From: Thecamonas trahens ATCC 50062
Lineage: Eukaryota > Protista > Apusomonadida
Direction of reading: 5' to 3'
Length of the DNA: 64,000 nt
Assembly: GCF_000142905.1 (NCBI RefSeq)
Contig: NW_013657622.1
Span: 124,001-188,000, forward strand
Within the stretch, counting starts at the first letter, position 1; each line of letters starts with the position of its first letter. Positions 1 through 64,000 of this stretch are shown piece after piece. A program made the position numbers and the translations under genes. Under the pieces are notes generated by a model. That model was not told the DNA's origin, did no database searches, and saw nothing but the letters and a program-made list of their open reading frames with translations.

Positions 1-2002
1 GCGAGGCGATCTTGTCGTCGATGAGCGCCTTTTGCTCGGCGTACTTGCTCGACTCGCCGGCGCCGCCGTCGTCAGTGATGGCAAGGAGGGCCAGGTTGTT
101 GGCGTCGATGAGCAGCGACGACTGGGCCGAGTAGAGCGAGCCAAGCAGGTACGCCGAAGCCTTCTCGGTATCCTTCTTGAGCCAGTAGCACGAGCCGAGG
201 ACCGAGTGGATCTGGGTCTCCATAAAGGCGTCGAGCAGGCGCTGCGAGACTTTGGCCAGTGAGGCCTCCAAGAGGTCGATGACCGAGTTGAGGGCGGTGA
301 GGGTGACCTTGGGCAAGTGTGTCTCGATCTGGGCCCGGAGGAGAGCGTACTCGGCCACAAAGGTCTCGTAGTGCGGGGCGCGGCGGAGGTGCGACTCAAA
401 GATGGCCTCAAGCTCAACCAGCGCCTCCTGCGGCGCGGCCTGGTAGAGGAGGACCTTGACTCGTCCGAGCTGGGCGTACATGGCCACCCGCGGATCATGC
501 GCGGCGGCTTCTAGCGCCAGCGCGTACTGCTTGGCGGCAGCGTCGAGCTCGCCGGCGGCAACGCAAAAGTCGCCGAGCCACGCGTGGAGAAGCCCGCGGT
601 AGACTCGGAGGAACGACGGCGCCGTCTCGCAGTGGGCAAAGAGCGCGTGCAGCGTCAGCAGCGCCTCTTTGACCTTGAACGAGTTGAGACAGAGCTGGAA
701 CTCGATCTCGAAAAAGCAAAGCTCAATGACTAGCAGCCGCCGGAGCGCCAGTGGGACCTCGGCGCCGGGCACGCACCGCGCCTCGCCGGCCTCCAGCGCA
801 GCCCGCAGCGCGCGGACCTGCCCGCGCCCGGCCTCTAGTGCCGCAGCCGCCACGCTCATGTCGGTCCCGCGGTAGAGCTGGCACCTCAGCAGCTCAACAA
901 GCGCAAACACTTCGCCGCCCTCCATCCACGGCATGCCCACCGGCGACTCCAGCCGTCCGGGCGCCGCCGCCAGCGCCTCGGCTGCATGCCCAAGCGCAAT
1001 CTGCACGCCCTTGGCATCGACGTGCACCCCCTTGCGCAGCAACGTCACAGACTGTAGAATGAGCGCATGAACTCGGATCTGCAGGATGCCCGCGGCAAGC
1101 GCCGGCGCCTCGCCGCCCTCGCCCGCGCCCGCGGTCTCGGCCACCACCTTCTCCAGAATGGGCGCGCACGCCTCCTCCTTGCACTGCGAGATGAGGGCGT
1201 GGACGAGGCAGAGGTCAAAGACGTGCTTGGCCACCATCAGCCTCCCCCCGCGTCCGTTGCTGCTCACCTCACGCAGCGCAGCCACGCCGGCCAGTGCTGC
1301 GTCAGCAAGCGTCTTGCCGGCCTCCACCAGCCCGGCCTCAAACTCGATCCGTACCCCGAGACTCGCCAGCGCCAGCCACCACCGGACGTGGAGCTCGGGA
1401 GGCGGCGCACCGCCCCTCGGCGGCACAACATCCTCACCGCTCCGCAGGCCAGCCAGGAACTCGCCCCATCCGGTCCCGGCCAGCGCCACCTCGGCCGCCG
1501 CCAGGCCGTCGGTCACCTGGCACCGGGCCAGCGCCGCCGCGCCGGCCTCGGCCCCGAGCAGGTACACCCGCGCCAGCAGAGCGTACACCTCGTACTTGGC
1601 CTCGGCCGCCCCGGCCAGGTAGCCCACCACCACCCGTGCCTGCTCCAGGTGCCATCGCGCCTCCTTCCGGTTGCTCGTCGCCGCGTACAGCATCTGCGCC
1701 AGCCGCAGGTGCGTCGCCAGCTTGACCTCGGCCGCCAGCTCGCTGGGCCCCGCTCCGCCGCCTCCTCCGCCACCACCCCCGCTTCCCGCCATGACCTCTT
1801 CCTCGTCAAAGCCGCTGCTCCCCAGTGCCCCGCTGCTGCGGCCGTCGCTGCGGACAAAGACCGCCTCGAGAGCCCTCACCGCCACCGCCACGCTCCCCGA
1901 GGCATACGCCGCTTCGGCAAGCTCCCACAGCACCCCTATCCGGGCTTCCTCCCGAGCCTCCACTTCCCCATGCGCCTCGTCTTGCCGCTCCATCCTGGCC
2001 AT
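1..2002 (-). CDS. MAU2: Cohesin loader subunit MAU2/Scc4 (TPR-like); 3' end runs off the window
   Basis: Open minus-strand frame from ATG 2002 to the window edge (absent from the ORF track because it has no stop). GVLWELAEAAYASGSVAVAVRALEAVF and EVKLATHLRLAQMLYAATSNRKEARWHLEQARVV...KYEVYALLARVY resemble the MAU2 N-terminus ([30 protein letters not shown]). An upstream exon cannot be excluded. Confidence 0.75.
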   Translation of the reverse strand, partial: MARMERQDEAHGEVEAREEARIGVLWELAEAAYASGSVAVAVRALEAVFVRSDGRSSGALGSSGFDEEEVMAGSGGGGGGGGGAGPSELAAEVKLATHLRLAQMLYAATSNRKEARWHLEQARVVVGYLAGAAEAKYEVYALLARVYLLGAEAGAAALARCQVTDGLAAAEVALAGTGWGEFLAGLRSGEDVVPPRGGAPPPELHVRWWLALASLGVRIEFEAGLVEAGKTLADAALAGVAALREVSSNGRGGRLMVAKHVFDLCLVHALISQCKEEACAPILEKVVAETAGAGEGGEAPALAAGILQIRVHALILQSVTLLRKGVHVDAKGVQIALGHAAEALAAAPGRLESPVGMPWMEGGEVFALVELLRCQLYRGTDMSVAAAALEAGRGQVRALRAALEAGEARCVPGAEVPLALRRLLVIELCFFEIEFQLCLNSFKVKEALLTLHALFAHCETAPSFLRVYRGLLHAWLGDFCVAAGELDAAAKQYALALEAAAHDPRVAMYAQLGRVKVLLYQAAPQEALVELEAIFESHLRRAPHYETFVAEYALLRAQIETHLPKVTLTALNSVIDLLEASLAKVSQRLLDAFMETQIHSVLGSCYWLKKDTEKASAYLLGSLYSAQSSLLIDANNLALLAITDDGGAGESSKYAEQKALIDDKIAS

Positions 2003-2467
2003 GCTGCGCCTTGTAGCGTTCTCTGAGACGGGTGCGGTAAGGAAGGGGGGTGTGTGCCCCTCCGCCGGAGGGTGATGGGTGGGACATTGGCGATTCTACG
2101 ACCTTTTTTGGGACACCGGGAGAGGGGAGAGGGAGAGGGAGAGGGGCGAGGGGGATGGGGATGGCTCGTTTGGACACATTATGCCAGGTAGAGGTTGTAT
2201 GAACACATGCATGTGTAGCTGGTGTTGAGGAGATGATGGTGGGCTTGTAGCAGTAGCATCGTGATAGCGTATCGTGCACGACTGTCGCCTGCGTGTGTGT
2301 GTGGTGGGGGGCGGGAGGGTGGGGGGGGGGAAGGAGAAGGTGACGGCGACGAACGACGCGTTGATCATTCCTCCAACGGCAGGCCGTGGGGACGGCCAGG
2401 TGGAGCGGGCCACGGGCACAGGCCCGGGCACGGATACAGGGGACATAGCTCTCTCCCACTTCAGATC

Positions 2468-3460
2468 ATGTTCCGTCTCTCGACAATTGGGACGGCAGGG
2501 CTTGCGCGGGTCACGGGTATGTGAGGGGGGGTGGGAGGGGGGGGGGGGGGCGGGGGGAACAGGGTGGCTCACAGCGGGCGCGGTGGCTGGGACGGTGGCT
2601 GTGACGGACGGTGGCTGTGACGGACGGTGGCTGTGACGGACGGTGGCTGGGACGGTGGCTGGGGTGGCGATGGGCTTGGTGGCGGGTGGATAGGCATGGT
2701 GGCGGCGGCGACGTCGTGGAAAGTGGCTGGCGTGGCGGCGGCCCGGGGCATGGCGGACTTGCCGTACTGGGACGACAGCTCGTCGCAACTGCCTGGGTGG
2801 GAGGAGGAGCAGTCGCGTGGTGGCGGTGGTGGGTATGGAGGCGGCCGGAACGGCGGCGGCGCGGCGAGTGGTCGGGCTTACGGCGGAAGCGGCGGCGGCG
2901 ATGGGCAGCCTGTGCACAACGCGCGGTATGCGCTGTACAAAGCGACCAAGAGCGAGATGCGAGGGGCGGCTGTCCAGTTCTCGTACTCGTTCACGGCAAA
3001 GGCTATGTTTGTCGAGGGTGCCAAGCAGGCCGGCGACAAGCTGAGCCCGGGCGCCTCGGGCCGGCAGTTTGACTGGGACAACAAGGTCGTCATCAAGCTC
3101 TCGGTCACCGAACTCGGCAAGATGCTTGCTGTCATCGACGGCAAGGCGCCTGAGGCCTCGTTCTTCCACTCGATCATGCCGCGCGGTGACGGCGGCGGCA
3201 GCAGCGGTGGAAAGATCCAGTCGAAGCTCGACTTTAAGGACAACGAGACCAACTACATCCTCGGCATTTCGCGGCGGACTGGCGACCAGCCGGCCCAGTC
3301 GCTCGGCCTGTACGTCGACATCGGCGAGGCCCAGGTGCTGCGAGTCGTGCTTGAGGCTGCCATCAAGGACGCGGCGGGTTTTGAGCCCGATGCGACTGTA
3401 CGGCAGAGCACAGGGCAGCGCGGGGCGGTGCCTACACAAAGTCGATCGAGGCTTGCATAA
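2468..3460 (+). CDS. Whirly-family ssDNA-binding protein with a mitochondrial presequence; join(2468..2516,2694..3460)
   Basis: Intron gtatgt...tag at 2517-2693 joins in frame to give MFRLSTIGTAGLARVTGMVAAATSWKVAGVAAARGMADL. The domain has RQFDWDNKVVIKLSVTELG and ASFFH, versus plant WHY RQYDWSRKQVFSLSVTEIG and CEFFH. Confidence 0.8.
2581..2661. repeat. Intronic minisatellite (GACGGTGGCTG(T/G), 12-16 bp units)
   Basis: About 6 tandem copies inside the Whirly intron, next to G tracts. Confidence 0.85.
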
Positions 3461-6391
3461 ATGCTGACCGCGAGAGCGCGCTCGCGGAAGTCGCCGAGGC
3501 TTGGCGGACAATCGGAACCTCGTCCGACGCCATCGAGTACGTGTACGTCTCGTCAAAGCACGAGCCCGAAGTCACATCCGACGTCGAGTACGAGTACCGC
3601 GAGTAAGAGACGGCGTTCCGAGGCCCGCGACCAAGCTCAGAGGTTGAGGTCTCCGACGAGACTGGCGGCGTCACGCCGCGGCGGAACGGCTGCGGCTGCG
3701 GCGCTGGCGAGACTGAGCTGTCGTCCCGCTCCGAGTAGTAGCTGTAGTACGACGACGACGCAAAGTCCCGAGTGGCGACGCGGGCCGGTGCGCGCGGCGC
3801 AGCCTCCTTCTCGTCGTAGTACTCGTACGACGACGATGCGTCGGCCATAGGCGGGCCAAGAGCAATGACGCCATCAGCAGGCGCGGCGGGAGCCTCGGGC
3901 TCGGGCTCGGCTAGTGGCGGCGGCATCATGATGATCACTCCGTCACCGGCGGAGGCCGCGCTCTCGGACGACATGTCCGAGACAGGCGGAGGCGGCATCA
4001 TGATGACAACGTCGCCGGAAGCGATGGCGGCCCGCGAGTCGGACTCTCCGGTGTACTCGCTCGTCTGCGAGTCGTAGAGCGACGAGGTCTCGCGCGATGC
4101 GCTGTTCTCGTCTTCCGCGGCGGCGGCGGCGGCGGCCATGGCCGCGCGCGTCGACGCGTGAATGGTGACGGTCTTGATGTTGCGGAGAGCGTCGCGCTTG
4201 GCCTGGGCTCGGGCAGCCGCGATGCGCTGCAGCCGCTCGCGGCCTTGGGCATCGGAAGCCAGCGTAGCCTTGATGTAGAGATAGATGTTGGAGATGCCCA
4301 TACCGACGACAATGCACATGACGTAGCCGTTGACAACGCCGACCACAGCAGCCCGTGCCGGCGCACCCTCGGCGGCGATAAATGCTCCCAGGACGCAGAG
4401 CCCGAGCAGCGCAGGAATGAGCGCAAGCTCGGAGAGCACGAGCCGCGCCACTGCGTTGGAGTAGTACACCCGCGTAAAGTGGGCCATTGTCCGGCTTCGG
4501 GTGTACGGGTTCGCCTCCTTCTCAAACCGTCTCACAAGCGCCTGGGTCCGCTGCCGGTAGCGGTTGACATGGTGCAGCGGTGCCTTGAGTACAACCTCGT
4601 AGACAAGGCCAGCAACGGCGAGGCCGAGCGGGGCGGCCCACGGCAGAAAGTCGCCATCGACAACGTCACCGAGCTTGATGAACACGCCGCCAAGAACGAG
4701 GACACGCCAGAGCCACGACGACCAGAGGTAAAGGTAGTAGCCAAAGCAGCCGAGGCCAAGGTTACGCGGGTACGGCATGGCGCCGCCAACAGCTTTGCCG
4801 TCACGGAGCTTCTGCAGTGCACGGATGTACTTGAGCTCGGTCTTTGAGTAGCCAGCCGCGGTGGCGTTCTCTACAGCGTTGATGAGCTCGGCGAGGGCAA
4901 GGACGGCAAACGGCATCCACGGCTTGATGGCGTCGGGCGAGCCGTCGGCGGCCATGGCGATGAGGACCAGGGCCACAAAGAGGCAGACACCGCGAGCAAA
5001 GCGCTTCCAAGTGAAGAGGCGGGCCACCTCCCACGGCCCCTCGTACGGTGTCTTGGTTCGGGCGCGGGCCTTGGCTTTGGCCTTGGCGCGAGCCTTGGCC
5101 TGGGCCTTGACGGCCTTGGCCCGGGCCTTGGCCGCGCGCTGGGCGCGAGTTCGCGAATCACTTGTCTTGGCCGCCTCCTCCTGCTCCTCATGCTCGCTCT
5201 CGCTCTCCGCGTTGGCGTCAGCGGCGGGGCTGGCGGCCCCGTCGGCGCCGCCGCTGCGTTCCGCCTTGCGAATCTTGGCCTCGGTCTGCAGCCGATAGGC
5301 GCGCTTGTTGTGGCGGGTCACCGAGCCGCGGTAGCAGAGGTAGCACAAAACAACGGCAAGCCAGAAGAGCACAAGTAGCAGCGCCGGGATGAAGCCGGCA
5401 GTGTACGACGCCGAGTCTTTGGCAACGGCGGTGCCAATAAACGCCGATGCAATGAGAAAGGGGACTACGATGCAGAGCGTCGACGGCACGATGTAGCACA
5501 TGACAAGAGGCAACGAAAAGGCCGGATGGCGGAGCCAGATGGGCCGCGGGTAGCCCTTGCGGGCAAGGCGCTCGTCATCGGCAGCATCGCGGGCGTCCTC
5601 ATCTCCTCGAGCATGGTCTTGTGTTGGTGAAACTCGACGCCACCGGCGCCGTACTTGTTGTACACCGTCCTTAGCTGCGGATTCGACAGCACGTCGTACG
5701 CCTTGTGAACAAGTTCGAACATGGCCGTCCCGCCCGCGTTCTTGTCGGGATGATATCGCAGTGCCATCCGACGAAACTGTTTCTTGATTTCGGAATCGCT
5801 TGCCCGCAGCCCGACTCCCAGAATCTAGTTGAAGTTGGCGGTGTGAGACAGTTGTGTGGCATGACAAGGGATGAGGTTGATTGTGGCGTGAGTAGTTGAG
5901 CGGGAGTGTCGCTCATGGTTGCCATTGCAACCGCACCCTGCAGCGATCAGCCGTGCCAGACCCGCGCCCTGCAGCGATCAGCAGCACCCGACCCGCGCCC
6001 AGCAGCAATCAGCAGCACCCGACCCGCGCCCAGCAGCAATCAACTCAAGTCATCCAACCTCGTGCGGCCCATTCCCCACCCACCACCGCATCAGGACGAG
6101 ACCTCCCCCGCCCCACTCCCACCACCGTTGGCGCCTGGCAGCCATCGAGACAGCGGCCATGCCACCACAGCCAGTGCAAGCTGAAGCAAGTACGCTGTAT
6201 CCCCCCACCGCAGCCCATCAGCAGCACATTCCCCAGAATCAAAGGTTGCCACCCCCCTCCCCCCCCCCTTCCCTTCCCCCCCCCCCCCCCCCCCCGTCCC
6301 CGACTCGTACCTCGTAGAACCGCATGTTGTCGATGATGGGAGGCAGCTCAGACTGCTCCCCAGGCATGGCTGACCCTTGCTGCTCCGCCAT
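3432..6391 (-). CDS. DnaJ (J-domain) multi-pass membrane protein; exon 1 6391..6311, exon 2 from 5824; one apparent frameshift near 5600
   Basis: Spliced ...NMRFYE|ILGVGLRASDSEIKKQFRRMALRYHPDK...KAYDVLSN (HPD motif). One added base joins this to the 3432..5867 frame, which has about 8 hydrophobic segments and a Ser/Tyr-rich tail. Intron gtacga...tag. Confidence 0.75.
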
Positions 6392-6586
6392 GGCTGCAGT
6401 GGGCAGTGGAGGGAAGGGTGCCAGGTAGTGGAAGTAGAGTGGGGTGGGGTGGGGGGTGCGGAGCAATGGCACAGGGGGGGAAGGTGGAGAGGGGGAGGAG
6501 GTGTGGAGAGGGGGGAGGGAGAGGGAGGAGAGGGAGGAGAGCGGGGGGGCACTGCGGAACGAAGGTAACGAACAATGGCAGCCACC

Positions 6587-6780
6587 NNNNNNNNNNNNNN
6601 NNNNNNNNNNNNNNNNNNNNNNNNNNNNNNNNNNNNNNNNNNNNNNNNNNNNNNNNNNNNNNNNNNNNNNNNNNNNNNNNNNNNNNNNNNNNNNNNNNNN
6701 NNNNNNNNNNNNNNNNNNNNNNNNNNNNNNNNNNNNNNNNNNNNNNNNNNNNNNNNNNNNNNNNNNNNNNNNNNNNNNNN
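6587..6780. other. Assembly gap (N run)
   Basis: N characters flanked by G-rich tracts. Confidence 1.
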
Positions 6781-7245
6781 CTCACTTCCGCACTAGACAC
6801 ATCCGCACCACCGGGCCAGAAGAGGGCGATCGGGATGGGAGATGGGCGGATGGGTATGATAAGTATATCAACAAGGGAGAGGGGGGGGGGGAGGAGAGGG
6901 AGGGAGGGTTGATCAGTGTGGGTGCAGTGGTAGTGGTAGTGGCGGGCGGGGGCGGGAATGGCGGGAGGGGGCTGGACAGAGCAGGCCGTCAGTGCCGCAG
7001 TAGTAGATGCAGTGCAAATGCTCGATGCCTCTGACACCATGTCCCCCTTTGATGCGCCTGCTTGAATGTGCCTGCTTGATGTGCCTGTCTGGTACATCGG
7101 GCACACATCGGACGGGTGAGGCTGCCAGCGGCATCGGACGGGTAGTGGGTGGTGCAAGCCGGCTGCCTGCCGTCCTGGCGTGCCACCTGACTTGGCGCCG
7201 AGTTGCTGACGAGGCGAGCAAGATCGGGAGAGTGGTTGGTGAGCC

Positions 7246-9936
7246 ATGGATGAGTCCAAGGCCAGAGGTCGCGGTGTAGTGGTAGAGGACGATGGCGGTG
7301 GTGGGAGTGGGCAGGGGCAGGGGGGGGGTGCTGGCCATGCCCGTGGAAGCAGCTCGGCCCGCCGTCAGCGCAAGTCGCGCTCGCGGTCGTCTGGGGTGGC
7401 GGTGAAGGCGGAGGTGAAGGCGGCGGCCAAGGCCGGGTCGAGCAAGGGCAAGAGCAAGGGTAGGTCGAGCAAGAGTGGAGCAGACCCGGCGAGGTCGGAA
7501 GAGCCAAGGTCGGCAGAGGCGAGAGACGCCGGGCAGCCAAAGCTGTTCGCGGCGGCGGGCTTTGTCTCGGGCGCGGTGCTACGGCAGGCGCCGAACCAGC
7601 GTGTCCCGCGCCCACCGCCGATGCCGCCGCCATCGCTCATGGCTGGGGCGGCAAGTGGGGGTGTTGGCGGAGTGGATCCGGCGCAGATGCCACTGAGGGC
7701 GCTGCTGCCAAAGAGCGTGCCGCTGGCGGCGGCGTCAGACACAACCGGAGTGGTCAGTATCGAGCCTGGCGCAAGAGCCAGCCTGCCGCCGCTTCCCTCC
7801 GCAGATGCTCGCGGGGCGTGGTGGGCAAGCCCATCCGCCGCGGACTCGCAGCCGCTGACGGTCGCCGAGCATCCCGGTGGGCCGACCGCCGATGCAGCAC
7901 TCTTTCCCAGCAACGCAGGCATTGCGCTCGCGCCGCAGGAGGCCATCAGACATACACCTCCGGCCGTCTCGACCGTTGTGGTCGGCTCTGTTCACGACCC
8001 GCCTCCATCGGCGGCGGTCCTCCCGGCGCAGGCCCTTGTTCCGCCGCCACGGTCAGCCGACGCGCCGCACCCGGCGACCAAGGCCGGGCGGGCGCAGGAG
8101 TGGCTGGACCGGGCGCGGGCCGAGCTGCCGCATGTCTTTGAGCTCGCCGACGTGCTCTCGCCACTGGCACGGACATCCCACGTCGGAGGCCAGTACCGAG
8201 TCGGGTCGGCGCGGCTTGTGGCCGAGCTCGACGACGAGCACCTGATTTTTGGCCTCGTAGCCGAGTATCTGCAGCATATCGGCAAGAGCGCGTCGCCGTT
8301 GGCCGGTGCGGCTGCAGCTGCTGCAGAGCTCCTGGTCTCGGCCCCGGGCTACGAGCCGCGGCTACCAGCGGCCCATCCGCGGCTAGATGGGGCGCCGCGG
8401 CTGACGGCCGCGCTGCGCCTTGCCGGCGAGTCTGGGCTCGCGCTTTGGGCGCCTCAGGGCGAGGCTCCCAGCGGAGCTGCGGAGCTTGATCCGCTGCTAG
8501 ACACACTGGGTGTCGAGCGGCGGGTCATCTCTGCCTATGAGCGCGGAGCGCTGCTTTCGTCACCGTTCCGCAAGGTCGACCCGGCGGTCGAGCGAGCGAG
8601 GGAGAAGGAGCGGGCGATGTGGGTGTCGGGCAAGCGCGGCCGGAGCCGCGATGAGCCCAGTGACTCGATGAAGGTCAATATCTGGGACGCGCGCGACGAG
8701 GTCAACACGCATTTGACATGGACGGCGTCGGGCGACATCGAGTCCGGCACGCTCAACGCGCTTGTCCTCGCGGCAACGCAGCCGCAGCGGTACGACACCA
8801 CGTTTGTGGAGGCGCTGCTAATGACGTTCCCGTCGGTGGCCCCGGTGGCATGTCTCATCACCAAGCTGATGGAGCGGTTCAACGTGCCGGACTCGCTCGA
8901 CGACGACGGGACGCGAGTGGTGGACGCGGTCGAAGCGCGGGCCATCCAGGCGCGGGTCCTAGACGTTGTCGAGCGGCTCTTCTCCGAGTACCCATACGTG
9001 CTTGAGCAGGGCGATGTGCAGGCGCTGGTGCACTTTCTGGAGTCGGTCGCGCCACGGGCCGGGTGGCAAGCTGCGAGCGAGCGGCTGATGGGTATGCTCC
9101 GCGAGCTGCAGGCCGGACGGCGGGCGGTGGCCGGGCCAGCACAGTTTGACACGTCGGCGCCCGCGCTGCTGATGTCGGGCAAGGCGGCGATCGAGCCGGG
9201 CGACTCTGTGCTGGCGATGAATCCTGTGGAAGTCGCGCGGCAGCTGACACTCATTGAGTACGATCTGTTTGCAGCGATCCGGCCGACCGAGTTCCTCGGC
9301 CTCGCCTGGTCCGAGCCGCACCTCCGCGACAAGGCGACGAACCTGAGACGGGCGACAGCGCGGTTCGAGGCGGTCTCGTTCTGGGTGGCGACGACGATTC
9401 TTCGCCAGCCGTCGAAGCACATGCGCGCCGGGGCGATCACGTTCTTCATCAGGGTGGCGACGGCGTTCCGGGCTCTCAACAACTTCTCGGGCGTCATGTG
9501 CGTTCTGGCGGCACTCTCCAACTCTGCTGTCTCGCGACTCAAGTTTACCTTTCCGCTCCTGCAGCCCGATGTGGTGGAAGAGCGCGAGGCGCTAGACAAG
9601 CTGCTCTCGGTCGAGTTCAACTCGAAGCGATACAAGGAGGCGCTGCGGTCATGCAACCCGCCGTGCATCCCGTACCTCGGCCTCTTCCTCTCGCAGCTGA
9701 CGTTCATCGAGGAGGGCAACGATCCGTTCAATCCGGACGGGACCATCAACTTTTTCAAGCATCTCAAGGCGTACGAGACAATTGCCGAGATCCGGCGGTA
9801 CCAGCTGATGCCGTACAATCTGCGGCGGCTGCCGCAGCTGCTGACATATCTCAACTCGCTCAGCTACGCCTCGAATGCTGAGCTGTACGACCTCTCGATA
9901 CAAGTCGAGCCACGCGGCGCGTCGTCTGTCCCGTAG
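7246..9936 (+). CDS. Ras guanine-nucleotide exchange factor (LisH-like motif + REM + CDC25 domain)
   Basis: SGTLNALV...FVEALLMTF (REM); EVARQLTLIEYDLFAAIRPTEF, LNNFSGVMCVLAALSNSAVSRLK and PPCIPYLGLFLSQLTFIEEGN...INFFK (CDC25); LIFGLVAEYLQHIG is LisH-like. Confidence 0.92.
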   Translation: MDESKARGRGVVVEDDGGGGSGQGQGGGAGHARGSSSARRQRKSRSRSSGVAVKAEVKAAAKAGSSKGKSKGRSSKSGADPARSEEPRSAEARDAGQPKLFAAAGFVSGAVLRQAPNQRVPRPPPMPPPSLMAGAASGGVGGVDPAQMPLRALLPKSVPLAAASDTTGVVSIEPGARASLPPLPSADARGAWWASPSAADSQPLTVAEHPGGPTADAALFPSNAGIALAPQEAIRHTPPAVSTVVVGSVHDPPPSAAVLPAQALVPPPRSADAPHPATKAGRAQEWLDRARAELPHVFELADVLSPLARTSHVGGQYRVGSARLVAELDDEHLIFGLVAEYLQHIGKSASPLAGAAAAAAELLVSAPGYEPRLPAAHPRLDGAPRLTAALRLAGESGLALWAPQGEAPSGAAELDPLLDTLGVERRVISAYERGALLSSPFRKVDPAVERAREKERAMWVSGKRGRSRDEPSDSMKVNIWDARDEVNTHLTWTASGDIESGTLNALVLAATQPQRYDTTFVEALLMTFPSVAPVACLITKLMERFNVPDSLDDDGTRVVDAVEARAIQARVLDVVERLFSEYPYVLEQGDVQALVHFLESVAPRAGWQAASERLMGMLRELQAGRRAVAGPAQFDTSAPALLMSGKAAIEPGDSVLAMNPVEVARQLTLIEYDLFAAIRPTEFLGLAWSEPHLRDKATNLRRATARFEAVSFWVATTILRQPSKHMRAGAITFFIRVATAFRALNNFSGVMCVLAALSNSAVSRLKFTFPLLQPDVVEEREALDKLLSVEFNSKRYKEALRSCNPPCIPYLGLFLSQLTFIEEGNDPFNPDGTINFFKHLKAYETIAEIRRYQLMPYNLRRLPQLLTYLNSLSYASNAELYDLSIQVEPRGASSVP

Positions 9937-10022
9937 CCGCGATAGCGACTGGCGGAGAGCATTGAATGCCCGTGTGCGTGTGCTGAGCGCCGGCATCGCC
10001 GTCTTTACAACATGTCTAGCGT

Positions 10023-10643
10023 TCAGAGGAGCGGGTCGGCGTCGGGGTGCAGCGGGTTCTTGACGACGTTGAGGCATGCCTTGAAAGCCGGGCTCTTTGC
10101 GTCGCGGATGAGCTCGTAGATGAGCGACTGCGAGGTGGTGACGACGACGCCTGCGGCGCGCATGCGGTCGAGGGCGACGTTGCGGTCGTAGAGACGCTGC
10201 GAGCCGATGCCGTCGGCAAGGGCGTGGACGGTGTAGCCGCGATCAACGAGGTCGAGGGCGGTCTGCTGGACACAGATGTGACCCTCGAGGCCCATGAGGA
10301 CCACATTCTTGACCTCGGGCAGATCGTCGGCGAGGAGGGCCTCGACCTCGGGCGTGACCATGGAGAACAGGGTCTTCTCGAACGAGCGGACAAGAGTGCC
10401 GTCGTCAAGATCGGCGGCGGCGCCTGGGGCTGGGAGATCAAGCTCTGCGGCAGTGTGGCCAAAGGCCTTGGGATACTGCTCGGTGACGACGACAGGCACC
10501 GAGAGGGCCGACGCGGCACCGAGCATGGTGTGGGCGACCGAGACGACCGAGTCCCAGTTGGCCACCAGTGGGCGGAAGGTCTCCTGAATGTCGCAAACAA
10601 AGACCGCTGTCCGGCCGAGTCCTGCACGAGCTGCCATGGCCAT
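10023..10643 (-). CDS. Isochorismatase domain-containing protein (ISOC1/2-like)
   Basis: FVCDIQETFRP, VTEQYPKAFGHT, KTLFSM, GLEGHICVQQTALDL motifs. Start at ATG 10643; the upstream part of the 569-aa ORF is translated minisatellite. Confidence 0.9.
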   Translation of the reverse strand: MAMAARAGLGRTAVFVCDIQETFRPLVANWDSVVSVAHTMLGAASALSVPVVVTEQYPKAFGHTAAELDLPAPGAAADLDDGTLVRSFEKTLFSMVTPEVEALLADDLPEVKNVVLMGLEGHICVQQTALDLVDRGYTVHALADGIGSQRLYDRNVALDRMRAAGVVVTTSQSLIYELIRDAKSPAFKACLNVVKNPLHPDADPLL

Positions 10644-10706
10644 GCGAGCTGTGGGGAGATGTGTGGGGTGGGCTGCAGGAGGAAGGGGGTGGGGGGCGGG
10701 GGAGGA

Positions 10707-11404
10707 ACGATTAATTGAACGAGAGAGTGTTGATTGTTGGGGCGGACGATTAATTGAACGAGAGAGTGTTGATTGTTGGGGCGGACGATTAATTGAACGA
10801 GAGAGTGTTGATTGTTGGGGCGGACGATTAACTGAACGAGAGAGTGTTGATTGTTGGGGCGGACGATTAATTGAACGAGAGAGTGTTGATTGTTGGGGCG
10901 GACGATTAATTGAACGAGAGAGTGTTGATTGTTGGGGCGGACGATTAACTGAACGAGAGAGTGTTGATTGTTGGGGCGGACGATTAATTGAACGAGAGAG
11001 TGTTGATTGTTGGGGCGGACGATTAATTGAACGAGAGAGTGTTGATTGTTGGGGCGGACGATTAATTGAACGAGAGAGTGCTGATTGTTGGGGCGGACGA
11101 TTAACTGAACGAGAGAGTGTTGATTGTTGGGGCGGACGATTAATTGAACGAGAGAGTGTTGATTGTTGGGGCGGACGATTAACTGAACGAGAGAGTGTTG
11201 ATTGTTGGGGCGGACGATTAACTGAACGGGAGAGTGTTGATTGTTGGGGCGGACGATTAATTGAACGAGAGAGTGTTGATTGTTGGGGCGGACGATTAAT
11301 TGAACGAGAGAGTGCTGATTGTTGGGGCGGACGATTAATTGAACGAGAGAGTGCTGATTGTTGGGGAGAAACGATTAATTGAACGAGAGAGTGTTGATTG
11401 TTGG
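10707..11404. repeat. 39-bp minisatellite, about 18 near-identical copies
   Basis: Unit ACGATTAA(T/C)TGAACGAGAGAGTG(T/C)TGATTGTTGGGGCGG arranged head to tail with no spacers. Confidence 0.97.
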
Positions 11405-11609
11405 AGGGGCGAGTGTTGATCAATGATGGTGGCAAGGCCTGGTTGCACGATTGGAGATGCACGCGACAAGGACGATGCGACAGGCAGGCGAGGGAGGAGA
11501 CGGAGACTGAAGGGAGGCGGACACTTGTCGCTGAGACGTAGACAGTGAGCTGAGGATGCATGTGCGTGTGCGTCTCGGGAGAGAGCATGTGTGGCCAGAC
11601 CTGCCCGGC

Positions 11610-13627
11610 ATGGCCCTCCTTACCATTACCACCCTCCTGGCCCTTGCCCTTGTCCTCCCTCGCCCCGTCACCGCCACCGCCTCGGTCGACTGGGCTGCCT
11701 TTGGCATCGGGCCCGGCGAGGATGTGGCCCAAGCCGTAGCTATGGACGAGAACGATGTCGTCTATGTTGTCGGTATGTCATGCCTCCCTCCCCCCCCCCC
11801 CTTGCAGTGGCAGCGCGAGTGGCCTGTCGTGTGGCTGGCGCTGCGCGGACGGGCAGGGCAGTCCAGGGTGTGTGACGCATGCTTGTCCTGGCCATGATCA
11901 CACGCACGCCCTGTGGTGGTGTCTACCCCCCCCTCCCCCCCCCCCCCCCCTCACCCACATGCCCTCACCCCCCTCCCCCACTCTTGCCACAGGTACCTTC
12001 CACAAGTCCATGACCATCCAGTCGCACTCGATCTACTCTACCCTCTCCACCACGGTCGAAGACGATCCGACAGCCGCCGGCTACGGTGAGATGTTTGTCG
12101 CCGCCTTTGATCCTGACGGCACGTACCTCTGGGCCGTCTCGTCGGCCGTCACCGCCGGCTCTGGCCATGGCCTCAAGCTCTCGGCCGCAGAGGCGACCGT
12201 CAAGTCGGGCAACGCTCTGTACATCACGGGCGTGCTCTCGGGCGAGGCGGTGCTCGGCGACTTTACTCTCAACTCGCCCGACCCCGCCGACCCAGTTGTT
12301 GTCCTTATCAAGGTCGTGCCGCAGACGGGCGTCATTGAGTGGGCCACGTCGGCAGAGATCGAGACCTTTGGCGGCCGTGTGGGCATGACGTACAACCCGG
12401 ACAACCAGGTCGTCGCCCTCACCTCGTACATCCGCTACAACGCTACCTTTTACGCCGTCAAGGAGCCGGGCGCCCCCAGGACGAGGTCGTCCTCTCGTGC
12501 CCGGTTGTTGAGCAGACGTCGGAGACCTGCGCCGTCGTCGTCGTCTACAACAACCTCGGTGGCATCACCCTTACCGAGCTTGTCCCGCCTGTAACCGCAA
12601 AGTCGTGGATCATCCCCACAGACATCGTTTACTCCTCTACCGACACCACCTACTTCTTCACCGGCTCGATGGTCGGCTGTGTCACCTTTGACGCCTCAAT
12701 CGGCCATACCTGCGTCCCGGGCGTCGGCCAGGAGGGCGTCTTCCTTGCCCAGTACCACTCCTCGTCCGGCAAGTTTGTCTCGGCCCAGGCCTACAAGACC
12801 GGCTCGGCAACCAACACCGACCTCGGCACATCGGTCGACGTCGATGAGTCCGGCAACCCAGTCGTGGTCGGCACCTTCCGCGACGTCGCCAACTTTGGCT
12901 CCATCTCGGTCATTGGCACCCCAACGCCTGGTCCGCCTTTATCTTCAAGTACCACACCGTCGAAGGTTCCGTCCTCTGGGCTGAGGCCGTCGCCTCAGAC
13001 GGCTCAGACATTGGCGCCGGCGTCCACGTCACCCCGCAGTCTCGCGACGTCATGTTTGTCGGTATCGTCTCGGGCTCGGTCGAGATCCAGGGCGTGCCCG
13101 TCAACGTTTCCAAGGGCGTGGTCCTCGCCCAGTTTGACGGCGACACCGGCGACCTTGAGTTTGCTCAGGTCCAGCAAGGCACCCTCTACTCGACTGACTT
13201 TGCTCTTGCCCGCACCCAGCCGGCCGGCGGCGCTCCGCTACCCATGGTCCTCGTCGGCGGCTTCCTCAACGAGACCGCAAACGTCTTTGACGTCGCCATC
13301 ATCCACTACGGTGACACTCCGCTGCCCCCGGCCCCGCCCTCGCCGCCCACCACCACCGCCGTATCAACCGCGTCTTCGACCGGTACCGCCGCCTCGCCCC
13401 ACCACCACGAGCACGTCGCCGTCGCCGTCGCCGTCGTCTTTGGCCTCGCCCTCCTCGTCGGCGGCGCCATCCTCGGCTTTATCTACCGGCGCCAGTCCTC
13501 GGGCAACTTTCCGCATCAGCGCCTCGACGACCAGGGCCGCCTCCCGCCCTCGGCTCGCTCCGCAAACATCGATGCCTCGCTCTCGGGCCCGGCCGCTGCC
13601 GCCAGCTCCATGTACGGCGCCCTCTAA
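11610..13627 (+). CDS. Type I membrane protein with SBBP-like beta-propeller repeats; intron 11773..11992; apparent frameshifts at ~12475 and ~12920
   Basis: Signal peptide MALLTITTLLALALVLP; blades DVAQAVAMDENDVVYVVG|TF, DLGTSVDVDESGNPVVVGTF and DIGAGVHVTPQSRDVMFVG; Pro/Thr stalk; TM VAVAVAVVFGLALLVGGAILGFIY followed by RR. Confidence 0.75.
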
Positions 13628-13673
13628 CTTGCTCCCTCACACCTATAAAGCACACACCTTTCGCTTCCGTTTA

Positions 13674-14666
13674 TCAACTCATCAGTGAGAACAAATAGCC
13701 AAAGACAAACCTGTCCTGCTCAAACGGCAGCTTGGGATCGTGGATCTGCCCACTCGCGGCATTCATGCTGAGAAGGTGCGACGCCCTCGCCGCATACTTT
13801 TTGCACACGGCGAACACCGTCTCCGAGTCCGAGCCTGAGCCCACAGCCATTGTCGGCTGGCACGACACGTATTTTTTGCCGATCCGCGTCACCACATACG
13901 GCGAGTCGTACGTGTAGCCGGGCACAACCTTGACAAAGTCGAGATCCACCGGATCTGACCCGCCCGCATACACAATGCCGTAGACCGTGCCGGACGCGCC
14001 GCTGGTCAAGGCCACGTACGGGCCGAGTGAGTCCTGTGCTACCACTCTCGGAGCGGTCCCGTTGAAGAATACCTCAACCATCTGCCACGCCAGCCCCGAT
14101 CGCATCTGCACAACCATGACCGGCTTCCCATCGTCGTCGGTAGTCCACGCCGACACGCTCGGCGAGTACCATGCCGGCATCATCGCCGTCACCTGGTGCA
14201 GGATCTTGCCGGAAAAGGGCTGAAAGGCGACAGCCATGAGACTGCCACTCTCCGCCCATGCCACAGCCACGCCCTCGCTATCCCCGTCAGTCAAGCCGAC
14301 GCCGATGATCGCGTAGCCGACCGGAAGAACCGGCGCATCCGTCTCGGCCGCCGTGATGTTGCTCGCCCCCACAGTGGCCACCAGCAGGGCAAACTCGGTC
14401 GTCGATCCGGTGGGATAGCTCACAATCTGCCCCGACGGATCGCCGGTTGCCACCAGCGGTGCAGAAACCATCGGAAACGGTGGGAGCTCGACACCCGATG
14501 TAAGCAGAGTCAGCTCGCCAGAGGCCTCGTCCAGTCGCCCCAAATAGCCCCCCGGTCCGTTATCTCCGTAGATGAGGCAGAGCTCTCCCGACGCGCCTGC
14601 GCCACAGCAGAGCGCAATCCCAGTCACAGCCAGAGCCAGCATCATCACAAACCGTCCTGCCGTCAT
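13674..14666 (-). CDS. Secreted protein of unknown function (probably beta-rich or propeller)
   Basis: 330-aa ORF from ATG 14666 with a hydrophobic signal peptide (FVMMLALAVTGIALCCGAGA) and coding-like composition. Confidence 0.65.
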   Translation of the reverse strand: MTAGRFVMMLALAVTGIALCCGAGASGELCLIYGDNGPGGYLGRLDEASGELTLLTSGVELPPFPMVSAPLVATGDPSGQIVSYPTGSTTEFALLVATVGASNITAAETDAPVLPVGYAIIGVGLTDGDSEGVAVAWAESGSLMAVAFQPFSGKILHQVTAMMPAWYSPSVSAWTTDDDGKPVMVVQMRSGLAWQMVEVFFNGTAPRVVAQDSLGPYVALTSGASGTVYGIVYAGGSDPVDLDFVKVVPGYTYDSPYVVTRIGKKYVSCQPTMAVGSGSDSETVFAVCKKYAARASHLLSMNAASGQIHDPKLPFEQDRFVFGYLFSLMS

Positions 14667-14908
14667 CCTCTCCGCAAAATGTCGAGTCACGTCTGACGGT
14701 GTACTTCTCCTCTGCCTCGCCGTGTGTGGTGGCGATGGGTCCAGGGGTAAAGCCGCGCGTGCAGGTTACTTCTTTTTTTTTAGCGGCCAAACCACCAGAA
14801 AAAGAGTGTTCGATTCGAACACTGGCGCATGGGGTTGGGGATGGGGATGGGGACGGAGAGGGTGAGGGTAAGAGAGGGAAGCCTTTCTTGTGCGGGGGCA
14901 ACAGATGG

Positions 14909-16498
14909 CTACGACAGAGCGGCAATACGAGCCTCGATGGAAGAGACGTTGTCGGCGATGGTCGCCATGTTGGCGGCCATGTTGTCTTGGACGGTGCGGA
15001 GGAGGGAGGCGTTGGCGGAGAGCGACGAGGTCAGCTCGGTGTGGGCCGACGAAAGGGCCTCGAGGCGGGAGCCAAAGTTGGCGGCGTCCTCGTGGAGGGC
15101 GGCCAAGGTGCGGAGACGCTCGACAACCGCCGGCACGACGTCGGCCATAGCGTCCCACTTTTCGACGGCGGTGTAGACCGTGTCAAGCTTGGCCTCAAAG
15201 CCGTGTGCCGACTCGGCAGCCGAGGCCTTGTCCAGCACCTCGTCGAGCTGGGCGGCAAGGCCCGCGAGCTTGCGCTGCATCTTGGTCAACTCGTCGTCGT
15301 CGAGCAGCGTGAGCCGCTTGTCGAGGCGGGCAACGGCCTGGACCAGGTCGGACGAGATGGCGGCCGACGACGCGGCGTCTTCGGCCTTGGGCGGCTGGCC
15401 GACGATGCGCTCAAGCTCCGAGAGCCTCCGCGAGAGCTCGCCGAGCGTAGCCTCCTGCTTGAGCCGGGCCAGCTCCGGGCGGTAGTAGAGCGAGTAGGTG
15501 ACAGGCGCATCGGTGTCGGCACCGGTGCTTGCACCGGCCGCGCCAGCCGCCTGCAGGCTCTTGAGCTTGGCGAGCAGGGTGTCTGCGGCGGCCTGCTGCG
15601 ACTTCAGCGTCGCCTGCAGCGCGGCATCCTCGTCCAGGACCGGGGCACCGGTCGACGACGTCCTCAGCTCGTCCAGCTGCGACTTGAGGCTTTTGAGCCC
15701 GTTCTGCATCGTCGCCAGTGACACGCCCTCTTCGGCCAGGCTCTCAACCGCCTCCTTGTCGTCTGCCAGAGCGTTCACGTCGTTGTCCAGCGCCTGAAGC
15801 TCACCTGCCACCGCGTGGTACCGCAGCAGCAGCGCCGCCGGGCCAGAAGCCTGGCTCGCAGCCTCTGTCGGTCCGATCTCATAGCGGCTGAGGCCGACCA
15901 GCGGGTTGAGCTCGTGCGGCGGGCCGGGCACCCGCCGCCGCCGCCGCCCACGCCGGCTCACCGAGTCGGACATGTCCTCCTCCACCAGCGCGCCCACTGG
16001 TACGTCCGCAAACCGCTTGGCCGTATGCTGCGCCGAGCTCAACTTGGCGCTGTTCACCTCGGGCACGTCCACCTCGTCCTCCCCACCAACCGCACCACCT
16101 CCTCCGCCCTCTCCACCCTCCTCCTCGCCCTGTGCCACCACGTCGGGCGTCTCAAACACGTCGCGCTCGTCCACATCCTGTCCTCCCCCCCCCACACAGA
16201 CACAGACACAGACACAGACACACATAGACACATATCCCGTACACTCTATATGTCAGACACAGTCCTTGTGCTCCACCCCCCCCCCCCCCCCCCATCCCCC
16301 TTCTTCTTACGGACGCTGTGCCCACCTCCAGGTGGTTTTTTTCCCTCAGGCGGGGGAAAGAGGCCAGGTCCCCGTCCATTTTCCCGCCACCCCCCTTCCC
16401 TTCCGCCTTGCCCCTCCCCCCCCCCCCCCCACACACACACATACAATGCCCAGCTTGGCCAGCTTCATGGCCTTGGCTGCAGAGGCTGACGACGACAT
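14909..16498 (-). CDS. DCTN2: Dynactin subunit 2 (dynamitin/p50); join(16445..16498,14909..16177)
   Basis: Spliced ...KLGI|DVDERDVFETPDV matches the DCTN2 N-terminal GI...DVYETSD. Also VTYSLYYRPE, RLSELERIVG and WDAMADVVPAVVERLRTLAALHEDAANF. Confidence 0.9.
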
Positions 16499-17098
16499 GC
16501 TCTGCGTTCACGGAAGTGAAGTGCTTGCGACTGTGACTGCGCTTGTGCCTGTGTCTGTAGGAAGGGGGGGCCGAGGGGGGGGGGGAAGAGGTGGTTTCCG
16601 CGGCTGATCGCGATCGCCATGGCGATCGTGGTCATGCTCGGCGCTGATCGAACAGGCGCTGGTCAAAGGAGTCGCAGGCAGAGGCGAGAAGAACGCTGTT
16701 TGGGCAGTGGGTATGCGTATGGTAGTGAGCATGCATGTTGATGTGAGTAGAGATGGTGGAAAGGGGGGACGAAGGGGATCAGAGGTTATGAGGCCGTGGA
16801 TGTGTGGGTGGGGGGGGGAGGAGGGGGGGGAGGGGGAGGCCGAAGCTGACGTGTTTGACGGCTTTTTCCTACGGATGGCTGGTGCGAGAGGCAGGGAGGC
16901 GACAGGGGCTTTCCGGGCATCCCAGCAGATGGGGAGGGTGTGCGAGCATGGGTAAGACGGTGTGGGCAGGGTAGTACGTGGTTTGAACAGGTCACGGGCG
17001 GCGGAGGCGGGCGGGATGGCGGGTGGGAGGGAAGGGGGAGGGCGGGTGGCCGTGAGCACGTCAGGCGGCAACTCTGCTCTTTGCTCAACTCGGACAGC

Positions 17099-20000
17099 AT
17101 GTGGCGGACCTGCCGCGTCATCACCACCACTGTAAGCAGCCGTTGGCCAGGGGGGTATAGGCGGGGTGGAAGGGGGTAGGACTGGGGTAGGGGAAGGAGA
17201 TGATGGGAGGAAGGGCGACATGGTGCTGTTTGGAAGAGGCGAGCCTGAGGTTGAGCTTACATGCCCATGACTTATTGTGTGTGTGTGTGTGTGGACGGGC
17301 CGTCTGGCTGGCGTCGCATGCTCGGGCTGCGCTGGGCTCGGCTGGCACTGGGCGGGTGGACTGGCTGGCGATGGACGGGCCGTCTGGCTGGCGTCGCATG
17401 CTCGGGCTGCGCTGGGCTCGGCTGGCACTGGGCGGGCGGACTGGCTGGCGATGGGCGGGCGGACTGGCTGGCGATGGGCGGGCGGGCGGACTGGCTGGCG
17501 ATGGGCGGGCGGGCGGACTGGCTGGCGTCTCGGGCTGACGATGGGCATGGCGATTTGGGGGGGGGGGGCTAAACAGTGCGCTGCTGCTGCGCAGCGAGCG
17601 ATGCTGGTTCGGGCATCGTCGACAGGCGCCGGTTCGAGTTTGCTGGACCCGCTGGACACGTTTCCGCGGCGGCACCACGGACGCATGAACGACGCCGAGG
17701 TTGCAGCGATGCTCGAGGTGCTCAACGTCCAGTCTGTGGACCAGCTGATGAACGAGTCGATTCCGGCCGAGCTCCGGGCGACGCAGCCGCTGGAGCTTCC
17801 CGAGGGCGTGTCTGAGACGCAGGCGCTTGCCGAGGTCAAGGCGCTGGCGGCGCAGAACCAGGTGAAGGAGTCGCTGATTGGAATGGGGTACTACGGCACG
17901 GTCACGCCGCCGGTCATTCTGCGTAACATTGTGGAGAACCCGAACTGGTACACGCCGTACACGCCGTACCAGGCCGAGATCTCGCAGGGACGGATGGAGA
18001 GTCTGGTCAACTTTCAGCAGATGGTCTCGGACCTCACCGGGCTTCCGGTGGCCAACGCCTCGCTCCTTGATGAGGGTACGGCTGCGGCCGAGGCGATGGC
18101 GATGGCATTCTCGGCAGGGCGCGGCAAGAAGCGCGACTTTTTCGTCGACCGCAACGTGTGGCCGCAGACGCTGGCGGTGCTCGAGACCCGGGCCAAGCCG
18201 CTGGGCATCAACATCAAGATTGGCGACGTGTCGACCTTTGACTTTGCCGGCCACTCACTCTTTGGTGGCATCTACCAGTACCCAGACGCGCGCGGCATTG
18301 CCTGCGGCAACATCTCGCACTTTGTGGAGGCGACGCAGGCGTCGAACGGGCTGGCCATTGTGGCGACGGACCTGCTGGCGTGCTCAGTCCTCAAGCCGCC
18401 GGGCGAGTTTGGCGCCGACATTGTGCTCGGCAACTCGCAGCGGTTTGGCGTTCCGCTTGGGTACGGCGGCCCGCACGCAGCGTTCTTTGCTGTCCGCGAC
18501 AAGCTCGCCCGCAAGATGCCCGGGCGGCTCATCGGAGTGACGCGCGACTCGGCGGGCAAGCCGGCATTCCGGCTCACACTGCAGACTCGCGAGCAGCACA
18601 TCCGGCGCGAGAAGGCGACGTCGAACATCTGCACGGCGCAGGCGCTGCTCGCCAACGTTGCGGCCATGTACGCGGTGTACCACGGGCCTGCCGGCCTGCG
18701 GTCGATCGCGTCGCGGGTCCACGCCATGGCAGCCGCATTTGCCGCCGGCGTCGCCGCCGATGGCAAGGCCACGTCGGTCTCGGTCCGCGACGCCGAGACG
18801 CAAGCGTTCTTTGACACGGTCCTGGTCCGCTTTGACTCGCCGGCCGAGGCGCTGGCGTCCGCCAACGCTGCGCTGGCGGCGGACATCAACGTCCGCGTCG
18901 TCGACGACGTCACGCTCGGCGTTGCCTTTGACGAGACTTGCACCGAGGCTACGCTCGCGGCTCTGCTTCCGGCCTTTGGCTCGCGCCTCACGCCGCGCGA
19001 TGCGCTGGCGCAGGCGGAGCTCGACGCCATTCCGCAGGCGGCGCTCAAGCGTGAGTCCAAGTTCCTCACCCACGCGGTCTTCAACCGCTTCCACACCGAG
19101 CACGAGCTGCTGCGGTACATGAACCGGCTGCAGTCGTCGGACATTGGCCTGCAGAACTCGATGATTCCGCTTGGCTCGTGCACGATGAAGCTCAACGCGA
19201 CGGCCGAGATGATTCCGGTGACGCTCCCGGGCATCTCTGCCATCCACCCGTTTGCACCGCTCAACCAGGTGCCCGGCTACGCGGCGCTGCTGAAGGAGTT
19301 TGAGGCGCAGCTCTGCGCTATTACGGGCTTCTCGGCCTTTTCGCTGCAGCCCAATTCGGGTGCAGCCGGTGAGTACGCCGGGCTCTACGCCATCCGTGCG
19401 TACCATGAGGCGCGCGGCGAGACGCATCGCAACGTGTGCCTCATTCCTGACTCTGCGCACGGGACAAACCCGGCGTCGGCAGCCATGTCGGGCATGAAGG
19501 TGGTGGCGATCAAGACGTCGGCGACCGGCGAGGTGGACCTCGAGGACGCGGCGGCCAAGATTGCCAAACATGGCGAGAAGCTTGGGGCACTGATGGTGAC
19601 GTACCCGTCGACGTACGGCGTGTTTGAGGCCGGGATCAAGGAGCTGTGCGCCATGGTCAAGGAGGCCGGTGGGCGGGTGTACATGGACGGAGCCAACATG
19701 AACGCGCAGGTCGGGCTCATGCGGCCGACGGACCTCGGCGCCGACGTGCTCCACCTCAACCTGCACAAGACGATGACCATTCCGCACGGCGGCGGCGGGC
19801 CGGGCATGGGCCCCATCGGCGTTGTGGACGACCTCGTCCCGTTCCTCCCGTCGCACCCGCTGGTGGACAACGGGACAGATGCAGAGTCGGCCATCGGCCC
19901 GGTGGCTTCGGCGCCGTGGTCGTCGGCGTCGATCCTGCCGATCTCGTACATGTACATTCGCCTTATGGGCTCAGAGGGCCTGACTAACGCCACGCAGCGG

Positions 20001-20543
20001 GCCATTCTCCACGCCAACTACATGGCGGCGCGGCTGGAGCCCGAGTACAAGGTGCTCTTCTCCAACGAGGCCGGTCGCGTGGCGCACGAGTTTATCGTCG
20101 ACCTCCGTCCGCTCACCAAGGCCACCGGGGTGGAGGCCGGCGACGTGGCCAAGCGGCTGCAGGACTTTGGCTTCCACGCCCCGACCATGTCGTGGCCGGT
20201 GGCAGGCACCATCATGATCGAGCCGACCGAGAGTGAGACCAAGGAGGAGATGGACCGCTACATCGACTCCCTCCTCGCCATCCGCAGCGAGATTGCTGAC
20301 ATCGAGGCCGGCCGCATCTCTATCGAAGACTCGCCGCTCCGCAATGCCCCGCACACCGCCGACGTCGTCACCGCCTCGGAGTGGAACCGCGCCTACTCGC
20401 GCGAGCAGGCCGCCTTCCCGCTTCCCTGGGTCCGCCAGCGCAAGTTCTGGCCCAAGGTCGGCCGTGTCGACGACGTCTTTGGCGACCGCAACCTGGTCTG
20501 CACCTGCCCGCCCATGGAGGATTATGTCGAGGCTGACGAGTAA
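17099..20543 (+). CDS. GLDC: Glycine decarboxylase P protein, mitochondrial; join(17099..17131,17577..20543)
   Basis: YTPYQAEISQGRMESL, NASLLDEGTAAAEA, TREQHIRREKATSNICTAQ, MIPLGSCTMKLN and PLP-lysine motif HLNLHKT...PHGGGGPG. Intron gtaagc...cag gives the presequence MWRTCRVITTTCAAAAQRAMLVRASS. Confidence 0.97.
17293..17527. repeat. Intronic nested tandem repeats (~79-bp duplication plus 19-23 bp GGCGGACTGGCTGGCGATGG units)
   Basis: Directly visible inside the GLDC intron. Confidence 0.85.
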
Positions 20544-20756
20544 ACCTGATCCAGAATCCCCCCCCCTTCTGCATCGCCCCCCCCCCCTCCCCCCCCTCCG
20601 TAGTTGCCATCGGATGGCTGGCGGCCAACCCGACCCGGTGACACCACCCGGTGACACCACCCGGTGACACCACCCGGTGACACCCACACTCCCATGTCCA
20701 CTCCCTTGCAAAATGTCGTTGGAAGCGCATTTGGTCTCTATTATACTGCGATGGTT

Positions 20757-20856
20757 NNNNNNNNNNNNNNNNNNNNNNNNNNNNNNNNNNNNNNNNNNNN
20801 NNNNNNNNNNNNNNNNNNNNNNNNNNNNNNNNNNNNNNNNNNNNNNNNNNNNNNNN
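20757..20856. other. Assembly gap, flanked by GACACCACCCGGT repeats and (CAC)n
   Basis: N run; the 13-bp repeat occurs on both sides, and (CAC)n spans ~20888-20962. Confidence 1.
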
Positions 20857-21024
20857 CGACACCACCCGGTCGACACCACCCGGTCGACACCACCACCACC
20901 ACCACCACCACCACCACCACCACCACCACCACCACCACCACCACCACCACCACCACCACCACCCCTCCCCACCCTCCCCCATCCCCCCACCCCCCACCCC
21001 CCCCCCCATCCCCCACCGTCCAGC

Positions 21025-22130
21025 ATGCGGGTAACCCGGCAGGGAGTGCAGGCAGCGGTGTTTGTGGCCGCCTATGCAGTGGTGCTGGTCCTCGGCCTGG
21101 TGGCCATGTACGCCGGCTGGCTCACGCCGTACTTCACCTGGTTGGCCTCACTGGGCATGGCGGGCAACGCCTTGGTTGCCCTCTCCTTCATCCCGGCATC
21201 GCTGCCTTTTCTCGCCGGATACACTCCGCTCACTCTCGCATCGGGCTATCTCTACGGTGTCATCGGCGGCGCGCTCACCTCGGAGATCGGTGCTGTCCTC
21301 GGCGCCATGGTCGCCTTTGCCGCCACGCGCCGCTTTGCCCGACGGAAGTTGGCGGCAAAGCTGGGCACCTCGCCGCAGTTTCGGGCTTTTATTGCTGCTG
21401 TCGATGCCCAGGGCTTTGTCGTCATCGCTCTCCTCCGATGCGCGCCCGTGCCCTTTGGTCTCCAGAACGGCGCCTTTGCCCTCTCCAACGTCACCTTTGC
21501 TCGCTACACCGCCGCCACCATCGTCGGCCTCGTCCCCGAGCAGCTGATGTTTGCCTACTTTGGCTCCACCCTCAAGTCGCTCGCCGACGTTGCCGCCGGC
21601 CACGATGCGCTCACTCCGGCTCAGAGCTACGCGCTGTATGCCCAGCTCGCCTTTGCCATCGTCATCTTTGTTGTCGTCGCCCGCATCGGCCGAAGGGCCC
21701 TGCGCTATGCTCACGTCGACAAGATTGAGGACATCCAGCTCGAGTTTTCAGACGCAGAGCTCGGCGCTGCCTCCTCCGGCCCGCGCATGCCATCGTCCGC
21801 CGTCCGCCGCCACCGCCCCGAGGACGAGGAGCCGCTGCTGGCCCCGAGTCTGCACAATCATCACGCCCCCACCGCCGCCGCCGCCTCCGCCGTTGATCAC
21901 GACGAGCTCTCCAACCCGCTGCTCGTCTCGCCCGCTACCGCCGCTCCAGGCCAGGACAGCAAGAACGAGCGCGCTGCTGGCTCGTCGCCCGACGGGCAAC
22001 CCCGGGCCAAACGCGAAGAAAAGCCCGGCGCTCACGGCGCGGGCGCTCGTCCACCCCCATCGCTGCCGCTGCTGCCGCTGCCGCCTCCACTGTCTCGTCA
22101 CTGCTCTCGAAGAAGGGCAACATCGATTGA
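21025..22130 (+). CDS. TVP38/TMEM64-family (VTT/DedA, SNARE-associated) membrane protein; apparent frameshift at ~22000
   Basis: LTLASGYLYGVIGG...GAMVAFAATRRFAR, VIALLRCAPVPFGLQN, YTAATIVGLVP and YFGSTLKSL motifs. Adding one C at 22000-22003 ends the protein ...SSLLSKKGNID* at 22130, just before the tepsin stop. Confidence 0.85.
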
Positions 22131-22140
22131 TCCATGTATG

Positions 22141-24649
22141 TTACTTCCGTTGGCTCGACGCCGTCTCCACGACAATGTCGTTGACAAAGGAGAACGCGTC
22201 GTCGCCCTTGTTCATAAACGCAAACGAGGAGCCGTTGCTCCCGCCCGCGCCCGTGCTCGCGCCTGTGCCCGCGCCTGCGCCAAGAGGCGTCAGCGGCGCC
22301 GCGCCACCGGCAGACACGCTTCCAGCAGACAAGCCCGCAAAGGCGTCGAGCAGCGAGCTGGTGCTCGTTCCGCTGGTCACGCTCGCACTAGGCGATGCCG
22401 CCGGAGCAGCCCCGCCGGCCGCCATCGGCACCATCATCATCGGCTGTCCATCGACGTACACCACCCGGGCGCCCGGCGGCGGCGCCGCGGCCTGCATCGA
22501 CCGGGCGTGCGCCTCCTGCGCCGCCAGCACAGCCTTCATCCCAGCGTCTGGATCGTGGCTCTGCGGCTTCGCGCCGCCGCCACCGCCTGCCGACAACGGC
22601 GGAATGCCTCCAAACGCAGCAGTGAGGTCGTCGAGCGACGACGAGCCAATCCCGCCCGAGTTGCTGCGGTTGGGCGCAAAAGGGTCGAGCTCGACCTTGC
22701 CTGGCATGTTGACTTCGAGCAGGAGCGACGATGGTGATGGCTGTGCGGGCTGTGCGGGCTGCTCAGCGGGGGGCGGGGAGGTCTGCTTGGGGGACGTCGA
22801 CGACTGCTTGGTCCGCCGCCGCCGGCCGGACGACTCGCGCCGAGGGCCGCCGGCCACAACGGTCATGCCGTCAAAGAGGGACGAAGGCGATGCAGTGGGG
22901 GCGAAGTTGCGGCAGGCGGTGCGGTAGCGGCTCCAGCAGGCGCCACAGTCATGCCGTCAAAGAGAGACGATGGCGACGGCGCAGCGGCAGGCACTTCCTG
23001 TGCTGCAGACTGGGACTTGGGCTGGACGCCGGCAAACAGGTCCGACGGCGAGAGCGAGATCAGAGGGGACGCGGCGTGCTGTGGCGGTGCGGATGCGGGT
23101 GCGGGCGTGGTGGCGACGGGTACCGACGGTGACGGTGTCGATGCTGCGCCGGCGCCGAGAAGGGCGAGGACGACGGCAGCCTTGTCCTTGACAGTGTTTT
23201 GGACCGAGGCCCGCGCGCCGTTGATGGCGTCGATGTGTGTGGTGAGCGGAGAAGAGACAGGGAGGCCGGCGCGCAGCAGAGCCTCCATTACGGCCAGGGC
23301 CTTGGCCTTGGTCTTGAACGGCACGCCCTTGCCGAGCTTGGCGGCGAGCTTGCTGCAGATGACGGTGGTGTCGAGTGAAGCAGCACGGCCGACAAAGGCG
23401 TCGAGGGCGGCACGTGTGGGCAAGACTCTCGCGCCGCCGGCGGCGGTGATGTCGTCGACGAGACGGGTCTCGTACTCGCCAGCCGGAGCCACGTAGCCCG
23501 CGGTGCTGCCGGTCGAGGCCGAGCTCGAGCCGGAGCCAGCAAAAGCGGCCGCGCCCGAATGGTAGCCGCCTGTGGCCGGGCCGACGGCGCCGCCCGAGCC
23601 GCGATACATGTACGCCGAGGAGTAGCCGCCGGCACCCGGGGCAGGGCCGGCACCGGCCGAGTACGATGAGCGCGCTCCCGCCGACTCACCGACAAACGAC
23701 TGCTCGCCCGTCCGGTTGTTGTACGCGGTGGCCATCTTCTGGCGAGCCACGTTGACCTTGTTCATCATCTTCTGCTTGAAGCCGCCAGACTTTTTCCCGC
23801 TGCCCGCGCCCGCGCCCGCATTCGACGACGAGTATGCCGTGTTGCCAAAGCCGACCATACCGGTCGCCGAGACGTTGACCTGGCCTGGCGCGCCTCGCGG
23901 ACCAAGCCCGTCTCCGGCCCCACCAGTCCCGCCGGACCCGCCGTAGGTCAAGCCTGTGCTGGGTGACACCTCTGCGCCCGGCGTGTAGCCCGAGGAGAAG
24001 CCTGTGATCCGCGAGGCCGGGACGGGCGCGGCGGCAGTGCGAACTGTGGATGAGTCGTAGATGACGGCGAGCAGCTCGGCAGCGCCTGTGCGGACGGCAG
24101 CCGAGAGAGCGTCGCCATGGACGGGATGTGGCGGGCCGCGGAACTCAGCGGCGTCGCGCAGCGGGCTCGATCGGCGCTGCAGCTCGGCCTTGAACAGCGG
24201 GCTGCCCGACGAGGCGACGTGCTTGCAGATGCGTAGAACCTTGGCCTTGACGTACGGCGACGGCTTCTCCAGCCGCTTGTACAGATCGTCCACAAGCTTG
24301 ATGCATGTCTCGGACGACTTGAGCGAGGCCTCTGCAAAGTGAATGATTTTGTGGGCATGGGCCGTGTCGGAAGCCATGTCCGTGTCCGTGTCGGAAGCCA
24401 TGTCCGCCGACCGCACCACCAACCATGCCCATGCCCATACCCAAGCCCATCGTTAGTCCCCCCTTCCCCAATTTTCGCCACCCCCACCACCACTAAAATT
24501 TGCTTCTCTCACACCCCCCACCCCCCACCCCCCACCTTCTTCCCCTCTCCCTACGTACGAATCAGTTCCTTGAAGACATAGCCAGGCGTCGGGTCGTCAT
24601 TGTCAGCTGTGGCCGAGTGGACGAGCTTGGTCTCGGTCGACTTGAACAT
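22141..24649 (-). CDS. TEPSIN: Tepsin (AP-4 accessory ENTH/VHS protein); exon 1 24649..24559, exon 2 from 24331; apparent frameshift at ~22899
   Basis: ATADNDDPTPGYVFKELI...VKAKVLRICK...FRGPPHPVHGDALSAAVR matches the tepsin ENTH domain; tVHS YETRLVDDITAAGGARVLPTR; AP-4 ear motifs SLFDGMTV and SSFAFMN. Confidence 0.88.
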
Positions 24650-25326
24650 GACCAAAAACGAAGAGTATGGGGCGGCTCCCCTCAGGTGTAATGGGTCAAG
24701 GAAGTATGTAGAGGGGGAGGGGGGAGGAGGGGAGGACGTGGGTCAAGTGGCTGGGACTGTCACCTCCCTCCCGTCCTCCCTTGCCTGGTTCGGTGGTGGA
24801 CGAGGGAGTGGCCTCAGGTTGGTGGCACTGTCGTCACAAACGCGGTTCATGTGTGACATGCCGCGCCCCCCCCCAACCCCCCCCCCCCCCCCCCCCCCCA
24901 CCTCGATCACAATGGATATACTTGAGGGCGGGGGAGGGAGGGAGAGACAATCAGTGCAAGATGTTCAGTTCAAGATCTTTAGTTCGATGTCGTCAGACAG
25001 AGATTGTGGCTGCGATCGATATGGGCCAGAACGGCTGATCACGGTGCAAGCGAGTTACGATGGATGTGCTCTATCTACGAGACGCTCAACAACGAGCACA
25101 ACCTCATCCAGCTCTTGAACTCAACAGGGCAGCTACATCACATACTGAAGAACAAAACCTGAGAAAATCAAATTTATCTGCTGATGATACAAGCCACTGT
25201 AGCCTTCCCCACACCGTCGACCTCCCCCCCACTCCCCCCCCCCCCCCCCTCCCCCGGCCATTTGCCATTCGTGTCGCCTGCGATGGGAGGAGTCTTTCAG
25301 CACTGCTCTTGGCACTGGCAAGCACC

Positions 25327-28300
25327 ATGGACGACGAGGAGCGGCAGCGGAAGCTTGCCGAGGGCAAGGCCAAGGTATGTCCCCATGCCCACTGTGTCTC
25401 TGCTTGCCCACCAACTGCATCCCTTCCAGGTGGCAGCGACTTTGTGCGACTCGCCGCAATGCGGAGGGGGAAATGGCGCGCGAGGAGGAGGCCGAGGCCG
25501 AAGTGGAGGGGAGGGGGAAGGGGGGATGGCGATAGCTGGGCGGGGTAGTGGACTTGGTGGCGGGGAAAGGGATGGGGAAGGAGGGGCTGTTGGGCACTTT
25601 GTGACTTTGAACTTAATTTGGGTGATTTGGCGGGCATTGGGCGCATGGCGGACGTGGATGTGGGTGGTGCGGTGGCGGTGATGGACGCGGTGATGACCAC
25701 AGTTTGCTGCCATGCGCGCTCGCAAGGGCAAGGGAAGCGGGCGGAAGAAGCGGTCAAAGGCAAGCAAGCAAGCCGATGCTAGCGGCGAGGTGGAGGGAGG
25801 GAGCACAGCTACCGAGAGTGCAGCGGATGCGTCGGGGTGGTCGTTCCGGGAGAGATCGGGGTCGAGGCACGGATGGTTAATGATGACGTGGTTGAGCTCC
25901 GCAAGGTAGCTGACGCGCCGGTCCGGCCGATCGCGGTCATCACAAGGACCTCTGGGAGCGAGCCGGGGCTTCGTAAGGTTGTCGACGAGTTGGAGACCGA
26001 GCTGGCGTCAAGCCGGATGGTAGTCGGCCAGCGGGAGGTGCAGATCAACCAGCTGAAGAACGAGCTGGCGGCAGTGCGCGGCGAGCTGGCGCGTAGCAAG
26101 GCCCAAGCTGCTGCTGCGCAGGCCGAGACCAAGCAAGTCAAGGAGCAGGCAGCACAGGCGCTCGGTGAGTCACAGGCCGAGCTAGCACAAGTCCAGGCGC
26201 AGACCGGAGGTCAGACTGACGAGCTGCGTGGCATTGTGGCGCGCCTTGGAGCGAGCTTGCAGCTGCCGAGCAAACAGCTGCCGATGCAGCACAGCGCGCG
26301 ACTGCTGCCGAGCAGGAGGCAGCCGAGATGAAGGCGATGAGCATGGAGATGGATCTCAATGTGCAGTCGCTCAACGCTCAGCTCGCGACGCGCAAGCTCG
26401 AGTCGCAGGCACAGTCGCAGCAGCAGCAGGTCGAACTGGAGCAGGCGCGGGCCGAGAGTGCGTCGCTGGAGGCTGAGCTGGAGCAGGCGCGGGCGGATGC
26501 TGCCAGCGGTGGCGAGGCGGCAGCGCAGCTCTCGCAGCTGCGGACCGAGTATACGTCGCTGCAGACTGAATTGGAGCAGGCGCGGGCCGAGAGTACGTCG
26601 CTGCAGACTGAACTGGAGCAGGCGCGGGCGGATGCTGCCAGCGGTGGCGAGGCGGCAGCGCAGCTCTCGCAGCTGCGGACCGAGTATATGTCGCTGCAGA
26701 CTGAGCTGGTGCAGGCGCGAGCGGATGCTGCCAGTGGTGGCGAGGCGGCAGCGCAGCTCTCGCAGCTGCGGACCGAGTATACGTCGCTGCAGACTGAGCT
26801 GGAGCAGGCGCGAGCGGATGCTGCCAGTGGTGGCGAGGCGGCAGCGCAGCTCTCGCAGCTGCGGACCGAGTATACGTCGCTGCAGACTGAGCTGGAGCAG
26901 GCGCGAGTGGATGCTGCCAGTGGTGGCGAGGCGGCAGCGCAGCTCTCGCAGCTGCGGACCGAGTATATGTCGCTGCAGACTGAGCTGGAGCAGGCGCGGG
27001 CGGATGCTGCCAGCGGTGGCGAGGCGGCAGCGCAGCTCTCGCAGCTGCGGACCGAGTATACGTCGCTGCAGACTGAATTGGAGCAGGCGCGGGCCGAGAG
27101 TACGTCGCTGCAGACTGAACTGGAGCAGGCGCGGGCGGATGCTGCCAGCGGTGGCGAGGCGGCAGCGCAGCTCTCGCAGCTGCGGACCGAGTATACGTCG
27201 CTGCAGACTGAGCTGGAGCAGGCGCGGGCGGATGCTGCCAGTGGTGGCGAGGCGGCAGCGCAGCTCTCGCAGCTGCGGACCGAGTATACGTCGCTGCAGA
27301 CTGAATTGGAGCAGGCGCGGGCCGAGAGTACGTCGCTGCAGACTGCAGCGCAGCTCTCACAGCTGCGGACCGAGTATATGTCGCTGCAGACTGAGCTGGA
27401 GCAGGCGCGAGCGGATGCTGCCAGTGGTGGCGAGGCGGCAGCGCAGCTCTCGCAGCTGCGGACCGAGTATACGTCGCTGCAGACTGAGTTGGAGCAGGCG
27501 CGGGCCGAGAGTGCGTCGCTGGAGGCTGAGCTGGAGCAGGCGCGAGCGGATGCTGCCAGTGGTGGCGAGGCGGCAGCGCAGCTCTCGCAGCTGCAGACCG
27601 AGTATACGTCGCTGCAGACTGAGTTGGAGCAGGCGCGGGCCGAGAGTGCGTCGCTGGAGGCTGAGCTGGAGCAGGCGCGAGCGGATGCTGCCAGCGGTGG
27701 CGAGGCGGCAGCGCAGCTCTCGCAGCTGCAGACCGAGTATACGTCGCTGCAGACTGAGCTGGAGCAGGCGCGGGCCGAGAGTACGTCGCTGCAGACTGAG
27801 CTGGAGCAGGCGCGGGCGGATGCTGCCAGCGGTGGCGAGGCGGCAGCGCAGCTCTCGCAGCTGCGGACCGAGTATACGTCGCTGCAGACTGAGCTGGAGC
27901 AGGCGCGGGCGGATGCTGCCAGCGGTGGTGAGGCGGCAGCGCAGCTCTCGCAGCTGCGGACCGAGTATACGTCGCTGCAGACTGAGCTGGAGCAGGCACG
28001 GGCCGACTTGATCCAGGCTCGCGCTGATGTTGACAGTGGTACGTCTCGAATGCAGGCAATGCATGCCGAAGCAACTACCAAGCTGGAGACACAAGCCAAG
28101 AGCATGAAGAGCTTGCAAGACAAGCTCAACTTGCAAGAGTCATCAATGACTGCAATGCAAGAAGAGGCTCGCGTCAAGCTTCAGGTACAGGTAACTCGGA
28201 TGAAGGAGCTCCAGGCTGAGCTCGAGCAGGCACGGGCCGAGTGTGTGACGCTCGAGACCAAGGCCGCCGCCCAGCAGCAGCAGATGCAGCAGCTGCAGGC

Positions 28301-29954
28301 CGAGCTCGAGCAGGCGCACACCGACCAGGCTTCGCTTCAGGCCGAGCTCGAGCAGGCACGGGCTGACGCCGCACTCGGCGGCGAGGCCGCCACGCAGCTG
28401 GCGCAGGCACGAGCCGAGTATGTGACGCTCGAGACCAAGGCCGCCGCCCAGCAGCAGCAGATGCAGCAGCTGCAGGCCGAGCTCGAGCAGGCGCACACCG
28501 ACCAGGCTTCGCTTCAGGCCGCGCTCGAGCAGGCACGGGCTGACGCCGCACTCGGCGGTGAGGCCGCCACGCAGCTGGCGCAGGCAAGGGCCGAGTATGT
28601 GACGCTCGAGACCAAGGCCGCCGCTCAGCAGCAGCAGATGCAGCAGCTGCAGGCCGAGCTCGAGCAGGCGCACACCGACCAGTCTTCGCTGCAGGCCGAG
28701 CTCGAGCAGGCGCACACCGACCAGGCTTCGCTGCAGGCCGAGCTCGAGCAGGCACGGGCTGACGCCGCACTCGGCGGCGAGGCCGCCACGCAGCTGGCGC
28801 AGGCACGGGCCGAGTATGTGACGCTCGAGACCAAGGCCGCCGCCCAGCAGCAGCAGATGCAGCAGCTGCAGGCCGAGCTCGAGCAGGCGCACACCGACCA
28901 GTCTTCGCTGCAGGCCGAGCTCGAGCAGGCGCACACCGACCAGGCTTCGCTGCAGGCCGAGCTCGAGCAGGCACGGGCTGACGCCGCACTCGGCGGCGAG
29001 GCCGCCACGCAGCTGGCGCAGGCACGAGCCGAGTATGTGACGCTCGAGACCAAGGCCGCCACACAGCAGCAGCAGCTGCAGCAGCTGCAGGCCGAGCTCG
29101 AGCAGGCGCAGACAGCCGAGTCTTCGTTGCGAGCTGAGCTTGCGCAACTACGCGCAGACCACGCGACCGTTGCGGCCGAGGCCAAGTCGTGTCATGATCG
29201 AGTGGCGCAGCTGCAGACCGAGCTGGACCAAGCTCTCACCGGCCGCGCTTCGCTTGTAGGCGAGCTGGAGCGGGCCCACACCCAGCTCCAGGGTGCCGAG
29301 GACGAGCTCGCGAGCGTCAGATCCCAGCTCTCTAGCCTCCAAGGCGCCCACTCTGACCATGTTGCCAAGCTCGAGGCGCAGATTGCTGCCGCCCGCTCTG
29401 ATGCATCGGCCGCGGCCGCTGAGATTAATCGTGCTCGCGAGGCCGAGCATGCCAGCTCGGCCCGCACCGCCGAGCTAGAGGCCACGCTCGCCGTGCTGCG
29501 GACCGACGACGCACACCGCAGCGGTGACATCGCCCTCGCTCGTAAGGAGCTGGCGCGTGCCCAGAGCGAGCTCGCCGAGACCAAAGCCCGTCTCGACAGC
29601 GCATACACCGAGGCCAAGGCCCGCTCTCCAGACCTTGCCTCGGCACTTCGTGACTGTCACAAGGCCCAGGCCCAGGTCACAGCCCTCCAGCGGACGCTCG
29701 CTGCCAAGAACGCCCGCATCGCTGCACTCGAACAGTCGGTCGGCCCTGCTGCTGCCGACGCCGCTACGTTGCATAACCTTCTCACCACCAACGCCAAGCT
29801 CGAAACCCAGCTTGCCACCGAGACCGCGCTCAAAGCCAAGATGGCTGCTGACAAGCACCGAGTCGCTTCACGTCTCGAGTCACTCCTCAGTGTCCTCCGT
29901 GCTCATCACCAATGCCTCGACGCCGAACTCGCCTCCACAACCCCCCACGCGTAA
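25327..29954 (+). CDS. Long coiled-coil protein with an AKAP9/pericentrin/GM130-type N-terminus; intron 25375..25702; apparent frameshifts at ~25835 and ~26250
   Basis: MDDEERQRKLAEGKAK|FAAMRARK resembles AKAP9 MEDEERQKKLEAGKAKLAQFRQRK. The body is heptad-rich; no PACT domain is recognised at the C-terminus. Confidence 0.65.
26436..28000 (+). repeat. Coding tandem repeat: 93-bp (31-aa) unit with an optional 42-bp (14-aa) insert
   Basis: ADAASGGEAAAQLSQLRTEYTSLQTELEQAR, sometimes plus AESTSLQTELEQAR; near-identical at the nucleotide level. Confidence 0.92.
28213..29110 (+). repeat. Second coding tandem repeat family (~5 copies)
   Basis: AEYVTLETKAAAQQQQMQQLQAELEQAHTDQASLQAELEQARADAALGGEAATQLAQAR units. 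Confidence 0.9.
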
Positions 29955-30050
29955 TCAATCCACTATCCCCCCCCCCCATCTCCATCCCCCTCGCCCACCA
30001 ATCGCCCACCATCACCCCGACTTCCCCCCCCCCCCACCCCCCCACCGTTG

Positions 30051-30150
30051 NNNNNNNNNNNNNNNNNNNNNNNNNNNNNNNNNNNNNNNNNNNNNNNNNN
30101 NNNNNNNNNNNNNNNNNNNNNNNNNNNNNNNNNNNNNNNNNNNNNNNNNN
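30051..30150. other. Assembly gap
   Basis: N run between poly-C tracts. Confidence 1.
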
Positions 30151-30287
30151 CCCCCCCCCCCACTCTCGACGCTCACTCGTCACTCGTCGCTCGTCACTCG
30201 TCACTCGTCACTCGCCCCATCACCGGCCACCCGACTCCTTCGCCCCTTCGCCCCGCCAGGTCACACTGTGTGCAGCACGCGGGGGCC

Positions 30288-32413
30288 ATGGAAGGATACA
30301 CTGTGAAAGAGGTGCTCGGACGCGGCTCGAACGCTGTGGTCTTTGCAGCCACTCATGCCTCTGGCACAGTCTGTGCTGTCAAACGGGTACGCCATGCTCA
30401 CCAGCCATTCACGTCGTGAGCGTCTTTTTGGCGCGAAGCTTCGCGCCAAAAATATGGCTCGTCACCCTTTTTCCAGCCAGACGTCTCCATCATCTGACTC
30501 ACATACTCACCTCATTCTTATCCTGGGGTCGTGGGGAGGAGACAGATTGATAAGAGCAGAATGCGCGCAGCAGGAATGACAGGGAGGATCGTGTCCGAGG
30601 TCTCGATCCATGCGCAAATCGAGCATCCGGGCGTGGTACCGCTGCTGGCCTTTGAGGAGGACGACCGATTTGTGTACCTCGTCCTGCCACTGGCTGAGGG
30701 AACTCTGGCAGAGGCTGTGGCGGATCTAGGCGGATTGATGGATGAACAGACTGCAGGAGCATGTCTGGCGCAGATCACTGACGCTGTGGCCTACCTGCAT
30801 GCGCATGGCGTGCTCCATCGCGATCTTAAGCTGACCAACATCCTCGTCATGCCGCAACACGCCAGCAAGGCGAAGGAGAAGAGGACCGGGTGGAAGCTGA
30901 TGGTGGCCGACTTTGGCCTTGCTGCTAAGGTCGACTCGCCGCACGATGCCCGGGCCACCCGGTGCGGGACGCCCAACTACATGGCTCCCGAGGTTGCTTG
31001 CGCTCTGCCGCACTCGTCGGCGGCCGACGTGTGGGCGCTCGGGGTGCTGGCGTACACGCTACTGGTCGGCCGCCCGCCGTTTTCACCCTCTGATGCGGCT
31101 GAGGCGCGGCTGCCTGGCGTCCGCGGCGCCCGTGCCACTCTGGCCAAGGTCAAGCGCGGCAAGTACGTCCTGCCGGACACCGTCTCGCCGCTGGCGGCCG
31201 ACTTTATCTCGGCTTGCCTCCGCCACCGTCCCGAGGACCGACCGACCGCGGCCCAGCTTGTTGCGCACCCGTTTCTTGCCGGCCCGGTTACCGTCTCGCC
31301 TGGTGCCGAGTGGGACGCACTTGTGTACGGCAGCCCATCCAAGGTGCCTGGTTCGCCGATGACGGTCGACTCGCCGATGACGGTCGATGTTGCGCGGAGC
31401 GCCGAGGACTCTATGCCTCCATCACTATCACCGTCGCCGTCGCTGCCACCGTCGCCACCCCCCCTGTGGCGCCGCTTGTGCCGCTGGACGCCCGCGGCGT
31501 GACTTGCGTCCGGGTGGAGCGGACAGCTTTTGGATCGGTCTCTGTCCTGCCCAACTCGGAGGTCGGTGTCGAGGTTGTCCCGCTCAACGCCATCCTCCTC
31601 GTCGCCTGCGATGGGACGGCGGTGCGTGTCGGCCAGCTCGACAAAGCTGCCGAGTTGGGCGGTGGGCTGGAGCGGACGACGTACGGGCTGGAGCATCTGC
31701 CAGTCGCAGCACATCCGTACTATGATGCTGCGCGCGAGTACGTGGCCCGTGTCCGGGCCGCCACGCCAAAGGTCACGCTCCACACGCCGCTGGGCGTGTT
31801 CTCGCTCTCAGCAGCCGGAGCATATGGTGCGCGGTTTGGCGATGGCTTTGAGATGAGCTTTAAGCCTGGCCACAACTCATACGAGCTGGCGGATGGAACG
31901 TCGGTCTCTGCCCATCTGCGCAGCGCGGTGGCGCCGCCGCTGGCGGCTCGGTTGGAAGCCTTTGATGCGGCGCGGGCGGCGCTAGATCGACTCGAGGCCG
32001 AAGAGTGCGCGGTCTTTCCCTTGGTGGCGGTCGACCCGCTGCTCGGTGCACTCGGCGGTGACGCGAGTGCTGGAAATTGGACGGCGTCGTCGTCAGCGTC
32101 GACCACTTCAGCCTCATCGTCGTCTGCGTCGTCTTCCGGGCGGGCTGGCCTCTCGCCACCGGTCCACGTGCCTGGGACCGGATGGGCCTTCCGTGACGGC
32201 GGCGCCAACATGCACCTCCTCTTTGATGACGGGGTGCACGTGGAGATCCCAGCATCGGCGACGACGGTGCGGATGACATCGGTCGATGGCGGTGCGTTGG
32301 TCTTCTCCCTCGACGCTGTTGTGCCGCCCGAAGTCCGCGCCCGCCTCGCGCACGTCCCTGCCTTTGCCAACGCACTCCGCTCACAGCGACAGCCACCAGC
32401 CTCCGACCGATAA
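30288..32413 (+). CDS. PLK4: Polo-like kinase 4 (SAK); intron 30387..30545; apparent frameshift at ~31460
   Basis: AVKR|IDKSRMRAAGMTGRIVSEVSIHAQIEHP (PLK4 [22 protein letters not shown]); HRDLKLTN, DFGLA, CGTPNYMAPE; cryptic polo box YGLEHLP...YDAAREYVARVRAATPKVTLHT; PB3 VHVPGTGWA...LLFDDG...PPEVRARL. Confidence 0.9.
30425..30452. promoter_or_regulatory. Perfect 28-bp palindrome containing two inverted E2F-type sites (TTTGGCGC) in PLK4 intron 1
   Basis: TTTTTGGCGCGAAGCTTCGCGCCAAAAA is its own reverse complement; the E2F consensus is TTTSSCGC. Function is inferred. Confidence 0.6.
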
Positions 32414-32608
32414 GAGCACCAGTATGCGTGCCCTGAGATCGGCATACCACCAGCCCCCCCCCCCCTATTAATCGATAGTGGTCGCATTCCCCCTGCCCCC
32501 ACCGCAGCATCACCATCCCCCCCCTTCCCCATCCCTTCATCACGTTAATCGAAACTCCTACACACAATATATTCGTTCGTTCCTCCGAAACGCCGCCGCC
32601 GCTTTGCC

Positions 32609-33115
32609 ATGGAATGGGTGCGATATGGAATGGGTGCGATATGATGGAATGGGTGCGATATGGATTGGGTGCGACATGGAATGGGTGCGATATGGAATGG
32701 GTGCGACATGATGGAATGGGTGCGATACGGATTGGGTGCGATATGGATTGGGTGCGATATGGAATGGGTGCGATATGATGGAATGGGTGCGATATGGAAT
32801 GGGTGCGATATGGAATGGGTGCGATATGGATTGGGTGCGATATGGAATGGGTGCGATATGGAATGGGTGCGACATGGAATGGGTGCGACATGGAATGGGT
32901 GCGACATGGTATGGGTGCGATATGATGGAATGGGTGCGACATGGAATGGGTGCGACATGGAATGGGTGCGACATGGAATGGGTGCGACATGGAATGGGTG
33001 CGACATGGTATGGGTGCGACATGATGGAATGGGTGCGACATGGAATGGGTGCGATATGATGGAATGGGTGCGACATGGAATGGGTGCGACATGGAATGGG
33101 TGCGACATGGATTGG
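32609..33115. repeat. Intergenic satellite-like array, 16/19-bp unit ATGGAATGGGTGCGA(C/T), about 30 copies
   Basis: Directly visible tandem array between PLK4 and the RING gene. Confidence 0.95.
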
Positions 33116-33293
33116 CTTCCGTTTGTGGTGGCGGCCGAGTGGCGGACAGCGGAGAGCGGAGAGCCGAGAGCAGAGCGCGGAGAGACGAGAGGGAGAACGA
33201 GAGCAAGAGCAAGAGCAGTTGACGCCAGCGGAGCCAGGTAGCTGCGTGTGGTTAAGAGCAAGAGCAAGAGCAAGAGCAAGAGCAAGTGGGCAT

Positions 33294-33619
33294 ATGGGTA
33301 ACCAGGGCTCCACGGCGTACTCTGACGCCCTCATGCGGGCCGAAGGCTCGGACGACCTTGTTCCACCTCGTGCCATGTCATCATCATCATCATCATCAGG
33401 AGCAGCAGGAGCAGCAGGAGCAGCAGGTGGTGGTGGTGGTGGTGGTGGTGGTGGTGGGGAAGGGGGGAGGTATGGGCATGGAGGTGGGTATGGGGAAGGT
33501 GGACACGACATGGCCTCGTCGGTGGAAGGGGATGCGGCCATGCATGGGTCGGACACGGTGGGTATGGGAAACGCCTCGGCTGTGCCCGTCAACAACGTCA
33601 ATGGCAACAACAACAACAG

Positions 33620-33651
<32 letters not shown>

Positions 33652-35038
33652 TCGCACTGGCTGGCGACGGTCAGCACGCCGCTGCTCGCTCTCCGTGGGA
33701 TGTTCAGACTCGGCTCGTCACCGGCTCGGGGTTGTACTTTGGTGGCCATTATGTGCCTGGGAGGGGCATGGCCCAGCCATCGGTTCGTTGATGGAGAAGG
33801 GGGGGGGAGAGGGGGGAGAAAGGAAGGGGGGTGGGCATCAGAAGGGATGAAGGGGAGGAGGGGGGGGCTGGGGAAAGGGGGAGAGGGAGAGTTGGAAGCG
33901 GGGCCAAGGCTGGGATCGTCTTGCGCTCGTTACCCACAACTCACGACATTGTCTATGTGTGCAGGCACGTGAGACTGGCCCCCGCCCGCACGTGCAGGAG
34001 ACAGTTTCCATCGATGCGGGCGTGTACATCAACAAGGAGAGCCTGGCTGTGAGCGAGGACTCGACGTCGGGCCTCTACACCCTGTCCTTTGACTTTGATG
34101 CAGCGGTTGAGGGTACCATGGAGGTCTATCTGGCTGCCTCAGAGGAGCTGGCTGGCAACTCGCCGCTTCCGGTCATTGTCCATGCTGTTGTTGGCTCCGT
34201 CGCCGCCCGCCCAGCGCCCACCCCAGTCGCCTTTGGCCCGGGCCTCGGCCAGTCGTTTGAACTGCCGACGACTGACGGTCTGGACCTGGCGGCATATGAA
34301 GAGCTGGCGCCTGTGGCCGATGCCGATGGCGCCGGCGATGTCGACGACCATGCTGCGGCCGACGCCGACGTCGAGACCGGAGACTCTCCAGCAATCGTTT
34401 CAGTGCTGGCCCAGCTCCCGGAATCGGCCTCGTCGTCGCAGTCTGACGATGCTCGCCCGCGCATCTTTCCGCTGGTGGTGGTGGTGCGGACAAGCGGTGG
34501 TGCGGACGCTGTGCCTGCGGGAGGGACGGGAGAGGCTGAGAGCCTCCCGGTGCCTGCGGCGCCGCAGGTCCAGATCCTCTACGCCTCGCTCCGGCGATCG
34601 TCGTCAGGCGCGTACTCGGTCCGCACCCTCCGTCAGAAGCTGGTGGTTGGCAACGACGAGGTGTACCTGCTGCAGGATGTGTTCGGCCTCGACGCCGAGG
34701 AGGAGGATGGGACGACCGAGTGTGTGGTGTGCATGTCCGACCCGCGCGACACGCTTGTCCTGCCCTGCCGCCACATGTGTCTCTGCGGCGAGTGCGCCGA
34801 GGAGCTCCGCGTTCGCTCCTCGCGCTGCCCGATTTGCCGCACCCACTTTACCTCGCTTCTCTCCATTTCGGACCCGTCCAAGCCGGCGGCGGCTAGCGAT
34901 GGCTCCGAGGCGGAGCCCGATAACGGCGGCGACGATGGTGGCGACGACTCGCTGGCGTCGGATGACGACCTGCTGGCTGCTGCTCCGGTCTCCGACACCG
35001 ACGGCGAGGCTGGGCAGCCGCTCATCGAACTCTCTTAG
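33294..35038 (+). CDS. MGRN1/RNF157/LOG2-type RING E3 ubiquitin ligase; intron 33783..33964
   Basis: N-myristoylation-type start MGNQGS; SGLYFGGHY; VYINKESL...LSFDFDA; FGPGLGQSF; LRQKLVVGNDEVYLLQDVFG; C3HC4 RING ECVVCMSDPRDTLVLPCRHMCLCGECAEELRVRSSRCPICR. Confidence 0.9.
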
Positions 35039-35047
35039 ATGCGTGGT

Positions 35048-37334
35048 TTACACGTACTCGACGCGCAGAATAGTAAAGGCGAGTGTAAGCCCGTGAAGCG
35101 CGTTGGCTACAGCGACGGCCTCGTCCACCGAGGCCATGGTCACGGAAGCAACCTTGCCTCCGACCAGTGTCGAGGATACCACAGAGCCGCACGAGTCGGA
35201 GATGGCGGAAATGACGGCGGCGGCCGAGACGCAAAGCGCGGAATCGATTTTCTCGAGCGAGATGGCGAGCTCGGTTGTGGGTGTGCCGATGAGCTGGCAA
35301 ACGGTGGTGAGTGGTTCGAGTGAGGTGATGGAGGCGACGGCGTCGGCGTCGTCCGGCGCCACAGGCGAGAGCAGCGGCGGAAGATAGCTCAGCCGCGAGC
35401 CGTCGAGAGTCCAGCCTTCCTGGACCATGATCTCGCCGCGAAGCGCAGACTGGATGCCGCGGAGGATAGGAGCCGAGACGTAGGTCGACTCGATGATCGC
35501 GGCGTCGTCGCTGCTCGGCGAGGGGCGGCAAGGAGGCTGAGCGCGTTGAGCGGCGAGCCGCGGAGCGACGGGTGCAGCGGCGGGAGGACCGGCGGGTGGG
35601 AGGCCGTAACATCGACCGAGAGCGGAAGCATTTCGACGACGGTGGAAATGAGCGTCCGGCGGGCGGTGCGGTCGAGGACTGGCAAGCGGCCGTGGGTGGC
35701 GGCGTGGATCTGGGCAACCTGGGCAACGATGAGGCGCTGGACAAAAGCGAGCCAGGCGAGCTTGTGGCGCGGCTGCGAAGCGACGTTGAGCTGCTCGATG
35801 GCGGCGACGGCAACGACGCGAATGGCGAGAAGAAGGGCGCGGCTGGCATCGTGGGATGAGGCGTAGAGTGTGCTCCAGTTGCGGAGACAGATGTCGACGT
35901 CGCGGAGCGAGGGCAGGGAGCCCATGCTTCCGTTTTCGGAAAGAAACTCGTAGACAATAAAACGGACCTCGATGGGAAGCTTGCGGAGGATGTCGGCGGC
36001 GGTAGCGAGCTCGTGGCGGACTGTAGCTTCCTCGGCGGTAAAGACGGAGACACCCGAGGTGATGGCGCCGACAGCGCCAATAACCTCACCGGGCGGGACC
36101 GAGGCGGCGTAGAGCGGGGTCTGGACCACTTTTTCGAGCAATGCCCACATGCCAACCGAGGCACGAGCACACTTAAAGCGGGCATAGTACGCCATACGAA
36201 GCTGGTTGACATGGTGGAAGCCTGCATCAGCAATCTCGCGCATGCCCATAATTGACACGATCGACCCGTTCTCGGTCGTGGTCTGCGTCGGCGCGTACGG
36301 CACTGGCTGCACGGTGTCGTTGATCTTGAAGCTCGAGTGCGAGGCCGCCGGCGCCTGCTGCGCCGGCCTCGCCTCGCCACTGCGGAGTCGCTTCTGGGCC
36401 ATCGGCGACGACGGCTGCCGCAGACGGTCTACTGGAGTGGAAAGCGGATTCGAGAGGGAGGCAAGCATGGAGGAGGAGTGAGAGACGTTGTCGTCAAAGT
36501 CGAGCTGGCGATAGCGGCGGCCGATGGGCGCTGTCGCCGCCGAAGCGGTGTCCAGCATAATTGTCAGTGTGCCGGCGGCGATCACCATGTTGGTCTCGAT
36601 GAAGTTGACCAGCGGCTGGATGGCTGACAAGTCGGTCATGATCTTCTCCAGGGTGTCACGGGCAAGAGCGGCGTCGACGCCGCTGCCATCGTTACGGGAG
36701 GCGCAGACGACGCCGAAGCAATTGAGATTGTCAGCGAGTTCATCCCGGAACCTGTTTTGCTCGAAGAGCTGCGGGATGTTGTGTGAGTGGGGAGCGGGAG
36801 AAGGGAACGATTGCCAGTCGACGACCATGACTACGGAGACCAGCATGATGGCCAGCATGATGATTAGCATGATGACTAGGCCTGACGACCAGCCTGACGA
36901 CCAGCCTGACGACCAGCCTGACGACCAGCCTGACGACCAGCCTGACGACCAGCCTGACGACCAGCCTGACGACCAGCATGACGACCAGCCTGACGACCAG
37001 CCTGACGACCAGCATGATGACCAGCCTGACGACCAGCATGATGACCAGCCTGACGACCAGCCTGACGACCAGCCTGACGACCAGCATGATGACCAGCCTG
37101 ACGACCAGCCTGACGACCAGCATGATGACCAGCCTGACGACCAGCCTGACGACCAGCATGACGACCAGCATGATGACCAGCCTGACGACCAGCATGACGA
37201 CCAGCATGATGACCAGCCTGACGACGTTCGTCCATGTGGTTGACCGAGTGGACGACTGCGTTGTAGGTGACGGCGTTCTGAGTGACCAACTCGGAGAGGA
37301 TGTACAACCAGGCCTGCTTGCGGAGGATGGACAT
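35048..37334 (-). CDS. Uncharacterised protein (GLEBS-like motif, helical middle, C-terminal RRM-like domain); probable intron ending at 36769; apparent frameshift at ~35523
   Basis: Coding-like frame from 36768 (cag|LFEQNRFR) joins the 35048 frame after one added C. C-terminal GKVASVTMASVDEAVAVANALHGLTLAFTILRVEYV is RRM-like. The first exon and its donor site are uncertain. Confidence 0.55.
36881..37225. repeat. 12-bp minisatellite C(C/A)TGA(C/T)GACCAG, about 28 copies
   Basis: Tandem array, probably intronic. Confidence 0.95.
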
Positions 37335-37873
37335 GGTGCTGGGTGCTTGGTATGGTCCTTCTCTCTCTCTCTACACACACACACGCACACACACGCGTGC
37401 ACGCACACAGTGGGGTGTATGTGGTGGTGGTAGTGGTGGTGGTAGTGGGAGGGGAGGGGAGGTGCCTGTCGCATTGGTGGTGATCGATCGGAGAGTGATC
37501 GATCGGAGAGTGATCGATCGCTGGGTGGGGAAGGTGAGGGGGGAAGGGGGGGGGGGTGATGGAGATGATGGGAACGATGGGGATGGTGGGGGTCACGGTT
37601 GTGAGACATTCCCCCTCCCTCCCTCCCCCCCCCCCCCCCCCCACCTCAAACTCCATGACCATATCCAAGTTGATCCTGCATCATCACATCCATCCCCCTA
37701 CCCCCCCCCCCCCCTCCTCTCCCTCTTCCCTGTCGCCATCATCACCCATAGTTGGGCGCCAAAGCGACAGACCGTGTCGGCGACGGGCGAACGACCACTG
37801 GACGACAACCACCGGACGACCACCACCACCAGATGACCACCAGACGACCACTCCTCTCCCCCTCCCCAACCTC

Positions 37874-40800
37874 ATGCCAGCACTTACCGAGGCATACACA
37901 GTGCGGCTAAAGGAGTGTGCCTCTACTGTGTATGCCCAGTACAAGGAGTTCAAGAGGAGGGCTGCCGAGGCTGTCGAGTCCGGTCAGCCTGCTTCGGATG
38001 CGGTGTACGTTGTGATGGACATGGGGGAGGGGAGGAGGAGGAGGGGGGCGTTGATGGTTGATGGTGGTGGAGGATCATGGTCATGGTGGTGATGGTGTTC
38101 GAAGTCATGGTTGTGGTGATGGTGATCGCGATCATGGTTGTGATCGCGATCATGGTTGTGGTGATGGTGATCGCGATCATGGCTGTGGTCATGGTGATCG
38201 CGATCATGGTTGTGGTGATGGTGATCGCGATCATGGTTGTGGTGATGGTGATCGCGATCATGGTTGTGATCGCGATCATGGTTGTGGTGATGGTGATCGC
38301 GATCATGGTTGTGGTGATGGTGATCGCAATCATGGTTGTGGTGATGGTGATCGCGATCATGGTTATGGTCATGGTGATCGCGATCATGGTTGTGGTGATG
38401 GTGATCGCGATCATGGTTGTGGTGATGGTGATCGCGACCATGGTTGTGGTCATAGTATGGTGGCGTACCCGTGATTGCACACGTGGCTGCACCCATGGGC
38501 GATCATGGGCATGTTGATCCGGATCACGCTTAGGCTTGCACTCCCAACTCACTTGCGCCCCTCCGCAGTGCCACATCGCTGGTAGAGCCGTTCAAGGACG
38601 TAGCCAAGACACTGAATCGCCTTGCGGGAACAAAAGGCGTGCCAGCCAAGATCATCAAGGCCCGCTCAAAGGTGGAGAAGGCTATCAACACATTCATTGA
38701 CGCGCTGACTACCGCCGGCACGCCTGTCATCTTTGGCTCGGAGATCACGGCGGCTCTGGGCGGCTTCCTCGGCTCGGTCATCGCCCTCGAATCCCTGCCT
38801 CCCGAGCCAACGCCAGAGGAGCTTGACACACACGATGGCGTGCTGCGGCATGTGGCTGCCTCGGAGATCCTGGCGGCCGCCTTTGAGAGCCTTGCTGCTG
38901 CTCCCGACCTCGAACGCAAGTCATTCTCCAGCTCCAACAGGCTGTCGACCCCTGCCGGCTCGGTCGATCTCGGCGGCTCGTCGGTTGCCGACGCTTCTCT
39001 TTGCGACTTTTACTCCACCACTCTTGTCGAGTACGGTCGGGCCCTGCTCGACGCCCACCGGACCTCGCTCTCCACGCGGCTGATGGAGTCGTCGCCTGAT
39101 CTCGCCCGCCCGCTCCTTGCCCGGTTCAGGCTCTCTCCGACGCGCTCGTCGCCTACCACAGCGGAATGGACGCGTCGACGCCGCTCACTACAGCATGGGC
39201 TCCGCTCGCCATTGCCTTTGGCGATCTCGAAGCGGTGCTCGTCACTCTTTCGACCTCGTCCGAGCTCTGCGCCGCACACGCCCGCAGACTCTCGTCCTCG
39301 CTCGCCGCTGTCGCCGACTCGGTTCTCGCTCGGCCTGGGACCCCGTCGCCGGCGGTCTCGGATGCCGAGCTTGAGCATATGAGCACGCTCTCAACACTCT
39401 GCGAGCATGCCCTCGCCGCTGCCCTTCTCAAGCCGGTCACCAAGATGGACTCGGCCATCGACTCGATGGGCACAGACATCTCCAAATTGCTTGTCGCCCA
39501 GTATGCTTTCAACGCCACGGAGACCAACGAGATCTCCTTTGAGGCCAACGAGGTCATTACCCTCATCTCAAAGGTTGACGAGCATTGGTGGATCGGCCAA
39601 AAGGCTTCTGGCGAGCGCGGCATGTTCCCCTCCGACTACACCGTGTGGTACAAGGACGCGCTTGCCGGCCTCGCCGCCGACGACGCCACCTCGGCACCTC
39701 TGCCGTCTGTTGGTCCGTCGCCGCGTCTTGCGGCCTCCATCTCTCACTCGCGTGTCGTCCATCCACCGACCCGCGCCGATCCACACCTGCAGCTTCAGGC
39801 TGTCTCGATCGACGGCATCGATGTCGGATCCGGCGGCGAGGCCTTTGCTGTCCGCCTCATCGAGAGCGACACTAGCTCGGGTGCCCGGCTTGCGGCCTCG
39901 CGCCATGACATGATCGACAACGGCGACGGGACGTACGATCTTGATCTGGCGCCGCTCCTTGGCCACACCAGCTCATCGTACACGGTCGAGGTCCAGCTCG
40001 ACGGCACAACGCTTGAAGCACCCCACGCAACGGTTGTCCTTGCGCCGACTGCTCACGAGCTGTCGCCGCGACTCGAGGTTGTCTACTCGCAGATCAAGGA
40101 TATGGCGACGCGGTTCTACAGCGAAAAGTACAAGGCGCTCAAGAAGGGAAGCGGGTCGAATCCCAAGACGCGACTGCTCCGCGATCCGGCCCGCGATGTG
40201 GCGTCGGTGCTCAACAAGCTCGGCTCGGCCAACGAGTCGCTTGCCAAGCTTGCCAAGGGCTGGACACGGCTCGACAGCGCTCTGGCTGCCTTTGCCGATG
40301 CTGCCGATGCCCTCGCCGCTGACACTGCCTCCGCCAACATTCCGCCGGTGTACGTACAGGGCGTGGCCGACTTTGCCACCTCGGTCCGCGCTGCGTACAC
40401 CAACCTGACCGCTGCCAATAGCGCCATGTTTGCCTCGAACGCTATCCCGCCGCTGCCGCTACAGGAGACCCATATGGAGGCCATGCTCTCGCTCGGGCGG
40501 CTGCTGCTCTCGATGGACGTCTCGCCGCTGCCGCGACCCGGTGAGAGCGCGCCGCGGCCGACGACCGAGCTCTCGCTGGCGATCCTTGACGCCTATCGCC
40601 ACCTTGCTGACGTGGCGCGGGCGTTCCGCGGCGAGCTTGACGTCCACGGCGCGGCAGCAAGCGCTGCGTCAGACACGCTGGCCGAGGTGGTCAAGCGGCT
40701 GCGGGCGTGTGCCGCCAACTGCGCGCCCATTGCTTCAACTGACGGCAAGCCTGCAGCTGTTGCCTCAGCTTGGCCTGCCCTGGAGCACACCGTCACCGCC

Positions 40801-43800
40801 CTCGTTGACGCCGTGGATGCCGAGCCGCTGCTTGCCGACTACGCCGCGCCGGTCCGCGCCGCCTGGCACCGGCTCTCGGCCTCGTTTGGCGTCTATCACG
40901 CTGCAGCAGGCAGCGCTCCGCCACCCGAGGCCGTGCAGGCTGAACATGCCGCCGCCCTTACCTCGTGGGCTGACGTCCTTGTCTCAGCCGACCTTCCGGC
41001 ATGGACGTCAGCTCTCGCACCGCCGGCCAGCGATCACGATGACGACGACCACGGCGACAACGGCGCTGCCGATAGCGAGACGCCGCCTGCGGCCGAGGGT
41101 CATCCGGAGGTCCAGGTGCCTACGTCAATGGCAGAGCCCGTCAAGGGTGGCGATGACGAGGTGTTCAACGAGGCGCTGCCGTTTCTTGCGGTGGCGTACG
41201 AGGCGCTTGACGACGTGGCACTCGATGTGTACTCGCAGTACAAGGCGGCCAAGTCGTACGCGGACGACGCCGAGTCGGGCATTGACACCGAGGCGCTGGC
41301 GTTGGTCATCGGACCCATCCGCGAAGCGGCGTCGGTAACGCGCAAGTGCCTCAAAAAGTCAGCCGGCTCGTTCACCAAGCTTGAGCGCAAGTGGCCGCAG
41401 GCCGAGTCGGCGTACCTCGACCTCATTGACGCCATGCACGAGCTCGGAACCGGCTCGCTCCCGCAGATGGCCAACATGCTGCAGGCGGCGCTTGATCGGC
41501 TGGCGACGTCGGTGATGGACGTCACGTCGCGGCCGAGCTCGCTGGCCGAACAGCAGCGACACGCCCAGCTTCTCGAGGCGTTCGGCTCGTCGCTCTCCGA
41601 GTCTGCGGCAGGTGTGGTGGACCAGGTGTGCGCTGCGGTGCTGACGCCGAGGCACGGCGTGCCAGCGTCGTCGCCGGCAGAGTCACCACAGCCAGAGGCT
41701 CTGGCCGCGAGCACCGGCCTGCCGCCACCACCGCCACCGCTCACGACCGCGCCTGCAGCAGAGGCTGTTGTGGTGACAGCGGTGACAGTCGAGACGGACG
41801 AGGCAGATGGTGCGCCTAGCGTTTCCGGCGGGGCACTGCCACCGCCGCCACCGCCAATGGCCGCCACCGATCCGGCCGATGGTCGCGATGGCGCTGGTGG
41901 CCAGAGTGCCGACGACGGCGATGGCATCCTGAGTGACGACCTCGATGACTTACTCGGTGACATCGAGATTGGGACCGAGGAGGAGGCTGCGCTGGCGGCG
42001 GAAGACTTTGATGCTCTGGTCAATGGCAACATCCAGCTGAGCGAAGATGCGGAAGAGGTTGCGGGGATCAGGACGGACGGCAAGAGCGGCGACGAGCTCG
42101 GCCTGCTGCTGGAGACTGGAGACGAGCTGGGTCTCCTCGAGTCTGATGGGATTCTGGAGTTTGGTCTCAGCACCGGCGGCGGAAGCGACGACGTCGTGCT
42201 TGTGTCGGACGCCGTGCTCGACGAGCTCTCGCAGCTTGATGGGATGGACGCAGCCGGGCTTGATGCGCAAATTCGGCTGCTGGAGTACAAGCCGCCGTCT
42301 GAAGTCCAGACATTGTTCCCAGAGGAGGACGACTACTTTGCGACAACGCAGCTGCCTTTCTATGCGGCGCGGGCGTTGCTCTTCCTCCGGCACAATGACG
42401 AGTGGCGAGTGCTTCTGCGGCACGTGGCGCATACCCGGGCCTTTGTGCTCTTCCTCAAGTTTGTTGTGGGTGTGCCTGTGCCTGTGATGGGCCGGCTGGT
42501 GATGCGCGGCGACGTGCCTGTTGACTTTGTGATGTTTGAGCTTGGACGAGCGATGTCAAACGGCGAGCTGAAGCTGCTTGCCGGCTCGACGTTGGAGGAG
42601 ATCTTTGCGGCGTATGTGCGGGCGTCGCCAGAGCACAGCGACCCGCTGGGGCGACCAAGGCTTGCCGTCAAGTGCGCACGGAGCTTTTGGCGGCGGGCGC
42701 GAGCTGTAGTGGCGGGACGGGCAGCATCGCTGCTGCGCAGCCGCGGCGACGGGCGCGACGCGAACCACGCAACGTCGTGGGCGTTGCCGCGGCCGGTCCG
42801 CGAGATCCACGGACATGCGAGCGAACAGGCGCGACAGAGACTGGCGGAGACGGAGCGCGAGCGTGTGGTGCTCCAGGAGAGCGTGGCGGGCCGGACGATG
42901 GCGACAGAGTCTGAGGCATCGTTTGCGGCGTCGCAGTCTGCGCTAGATCCTGTCCACGACGCCGAGGCCAAGCGCGGGCTGGCGGGTGCCCTGGCGTCTG
43001 TCCGTCGGGAGACCGGGTTTGCGGGCAAGGTGCGGACGATTGACAACGAGTTTGGCGAGCCGCTGCCGTCGCTTGTGCAGCCGTCGAGCGAAACGTTGCT
43101 CCACCTGCTACAGGTGCCCAGCGAGGAAGTGGAGGAGGCCGCGCTGGAGCGGATGGTGGCGACAAAGCCGAGCGGCGTCGAGGCGGATGCGGCTGAGGCT
43201 GCTGATGGCATGCAGTGGTTCCCAGTGAGCAAGGCGCTAGAGCTCCTCGAGCTGCGGGGCAAGACGGCGGCGGACGATCTTGAGTCGCTGATGCTGGCGG
43301 ACTCGCTTATCTCGTCGCTGGATAGCGATGCGGTTGTGGCGGCGCTCCCGTCGTCGCCGGAGCTGCTTTCGTTTACGGTCCGCGGGATGGCTGCAGTGGC
43401 GGCCGAGTTTGCAAACGCTGTGGGGAGCGGGAAGTACCTGTACGGAACGTGTTTCAAGTACACACTGGAGGCGCTGGGTACTGCGCCGCGTGCGGAGGTC
43501 TCGCGGAGCGAGCTTGTAGGAGGTGACGAGAGCGAGTCTGTCATTTCTGGCGGCGACGGGCTCACGCGGCGGTTTGCGGTGAGCGTGAGCTGGTCGCCGG
43601 CCAAGTCGACGTCGAAGCTTGTGCTGCAGCGGGTGAGCGATGGGCGACTGTTTGGGTGCGGGGCGCGGCTTGTGGGTCGCGAGCTTGTGCGGCTGAGCGG
43701 GGCGGGCGCGTCGCCGCATGCGCCGCTGAAGCTGATGGCGCTTGCGCTGGTCACGCTCGCGATGGACTACCGGTTTCTGGTGTGGCGCGGGTCTGCTGCA

Positions 43801-44193
43801 CGGACGGCGGCGATGCCGCATCACCCGCCAAACACATTGCCATGGAGTGAGGGCCGGAGCGCGAGCGACGCGCACAAGGTGCTTAAGGGCGGGCTCGGGC
43901 GGTGGATCAAGTTGCAGGCGGCGATGCACTTTGGGGCTGCGGCGCCGGTGGCACCGCCTCGGCTCGGCCTGGTCCAGGCGCAGGCAGCGCGGGCGGCACG
44001 CAAGGCGCGGGCGGCGCTGCGGCGCAAGGCTGTCCGCAGACGCAAGACCAAGTGGCACAAGTACTGGCAGCACAGCGGGATCGAGCCGCGAGCGGATGCC
44101 AACCTCGATGCGCTGGACGAGGCGCTCGGCGGCGAGGGCGGCGACGAGTCGAGCCTGGATGACTCTGAGCTTGCCGATGATGAGTGGGAGTAA
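37874..44193 (+). CDS. Large (~1900 aa) SH3 + filamin-Ig + polyproline protein with an acidic DDEWE C-terminus; intron 38005..38568; apparent frameshift at ~39121
   Basis: Phase-2 intron gtacgt...cag; SH3 AQYAFNATETNEISFEANEVITLISKVDEHWWIG...GMFPSDY; filamin-like GGEAFAVRL...DNGDGTYDL...YTVEVQLDG; two LPPPPPP tracts. Confidence 0.8.
38106..38452. repeat. Intronic 27-bp minisatellite carrying the palindrome TGATCGCGATCA
   Basis: About 13 copies of GTGATCGCGATCATGGTTGTGGTGATG, with 18-bp variants. Confidence 0.93.
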
Positions 44194-44250
44194 AGCAGAG
44201 GGCAGCCAGGCAGGCCAAGTTTACCGCTCGAGCAATGCGTGTGCTCTGCA

Positions 44251-44826
44251 TCAGTTTGCCACGTGATCAAAGTAGGCGTCGCAGCCAGATGCGCATGCGC
44301 GAGCGCACTTGTGCGGCTCTGTGGAGCCGCGGAGCTCTTCGGAGACGTCACAGGAGACGGAGCAGACTTCGTAGCAGCCCTCGCGCATGGCGTGGATGAT
44401 CTTGTTCATCTGGGCCTGAATGGCATCTGTCTCTTCCCCATTGTACACGATGGCATCGTTGTCAGGCGAGGCGATGTCGAGGACGGCCTTGAGCGAGTCC
44501 TCGGTCATGTACGACGACGGCCGTGCGGCGAGAGTGCAGCCTGCCATACAGGCGACCTTGAATTGTGCCATCTTCTCGTAGTGCTTGCCCTTGCCCCGCG
44601 CGCCTCGCATCAGCCGTTGCATGTATCTGTGATGAGGCGGTGTGAGTGTGAGTGTGAGTGTGAGTGTGAGTGTGAGTGTGAGTGTGAGTGTGAGTGTGAG
44701 TGTGATGAGTGCGGTGATGGTGATGGTGGTGGGTGGTGGTGGTCCGTACCGAGAGGGATTGCAGGTGAGGGCACATTGCTCACGCAGCAGAGCAGCAGCA
44801 ATGTTATGGTCGAGCTCAGTAGCCAT
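44251..44826 (-). CDS. Small cysteine-rich protein (repeated CX3C); intron 44627..44749 containing (CACACT)n
   Basis: In-frame gtacgg...cag intron removes the TL-repeat; motifs CALTC, CMAGC, CYEVCSVSC, CARACASGC. Confidence 0.65.
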   Translation of the reverse strand: MATELDHNIAAALLREQCALTCNPSRYGPPPPTTITITALITLTLTLTLTLTLTLTLTLTLTPPHHRYMQRLMRGARGKGKHYEKMAQFKVACMAGCTLAARPSSYMTEDSLKAVLDIASPDNDAIVYNGEETDAIQAQMNKIIHAMREGCYEVCSVSCDVSEELRGSTEPHKCARACASGCDAYFDHVAN

Positions 44827-45000
44827 GGCAGTATGTCAGAGGAGTGTGTGGCCTTGGCCTTGGTTTTGTTCTCTGTCAAAGTGGTTGAAATGGAATGTCA
44901 GGCAAGCGAACAGTGCCGCCGCGGGCAGGAGGCTGCCGTTGGCCAGGCGGCTGCTCGTGGCTGGCGTCGGATAGCACCTGCGCGTGCTTGGGGGTCGGCG

Positions 45001-45132
45001 GTCCGATTGCGTCTGCGCAGAAGATGGGTAGCACAATCTGCACGTATGTGCCCTGGTCCGATTGCGTCTGCGCAGAAGATGGGTAGCACAATCTGCACGT
45101 ATGTGCCCTGGTCCGATTGCGTCTGCGCAGAA
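45001..45132. repeat. 55-bp direct repeat x2.4 in the divergent promoter region
   Basis: GTCCGATTGCGTCTGCGCAGAA... starts at 45001, 45056 and 45111. Confidence 0.92.
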
Positions 45133-45277
45133 ATCTCATTCCAAGCCACGCCCCACCTCCAGCGAACAACGGCAGAACCCTCTCCCCTTTCCACCCTCTC
45201 CACACCATTTCCTTCCACTGCACTCCCACCACTCTCCCCCCCTCCCCTCCCCCTCCCCCTCCCCCCTCCCATCTGCA

Positions 45278-47374
45278 ATGGTGTTCGGGTATGTCCCCCT
45301 TTCTCCCCCCTCCCCCTCCCCCTTCTCCCCCCTATCCTCCCCTTCCCCCTCCCCTGTCCCCACTCACACCCGCATTGCTCCCCCCCCCCCCCCCCGTCCC
45401 CACTACAGACGCAAGAAGAAGAAGCAGAGCCAGAAGAAGAAGAAGAAGAACAAGAGGAGGAGGAGCAAGGGAAGTTCATCGAGCTCATCGTATGGATCTG
45501 GATCTGGATCTGTTCCACCGCCTGCGGCTGATCCCTTGGCTTTGAGGTATGCTCGTGGTTCGCTCGTCCTCAAGCGCATTCTCTCAAAGCAGCAGTATGG
45601 CATTGATGATCAAGCGCTGGTGCTTGAGGAGATGGACTCGGAGGAGGAGTACTCGTCATCGAGTGGTGGCAAGGGCAAGAAGAGCAAGAAGAGCAAGAAG
45701 AGCAAGAAGGGCAAGAAGGGCAAGGGCCACCACGACAAGATCGGTAACTTTGCCAAGGCCAACCGCAAGGTCAACCTGAGACTACTCCCACGGGAAGATG
45801 CCGTGTGTCATGCTGTGGTGGAGACCTTCAAGTCCTCGCTTCCCTCGATTCGGGTCGATGCTGTGGTGGATGTCGACTCGCCGGCGGTGAGGAAGTTTGC
45901 TCGGGCAAAGGACAAAGTGGCGAAGAAGCGCCCGCTCCTCGCCCGCAACAACCTCATTGTCCGCAGACTCTTCTTTGGTGCCAGGCCTGCCTGCCGCTTC
46001 TCGCTCGGCGGTGAGCTCGAGCTTTGCTCGCTCACGGGCTGCCAGCTCTGCGCCGTTCTTCGCGGCAACGGCTACCCAGTGTCTGCCATCGAGGCACCGG
46101 TCGGCGTCGAGGCGTCTGGCAGCAGCTCCGCTTCCGACGACGGCCACACTGGCATTATCTTTTCCACTACCGCCGAGGACGCCGCCCGCATGGCTGCCGC
46201 TGATGCGTCGGTGCTGGGCAAGACCGGGCGTGTGGCGGTTGTCTCATGCCTCGTTGTCGTCGGCGAGTCCAAGAGCGTGTGGTCCGCAGACGAGGTCGAC
46301 TCCGTCCCGCCAAAGGGCTTTGACTCGGTGACACAAGAGCCTGCCGACGCCGAGCACTTTGCAGGCAGCTACACGGTGCAGCGAGTGGTTGTCGGCTCTG
46401 CCGATGCGGCCATGCCTGTCCAAGTCGTTGTCTTTGGCGGCCAGCACGGTCTCGAGCTGTGTGCGGCGTGCGGGCGGTCGTGCGCCATCCTCGAGACCCA
46501 AGACGCAGTCGTCAGTGGCGAGTACGGCAAGTTCTGCTCGGCCGATTGCGAGGCGAGCTTGGTGGCCATGATCGACACCGTCGAGGCCCGCATGACCCAG
46601 ACCGACACCAAGCTCAAAGTCCCTGCCCACTGGTCGGTGACGACGGCGGTCAAGGGCTCCGACTCGAGCTCGGCATCCGAGTCCGAGGAGAACGACTGCG
46701 ACCTCATCGACGTCGCCGGCTCGGTCGAGGCCGCAGTCCTCTACAAGAAGCTCTCCGAGACGCTCGAGGGCGTCACGTTCCAGGGCATCTACCGGATCCA
46801 GTCGCCGCACCTCCACGCCATGTACCGGCGCCAGCTCAAGACGATGACCAAGACTGCCGCCGACGGCGACGTCGACGAGCTGCTCCTCTTCTCGGGCTGC
46901 CACGGCCTCGCGCCCGACGAGATCTACAACTCGCTTGACGGCTTTGACTTTAAGCTCGTCTCGGGCGACCTCGGGCGCGCCTGGCACTTTGGTCCGGCCT
47001 CGTTTGCAGACAGGGCCGCCATGCGTGAGGCCAACGGCTTCCGCACCATCCTCGTAGCCAAGGTCGCGCTTGGTGCCTGCGGCGACGTCACAGTCGACCC
47101 GTACCGCAAGCTCCCGCCGCTGATGGAGAACCCGGACGTGGTCGGCGAGGCCAAGGTCAAGTCCAAGGGCTCCAGCTCCAAGAAGGGCAAAGCCAAAAAG
47201 TCCAAGAAGGGCAAGACCGTCAAGCGCCGCTACGACACCATCACTGCCGCCGTCGGTGAGGAGAAGCTCTACGCCATGTTCACCAACAAGAACGCGTACC
47301 CGGCGTATGTCATCACCTACACCGCCCCCGACAACGACAAATACGCCCCGAACTCCATCCAATCCGACTGGTAG
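45278..47374 (+). CDS. Protein with two PARP/ADP-ribosyltransferase-fold domains (degenerate) and a central Zn finger; intron 45289..45408
   Basis: Domain 1: LFFGARPAC...CQLCAVL...GIIFS...VVVG...PPKGFDSV. Finger: CAACGRSC...FCSADC. Domain 2: IYRIQSP...ELLLFSG...GFD...LVAKVALG...YDT...YPAYVITY. Lys-rich N-terminus. Confidence 0.75.
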   Translation: MVFGYVPLSPPSPSPFSPLSSPSPSPVPTHTRIAPPPPPRPHYRRKKKKQSQKKKKKNKRRRSKGSSSSSSYGSGSGSVPPPAADPLALRYARGSLVLKRILSKQQYGIDDQALVLEEMDSEEEYSSSSGGKGKKSKKSKKSKKGKKGKGHHDKIGNFAKANRKVNLRLLPREDAVCHAVVETFKSSLPSIRVDAVVDVDSPAVRKFARAKDKVAKKRPLLARNNLIVRRLFFGARPACRFSLGGELELCSLTGCQLCAVLRGNGYPVSAIEAPVGVEASGSSSASDDGHTGIIFSTTAEDAARMAAADASVLGKTGRVAVVSCLVVVGESKSVWSADEVDSVPPKGFDSVTQEPADAEHFAGSYTVQRVVVGSADAAMPVQVVVFGGQHGLELCAACGRSCAILETQDAVVSGEYGKFCSADCEASLVAMIDTVEARMTQTDTKLKVPAHWSVTTAVKGSDSSSASESEENDCDLIDVAGSVEAAVLYKKLSETLEGVTFQGIYRIQSPHLHAMYRRQLKTMTKTAADGDVDELLLFSGCHGLAPDEIYNSLDGFDFKLVSGDLGRAWHFGPASFADRAAMREANGFRTILVAKVALGACGDVTVDPYRKLPPLMENPDVVGEAKVKSKGSSSKKGKAKKSKKGKTVKRRYDTITAAVGEEKLYAMFTNKNAYPAYVITYTAPDNDKYAPNSIQSDW

Positions 47375-47628
47375 TACAGGTAGATCAGCTCGCCCGCGAC
47401 CCCCTCCCCCCACATAAACCAAGATTGCAGCCGAGATCGCCGTCCGCACTCCAGCTTACGCCTCAACGCCCACTGATCCTCACCCATGCCGCCTGCCCGC
47501 CCACCCACCCAACCACCAGCCGGCCCGTCCGTCCGTCGCCCGTCCGTCCGTCGCCCGTCCGTCCGTCGCCCGTCCGGCGGCTCAACTCCCATGCCCCACG
47601 CCACCCAACCACCCACCACCCCTCTCTC

Positions 47629-49217
47629 ATGACCTGGATAACCCGACGCAGCGCATGCCAATGCAGCGTACGCCCGTCTTCCCCTCTCCTCTCCTCCCCG
47701 CCCCTCCCCCCTCCCCCCTCCTTCCTTTTTACTCACAGTGCCCTTGGTCTGCCGCGTCCTCCCCCCCCCCCCCCCCCCCCCCCTCCGGCTGACTGGCTGA
47801 CTGGTTGACTGGCTGACTGTAGGTGGTGGTGGTGATACTGGTGGTGGTGGTGGGGCCTCAGCTGCTGAACACGTGGCAAAGACCGTCTGTTCGGAGATCT
47901 TTTTCTGCATGCATGCATGAACGGGCACACCCTTTGGAGGCGTTTTCACGGATCGGGCAATTGGCTGATTCAGAGAAATTGGCTCAGGCTTTGCATGGTT
48001 ACGCTATGCTCCATCACAAGATCGTGGAGCCAGAGTCGGGCATGGCCAACTCGGAGAGGAAAACCCTCATCTACCGCGCAAGAGCTGGCCTCGGCAACCG
48101 CATGCTCTCCTCGGTCTCGGCTCTGTTGCTAGCTATGCTGACAGATCGGGCTCTGTTGGTGGAGTGGCCCGATGTTAACGTTCACGACGTCTTCTGCGAG
48201 CCGCCAGGCATCGATTGGGACTACATCTTGTGGAGGGAGGAGATGGAGGCAAAGGGTCTGGGTGGCTACAACACTTGGCTTCCGCACAGGCTCTGCCTCG
48301 TCGACGACATCTGTCTCTACCCACCTGGAGACTCGACCGGATCGCTGACAATCAATGGCGCTGCCGGCGAGACGCCGGTCTTGGCTGACCTCGTGTGTGG
48401 CGACATCGAGCAGGCGCTCACTCACCAGCACGTCTTCCTCACCTCGACCCAGTACTTTGTGCCACTGCTCTTTGCCAACCCGGTCTACGCAGCTAAGCTC
48501 AATGACTGGTTCCCCAACGGCCGCATCGCGCACGCACTTTTGCACTACCTCTTTCAGCCGGTGGATCCGGTCACGGCTGCCGTCGACGCCTTTGTCGCCG
48601 ACGCCTTTGTTCCGGGCAACACTGTCGGGCTTCAGATTCGCTCGGCACCCATCTTTTACTTTATGCCGGGCCTGTACTCGTCCAAGGACGACGCGGCAGC
48701 GTCGATCACTGCAACGATGGCCACCTGCGTCGACGAGGTCCTTCCCACCGCGTCTGAGCCGATTGTGGCCGATCCAGCCACCGCCAAGCTCATGGTCGCC
48801 TCGATGCACGCCGATGCCAAGCGGTCGCTCGTGGACAAGTATGGAGACCGAGTGGTACTCTACGGCGGCGCGACGGCCAAGGGCGACGACCTCTCGGTCG
48901 GGGACACCCGCGAGGCGCTGGTCGACATCCTCCTCCTCGCGCGCACCGATGCGCTCGTCGCCTCGCCGCTCTCGACCTTTGCGTACACCGCTGCCGCCAT
49001 CGGTCGCATCAAACCCATCAACATCCACGTTGACGTCCCGTCACCTTGGAGCGACGACTCCATTCTCGAGCCCATCTGCCGGCTCCCGCCTGCCAACGAG
49101 CCGTTCCCGGAGCCGTGCCTCCACGCCAACACCTCGTTTGACATGGCCATCCCCATGCCGACCTGCCCGCAAGCGCCACTCCCGGCCTTCCTCCTCCGCG
49201 CCCCCGGCCTCTGCTGA
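47629..49217 (+). CDS. GT37 (xyloglucan fucosyltransferase-like) type II Golgi glycosyltransferase; intron 47668..47822
   Basis: Short cytosolic tail plus TM VVVVILVVVVG; AGLGNRMLSSVSALLLAMLTDRALLV, QYFVPLLFANP, HYLFQP, VGLQIR, ALVDILLLARTDALVASPLSTFAYTAAAIGRIKP and EPCLH parallel plant FUT1 motifs. Confidence 0.82.
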
Positions 49218-49617
49218 TCGCCACCGTAGCATTTGCTTCAGAGATGCGCACTGATCGCGCACTGATTGTAAAGTCACCGACGGCGTCCTTCTTGCTTGCC
49301 GGCCACCAGGGTGACGGACGGCCACTCGACCCGGCACTGGTATGCCTTGATATGGCACATCACATCCTTATCCACCCCAAGCACCAAGCTCATACCAACA
49401 CAAGCCAGCAGCAACTACTTTAGCAATATCTCAAATTCTTTCTTTCATTGTCCGCCACCATCGCCGTATCGCCGCCGCCCAAAGTCTGCCGGCTGTCCGC
49501 GGTTTCGTGGCTCGCCGCCCCCCCGCCGGCCTGCCGCCCGACCAACTGGCACTCGGCCAAAGTGAGAGGCACCCGTCGCGAGTGTGTAGACAGGGAGGAG
49601 GAAGGGGGAAGCAGGGA

Positions 49618-52600
49618 ATGGACGCGCTTGCGGGGCTCTCCCAGTCTGTGGATACCCTTTGTGAGCAGTTACACCTACCTGCACCGCATGTGTCTACACC
49701 TGTGCGGAGATACGGTCATGAGTATAGTGGTGGTGGTGAGCCTCGTGGCGGAGACGGCGACATGGCGGGCGACGGAGCGACCATGATGATGGCAGGGAAT
49801 GCTGGTGATGCTAGTGCTGCTGGTGCTGATGGGGATGATGATGAAATAATGGCACACATGGATGAAGCATGGTCAACGACCATGATGGGATCACAAGAGA
49901 GTATGGCGTTTTTGGCGCGAGAGTTGCGGGAAACGTCAAGCAAGCTGGAGATGGCCCTGGCGAGAGCTCGAACTGCTGAAGAAGCTGCTCGGCAAGCTGC
50001 TGAGGGGAAGAGGCGGTTGGAACTGGTCCTGGGTGAGGTCACGGATGCTCATTGGGACTGGCTCGTCGAGGCGCTGGAGGAGGGCGGCATCGATGGTATG
50101 CGCCAGCGCATCGCAGACCTACACAATGATCTCGAGGCGTGTGCAACAGAGGCGAGGGCAGCCGAGGTTGCTGCCGGCGAGCGATGCGGGGCGGCCGAGG
50201 AGCGAGCACGGATTGCCGAGGCCCGCGCCGATGAGGCCGAAGCTCGCGAAGCCGAGACTGCCAGTCGTGCAGAGGAGGTTCAGCGGCAGGTGGCCGCACT
50301 GGAGCTGCGTCTGCGCGAGGAGATGGCGTCGGTCACCACTGCTGCTGAGCATACAGTAGCTGCGGCTGAGGCAAGGATTCGCCAACTTGAGGGCGATGTC
50401 GAGGCTGCGCTCCAACAGACTGCTGATGCCGAGGCTCGGACGGCCAGCCTCGCGGCCGAGGCTGTCGAGATTGACGAGGTCCAGCGGATGGTTGACGAGC
50501 TCGAGAACGACATTTTTGCTGCGCAGCGAGCCCAGAACGACGCCGAAGCACGTGCTGCCGATGCCGAGAAACTGTTGGAAGATCTGGGTGCAGCATCGGT
50601 GTTTGCTTTGAGGAACGAGGTTGAGGCACAGAAGAGTGAGCTGAAGTCGCTGCGGGCGACGCTCGCCGAGTCATCTGCACGCGCCGCCAAGCTTGCCAAG
50701 GTCGAGAAAGAGCTCATTGCCTGCGAGTTTCGGGTCGAGGACGCCGAGATGCGGTGTCTACTGGCAGAAGAGCGAGCAGAAGCCAGAGAGGGCGAACTGG
50801 ATGCCGAGGTAGCGGCCAGGGCGGAGCTGGCAGAGTCAGCGGCCGCAGCAGAGCGTGACTACGAGGCCCGCATCCGCGAACTTGTCGGCGCTGCGGCACA
50901 TGCCGACAGCGGAGCGCGGCTTGAGATGCGCGATCTCAAGATGCAGGTCAAGCTCTTGGAAGCGAGACTTTCAGAGGCGACTACCGGTGCGAGCCAGATG
51001 GAGCACCGACTCTGCGGTGAGGTAGCTGAGCTGGAAGCTGCCCTTGCGGTGGAGCGACGGGCACTTGCCGACGCGCGTAGCACTGCGGCTCAGCTGCAGC
51101 GCAGGCTTGATGCTGCTGCCGACAAGCAGACGTCGACAACGGCAGGTGCAAAGAACGAGATTCGTGAGCTTGAAGAGCGCTGTGCACGACTCGAGAGCGA
51201 GGTTGCCAACGCCAAAAGCAGTGCGAGTGTGCGGCTTGCTCAGCTCAACGCAGAGCTGGAGGCGTCACACTCGCGTGCTGCGGAAGCCCATGATGCGGCG
51301 AACCGACTGCAGCGCGAGCTTGATCGTGCTCGGCGCAAGCAGGAGTCCCTTGCGGCGGAGAGCGGAGGGAGGGTGACTGAGCTGGAGGCACGATGCATCG
51401 AGCTCGAGACCGAGCTGTCTGAACATGGACAGGCCGCAGCCGCACGCATGGCCCAGCTGGAAGACGCATGTTTCCAAGCTCAGAAAGAGGCTCGGCGTGC
51501 TACGGAGAATGCAGATGCCAACCAGCGAGCCGCGGTCAGTGCACGCGATGTTGCCGCCGATGCAGAGCGGGCGACCAAGGCAGCTGAGAAGGAGATTGAG
51601 CAGCGAGTTGCCGAGCTCACTGAGAGCCGGGCGCAAAGTGCTGCTGCGATTGCCAAGGCGCGTCACGAGGTCCACGAGCTTCAGCACGAACTTGCTGCCA
51701 TACAGGCGTCGGGCGGTCTGGACGCGGCCGCCGAGCGTGATACCGCGGTCGTCCGCGCCGACGAGCTAACAAGGCAGCTGGTAGAGCTCCAGGCACAGGC
51801 ATCGGATGCCGAAGTCGAGCTGCGGCGGAGCAAGAGCGAGTTGGAGCGATTGCGGGAGGCTGCTGCCACGCACAGCATGGCGCTGGCGGAGCAACGCGAG
51901 GTTGCTGATGCAGCAGAGGCCAAGGTGAAGACGCTGCAGGCCGCGCTTGCACACCAGGAGCGCGAGACAAAGCGGGCTGAGGCCGAAATGGGCCATGTTC
52001 GTGTTCAGATGGAGGAAGCGGAGCAGAGCCTCGATTTGGTGCAGCAGCGAGCCCAGGAGGCCGAGACTGAGGCGGCGCGGATGCGCAGCCGTGTCGCGGG
52101 AGTCGAGCTGCAGTTGGTGCGAGCTGGAGAGGCCCACGTTCTTGCCGACAAGCTCGCCAGTGTGGAGGTGGCTCGCGACGAAGCACTGAGCGCAACGGCT
52201 ACTGCCGAATGTCGTCTCTGCGAGGCAGAGTCCCAGCTCATTGTTGAGCAGGATCGGGCTGCGGCGGCCGAGAAGAGTGCGCGCGAAGCGCTGTCGGAGC
52301 TTGCCGCAGCGCGCAAGCGGGCAGCCGAGGCGGAGGCCAGCGCGGCTTGCCGTGTGCGCGAGCTGGAGGATGACCTCGCGGCTGCGCGCAGGCTGGCTGT
52401 AGAGGCAGAAGCCACCTCCATTCGGCAGGCTCGGGACCTTGAGGCCGACCTTGCTGCTGCGCGCAAGCAAGCTGCAGAGGCGGAAGTCACCGCGGCTCGC
52501 CGTGCGCAGCAAGCGGAGGCTGACATCGCAGCTGCGCGTAAGCAAGTAGCAGCTATTGAGGCCTCTTCGGATCGCCGTGCGCGCGAGCTTGAGACTGATC

Positions 52601-55600
52601 TGGCGGCTGCACGCAAGCAGGCTGCAGAAGCTGATGTGGCTGCGGCTCGTCGTGTGAGCGAGCTGGAATCTGACCTCGCAGCTGCACGTCAGCAGACTGC
52701 AGTGGCTGACGATGCCGGGCGACGCCGTGCGCAGGAACTGGAGACCGATCTGGCGGCTGCACGCAAGCAGGCTGCAGAAGCCGATGCGACTGCGGCTCGT
52801 CGTGTGAGCGAGCTGGAAGCTGACCTCGCTGCCGCAGAGAAGAGGGCAACCGAGGTGGAAGCTACCGCTGCCCGCCACGTGCAGCTACTAGAAGCTGACC
52901 TCGCAACTGCACGTCAACAGACTGCAGAGGCTGACGACGCCGGGCGACGCCGTGCGCGGGAACTGGAGACCGAACTGGCGGCTGCACGCAAGCAGGCTGC
53001 AGAAGCTGATGCGACTGCGGCTCGTCGTGTGAGCGAGCTGGAAGCTGACCTCGCAACTGCACGTCAACAGACTGCAGAGGCTGACGATGCCGGGCGACGC
53101 CGTGCGCAGGAACTGGAGACCGAACTGGCGGCTGCACGCAAGCAGGCTGCAGAAGCCGATGCGACTGCGGCTCGTCGTGTGAGTGAGCTGGAAGCTGACC
53201 TCGCAACTGCACGTCAGCAGACTGCAGAGGCTGACGACGCCGGGCGACGCCGTGCGCAGGAACTGGAGACCGAACTGGCGACCATGCGCAGGCAGGCTGC
53301 AGAAGCTGATGCGACTGCGGCTCGTCGTGTGAGCGAGCTGGAAGCTGACCTCGCTGCCGCAGAGAAGAAGGCGACCGAGGTGGAAGCTACCGCTGCCCGC
53401 CACGTGCAGCAACTGGAAGCTGACCTCGCAGCTGCACGTCAGCAGACTGCAGAGGCTGACGGTGCCGGGCGACGCCGTGCGCAGGAACTGGAGACCGAAC
53501 TGGCGACCATGCGCAGGCAGGCTGCAGAAGCTGATGCGGCTGCGGCTCGTCGTGTGAGCGAGCTAGAGGCTGACCTTGCAACTGTACGCAAGCGGCAGCA
53601 GAGGCTGACGATGCCGGGCGACGCCGTGCGCAGGAACTGGAGACCGATCTGGCGGCTGCACGCAGGCAGGCTGCAGAAGCTGATGCGGCTGCGGCTCGTC
53701 GTGTGAGCGAGCTGGAAGCTGACCTCGCAACTGCACGTCAACAGACTGCAGAGGCTGACGATGCCGGGCGACGCCGTGCGCAGGAACTGGAGACCGAACT
53801 GGCGGCTGCACGCAAGACAGTCAGCGAGGCCGAAGCTGCCGCCCACGTCCAGGTCGGCAAGCTGGAGGCGGATCTTGCCTCCTCGCGGCGACAGATACAC
53901 ACGATGGAGGCCCAGCTCAGGCGATCGACACTAGAAGCTCGCCCGGATGACCGCTCGCACACGTTGGCACGGATCGAGTCGCTCGAGAGCGAGCCCAGCC
54001 AAACGCGACAGGCACTTCATGTCCAGGCACGAGGCCCGGGCGCGGGTCTGCAACTGCGCGACTTGGATGCCCGCGACCAGGCCGTACAGGTGCTACAGGC
54101 CGAGCTGTCACTAGTGCGAGCCGAACTCGCTGCAAGTCGTGCTTCTCCGCGGCTCACCGGCGAGACTGATGCACAAGCATCTCGGACACGAGCCGAAGAA
54201 GACCAGGGGCTACATGTCACGGTGCGCGACCTCGAGTCGCAGATCGTCCACACAAGCGCGCGCTCGACTCAGCTGGAGAACGAGTTACGGTCTACCCGCC
54301 AGCGGGCGCGCGCGGCCGAAGACGGGCGTCTCGATATGGAGCACAGGCTGCGGTCGGTCCAAGCCGAACTTGACTCTGCCACCAGGCGCGTCAGGGAAGT
54401 GGAGGCCGAGAATGTGAGCGTGTTGCAGCGTTTGGCGGCGGCACGCGAGGAGAGTAGCACGTTCGAGTCGCGATTGAGTGGTTTGCGCATGCAGCTCGAG
54501 TCGGTGGCACGCGAACGTGATGCTGCTCGTGCCACAGAGGCTGTAGCACGCTCAAGCGACGCTACTGTCTGCGACGAACTCGAGCGCGCGTTGGGCGCAG
54601 CACGGCGTAAGCTCAAGCTCGCGCGTCATGACGCTGAAAGCAAGGATCGTACCATGGAGAATCTCCGGCACGAGTTGGCTACAGTCAAGACCGAGAGCCA
54701 TCGCAAGCTGGAGGATGCGCAGCAGAAGCTGATGCAAGCTCGGGGCGACGCTGAAGCGCACAAGAACGAGCTGGCACGACTTCGGCAGCGTCTAGAGGCT
54801 GCAGACAACGATCTTCACGTCGCGACAAGTGCTGCCCGCAGAGATGCAGATGACAAGAGGCTCGAACTGAGGCTCATGGAAGATGCCGTTGAAGCCGCTC
54901 GTCGCCAGGCGAAGGCTGCGCGTGGGGATGCGGAAGAGAAGAGTTGTTTGCTTGTAGCTGCCGAAGATGCGCTGGCAAAGGCTCGCCGCGAGCTGGAGAA
55001 CGCCCATGACGAGGCAGAAGGCACGACTCGCAAGCTTGCGACCGCCAAGTCCCAGGTCGAGGCCAAGGATCGCCAACTGGCAGCGGCCGAAGAGGAGCTG
55101 GCGTCCACCCGCCGCACGCTGACAACCGCCGAGTCCCAGGTCGAGGCCAAGGATCGACAGCTGTCAGCGGCCGAGTCGGAGCTGGCAACCACCCGCCGCA
55201 CGCTGGCGACTGCCGAGTCCCAGGTCGAGGCCAAAGATCGACAGCTGGCAGCGGCCGAGTCGGAGCTGGCAACCACCCGCCGCACGCTGGCGACCGCCGA
55301 GTCCCAGGTCGAGGCCAAGGATCGACAGCTGTCAGCGGCCGAGTCGGAGCTGGCAACCACCCGCCGCACGCTGGCGACCGCCGAGTCCCAGGTCGAGGCC
55401 AAAGATCGACAGCTGGCAGCGGCCGAGTCGGAGCTGGCAACCACCCGCCGCACGCTGGCAACCGCCGAGTCCCAGGTCGAGACCAAGGATCGACAGCTGG
55501 CAGCGGCCGAGTCGGAGCTGGCGACCACCCGCCGCACGCTGGCAACCGCCGAGTCCCAGGTCGAGGCCAAGGATCGACAGCTGGCAGCGGCCGAGCACGA

Positions 55601-56501
55601 CCTCTCGTTGGCACGGCAAAGGCTAGCGGCAGTTGAAGAGGACCTTTTCTCCACCCAGAGTATTCTGGCTGCAGGCCATACCGAGATTGCCTCCAAGGAT
55701 CGACAGCTGGTGGCTGCTGAAGGCGATCTGTCCTCGGTTCGCCACAAGCTGGCTCTTGCCGAGGCTGAAATGCAAGAGAAGGCACTGACGCTGACCGCTG
55801 CTATGGCCCAAGCCGATGCCAAGGATCAACAGCTGGCAGTTGCCGCGGACGAGCTCATATCGGCACGGCGACAGCTGGCGAAAGCGGAAGATGAACTCGC
55901 ATCCACCCGACGGCGACTGGCGGCGGCCGAAGACGAGCTCACGTCGACCAGGCGGCAACTGGCAGCGGCTCACGAGGACTTGACCCTCACTCGCCAGCAG
56001 CTCTCAACTGACGCCTCGTCCGCCATTGCCGAGACTGAGCAGCATGCTGCTTCTATTGCCGCTCATCTTGCCGAGACACAGGCCGCATACGCCGAGCTTC
56101 GCACAGAGTACGAGGCGCTCCAGGCGCGCCACGCACACGACATGCAGATGCTCGACGCGTCGGCAGCGGCGCACCTTGGCCATTCGGCCTCGCGCATCGC
56201 CGCACTCGAGGCAAGCCTCTCGGCATCGGCTTTGAGTGAGGCCGAGCTGGCTCAGTCGCGAAGCTACGGCCGCGAGCTTGTCTCGGTACGTCGCCAGCTC
56301 GCGACAGCCAACGACCAGCTCATGGCTCTGCGCGACGCGTACGACAGCCTCACCCACCATGTCGAGGCCAAGGATGAGCTCATCGCTGCGCTGCAGCTCG
56401 ATGTTGATGCCGCCGTCACCCGCGCCGACGCGCTCGCGCTCGCCAACACTGAGCTCCACCACGCGGTCGACTACTATGGGTCGCTTTCATTCCGAGTCTG
56501 A
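49618..56501 (+). CDS. Giant (~2300 aa) coiled-coil protein; apparent frameshift at ~53595
   Basis: The 49507..53706 and 53703..56501 ORFs are one repeat-continuous heptad protein once one G is added at 53594-53595. Confidence 0.75.
52570..53816 (+). repeat. Coding tandem repeat of alternating 25-aa (75-bp) units
   Basis: ELETDLAAARKQAAEADATAARRVS / ELEADLATARQQTAEADDAGRRRAQ. Confidence 0.9.
55036..55596 (+). repeat. Coding 84-bp (28-aa, four-heptad) tandem repeat, about 6.5 copies
   Basis: ATAESQVEAKDRQLAAAESELATTRRTL. Confidence 0.92.
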
Positions 56502-59500
56502 CGAGCCAGATCCGTCTTGCGGAATCAAGGTAAAGTGACGAATCGGCAGCGAGACAATCCGATCGACGAGCCGCTTGGTGGAGAGCCTGCTGGCGGGCTG
56601 GCGGGCCCAGCAGTCGTATAGGAGCGAGGCCATGTCCGGAGACAGGGAGTCCATGTCGTCGGGCATGACGCGTGCGGCGAGCAGGGCCTCAGTCGACGCG
56701 CCAAATGCCGGCTTGCCGGTCAGCAGCTCGTAGACGAGACAGCCAAAGGCAAAGATGTCACTGGCGGGCGTCGGCTCGGTGGCCGTTCCGTCGGCGAGCT
56801 CGGGGGCGAGGCCAGCGAGGCCCGGGTCCTCGCGGGCTTGCCCGGTGGCGGCGAGCAGACGATTGAGCCCACAGCCATCGACAAAGACGGTTTGACTCGC
56901 ATCGGGAGCCTTGAGCATGACGTTGTTCGGTCGTAACGCGCCGTGCACTATGTCGTGGTTGTGGAGGACTGCCAGTCCATGTGCTACGCTGCGGACCGCA
57001 GTGTTAACAAAGACAGCCGAGCGGCGTCCGTCGCGGATGGCCGAACCAAGTGAGCCGAGACGGTAGAACGGGAGGACAACACCAACAAACGGCTTGGTCG
57101 CACACACACCGACCGGAACGACAAAGATCTCGCGGACCTCGCAAGGGAGCAGCGCCCACGACGCCAGTTCGGTCACGAGCGTCACAAGCGGCTTAACAGT
57201 CACGCTGCCTTGACTGAGCAAAGACTTGATCACCACCGGCATGCCCTTGTAGTTACTCACCAGCATGCGACACACGGTGCTGGCACCGGCCTCGCTCCCG
57301 CGCATAATCATAGACCGCATGACTGGGACCGAGAGCACGAGCTCGCACTTGAGCCGTGACGCCAGCGTCAGCGCCATGCGCAACTGCGAGGCCGAGCGCG
57401 AGCGCGACAGCTGGCGCGAGCGCGAGCGCGACAGTTGCTTCGACGATGACGTTCTCTTCCCCAAACGCCGGTTTTCCACCAGCGATTCGTGGAGTGAGAG
57501 CCGTGTCGGAAGCCGGGGCAGCGTCACCTCGGACGGCATACCGGCGAGCTCGAGGTTGGGTGCTGTTTTCGACAGCGACGGGTGGTCTATATCGAGCTGT
57601 ATCATCGGCAGCCGACGGTTGGCGCCGCTGCCGTCAGTGGCAGGCAGCACTTGCGACGCCTTGCGCTTGACCTTGTCCTCGTCCTCGTCATCGACTTTGC
57701 CCTTGTCGGGTGACGACAGCGACGATGGTGGCGACGGCTTGAGCTGTGTGGTATCGGGCATACCGGGCTTGGGCTCATTCGAATCGGCGCCGGGCGCATC
57801 GGGTGCGCCGGCCGACGACGGGCAGAGTTCGGTGACAACAGAAACTGAGCTCTCGGAGGCTCTACGGGCGAGCTGCGGAGCGCCTTGCGGCCGCTCAACA
57901 AGCTGCGGGTGAGCCATGAGACCACGCCGGCCATTGGACCACGAGGCGACACGTGGAGGGCAGCGGGGAGCTGGCGGGAGCAGGGCGCTTACAGGCGTGC
58001 CCGAAGGCGAGTGCGAGGTGCCACGGGTGTGGGCATGGAGGTGAGTCCGCGACGCCATGGGGGAGGCCGACATTGAGAACGAGCCAGACGGCCCGCCGGC
58101 CCGCGAAGTTGACATGACTGTGCCTAGGGCAGGACATGAGAGGTCGCAGCGGTCTGAGATCAGCTCGAGGAGGGCGCCTGGGACGAGCTTAATGAGGCGA
58201 AGGGTGGGGCGGGGGACGGAGAGGCAGGCCGAGCTGAGGGCGGCCTTGATGCTTGGCTTGAGGCCTGGGTCGACAAAGAAGCCGTAGTTTCGGCCTGCAG
58301 CGGCGGCGGCTTCAGTGACGCTAGCCATGGCACAGACGACGGGCCCGCGGAAGACCCACTGGTGGTCGGCGGCTGCGGTGCCGGGCATGAGCTCCGAAGT
58401 GATGTCACCCTCAGCGGCGACGACAAAGAATGGCGGGTGCGCGGCCTCATGACCGGCGGCGAGGGCATCATAGCAGGCGTCGGCAAAGTCGAGGAGCTGG
58501 CGCGGAAGATCAAAGACGACCAGGGCGTCGCCAAGGGCCCAGTCGACGAGCGAGGCGCGCGAGGCAGCAACAGCAGAGGCGAGCATGTCATGGAATGCGT
58601 GTAGGGCGCGGCGGGCCTCAAGAGGGTCGTGCGCCAGCAAGGCCTTGCCGCTCGGACACGAGATGGTGGCGGCGAAAACATGGCCTGAGGGGCGGGCCTT
58701 GCGGACCGGAAGCTGGACCTTGGCTAGAGTGAACCTCGAGCAGAGAGTACTGGCGAGGGCAGCCGCCGAGGGCCGCTCGCGCGGGAGATGGTCCCACGCC
58801 GAGGCAACGAGTGGGACGAGGTCTGCAGCCCACGGCGGGATGTTGACGAGCGCGGGACGTGAGGTGCCGTGAACGACTTCAAGGGCAAGAGCGGCGATGC
58901 CTGAAGTCGGGTGGTAGGGCTCGTCGCGAGTGAGAAGCTCCCAGAGGACGATGGCGAACGAATAGATGTCGCTGGAGGGCGCGACGGCGTCAGCGCCACC
59001 TGCAAGGACTTCGGGAGCCGACCAAAAGACGTTTGTCCAATTCGATGAGGCCTTGGATGTCGTCGAGATTGAAGAAGCGACCGAGAGCAGGCCAAGCGAA
59101 GTGACAGCCTGGTTCGAGTACATACCGAGCTCAATGCCTGCAGGCTGGGGCCGACGCGGCGCGAGCCGCAGCACACACGCGAGCACCACGAGCGGGGCTT
59201 GGGAACCGAGTACGAGGAGAGCGATGAGGTCGGCGAGGTGACAGATGAAGAGGGAGGCGAGGCGCAGTGTGGCTGATGGGCGACGGAGAGGCCGGCAATT
59301 TTGGGGACCCAGCCGGCGGCGAGGAGGATGTTGAACGAAGAGAGCGAGCCGTGAGTGAGGCCACCAGACGTGTGGAGGTAGTCGAGGCCAGCGGCGATGG
59401 AAGCGGCCCACCAGAGGCGGAGCTCTGCACCGAGATCGAGCGAGTAGTCGTGAAGGACAGCATGAAGCGAGCCGTGCGGAGCATGTTCGAGGACGAGGCT

Positions 59501-62086
59501 GGGCGGCTTTGGGAGGACGCCGAGGACGCTGAGAATGTTGGGGTGATGTAGCGGGACAACGGCAGCGGCGTGGGTGCGGAGGCGGGCTAACACGGCGCGG
59601 GAGCCAGAGCGGTTCTCCTTGACGGCGACGTGGATGCCGCGCCACTTGGCGAGGTACACGGTGGCCTGGGCCGAGGTGGCGATGAGATTGAGCCGGCTAA
59701 TGTCTGCGGAGCGGAGGAGGTAGTCGTCTGCGCGGGGGCAGGCAGGGGAGCGAAGACGAGGCAACATCAGGGCCTGTGCATCACGGCGCCGACGGAGACA
59801 GACGGCAGTGGTGATGACTGCAGCGATAACGATGATGATGATGCATGCGATGATGACCACGGAAACAGTGAGAAGCAGCGATGACGACGGCGGAAGCGGT
59901 GACACGGGCAGCGGCGGGTTAAAGATCGAGTCGGACAGAATGGACTTGCCGTCGCATGTGGCCTGGGCGAGGATGGCGAGGATGCTGGCGGCGTTGTCTT
60001 GCGGGAGCCCGGCGAGCCCGGCTTCGTTTGCGGCCATGGCGGGGATGTGCGAGGTGAGGATCCATTCGACAAAGTGGGCAAAGAGCGCGCGCTGGCGGCA
60101 GGAAGACTGTGAGGATCGTGGGGTGGAGAGAAAGGTGAGCGCAGCGAGCGGGTAGGCAAGTTCGGCATCAGGGTCAACGACAACTTGCGGGGGCGGCGAC
60201 GAGGTGATGTGTGAGATGTTGCGGATGCCTGCTGCTGTTGCTGCTGCCGAGGGGAGGACAGCGTTGTTGTGGGCGTTGACCACAGCTGCGAGCGGCAGAC
60301 CCGAATTGATGACGAGCGGGAGCGGAACAAAGGCGATACCGCCGGTGTCTGTGGCGGCGGTGAGGCCAGCGATGAGCTCAAGGTGTGAGGTGTGCCAGAT
60401 GTCGCAGCGACGGACGCTTGCGGCGGATGGGGTAGATCCGATGGCCGAGGCGAGGGCGGCGTCGATGGCGGCGACGAGGGGCGAGGGCCCAGCGAGGGCG
60501 TGGAGGCATAGTGTGGCGTTGTGCGGGAGCCAGGGGGCGAGCTCGGGGTTGAGGGCAAGGAGCTCGGGGGATGTCCACTCTGTGACAGAGCCGGAGAGGA
60601 TGGCGGCGACAAGGTCGATGGAGACGATGAGGCGTGCGGCCGTGGGCGGAAGGGTTGGCAGCTTGTAGACGACAGCGATGGGGTAGGCAAAGGTGGGGAC
60701 GACGACTGAGGCGCCGTTAAGGTCGGAGAGCTGCGAGTCTGAACCCTCAAAACGTCGAGGTAGACCGAGGACGACGACGAGTAGCGGATAGGATTGTCTG
60801 TGAGGACGGCGAAGCGAGCGCTGAGGTCACGGTAGAGGTCTGCGGCGAGGGTGGGCCCAGAGCCCGATGCCATGGCGATGAGAGGGAGTGAGGGCGAGGC
60901 GTTGCAGACGACACGCTTGAGGGCGAGAAGGGTTGCGTCGAGGTCTGCGACCTGGAGCGGGGCGTGGCCTGTGATGGCGAGAGCGTCGTCTTGGAGCGAT
61001 AGGAGAAAGGCGAAGCGGGCGACGGTGGCGGCGAGGGCGGTGCAATAGTCGTCGACGACGGCGCGGCGTGAGTGCGGGAGGATGGCGTACTCGCGGTAGA
61101 GGAGCGGCCAGGCCCCGGCGTCGCGGACGGTGTCGTAAGTGAGAGGCACAGGGTCTGTGACAGGTGCAGCGGCGATTGAGGAGTGCCGAGTGCTCGGGAT
61201 GAGTGCCGGGACGGTAAAGGCGTGGCGCCAGGAGCGGGCCCAAAGCTCCGAGGTGATGATGGTGAAGGCGTTGGGGTGGAAAAGGCGATTTCGGCGGCGG
61301 AGGTCATGGGGACGAGTGGGAGCGACAGCGGTGTGACGTCCAAGACGGCCGCGACGACCGGGTCCGGGTGACGGATGATGCGGATGGCGGCGTTGGGGAG
61401 CGAGCCGGCGCAGCCCGGGTTGAGGGCGACGATGGCCGGGTGGTGCCAGTGGGCGACGTTGCCGATCCAGATGTCACGGAGCAGGTCTGTGGAGAGGATG
61501 AGCGAGGAGACCGAGGGGATGTTGACAATCGGGACGAGGTACGACGAGACGAGCGGAAGCGGCGGCGTGAGCTGCGAGGTGCAGCCATGCGCGTGGCTCT
61601 GCGGGCAGTACGAGGCGAGAAAGGTGGCTGGATTGGCGAGGCCAGCAGCCAAGACGCTGGTGGTGTGCGTTTCCGAGGTAGACGACGGCGTCTGCATCAG
61701 GTGCTCGACGGCGGTGGTGGCATCGTGGGGAGCAGCCGGATACTTGCCAGGCCTGCGCTTGCTAGTACTGGCGTGAGCAGGATCGATTGCGAGGCGGGAG
61801 CAACTGAGTAGACGTTGCTGGCGGTTGTCGAGTAGTAGGTCATATCATCGACTTGCTCATGATCTTCAACAGGCGCAGTGGTACCATCGTCCACAGCATG
61901 AAGATGTGGTATATGATGCGAGAGGAGGTATTCCAAAGATGATGATCCCGTCAACTGTGCAATGACTTGAGAATCGTCATCGTCAGCATGAGAAGCATAG
62001 ACAACGACCCAAGTGGAGGTACTCAGCAAGCAGGTAAATATCATGACCGTTACCATGACCAGGCCGACCCGCATGCTATGTCGCAT
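56487..62086 (-). CDS. Receptor-like protein: signal peptide, two PstS/PBP-like domains, TM, TKL kinase, class III cyclase-like domain, second kinase; four apparent frameshifts (~61728, ~61275, ~60750, ~59148)
   Basis: LRDIWIGNVAHWHHPAIVALNP and AAILSGSVTEWTSPELLALNP (PstS); TM LLLTVSVVIIACIIIIVIAAVITTAVCL; WRGIHVAVK...HHPNIL...WSAPEVL...SDIYSFAIVLWELLT; cyclase-like ARRALHAFHDML...GDALVVF...FRGPVV; second kinase ...APEL...SDIFAFGCLVYELLTGK. Confidence 0.8.
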
Positions 62087-62313
62087 GGTGACCAGAGGTT
62101 GGGATGTGAGGAGAGAGGGCCTTATTTTGGTTTTTTGTACGAGGGGGGGTAGTTGCGAGAAAAAGTTCAGGTGCCCGACCCGATCGGTCCCTGCGGGAGT
62201 TGGTTAGGGGCAGCGCACGCGTGACGCTGCGCCGTGGTGCGGGAGGGCGGGTGGTGCGGGGAGGGAGGGTGGGGAGGGGTGGCGAGGGAGGAGGGGGGGG
62301 GGGGGGGGGGTGT

Positions 62314-62413
62314 NNNNNNNNNNNNNNNNNNNNNNNNNNNNNNNNNNNNNNNNNNNNNNNNNNNNNNNNNNNNNNNNNNNNNNNNNNNNNNNNNNNNNNN
62401 NNNNNNNNNNNNN
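62314..62413. other. Assembly gap
   Basis: N run after a poly-G tract. Confidence 1.
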
Positions 62414-62430
62414 CAAGAGAAAAGCCGCTC

Positions 62431-62810
62431 AAAATATTTTGAATATCCCCGCTTCTAGCACTTTTCTCGTCTCTTTCATGGTTGATGAGCTATGACTACG
62501 CGGAGGCGGCGGGCGTGCTAGAGACGGTAAAGAAGAAGAGGGCAGCAGGGTATCGAGTTCGATCTCAAAGGCAGAGGGGCTGTGAGGAGGAGGGGGGGGG
62601 AGAGGGGAGTGCTTGACAGCATGTCGAAAGGCCCGCGAAAATATTTTGAATATCCCCGCTTCTAGCACTTTTCTCGTCTCTTTCATGGTTGATGGGCTAT
62701 GGCTAAGCGGAGGCGGCGGGTGTGCAAGAGACAGCGGAAACGCAGAGGGCGGCAGGGCCGACAGCAGGGTGCAGCAGGGCATCGAGTTCGACCTCAAAGG
62801 CGAGCGGATC
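62431..62810. repeat. Local tandem duplication of the SWSAP1 3' end and 3' UTR
   Basis: AAAATATTTTGAATATCCCCGCTTCTAGCACTTTTCTCGTCTCTTTCATGGTTGATG occurs at ~62431 and ~62638, each followed by related GCGGAGGCGGCGGG...ATCGAGTTCGA sequence. Confidence 0.88.
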
Positions 62811-63747
62811 CGGGTGGCCATTGAAGTCGACGACGGAGAAGACAAAGTGCATGCCGGGAGGCCCGCCAGCAGCGACAGCGACGGTGTCGATCCAGTGCTG
62901 GACAAGGAAGAGCTCGGGCGGGAGCGGGTAAGCGCGAGAGGCTGAGATGCGGGCGGTGTCGGCGAGCGACTCGAGGAGGAGGATGTGCGCCGAGGCGCCG
63001 GGGCGCAGGATGCGGTCGCCAACGTGCTCGGCGGCGTCGGCAAGGAGCGCGATGGTGCGGGCAAGGTCGTCAGCGTGCGAGGCGTCACCAGCCGGGATGA
63101 GATCGAGCAGAGAGTCGACGATGATGACCGCCGGGAGCTCGTCGTCGGGCAGCTCGTGGAGATGGGCGGCGTAGCGCCGCAGATCTGCGGCCGAAGACAG
63201 GTACTTGAGACCGATGCGGGCAAGAAGGTCGCTAGTAGGCACCGCGTCCGGTGCGGGAAGCTCCTCGGGCGTGGACGGCGGCGCCGGCGAGGTGGCGGGA
63301 GCGGGAGCAGAAGCAGAAGCAGAAGCAGAAGCAGAAGCATAAGCAGAAGCAGAAGCACGAGCGGGCGACCTTTTCCGGCACTGGCAGTTGATCGTGATCG
63401 TGATCGTGATCGTGATCGCGGTCGAGGTCGTGGTCATGGCCAAGGTCGGCTGGCTGGTCGTGGGCACGGGCAAGAAGCGAGTCACGAAAGGGAAGGACAG
63501 GGCCAAACGGAGCGTGCGAGTTGCGGGAGGAGGTGAGCCAGTGGATGCGTGTGGCTGGGCTCGCGCCTGCCATGCTCAGCGCGTACTGCAAACCGAGCGA
63601 GAGGCCAAGCCGGGTGGAAGGGTCAGAGAAGACAATGGTCCGCCCACGGCCATAGCCCCCGCCGTCGCACATGGCGGCCGAGGCGCGGGCGAGAGCCTCG
63701 CCGGCGACGGTGTCAGGTGGGGCAAAGAAGAGCTTGCTAAGGTCCAT
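62703..63747 (-). CDS. SWSAP1: SWSAP1-like RAD51/RadA paralog (Shu complex); junction near 63300-63480 unresolved (intron or indel)
   Basis: LLARIGLKYLSSAADLRRYAAHLH...PAVIIVDSL...ARTIALLADAAEH...LVQHW parallels SWSAP1 LQKIRFQYPPSTRELFRLL...PSLLLLDGL...LIALLLDTAAH...LLQRY. The N-terminal frame (ATG 63747) differs from the C-terminal frame. Confidence 0.65.
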
Positions 63748-64000
63748 GAGCAGCTGGAGAGATGTGGCTAGCAGGAAAGGAGTGGGGGGTGGTGTTGTGG
63801 CATTGCGACTTGGAGTGTTAGGTGGGGGGGGGGGAGGTGGTGTGAAACCCATTTGGTGGCGGGATAGGTGAATTTGATGACGCCAGTAGTCGCAGTTGTG
63901 GAACCTAAATGAGCTTTTTCGGCATCAGGTCGTCTCGTATGGCTCTGATCAAAACGAAGTCAACGTCGAATCGAACATAAAACGTTCGAATGAAGATCTT

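What the first reader, a model, noticed from the sequence alone, without database searches (positions are those of the whole stretch)
2468..3460. Mitochondrion-targeted Whirly ssDNA-binding protein in a non-plant eukaryote
Seen: an exon missed by the ORF track (2468-2516) splices in frame to give an Arg/Ala/Ser/Thr-rich, acid-free presequence ending ARG-M-A. A Gly-rich linker and a Whirly domain follow (RQFDWDNKVVIKLSVTELG; YKATKSEMRGAAV in place of the plant YKGKAAL). Established: Whirly proteins are described as plant and green-algal organellar nucleoid proteins. Neighbouring RasGEF and dynamitin genes indicate the host is not a land plant. Inference: this is either an ancient mitochondrial nucleoid or repair protein that predates plants, or a horizontal acquisition that gained an intron and a targeting signal.
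Basis: partly seen in the sequence, partly recalled or inferred. Interest (0 to 1): 0.8.

Follow-up and report, generated by a model that had tools for sequence, protein, structure and literature searches.

The report
Mitochondrial-type Whirly protein in Thecamonas

Summary
Exon 1 (2468-2516) joins exon 2 (2694-3460) in frame across a GT..AG intron. The product is identical to the public 271-aa model AMSG_10476 of Thecamonas trahens ATCC 50062, an apusomonad.

The Whirly call is solid:
- Pfam PF08536 scores 35 bits against a cut-off of 23.
- An AlphaFold model (pLDDT 93.8) has the beta4-alpha-beta4-alpha fold.
- It aligns to plant WHY1/2/3, PBF-2 and trypanosome MRP1/2 at Z about 17. The next fold scores 7.7.

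The gene is single-copy and under purifying selection (dN/dS 0.14 against a 79%-identical marine relative).

It is not a plant-derived transfer. Its nearest relatives (37-41% identity) are proteins of other protists (Amoeba, Arcella, Difflugia, unnamed eukaryotes), many with mitochondrial-type leaders, interleaved with short proteins on phage-like contigs. Green-algal Whirlies form a separate long branch. Micrarchaeota also carry the family.

Mitochondrial targeting is inferred only: 37 N-terminal residues have no acidic residue and a net charge of +4. Supporting context is that no canonical SSB was found in the genome, while a bacterial-type RecA was.

This is a new member of a known family. 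Databases already tag it, although the literature calls Whirly plant-specific. The scan's notes hold no earlier report of this gene.

The parts
2468..2516 (+). Exon 1: start codon, first 16 codons of the leader and the first base of a split Gly codon
   Evidence: identical to the N-terminus of public protein P0001. It is the first ATG in this frame (the upstream ORF 2261-2524 has no ATG before it).
2517..2693 (+). Intron, 177 nt, GTATGT...AG, holding a G run (2525-2557) and four copies of a 16-nt tandem repeat (2590-2655)
   Evidence: The exon-1 frame hits TGA at 2522-2524 if unspliced. The public model removes exactly this stretch.
2694..2749 (+). Start of exon 2: rest of the presequence-like leader, up to the candidate processing site ...AARG/MAD
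   Evidence: no acidic residue in the first 37 residues of the precursor, net +4 over the first 35; Arg at -2/-3 of the proposed site. Targeting itself is inferred.
2756..2905 (+). Short acidic/aromatic stretch, then a Gly-rich (GGY/RGG-like) low-complexity linker
   Evidence: The marine relative (L002/L003) also has a Gly/Tyr-rich stretch before the domain.
2906..3391 (+). Whirly domain (162 aa): beta4-alpha-beta4-alpha
   Evidence: Pfam PF08536 hit at 3041-3346. AF2 model pLDDT 93.8. Foldseek and VIA-align top hits are MRP1/2 and plant Whirlies, Z 16.5-17.4, rmsd 2.2-3.1 A over 133-142 residues.
3392..3460 (+). 22-residue C-terminal tail and the TAA stop; the last 29 nt overlap the stop-proximal end of the convergent minus-strand ORF 3432-5867
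   Evidence: The tail is absent from the marine relative, which stops right after the last helix.

Best explanation
The gene (AMSG_10476 of Thecamonas trahens) encodes a 271-aa precursor with three parts: a basic, acid-free leader, a flexible Gly-rich linker and one Whirly domain. Shown: the gene structure, family membership, the fold, single copy and purifying selection. Inferred from characterised homologues: the leader directs import into the mitochondrion, where it is cut near ARG/MA. The domain assembles into a four-fold 'whirligig' tetramer. The tetramer binds single-stranded DNA, and possibly RNA, without sequence preference along the edges of its beta-sheets. There it would coat single-stranded stretches that arise during mtDNA replication and break repair, and steer repair away from microhomology-driven rearrangement, as plant WHY2 does. 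It would work beside the bacterial-type RecA that this genome also encodes. It may stand in for the canonical mitochondrial SSB, which was not found in this genome. It belongs to a subfamily shared with amoebozoan and other protist proteins, many with mitochondrial-type leaders, and with proteins on phage-like contigs. This subfamily is distinct from the plant and green-algal clade.
For: Family and fold: Pfam Whirly 35 bits against 23. PDB sequence hits are WHY3, PBF-2 p24, WHY1 and StWhy2, sharing the block RQ[FY]DW..K.V..LSVTE.G and FFH. AF2 pLDDT is 93.8. Z is 16.5-17.4 to MRP1/2 and the plant Whirlies, with the next fold (PUR-alpha) at 7.7. Real, constrained gene: single locus in the genome; 79% identical marine relative with dN/dS 0.14. 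Mitochondrial reading: the leader is free of acidic residues for 37 residues, net +4 over the first 35. The organism has no plastid (established knowledge). Many protist homologues have 46-120-residue N-extensions with a classic presequence look, e.g. P0016 Amoeba proteus, P0009, P0004, P0015, P0033. Characterised structural kin WHY2 and MRP1/2 are mitochondrial (PMC3245945, PMC7549692). Context: no PF00436 SSB in the genome even at E 10; bacterial-type RecA at 425 bits. Placement: a starred clade (95) of protist and phage-type sequences, apart from green-algal Whirlies (100) and the archaeal group.
Against: No targeting predictor, proteome or localisation data were available. The leader has a low amphipathic moment (0.34), and an Ala/Gly/Arg-rich N-terminus is partly expected in a 65% GC genome. 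The land-plant KGKAAL motif, needed there for ssDNA binding and 24-mer assembly, is replaced by YKATKSEMRGAAV. The missing SSB could be a miss of the six-frame, exon-by-exon search. Tetrahymena TIF1, another non-plant relative, is nuclear (PMC2377264). MRP1/2, equally close in fold, bind RNA.
Confidence: 0.6

Rival explanations
1. Nuclear single-stranded-DNA factor. The protein acts in the nucleus at replication origins, telomeres or promoters, like Tetrahymena TIF1 or nuclear plant WHY1, and the N-terminus is not an import signal.
For: TIF1 is a nuclear distant homologue outside plants (PMC2377264). Plant Whirlies also act in nuclei (PMC9070903). The leader's amphipathic moment is weak.
Against: The precursor has 37 acid-free, net-positive N-terminal residues, and many protist homologues carry presequence-like extensions. 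No NLS-like cluster is evident in the sequence.
Confidence: 0.15
2. Mitochondrial RNA-binding or annealing factor. The tetramer binds RNA like kinetoplastid MRP1/MRP2, helped by the RGG/GGY-like linker, and acts in transcript processing rather than DNA maintenance.
For: MRP1/2 are tied with plant Whirlies as top structural matches (Z 17.4). A profile of this subfamily reaches T. brucei MRP1 by sequence (E 2.6e-6). Two members of the hit set touch Pfam MRP. Gly/Arg-rich linkers are common in RNA-binding proteins (general knowledge).
Against: The protein itself matches Pfam Whirly and not MRP at E up to 1. No MRP-family locus is found in the genome. No RNA editing of the kinetoplastid kind is known to me in apusomonads.
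Confidence: 0.15
3. Recent horizontal acquisition from a plant or green alga, or algal contamination of the assembly.
For: The literature describes the family as plant-specific.
Against: Plant PDB Whirlies score only about 25 bits, while protist and phage relatives score about 100 bits. Green-algal Whirlies form a separate clade with 100 support. The gene has the host's 65% GC and a spliceosomal intron, and lies between RasGEF and dynamitin genes on a 227-kb contig.
Confidence: 0.02
4. A claim about origin, not function. The apusomonad gene came from a phage independently of the other protists, so the family was not inherited from an early eukaryotic ancestor.
For: The best non-apusomonad hit, P0003 (37%, 101 bits), lies among tightly packed overlapping small genes. 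Two groups with phage contexts (the P0017 and P0053 groups) sit inside the same starred clade. An AU test rejects a single clade of the 14 proteins with long N-extensions (p 0.006).
Against: The AU grouping was chosen after seeing the tree, and some 'short' rows nested among protists may be truncated eukaryotic ORFs (P0020, P0050). Most inner branches are unresolved, the tree is unrooted, and the direction of any transfer is unknown.
Confidence: 0.25

Closest known systems
Plant mitochondrial Whirly WHY2 (StWhy2, AtWHY2; PDB 3N1H, 4KOP)
   Same: Both belong to Pfam family PF08536 and share the beta4-alpha-beta4-alpha fold (Z 16.8-17.4, rmsd 2.4-2.8 A). They share the RQ[FY]DW..K...LSVTE.G block and the FFH motif. 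Both are nuclear-encoded with an N-terminal leader, and both are single-domain proteins of similar size.
   Different: Sequence identity is only about 20%, and plant proteins score about 25 bits in direct search. The KGKAAL motif is replaced by a longer YK-x7-GAAV loop. A Gly-rich linker is present. The host is a plastid-less heterotroph. In trees the protein sits with protist and phage sequences, not with Viridiplantae.
[quoted passage not shown]
   Same: Same fold, tied for best structural match (Z 17.4). Both are mitochondrial. The subfamily profile detects MRP1 by sequence (E 2.6e-6).
   Different: MRP1/2 form a heterotetramer of two paralogues and bind RNA for editing. Thecamonas has a single gene, and its protein matches Pfam Whirly, not Pfam MRP.
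Tetrahymena thermophila TIF1
   Same: A non-plant protist protein described as a distant Whirly homologue that binds single-stranded DNA (PMC2377264).
   Different: TIF1 is nuclear, acting at the rDNA origin and the S-phase checkpoint.
Uncharacterised Whirly-like proteins of uncultured tailed phages and Micrarchaeota
   Same: They are the closest sequence relatives outside apusomonads (30-40% identity over the whole domain). The family-wide residues Y11, G20, A22, Q41, F55, W57 and H88 are shared.
   Different: These are leaderless proteins of about 150-170 aa encoded in phage nucleotide-metabolism clusters or in small archaeal genomes. None has been characterised. There is no PHROG family and no match in cultured-phage records.
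PUR-alpha / PC4-like superfamily
   Same: The same general beta-beta-beta-beta-alpha repeat architecture that binds single-stranded nucleic acids (PMC7549692).
   Different: A much weaker match (Z 7-8, rmsd 5 A) with no sequence similarity; this is not the family.

Membership tests
Whirly (Pfam PF08536) | Sequence match to the family HMM above the curated gathering score | tested here: met
   35 bits against a cut-off of 23, E 1.5e-8, profile positions 37-135 of 136; 36.7 bits for the domain alone; 35.9 bits in the six-frame genome search.
Whirly (Pfam PF08536) | Two four-stranded antiparallel sheets, each followed by a helix (beta4-alpha-beta4-alpha) | tested here: met
   AF2 model pLDDT 93.8 with strands and helices in that order. 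Z 16.5-17.4 to WHY1/2/3, PBF-2 and StWhy2; Foldseek E 1e-7 to 1e-8.
Whirly (Pfam PF08536) | Conserved core motifs shared with plant proteins (RQYDW..K..F.LSVTE.G; FFHD) | tested here: met
   The HMMER alignment to WHY3 and PBF-2 p24 shows these blocks aligned to RQFDWDNKVVIKLSVTELG and FFH. F55, W57 and H88 are nearly invariant or invariant in the 102-sequence alignment.
Whirly (Pfam PF08536) | KGKAAL motif of land-plant Whirlies (ssDNA binding; second Lys needed for 24-mer assembly) | tested here: not met
   The sequence reads YKATKSEMRGAAV. The family consensus outside plants is YKPxKxxxGxAxQF. The motif is also absent from green-algal and Marchantia Whirlies according to PMC9070903, so it defines land-plant members, not the family.
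Whirly (Pfam PF08536) | Homotetramer with four-fold 'whirligig' symmetry | not testable with these tools
This needs SEC-MALS, a crystal structure or a multimer prediction.
Whirly (Pfam PF08536) | Binding of single-stranded DNA | not testable with these tools
   Needs EMSA or fluorescence anisotropy with the recombinant domain.
Whirly (Pfam PF08536) | N-terminal organelle-targeting peptide | tested here: inconclusive
   The leader is free of acidic residues for 37 residues, net +4 over the first 35, rich in Ala/Ser/Thr, with a candidate R-2/R-3 site. Its amphipathic moment is low (0.34), and no trained predictor was available.
Kinetoplastid MRP1/MRP2 (Pfam PF09387) | Sequence match to the MRP HMM | tested here: not met
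   Only Whirly is reported for this protein at E up to 1. There is no MRP locus in the genome at E up to 1, although that search had no positive control. The fold is shared, and the subfamily profile reaches MRP1 at E 2.6e-6.

The most novel reading that the evidence does not exclude
A Whirly-type tetramer, related to a phage ssDNA-binding protein, was an early mitochondrial nucleoid or ssDNA-binding protein of eukaryotes. It survives as plant Whirly, kinetoplastid MRP1/2 and the presequence-bearing proteins of apusomonads and Amoebozoa, and was lost on the line to animals and fungi. In Thecamonas it would be the main mitochondrial ssDNA-binding protein in place of the bacterial-type SSB, working with a mitochondrial RecA. 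That would add one more phage-derived part to the mitochondrial DNA machinery.
Probability: 0.25. Interest if true: 0.7.

Novelty: new member of a known kind. Interest (0 to 1): 0.45.

Why it matters
Plant biologists treat Whirly proteins as plant-specific guardians of organelle genomes. A bona fide family member with a mitochondrial-type leader in an apusomonad, the sister group of animals and fungi, argues otherwise. So do similar proteins in amoebae and their close relatives on phage-like contigs. Together they suggest the Whirly tetramer is a much older and more widespread solution for handling single-stranded organelle DNA.

[quoted passage not shown] If Thecamonas truly lacks a canonical mitochondrial SSB, it would be a natural system for asking whether a Whirly protein can do that job.

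The practical value is modest. Databases already tag the protein, and the function is inferred.

Tried and rejected
- **Single-sequence AF2 fold.** pLDDT was 45.9, so it was unusable. It was replaced by the model built on the alignment.
- **Word-based homologue searches.** The searches with the 102-sequence profile and with a Trebouxia Whirly gave few named proteins. As a result no land-plant sequence could be placed in the trees; green-algal Trebouxia proteins, 62-75 bits to the plant PDB Whirlies, stood in for Viridiplantae.
- **The search for related loci.** P0003 and P0017 found nothing in IMG/VR.
- **Cultured phages.** There was no PHROG family and no tblastn hit in GenBank phage records. 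The phage assignment therefore rests on gene neighbourhoods, the ESM Atlas taxa and a BFVD hit named 'Whirly transcription factor [uncultured Caudovirales phage]'.
- **Transcript evidence for the splice junction.** No contig encoding exactly P0001 is on record.
- **A third exon at 3460-3610 (+), with an acidic/aromatic frame.** Rejected. The public model ends at 3460, the marine relative stops right after the last helix, and that stretch lies inside the convergent ORF.
- **Identity of the eukaryote behind P0009.** The Atlas machine was busy.
- **Literature.** Searches found no paper describing Whirly in apusomonads or Amoebozoa, and no account of the family's range outside plants. The search that also named Plasmodium, Toxoplasma, diatom, Phytophthora and Chlamydomonas was swamped by papers lacking the word Whirly, so it tested nothing.
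- **P0014 context.** I first read it as bacterial. Its named close relatives are Micrarchaeota MAGs.

Full report
**Observation**

The + strand at 2468-3460 holds a two-exon gene.
- Exon 1 (2468-2516) starts at the first ATG of its frame. It encodes 16 residues plus the first base of a Gly codon.
- The intron (2517-2693) begins GTATGT and ends AG. If it is not removed, the frame stops at 2522-2524.
- Exon 2 (2694-3460) completes the Gly codon and runs in frame to TAA.

Exon 2 and the domain were searched by reference. The first search returned the public protein P0001, [quoted passage not shown], 271 aa. So the exon is real in the sense of the public model, and public annotation had not missed it. 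I found no transcript contig to confirm the junction.

**Host**

The window is 61-68% GC and lies in a 28.7-Mb assembly. The Whirly gene's own product is the named Thecamonas protein. Earlier notes of this scan also name Thecamonas. From established knowledge, Thecamonas is an apusomonad: a heterotrophic flagellate, sister to opisthokonts, with mitochondria and no plastid.

**Is it a Whirly protein?**

Yes, on four lines of evidence.
- **Family model.** Pfam PF08536 matches at 35 bits against a curated cut-off of 23 (E 1.5e-8). It is the only such locus in the genome.
- **Solved structures by sequence.** A search of PDB sequences finds AtWHY3, potato PBF-2 p24, AtWHY1, StWhy2 and AtWHY2. The blocks RQ[FY]DW..K...LSVTE.G and FFH align.
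- **Predicted fold.** A single-sequence fold was poor. With a 102-sequence alignment of relatives (A1), AlphaFold2 gave pLDDT 93.8 and the order beta4-alpha-beta4-alpha.
- **Structural matches.** Foldseek's top hits are T. brucei MRP1/MRP2 and the plant Whirlies (E 2e-9 to 3e-7). VIA-align gives Z 16.5-17.4 at rmsd 2.2-3.1 A over 133-142 residues for both groups. The next fold, PUR-alpha, scores only 7.7.

The land-plant KGKAAL motif is not present. The sequence reads YKATKSEMRGAAV, and the consensus of the non-plant relatives is YKPxKxxxGxAxQF. According to PMC9070903, green algae and Marchantia also lack KGKAAL. The motif therefore marks land-plant members rather than the family.

**Relatives**

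An exhaustive HMMER search of 1.84 billion representatives with the domain found 156 proteins at E up to 1e-3.
- **Closest relative.** P0002 is 79% identical and lies on two short marine metagenome contigs, one of them from Tara Oceans project PRJEB4352. Against it dN/dS is 0.14, so the gene is under purifying selection.
- **Next tier (about 37-41% identity, 80-100 bits).** Some of these are 200-420-aa proteins with long N-terminal extensions. Others are leaderless proteins of about 150-170 aa.
- **Named or placed eukaryotic members.** These are Amoeba proteus, Arcella intermedia and Difflugia compressa (EukProt), an unnamed EukProt protein, and a cluster (P0009/P0154) lying between Yippee, ARPC4 and ribosomal S6e genes, which is a eukaryotic genome.
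- **Leaderless members on phage-like contigs.** Several sit in tightly packed contigs with dUTPase, ribonucleotide reductase, dCMP deaminase and ThyX (P0053; P0017; P0151).
- **Independent viral and bacterial pointers.** The ESM Atlas lists look-alike clusters from Uroviricota, Verrucomicrobiota and Streptophyta. BFVD holds a "Whirly transcription factor [uncultured Caudovirales phage]".
- **Archaeal group.** Another group belongs to Micrarchaeota MAGs. 6 of 61 sampled genomes of that phylum have a hit above the cut-off.
- **Plant proteins.** They score only about 25 bits with the Thecamonas domain, which would be far above E 1e-3 in the big library. Green-algal Trebouxia Whirlies appear near the bottom of the list (P0143, 36.9 bits). 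They match plant PDB Whirlies at 62-75 bits, so they can represent Viridiplantae.

73 of the 102 aligned hits match Pfam Whirly. A profile of the alignment reaches plant Whirlies at E 3e-14 and T. brucei MRP1 at E 2.6e-6.

**Trees**

Two quick maximum-likelihood trees (LG+C20 PMSF, SH-aLRT support) agree.
- Thecamonas and P0002 are sisters (support 95-97).
- They lie in a starred clade (support 95, 33 rows) made of the protist proteins with N-extensions and the short phage-context proteins.
- That clade is apart from the Micrarchaeota-containing group and from a long green-algal branch (support 100).

This excludes a recent transfer from plants or algae. It does not settle whether the protist genes share one origin. 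An AU test rejected a single clade of the 14 proteins with long N-extensions (p 0.006). However, the grouping was chosen after seeing the tree, some "short" rows may be truncated eukaryotic ORFs, most inner branches are unresolved, and the tree is unrooted.

**Likely function**

Shown: a constrained, single-copy nuclear gene for a Whirly-fold protein with a leader and a Gly-rich linker.

Inferred:
1. **Mitochondrial import.** The first 37 residues have no Asp or Glu. The first 35 hold 4 Arg/Lys, 9 Ala and 6 Ser/Thr, and ARG/MA could be an R-2/R-3 processing site. Many protist homologues have classic-looking presequences. The cell has no plastid. The caveats are a low amphipathic moment (0.34) and a GC-rich genome, which favours Ala, Gly and Arg anyway.
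2. **Tetramer formation and non-specific ssDNA binding.** This is by analogy with StWhy2 and PBF-2 (PMC3245945, PMC7549692).
3. **A role in mtDNA replication and repair.** Two pieces of genomic context fit. The six-frame search found no canonical SSB (PF00436) even at E 10, while 10 of 14 control genomes matched. It found a bacterial-type RecA at 425 bits in GC-rich, host-like sequence. An intron-split SSB could have been missed, so the absence is a lead, not a result.

Rival readings are a nuclear TIF1-like role and an MRP-like mitochondrial RNA-binding role. The fold ties with MRP1/2 and the linker is RGG-like, but the protein matches the Whirly HMM, not the MRP HMM.

**Novelty**

The plant literature calls Whirly plant-specific and notes Tetrahymena TIF1 as a distant homologue. 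Searches that paired Whirly with apusomonad, Amoebozoa, Acanthamoeba, Dictyostelium and related terms found no paper describing the family there. Two further searches on other protists and on the family's range outside plants were uninformative. Databases, however, already attach PF08536 to this very protein and to phage and bacterial proteins.

I rate this a new member of a known kind. It belongs to an undescribed protist/phage subfamily that links plant Whirly and kinetoplastid MRP1 by sequence. It is of moderate interest for the evolution of mitochondrial DNA maintenance.

Noticed in passing
G000:C71:65961-66743 (+), locus L006 1519-2550: A bacterial-type RecA (Pfam RecA 425 bits) sits in GC-rich, host-like sequence. 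The ORF begins inside the conserved N-terminal region, and a run of N lies upstream, so a leader exon may be missing from the assembly. It is probably the mitochondrial RecA.
   Followed up: partly
whole genome G000: No match to the canonical SSB family PF00436 in six frames, even at E 10, while 10 of 14 control genomes matched. Either the mitochondrial SSB is absent or it is split into small exons.
   Followed up: partly
alignment A1 against PDB: A profile built from the protist, phage and archaeal relatives detects both plant Whirlies (E 3e-14) and T. brucei MRP1 (E 2.6e-6). [quoted passage not shown]
   Followed up: partly
L004 1305-1784; L013 2538-3038; L014 2333-2803: Leaderless Whirly-like proteins of about 155-166 aa occur on phage-like contigs, next to dUTPase, ribonucleotide reductase (one with a LAGLIDADG intein), dCMP deaminase and ThyX. 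They have no PHROG family and no relative in cultured-phage records or IMG/VR by the searches tried. They look like an uncharacterised phage ssDNA-binding protein family.
   Followed up: partly
L016, L017, L018; genomes G001-G063: Whirly-family proteins occur in Micrarchaeota (DPANN archaea) MAGs. 6 of 61 sampled genomes of the phylum have a hit above the Pfam cut-off.
   Followed up: partly
window 2525-2557 and 2590-2655: The intron of the Whirly gene holds a 33-nt G-rich run and four near-perfect copies of a 16-nt unit (GGACGGTGGCTGTGAC).
   Followed up: no
window 3432-3460: The last 29 nt of the Whirly coding sequence overlap the end of the convergent minus-strand ORF 3432-5867. That ORF encodes a multi-pass membrane protein with only a sub-threshold PFF1_TM match.
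   Followed up: partly
window 2816-2905; L002 1-110: A Gly-rich GGY/RGG-like linker precedes the Whirly domain both in Thecamonas and in its marine relative, and Arcella has a similar stretch. Plant Whirlies are not described with such a linker. It may add RNA binding or condensation behaviour.
   Followed up: no
window 10026-11732 (-): An ORF with an isochorismatase domain and a weak Spartan-like zinc-binding match.
   Followed up: no
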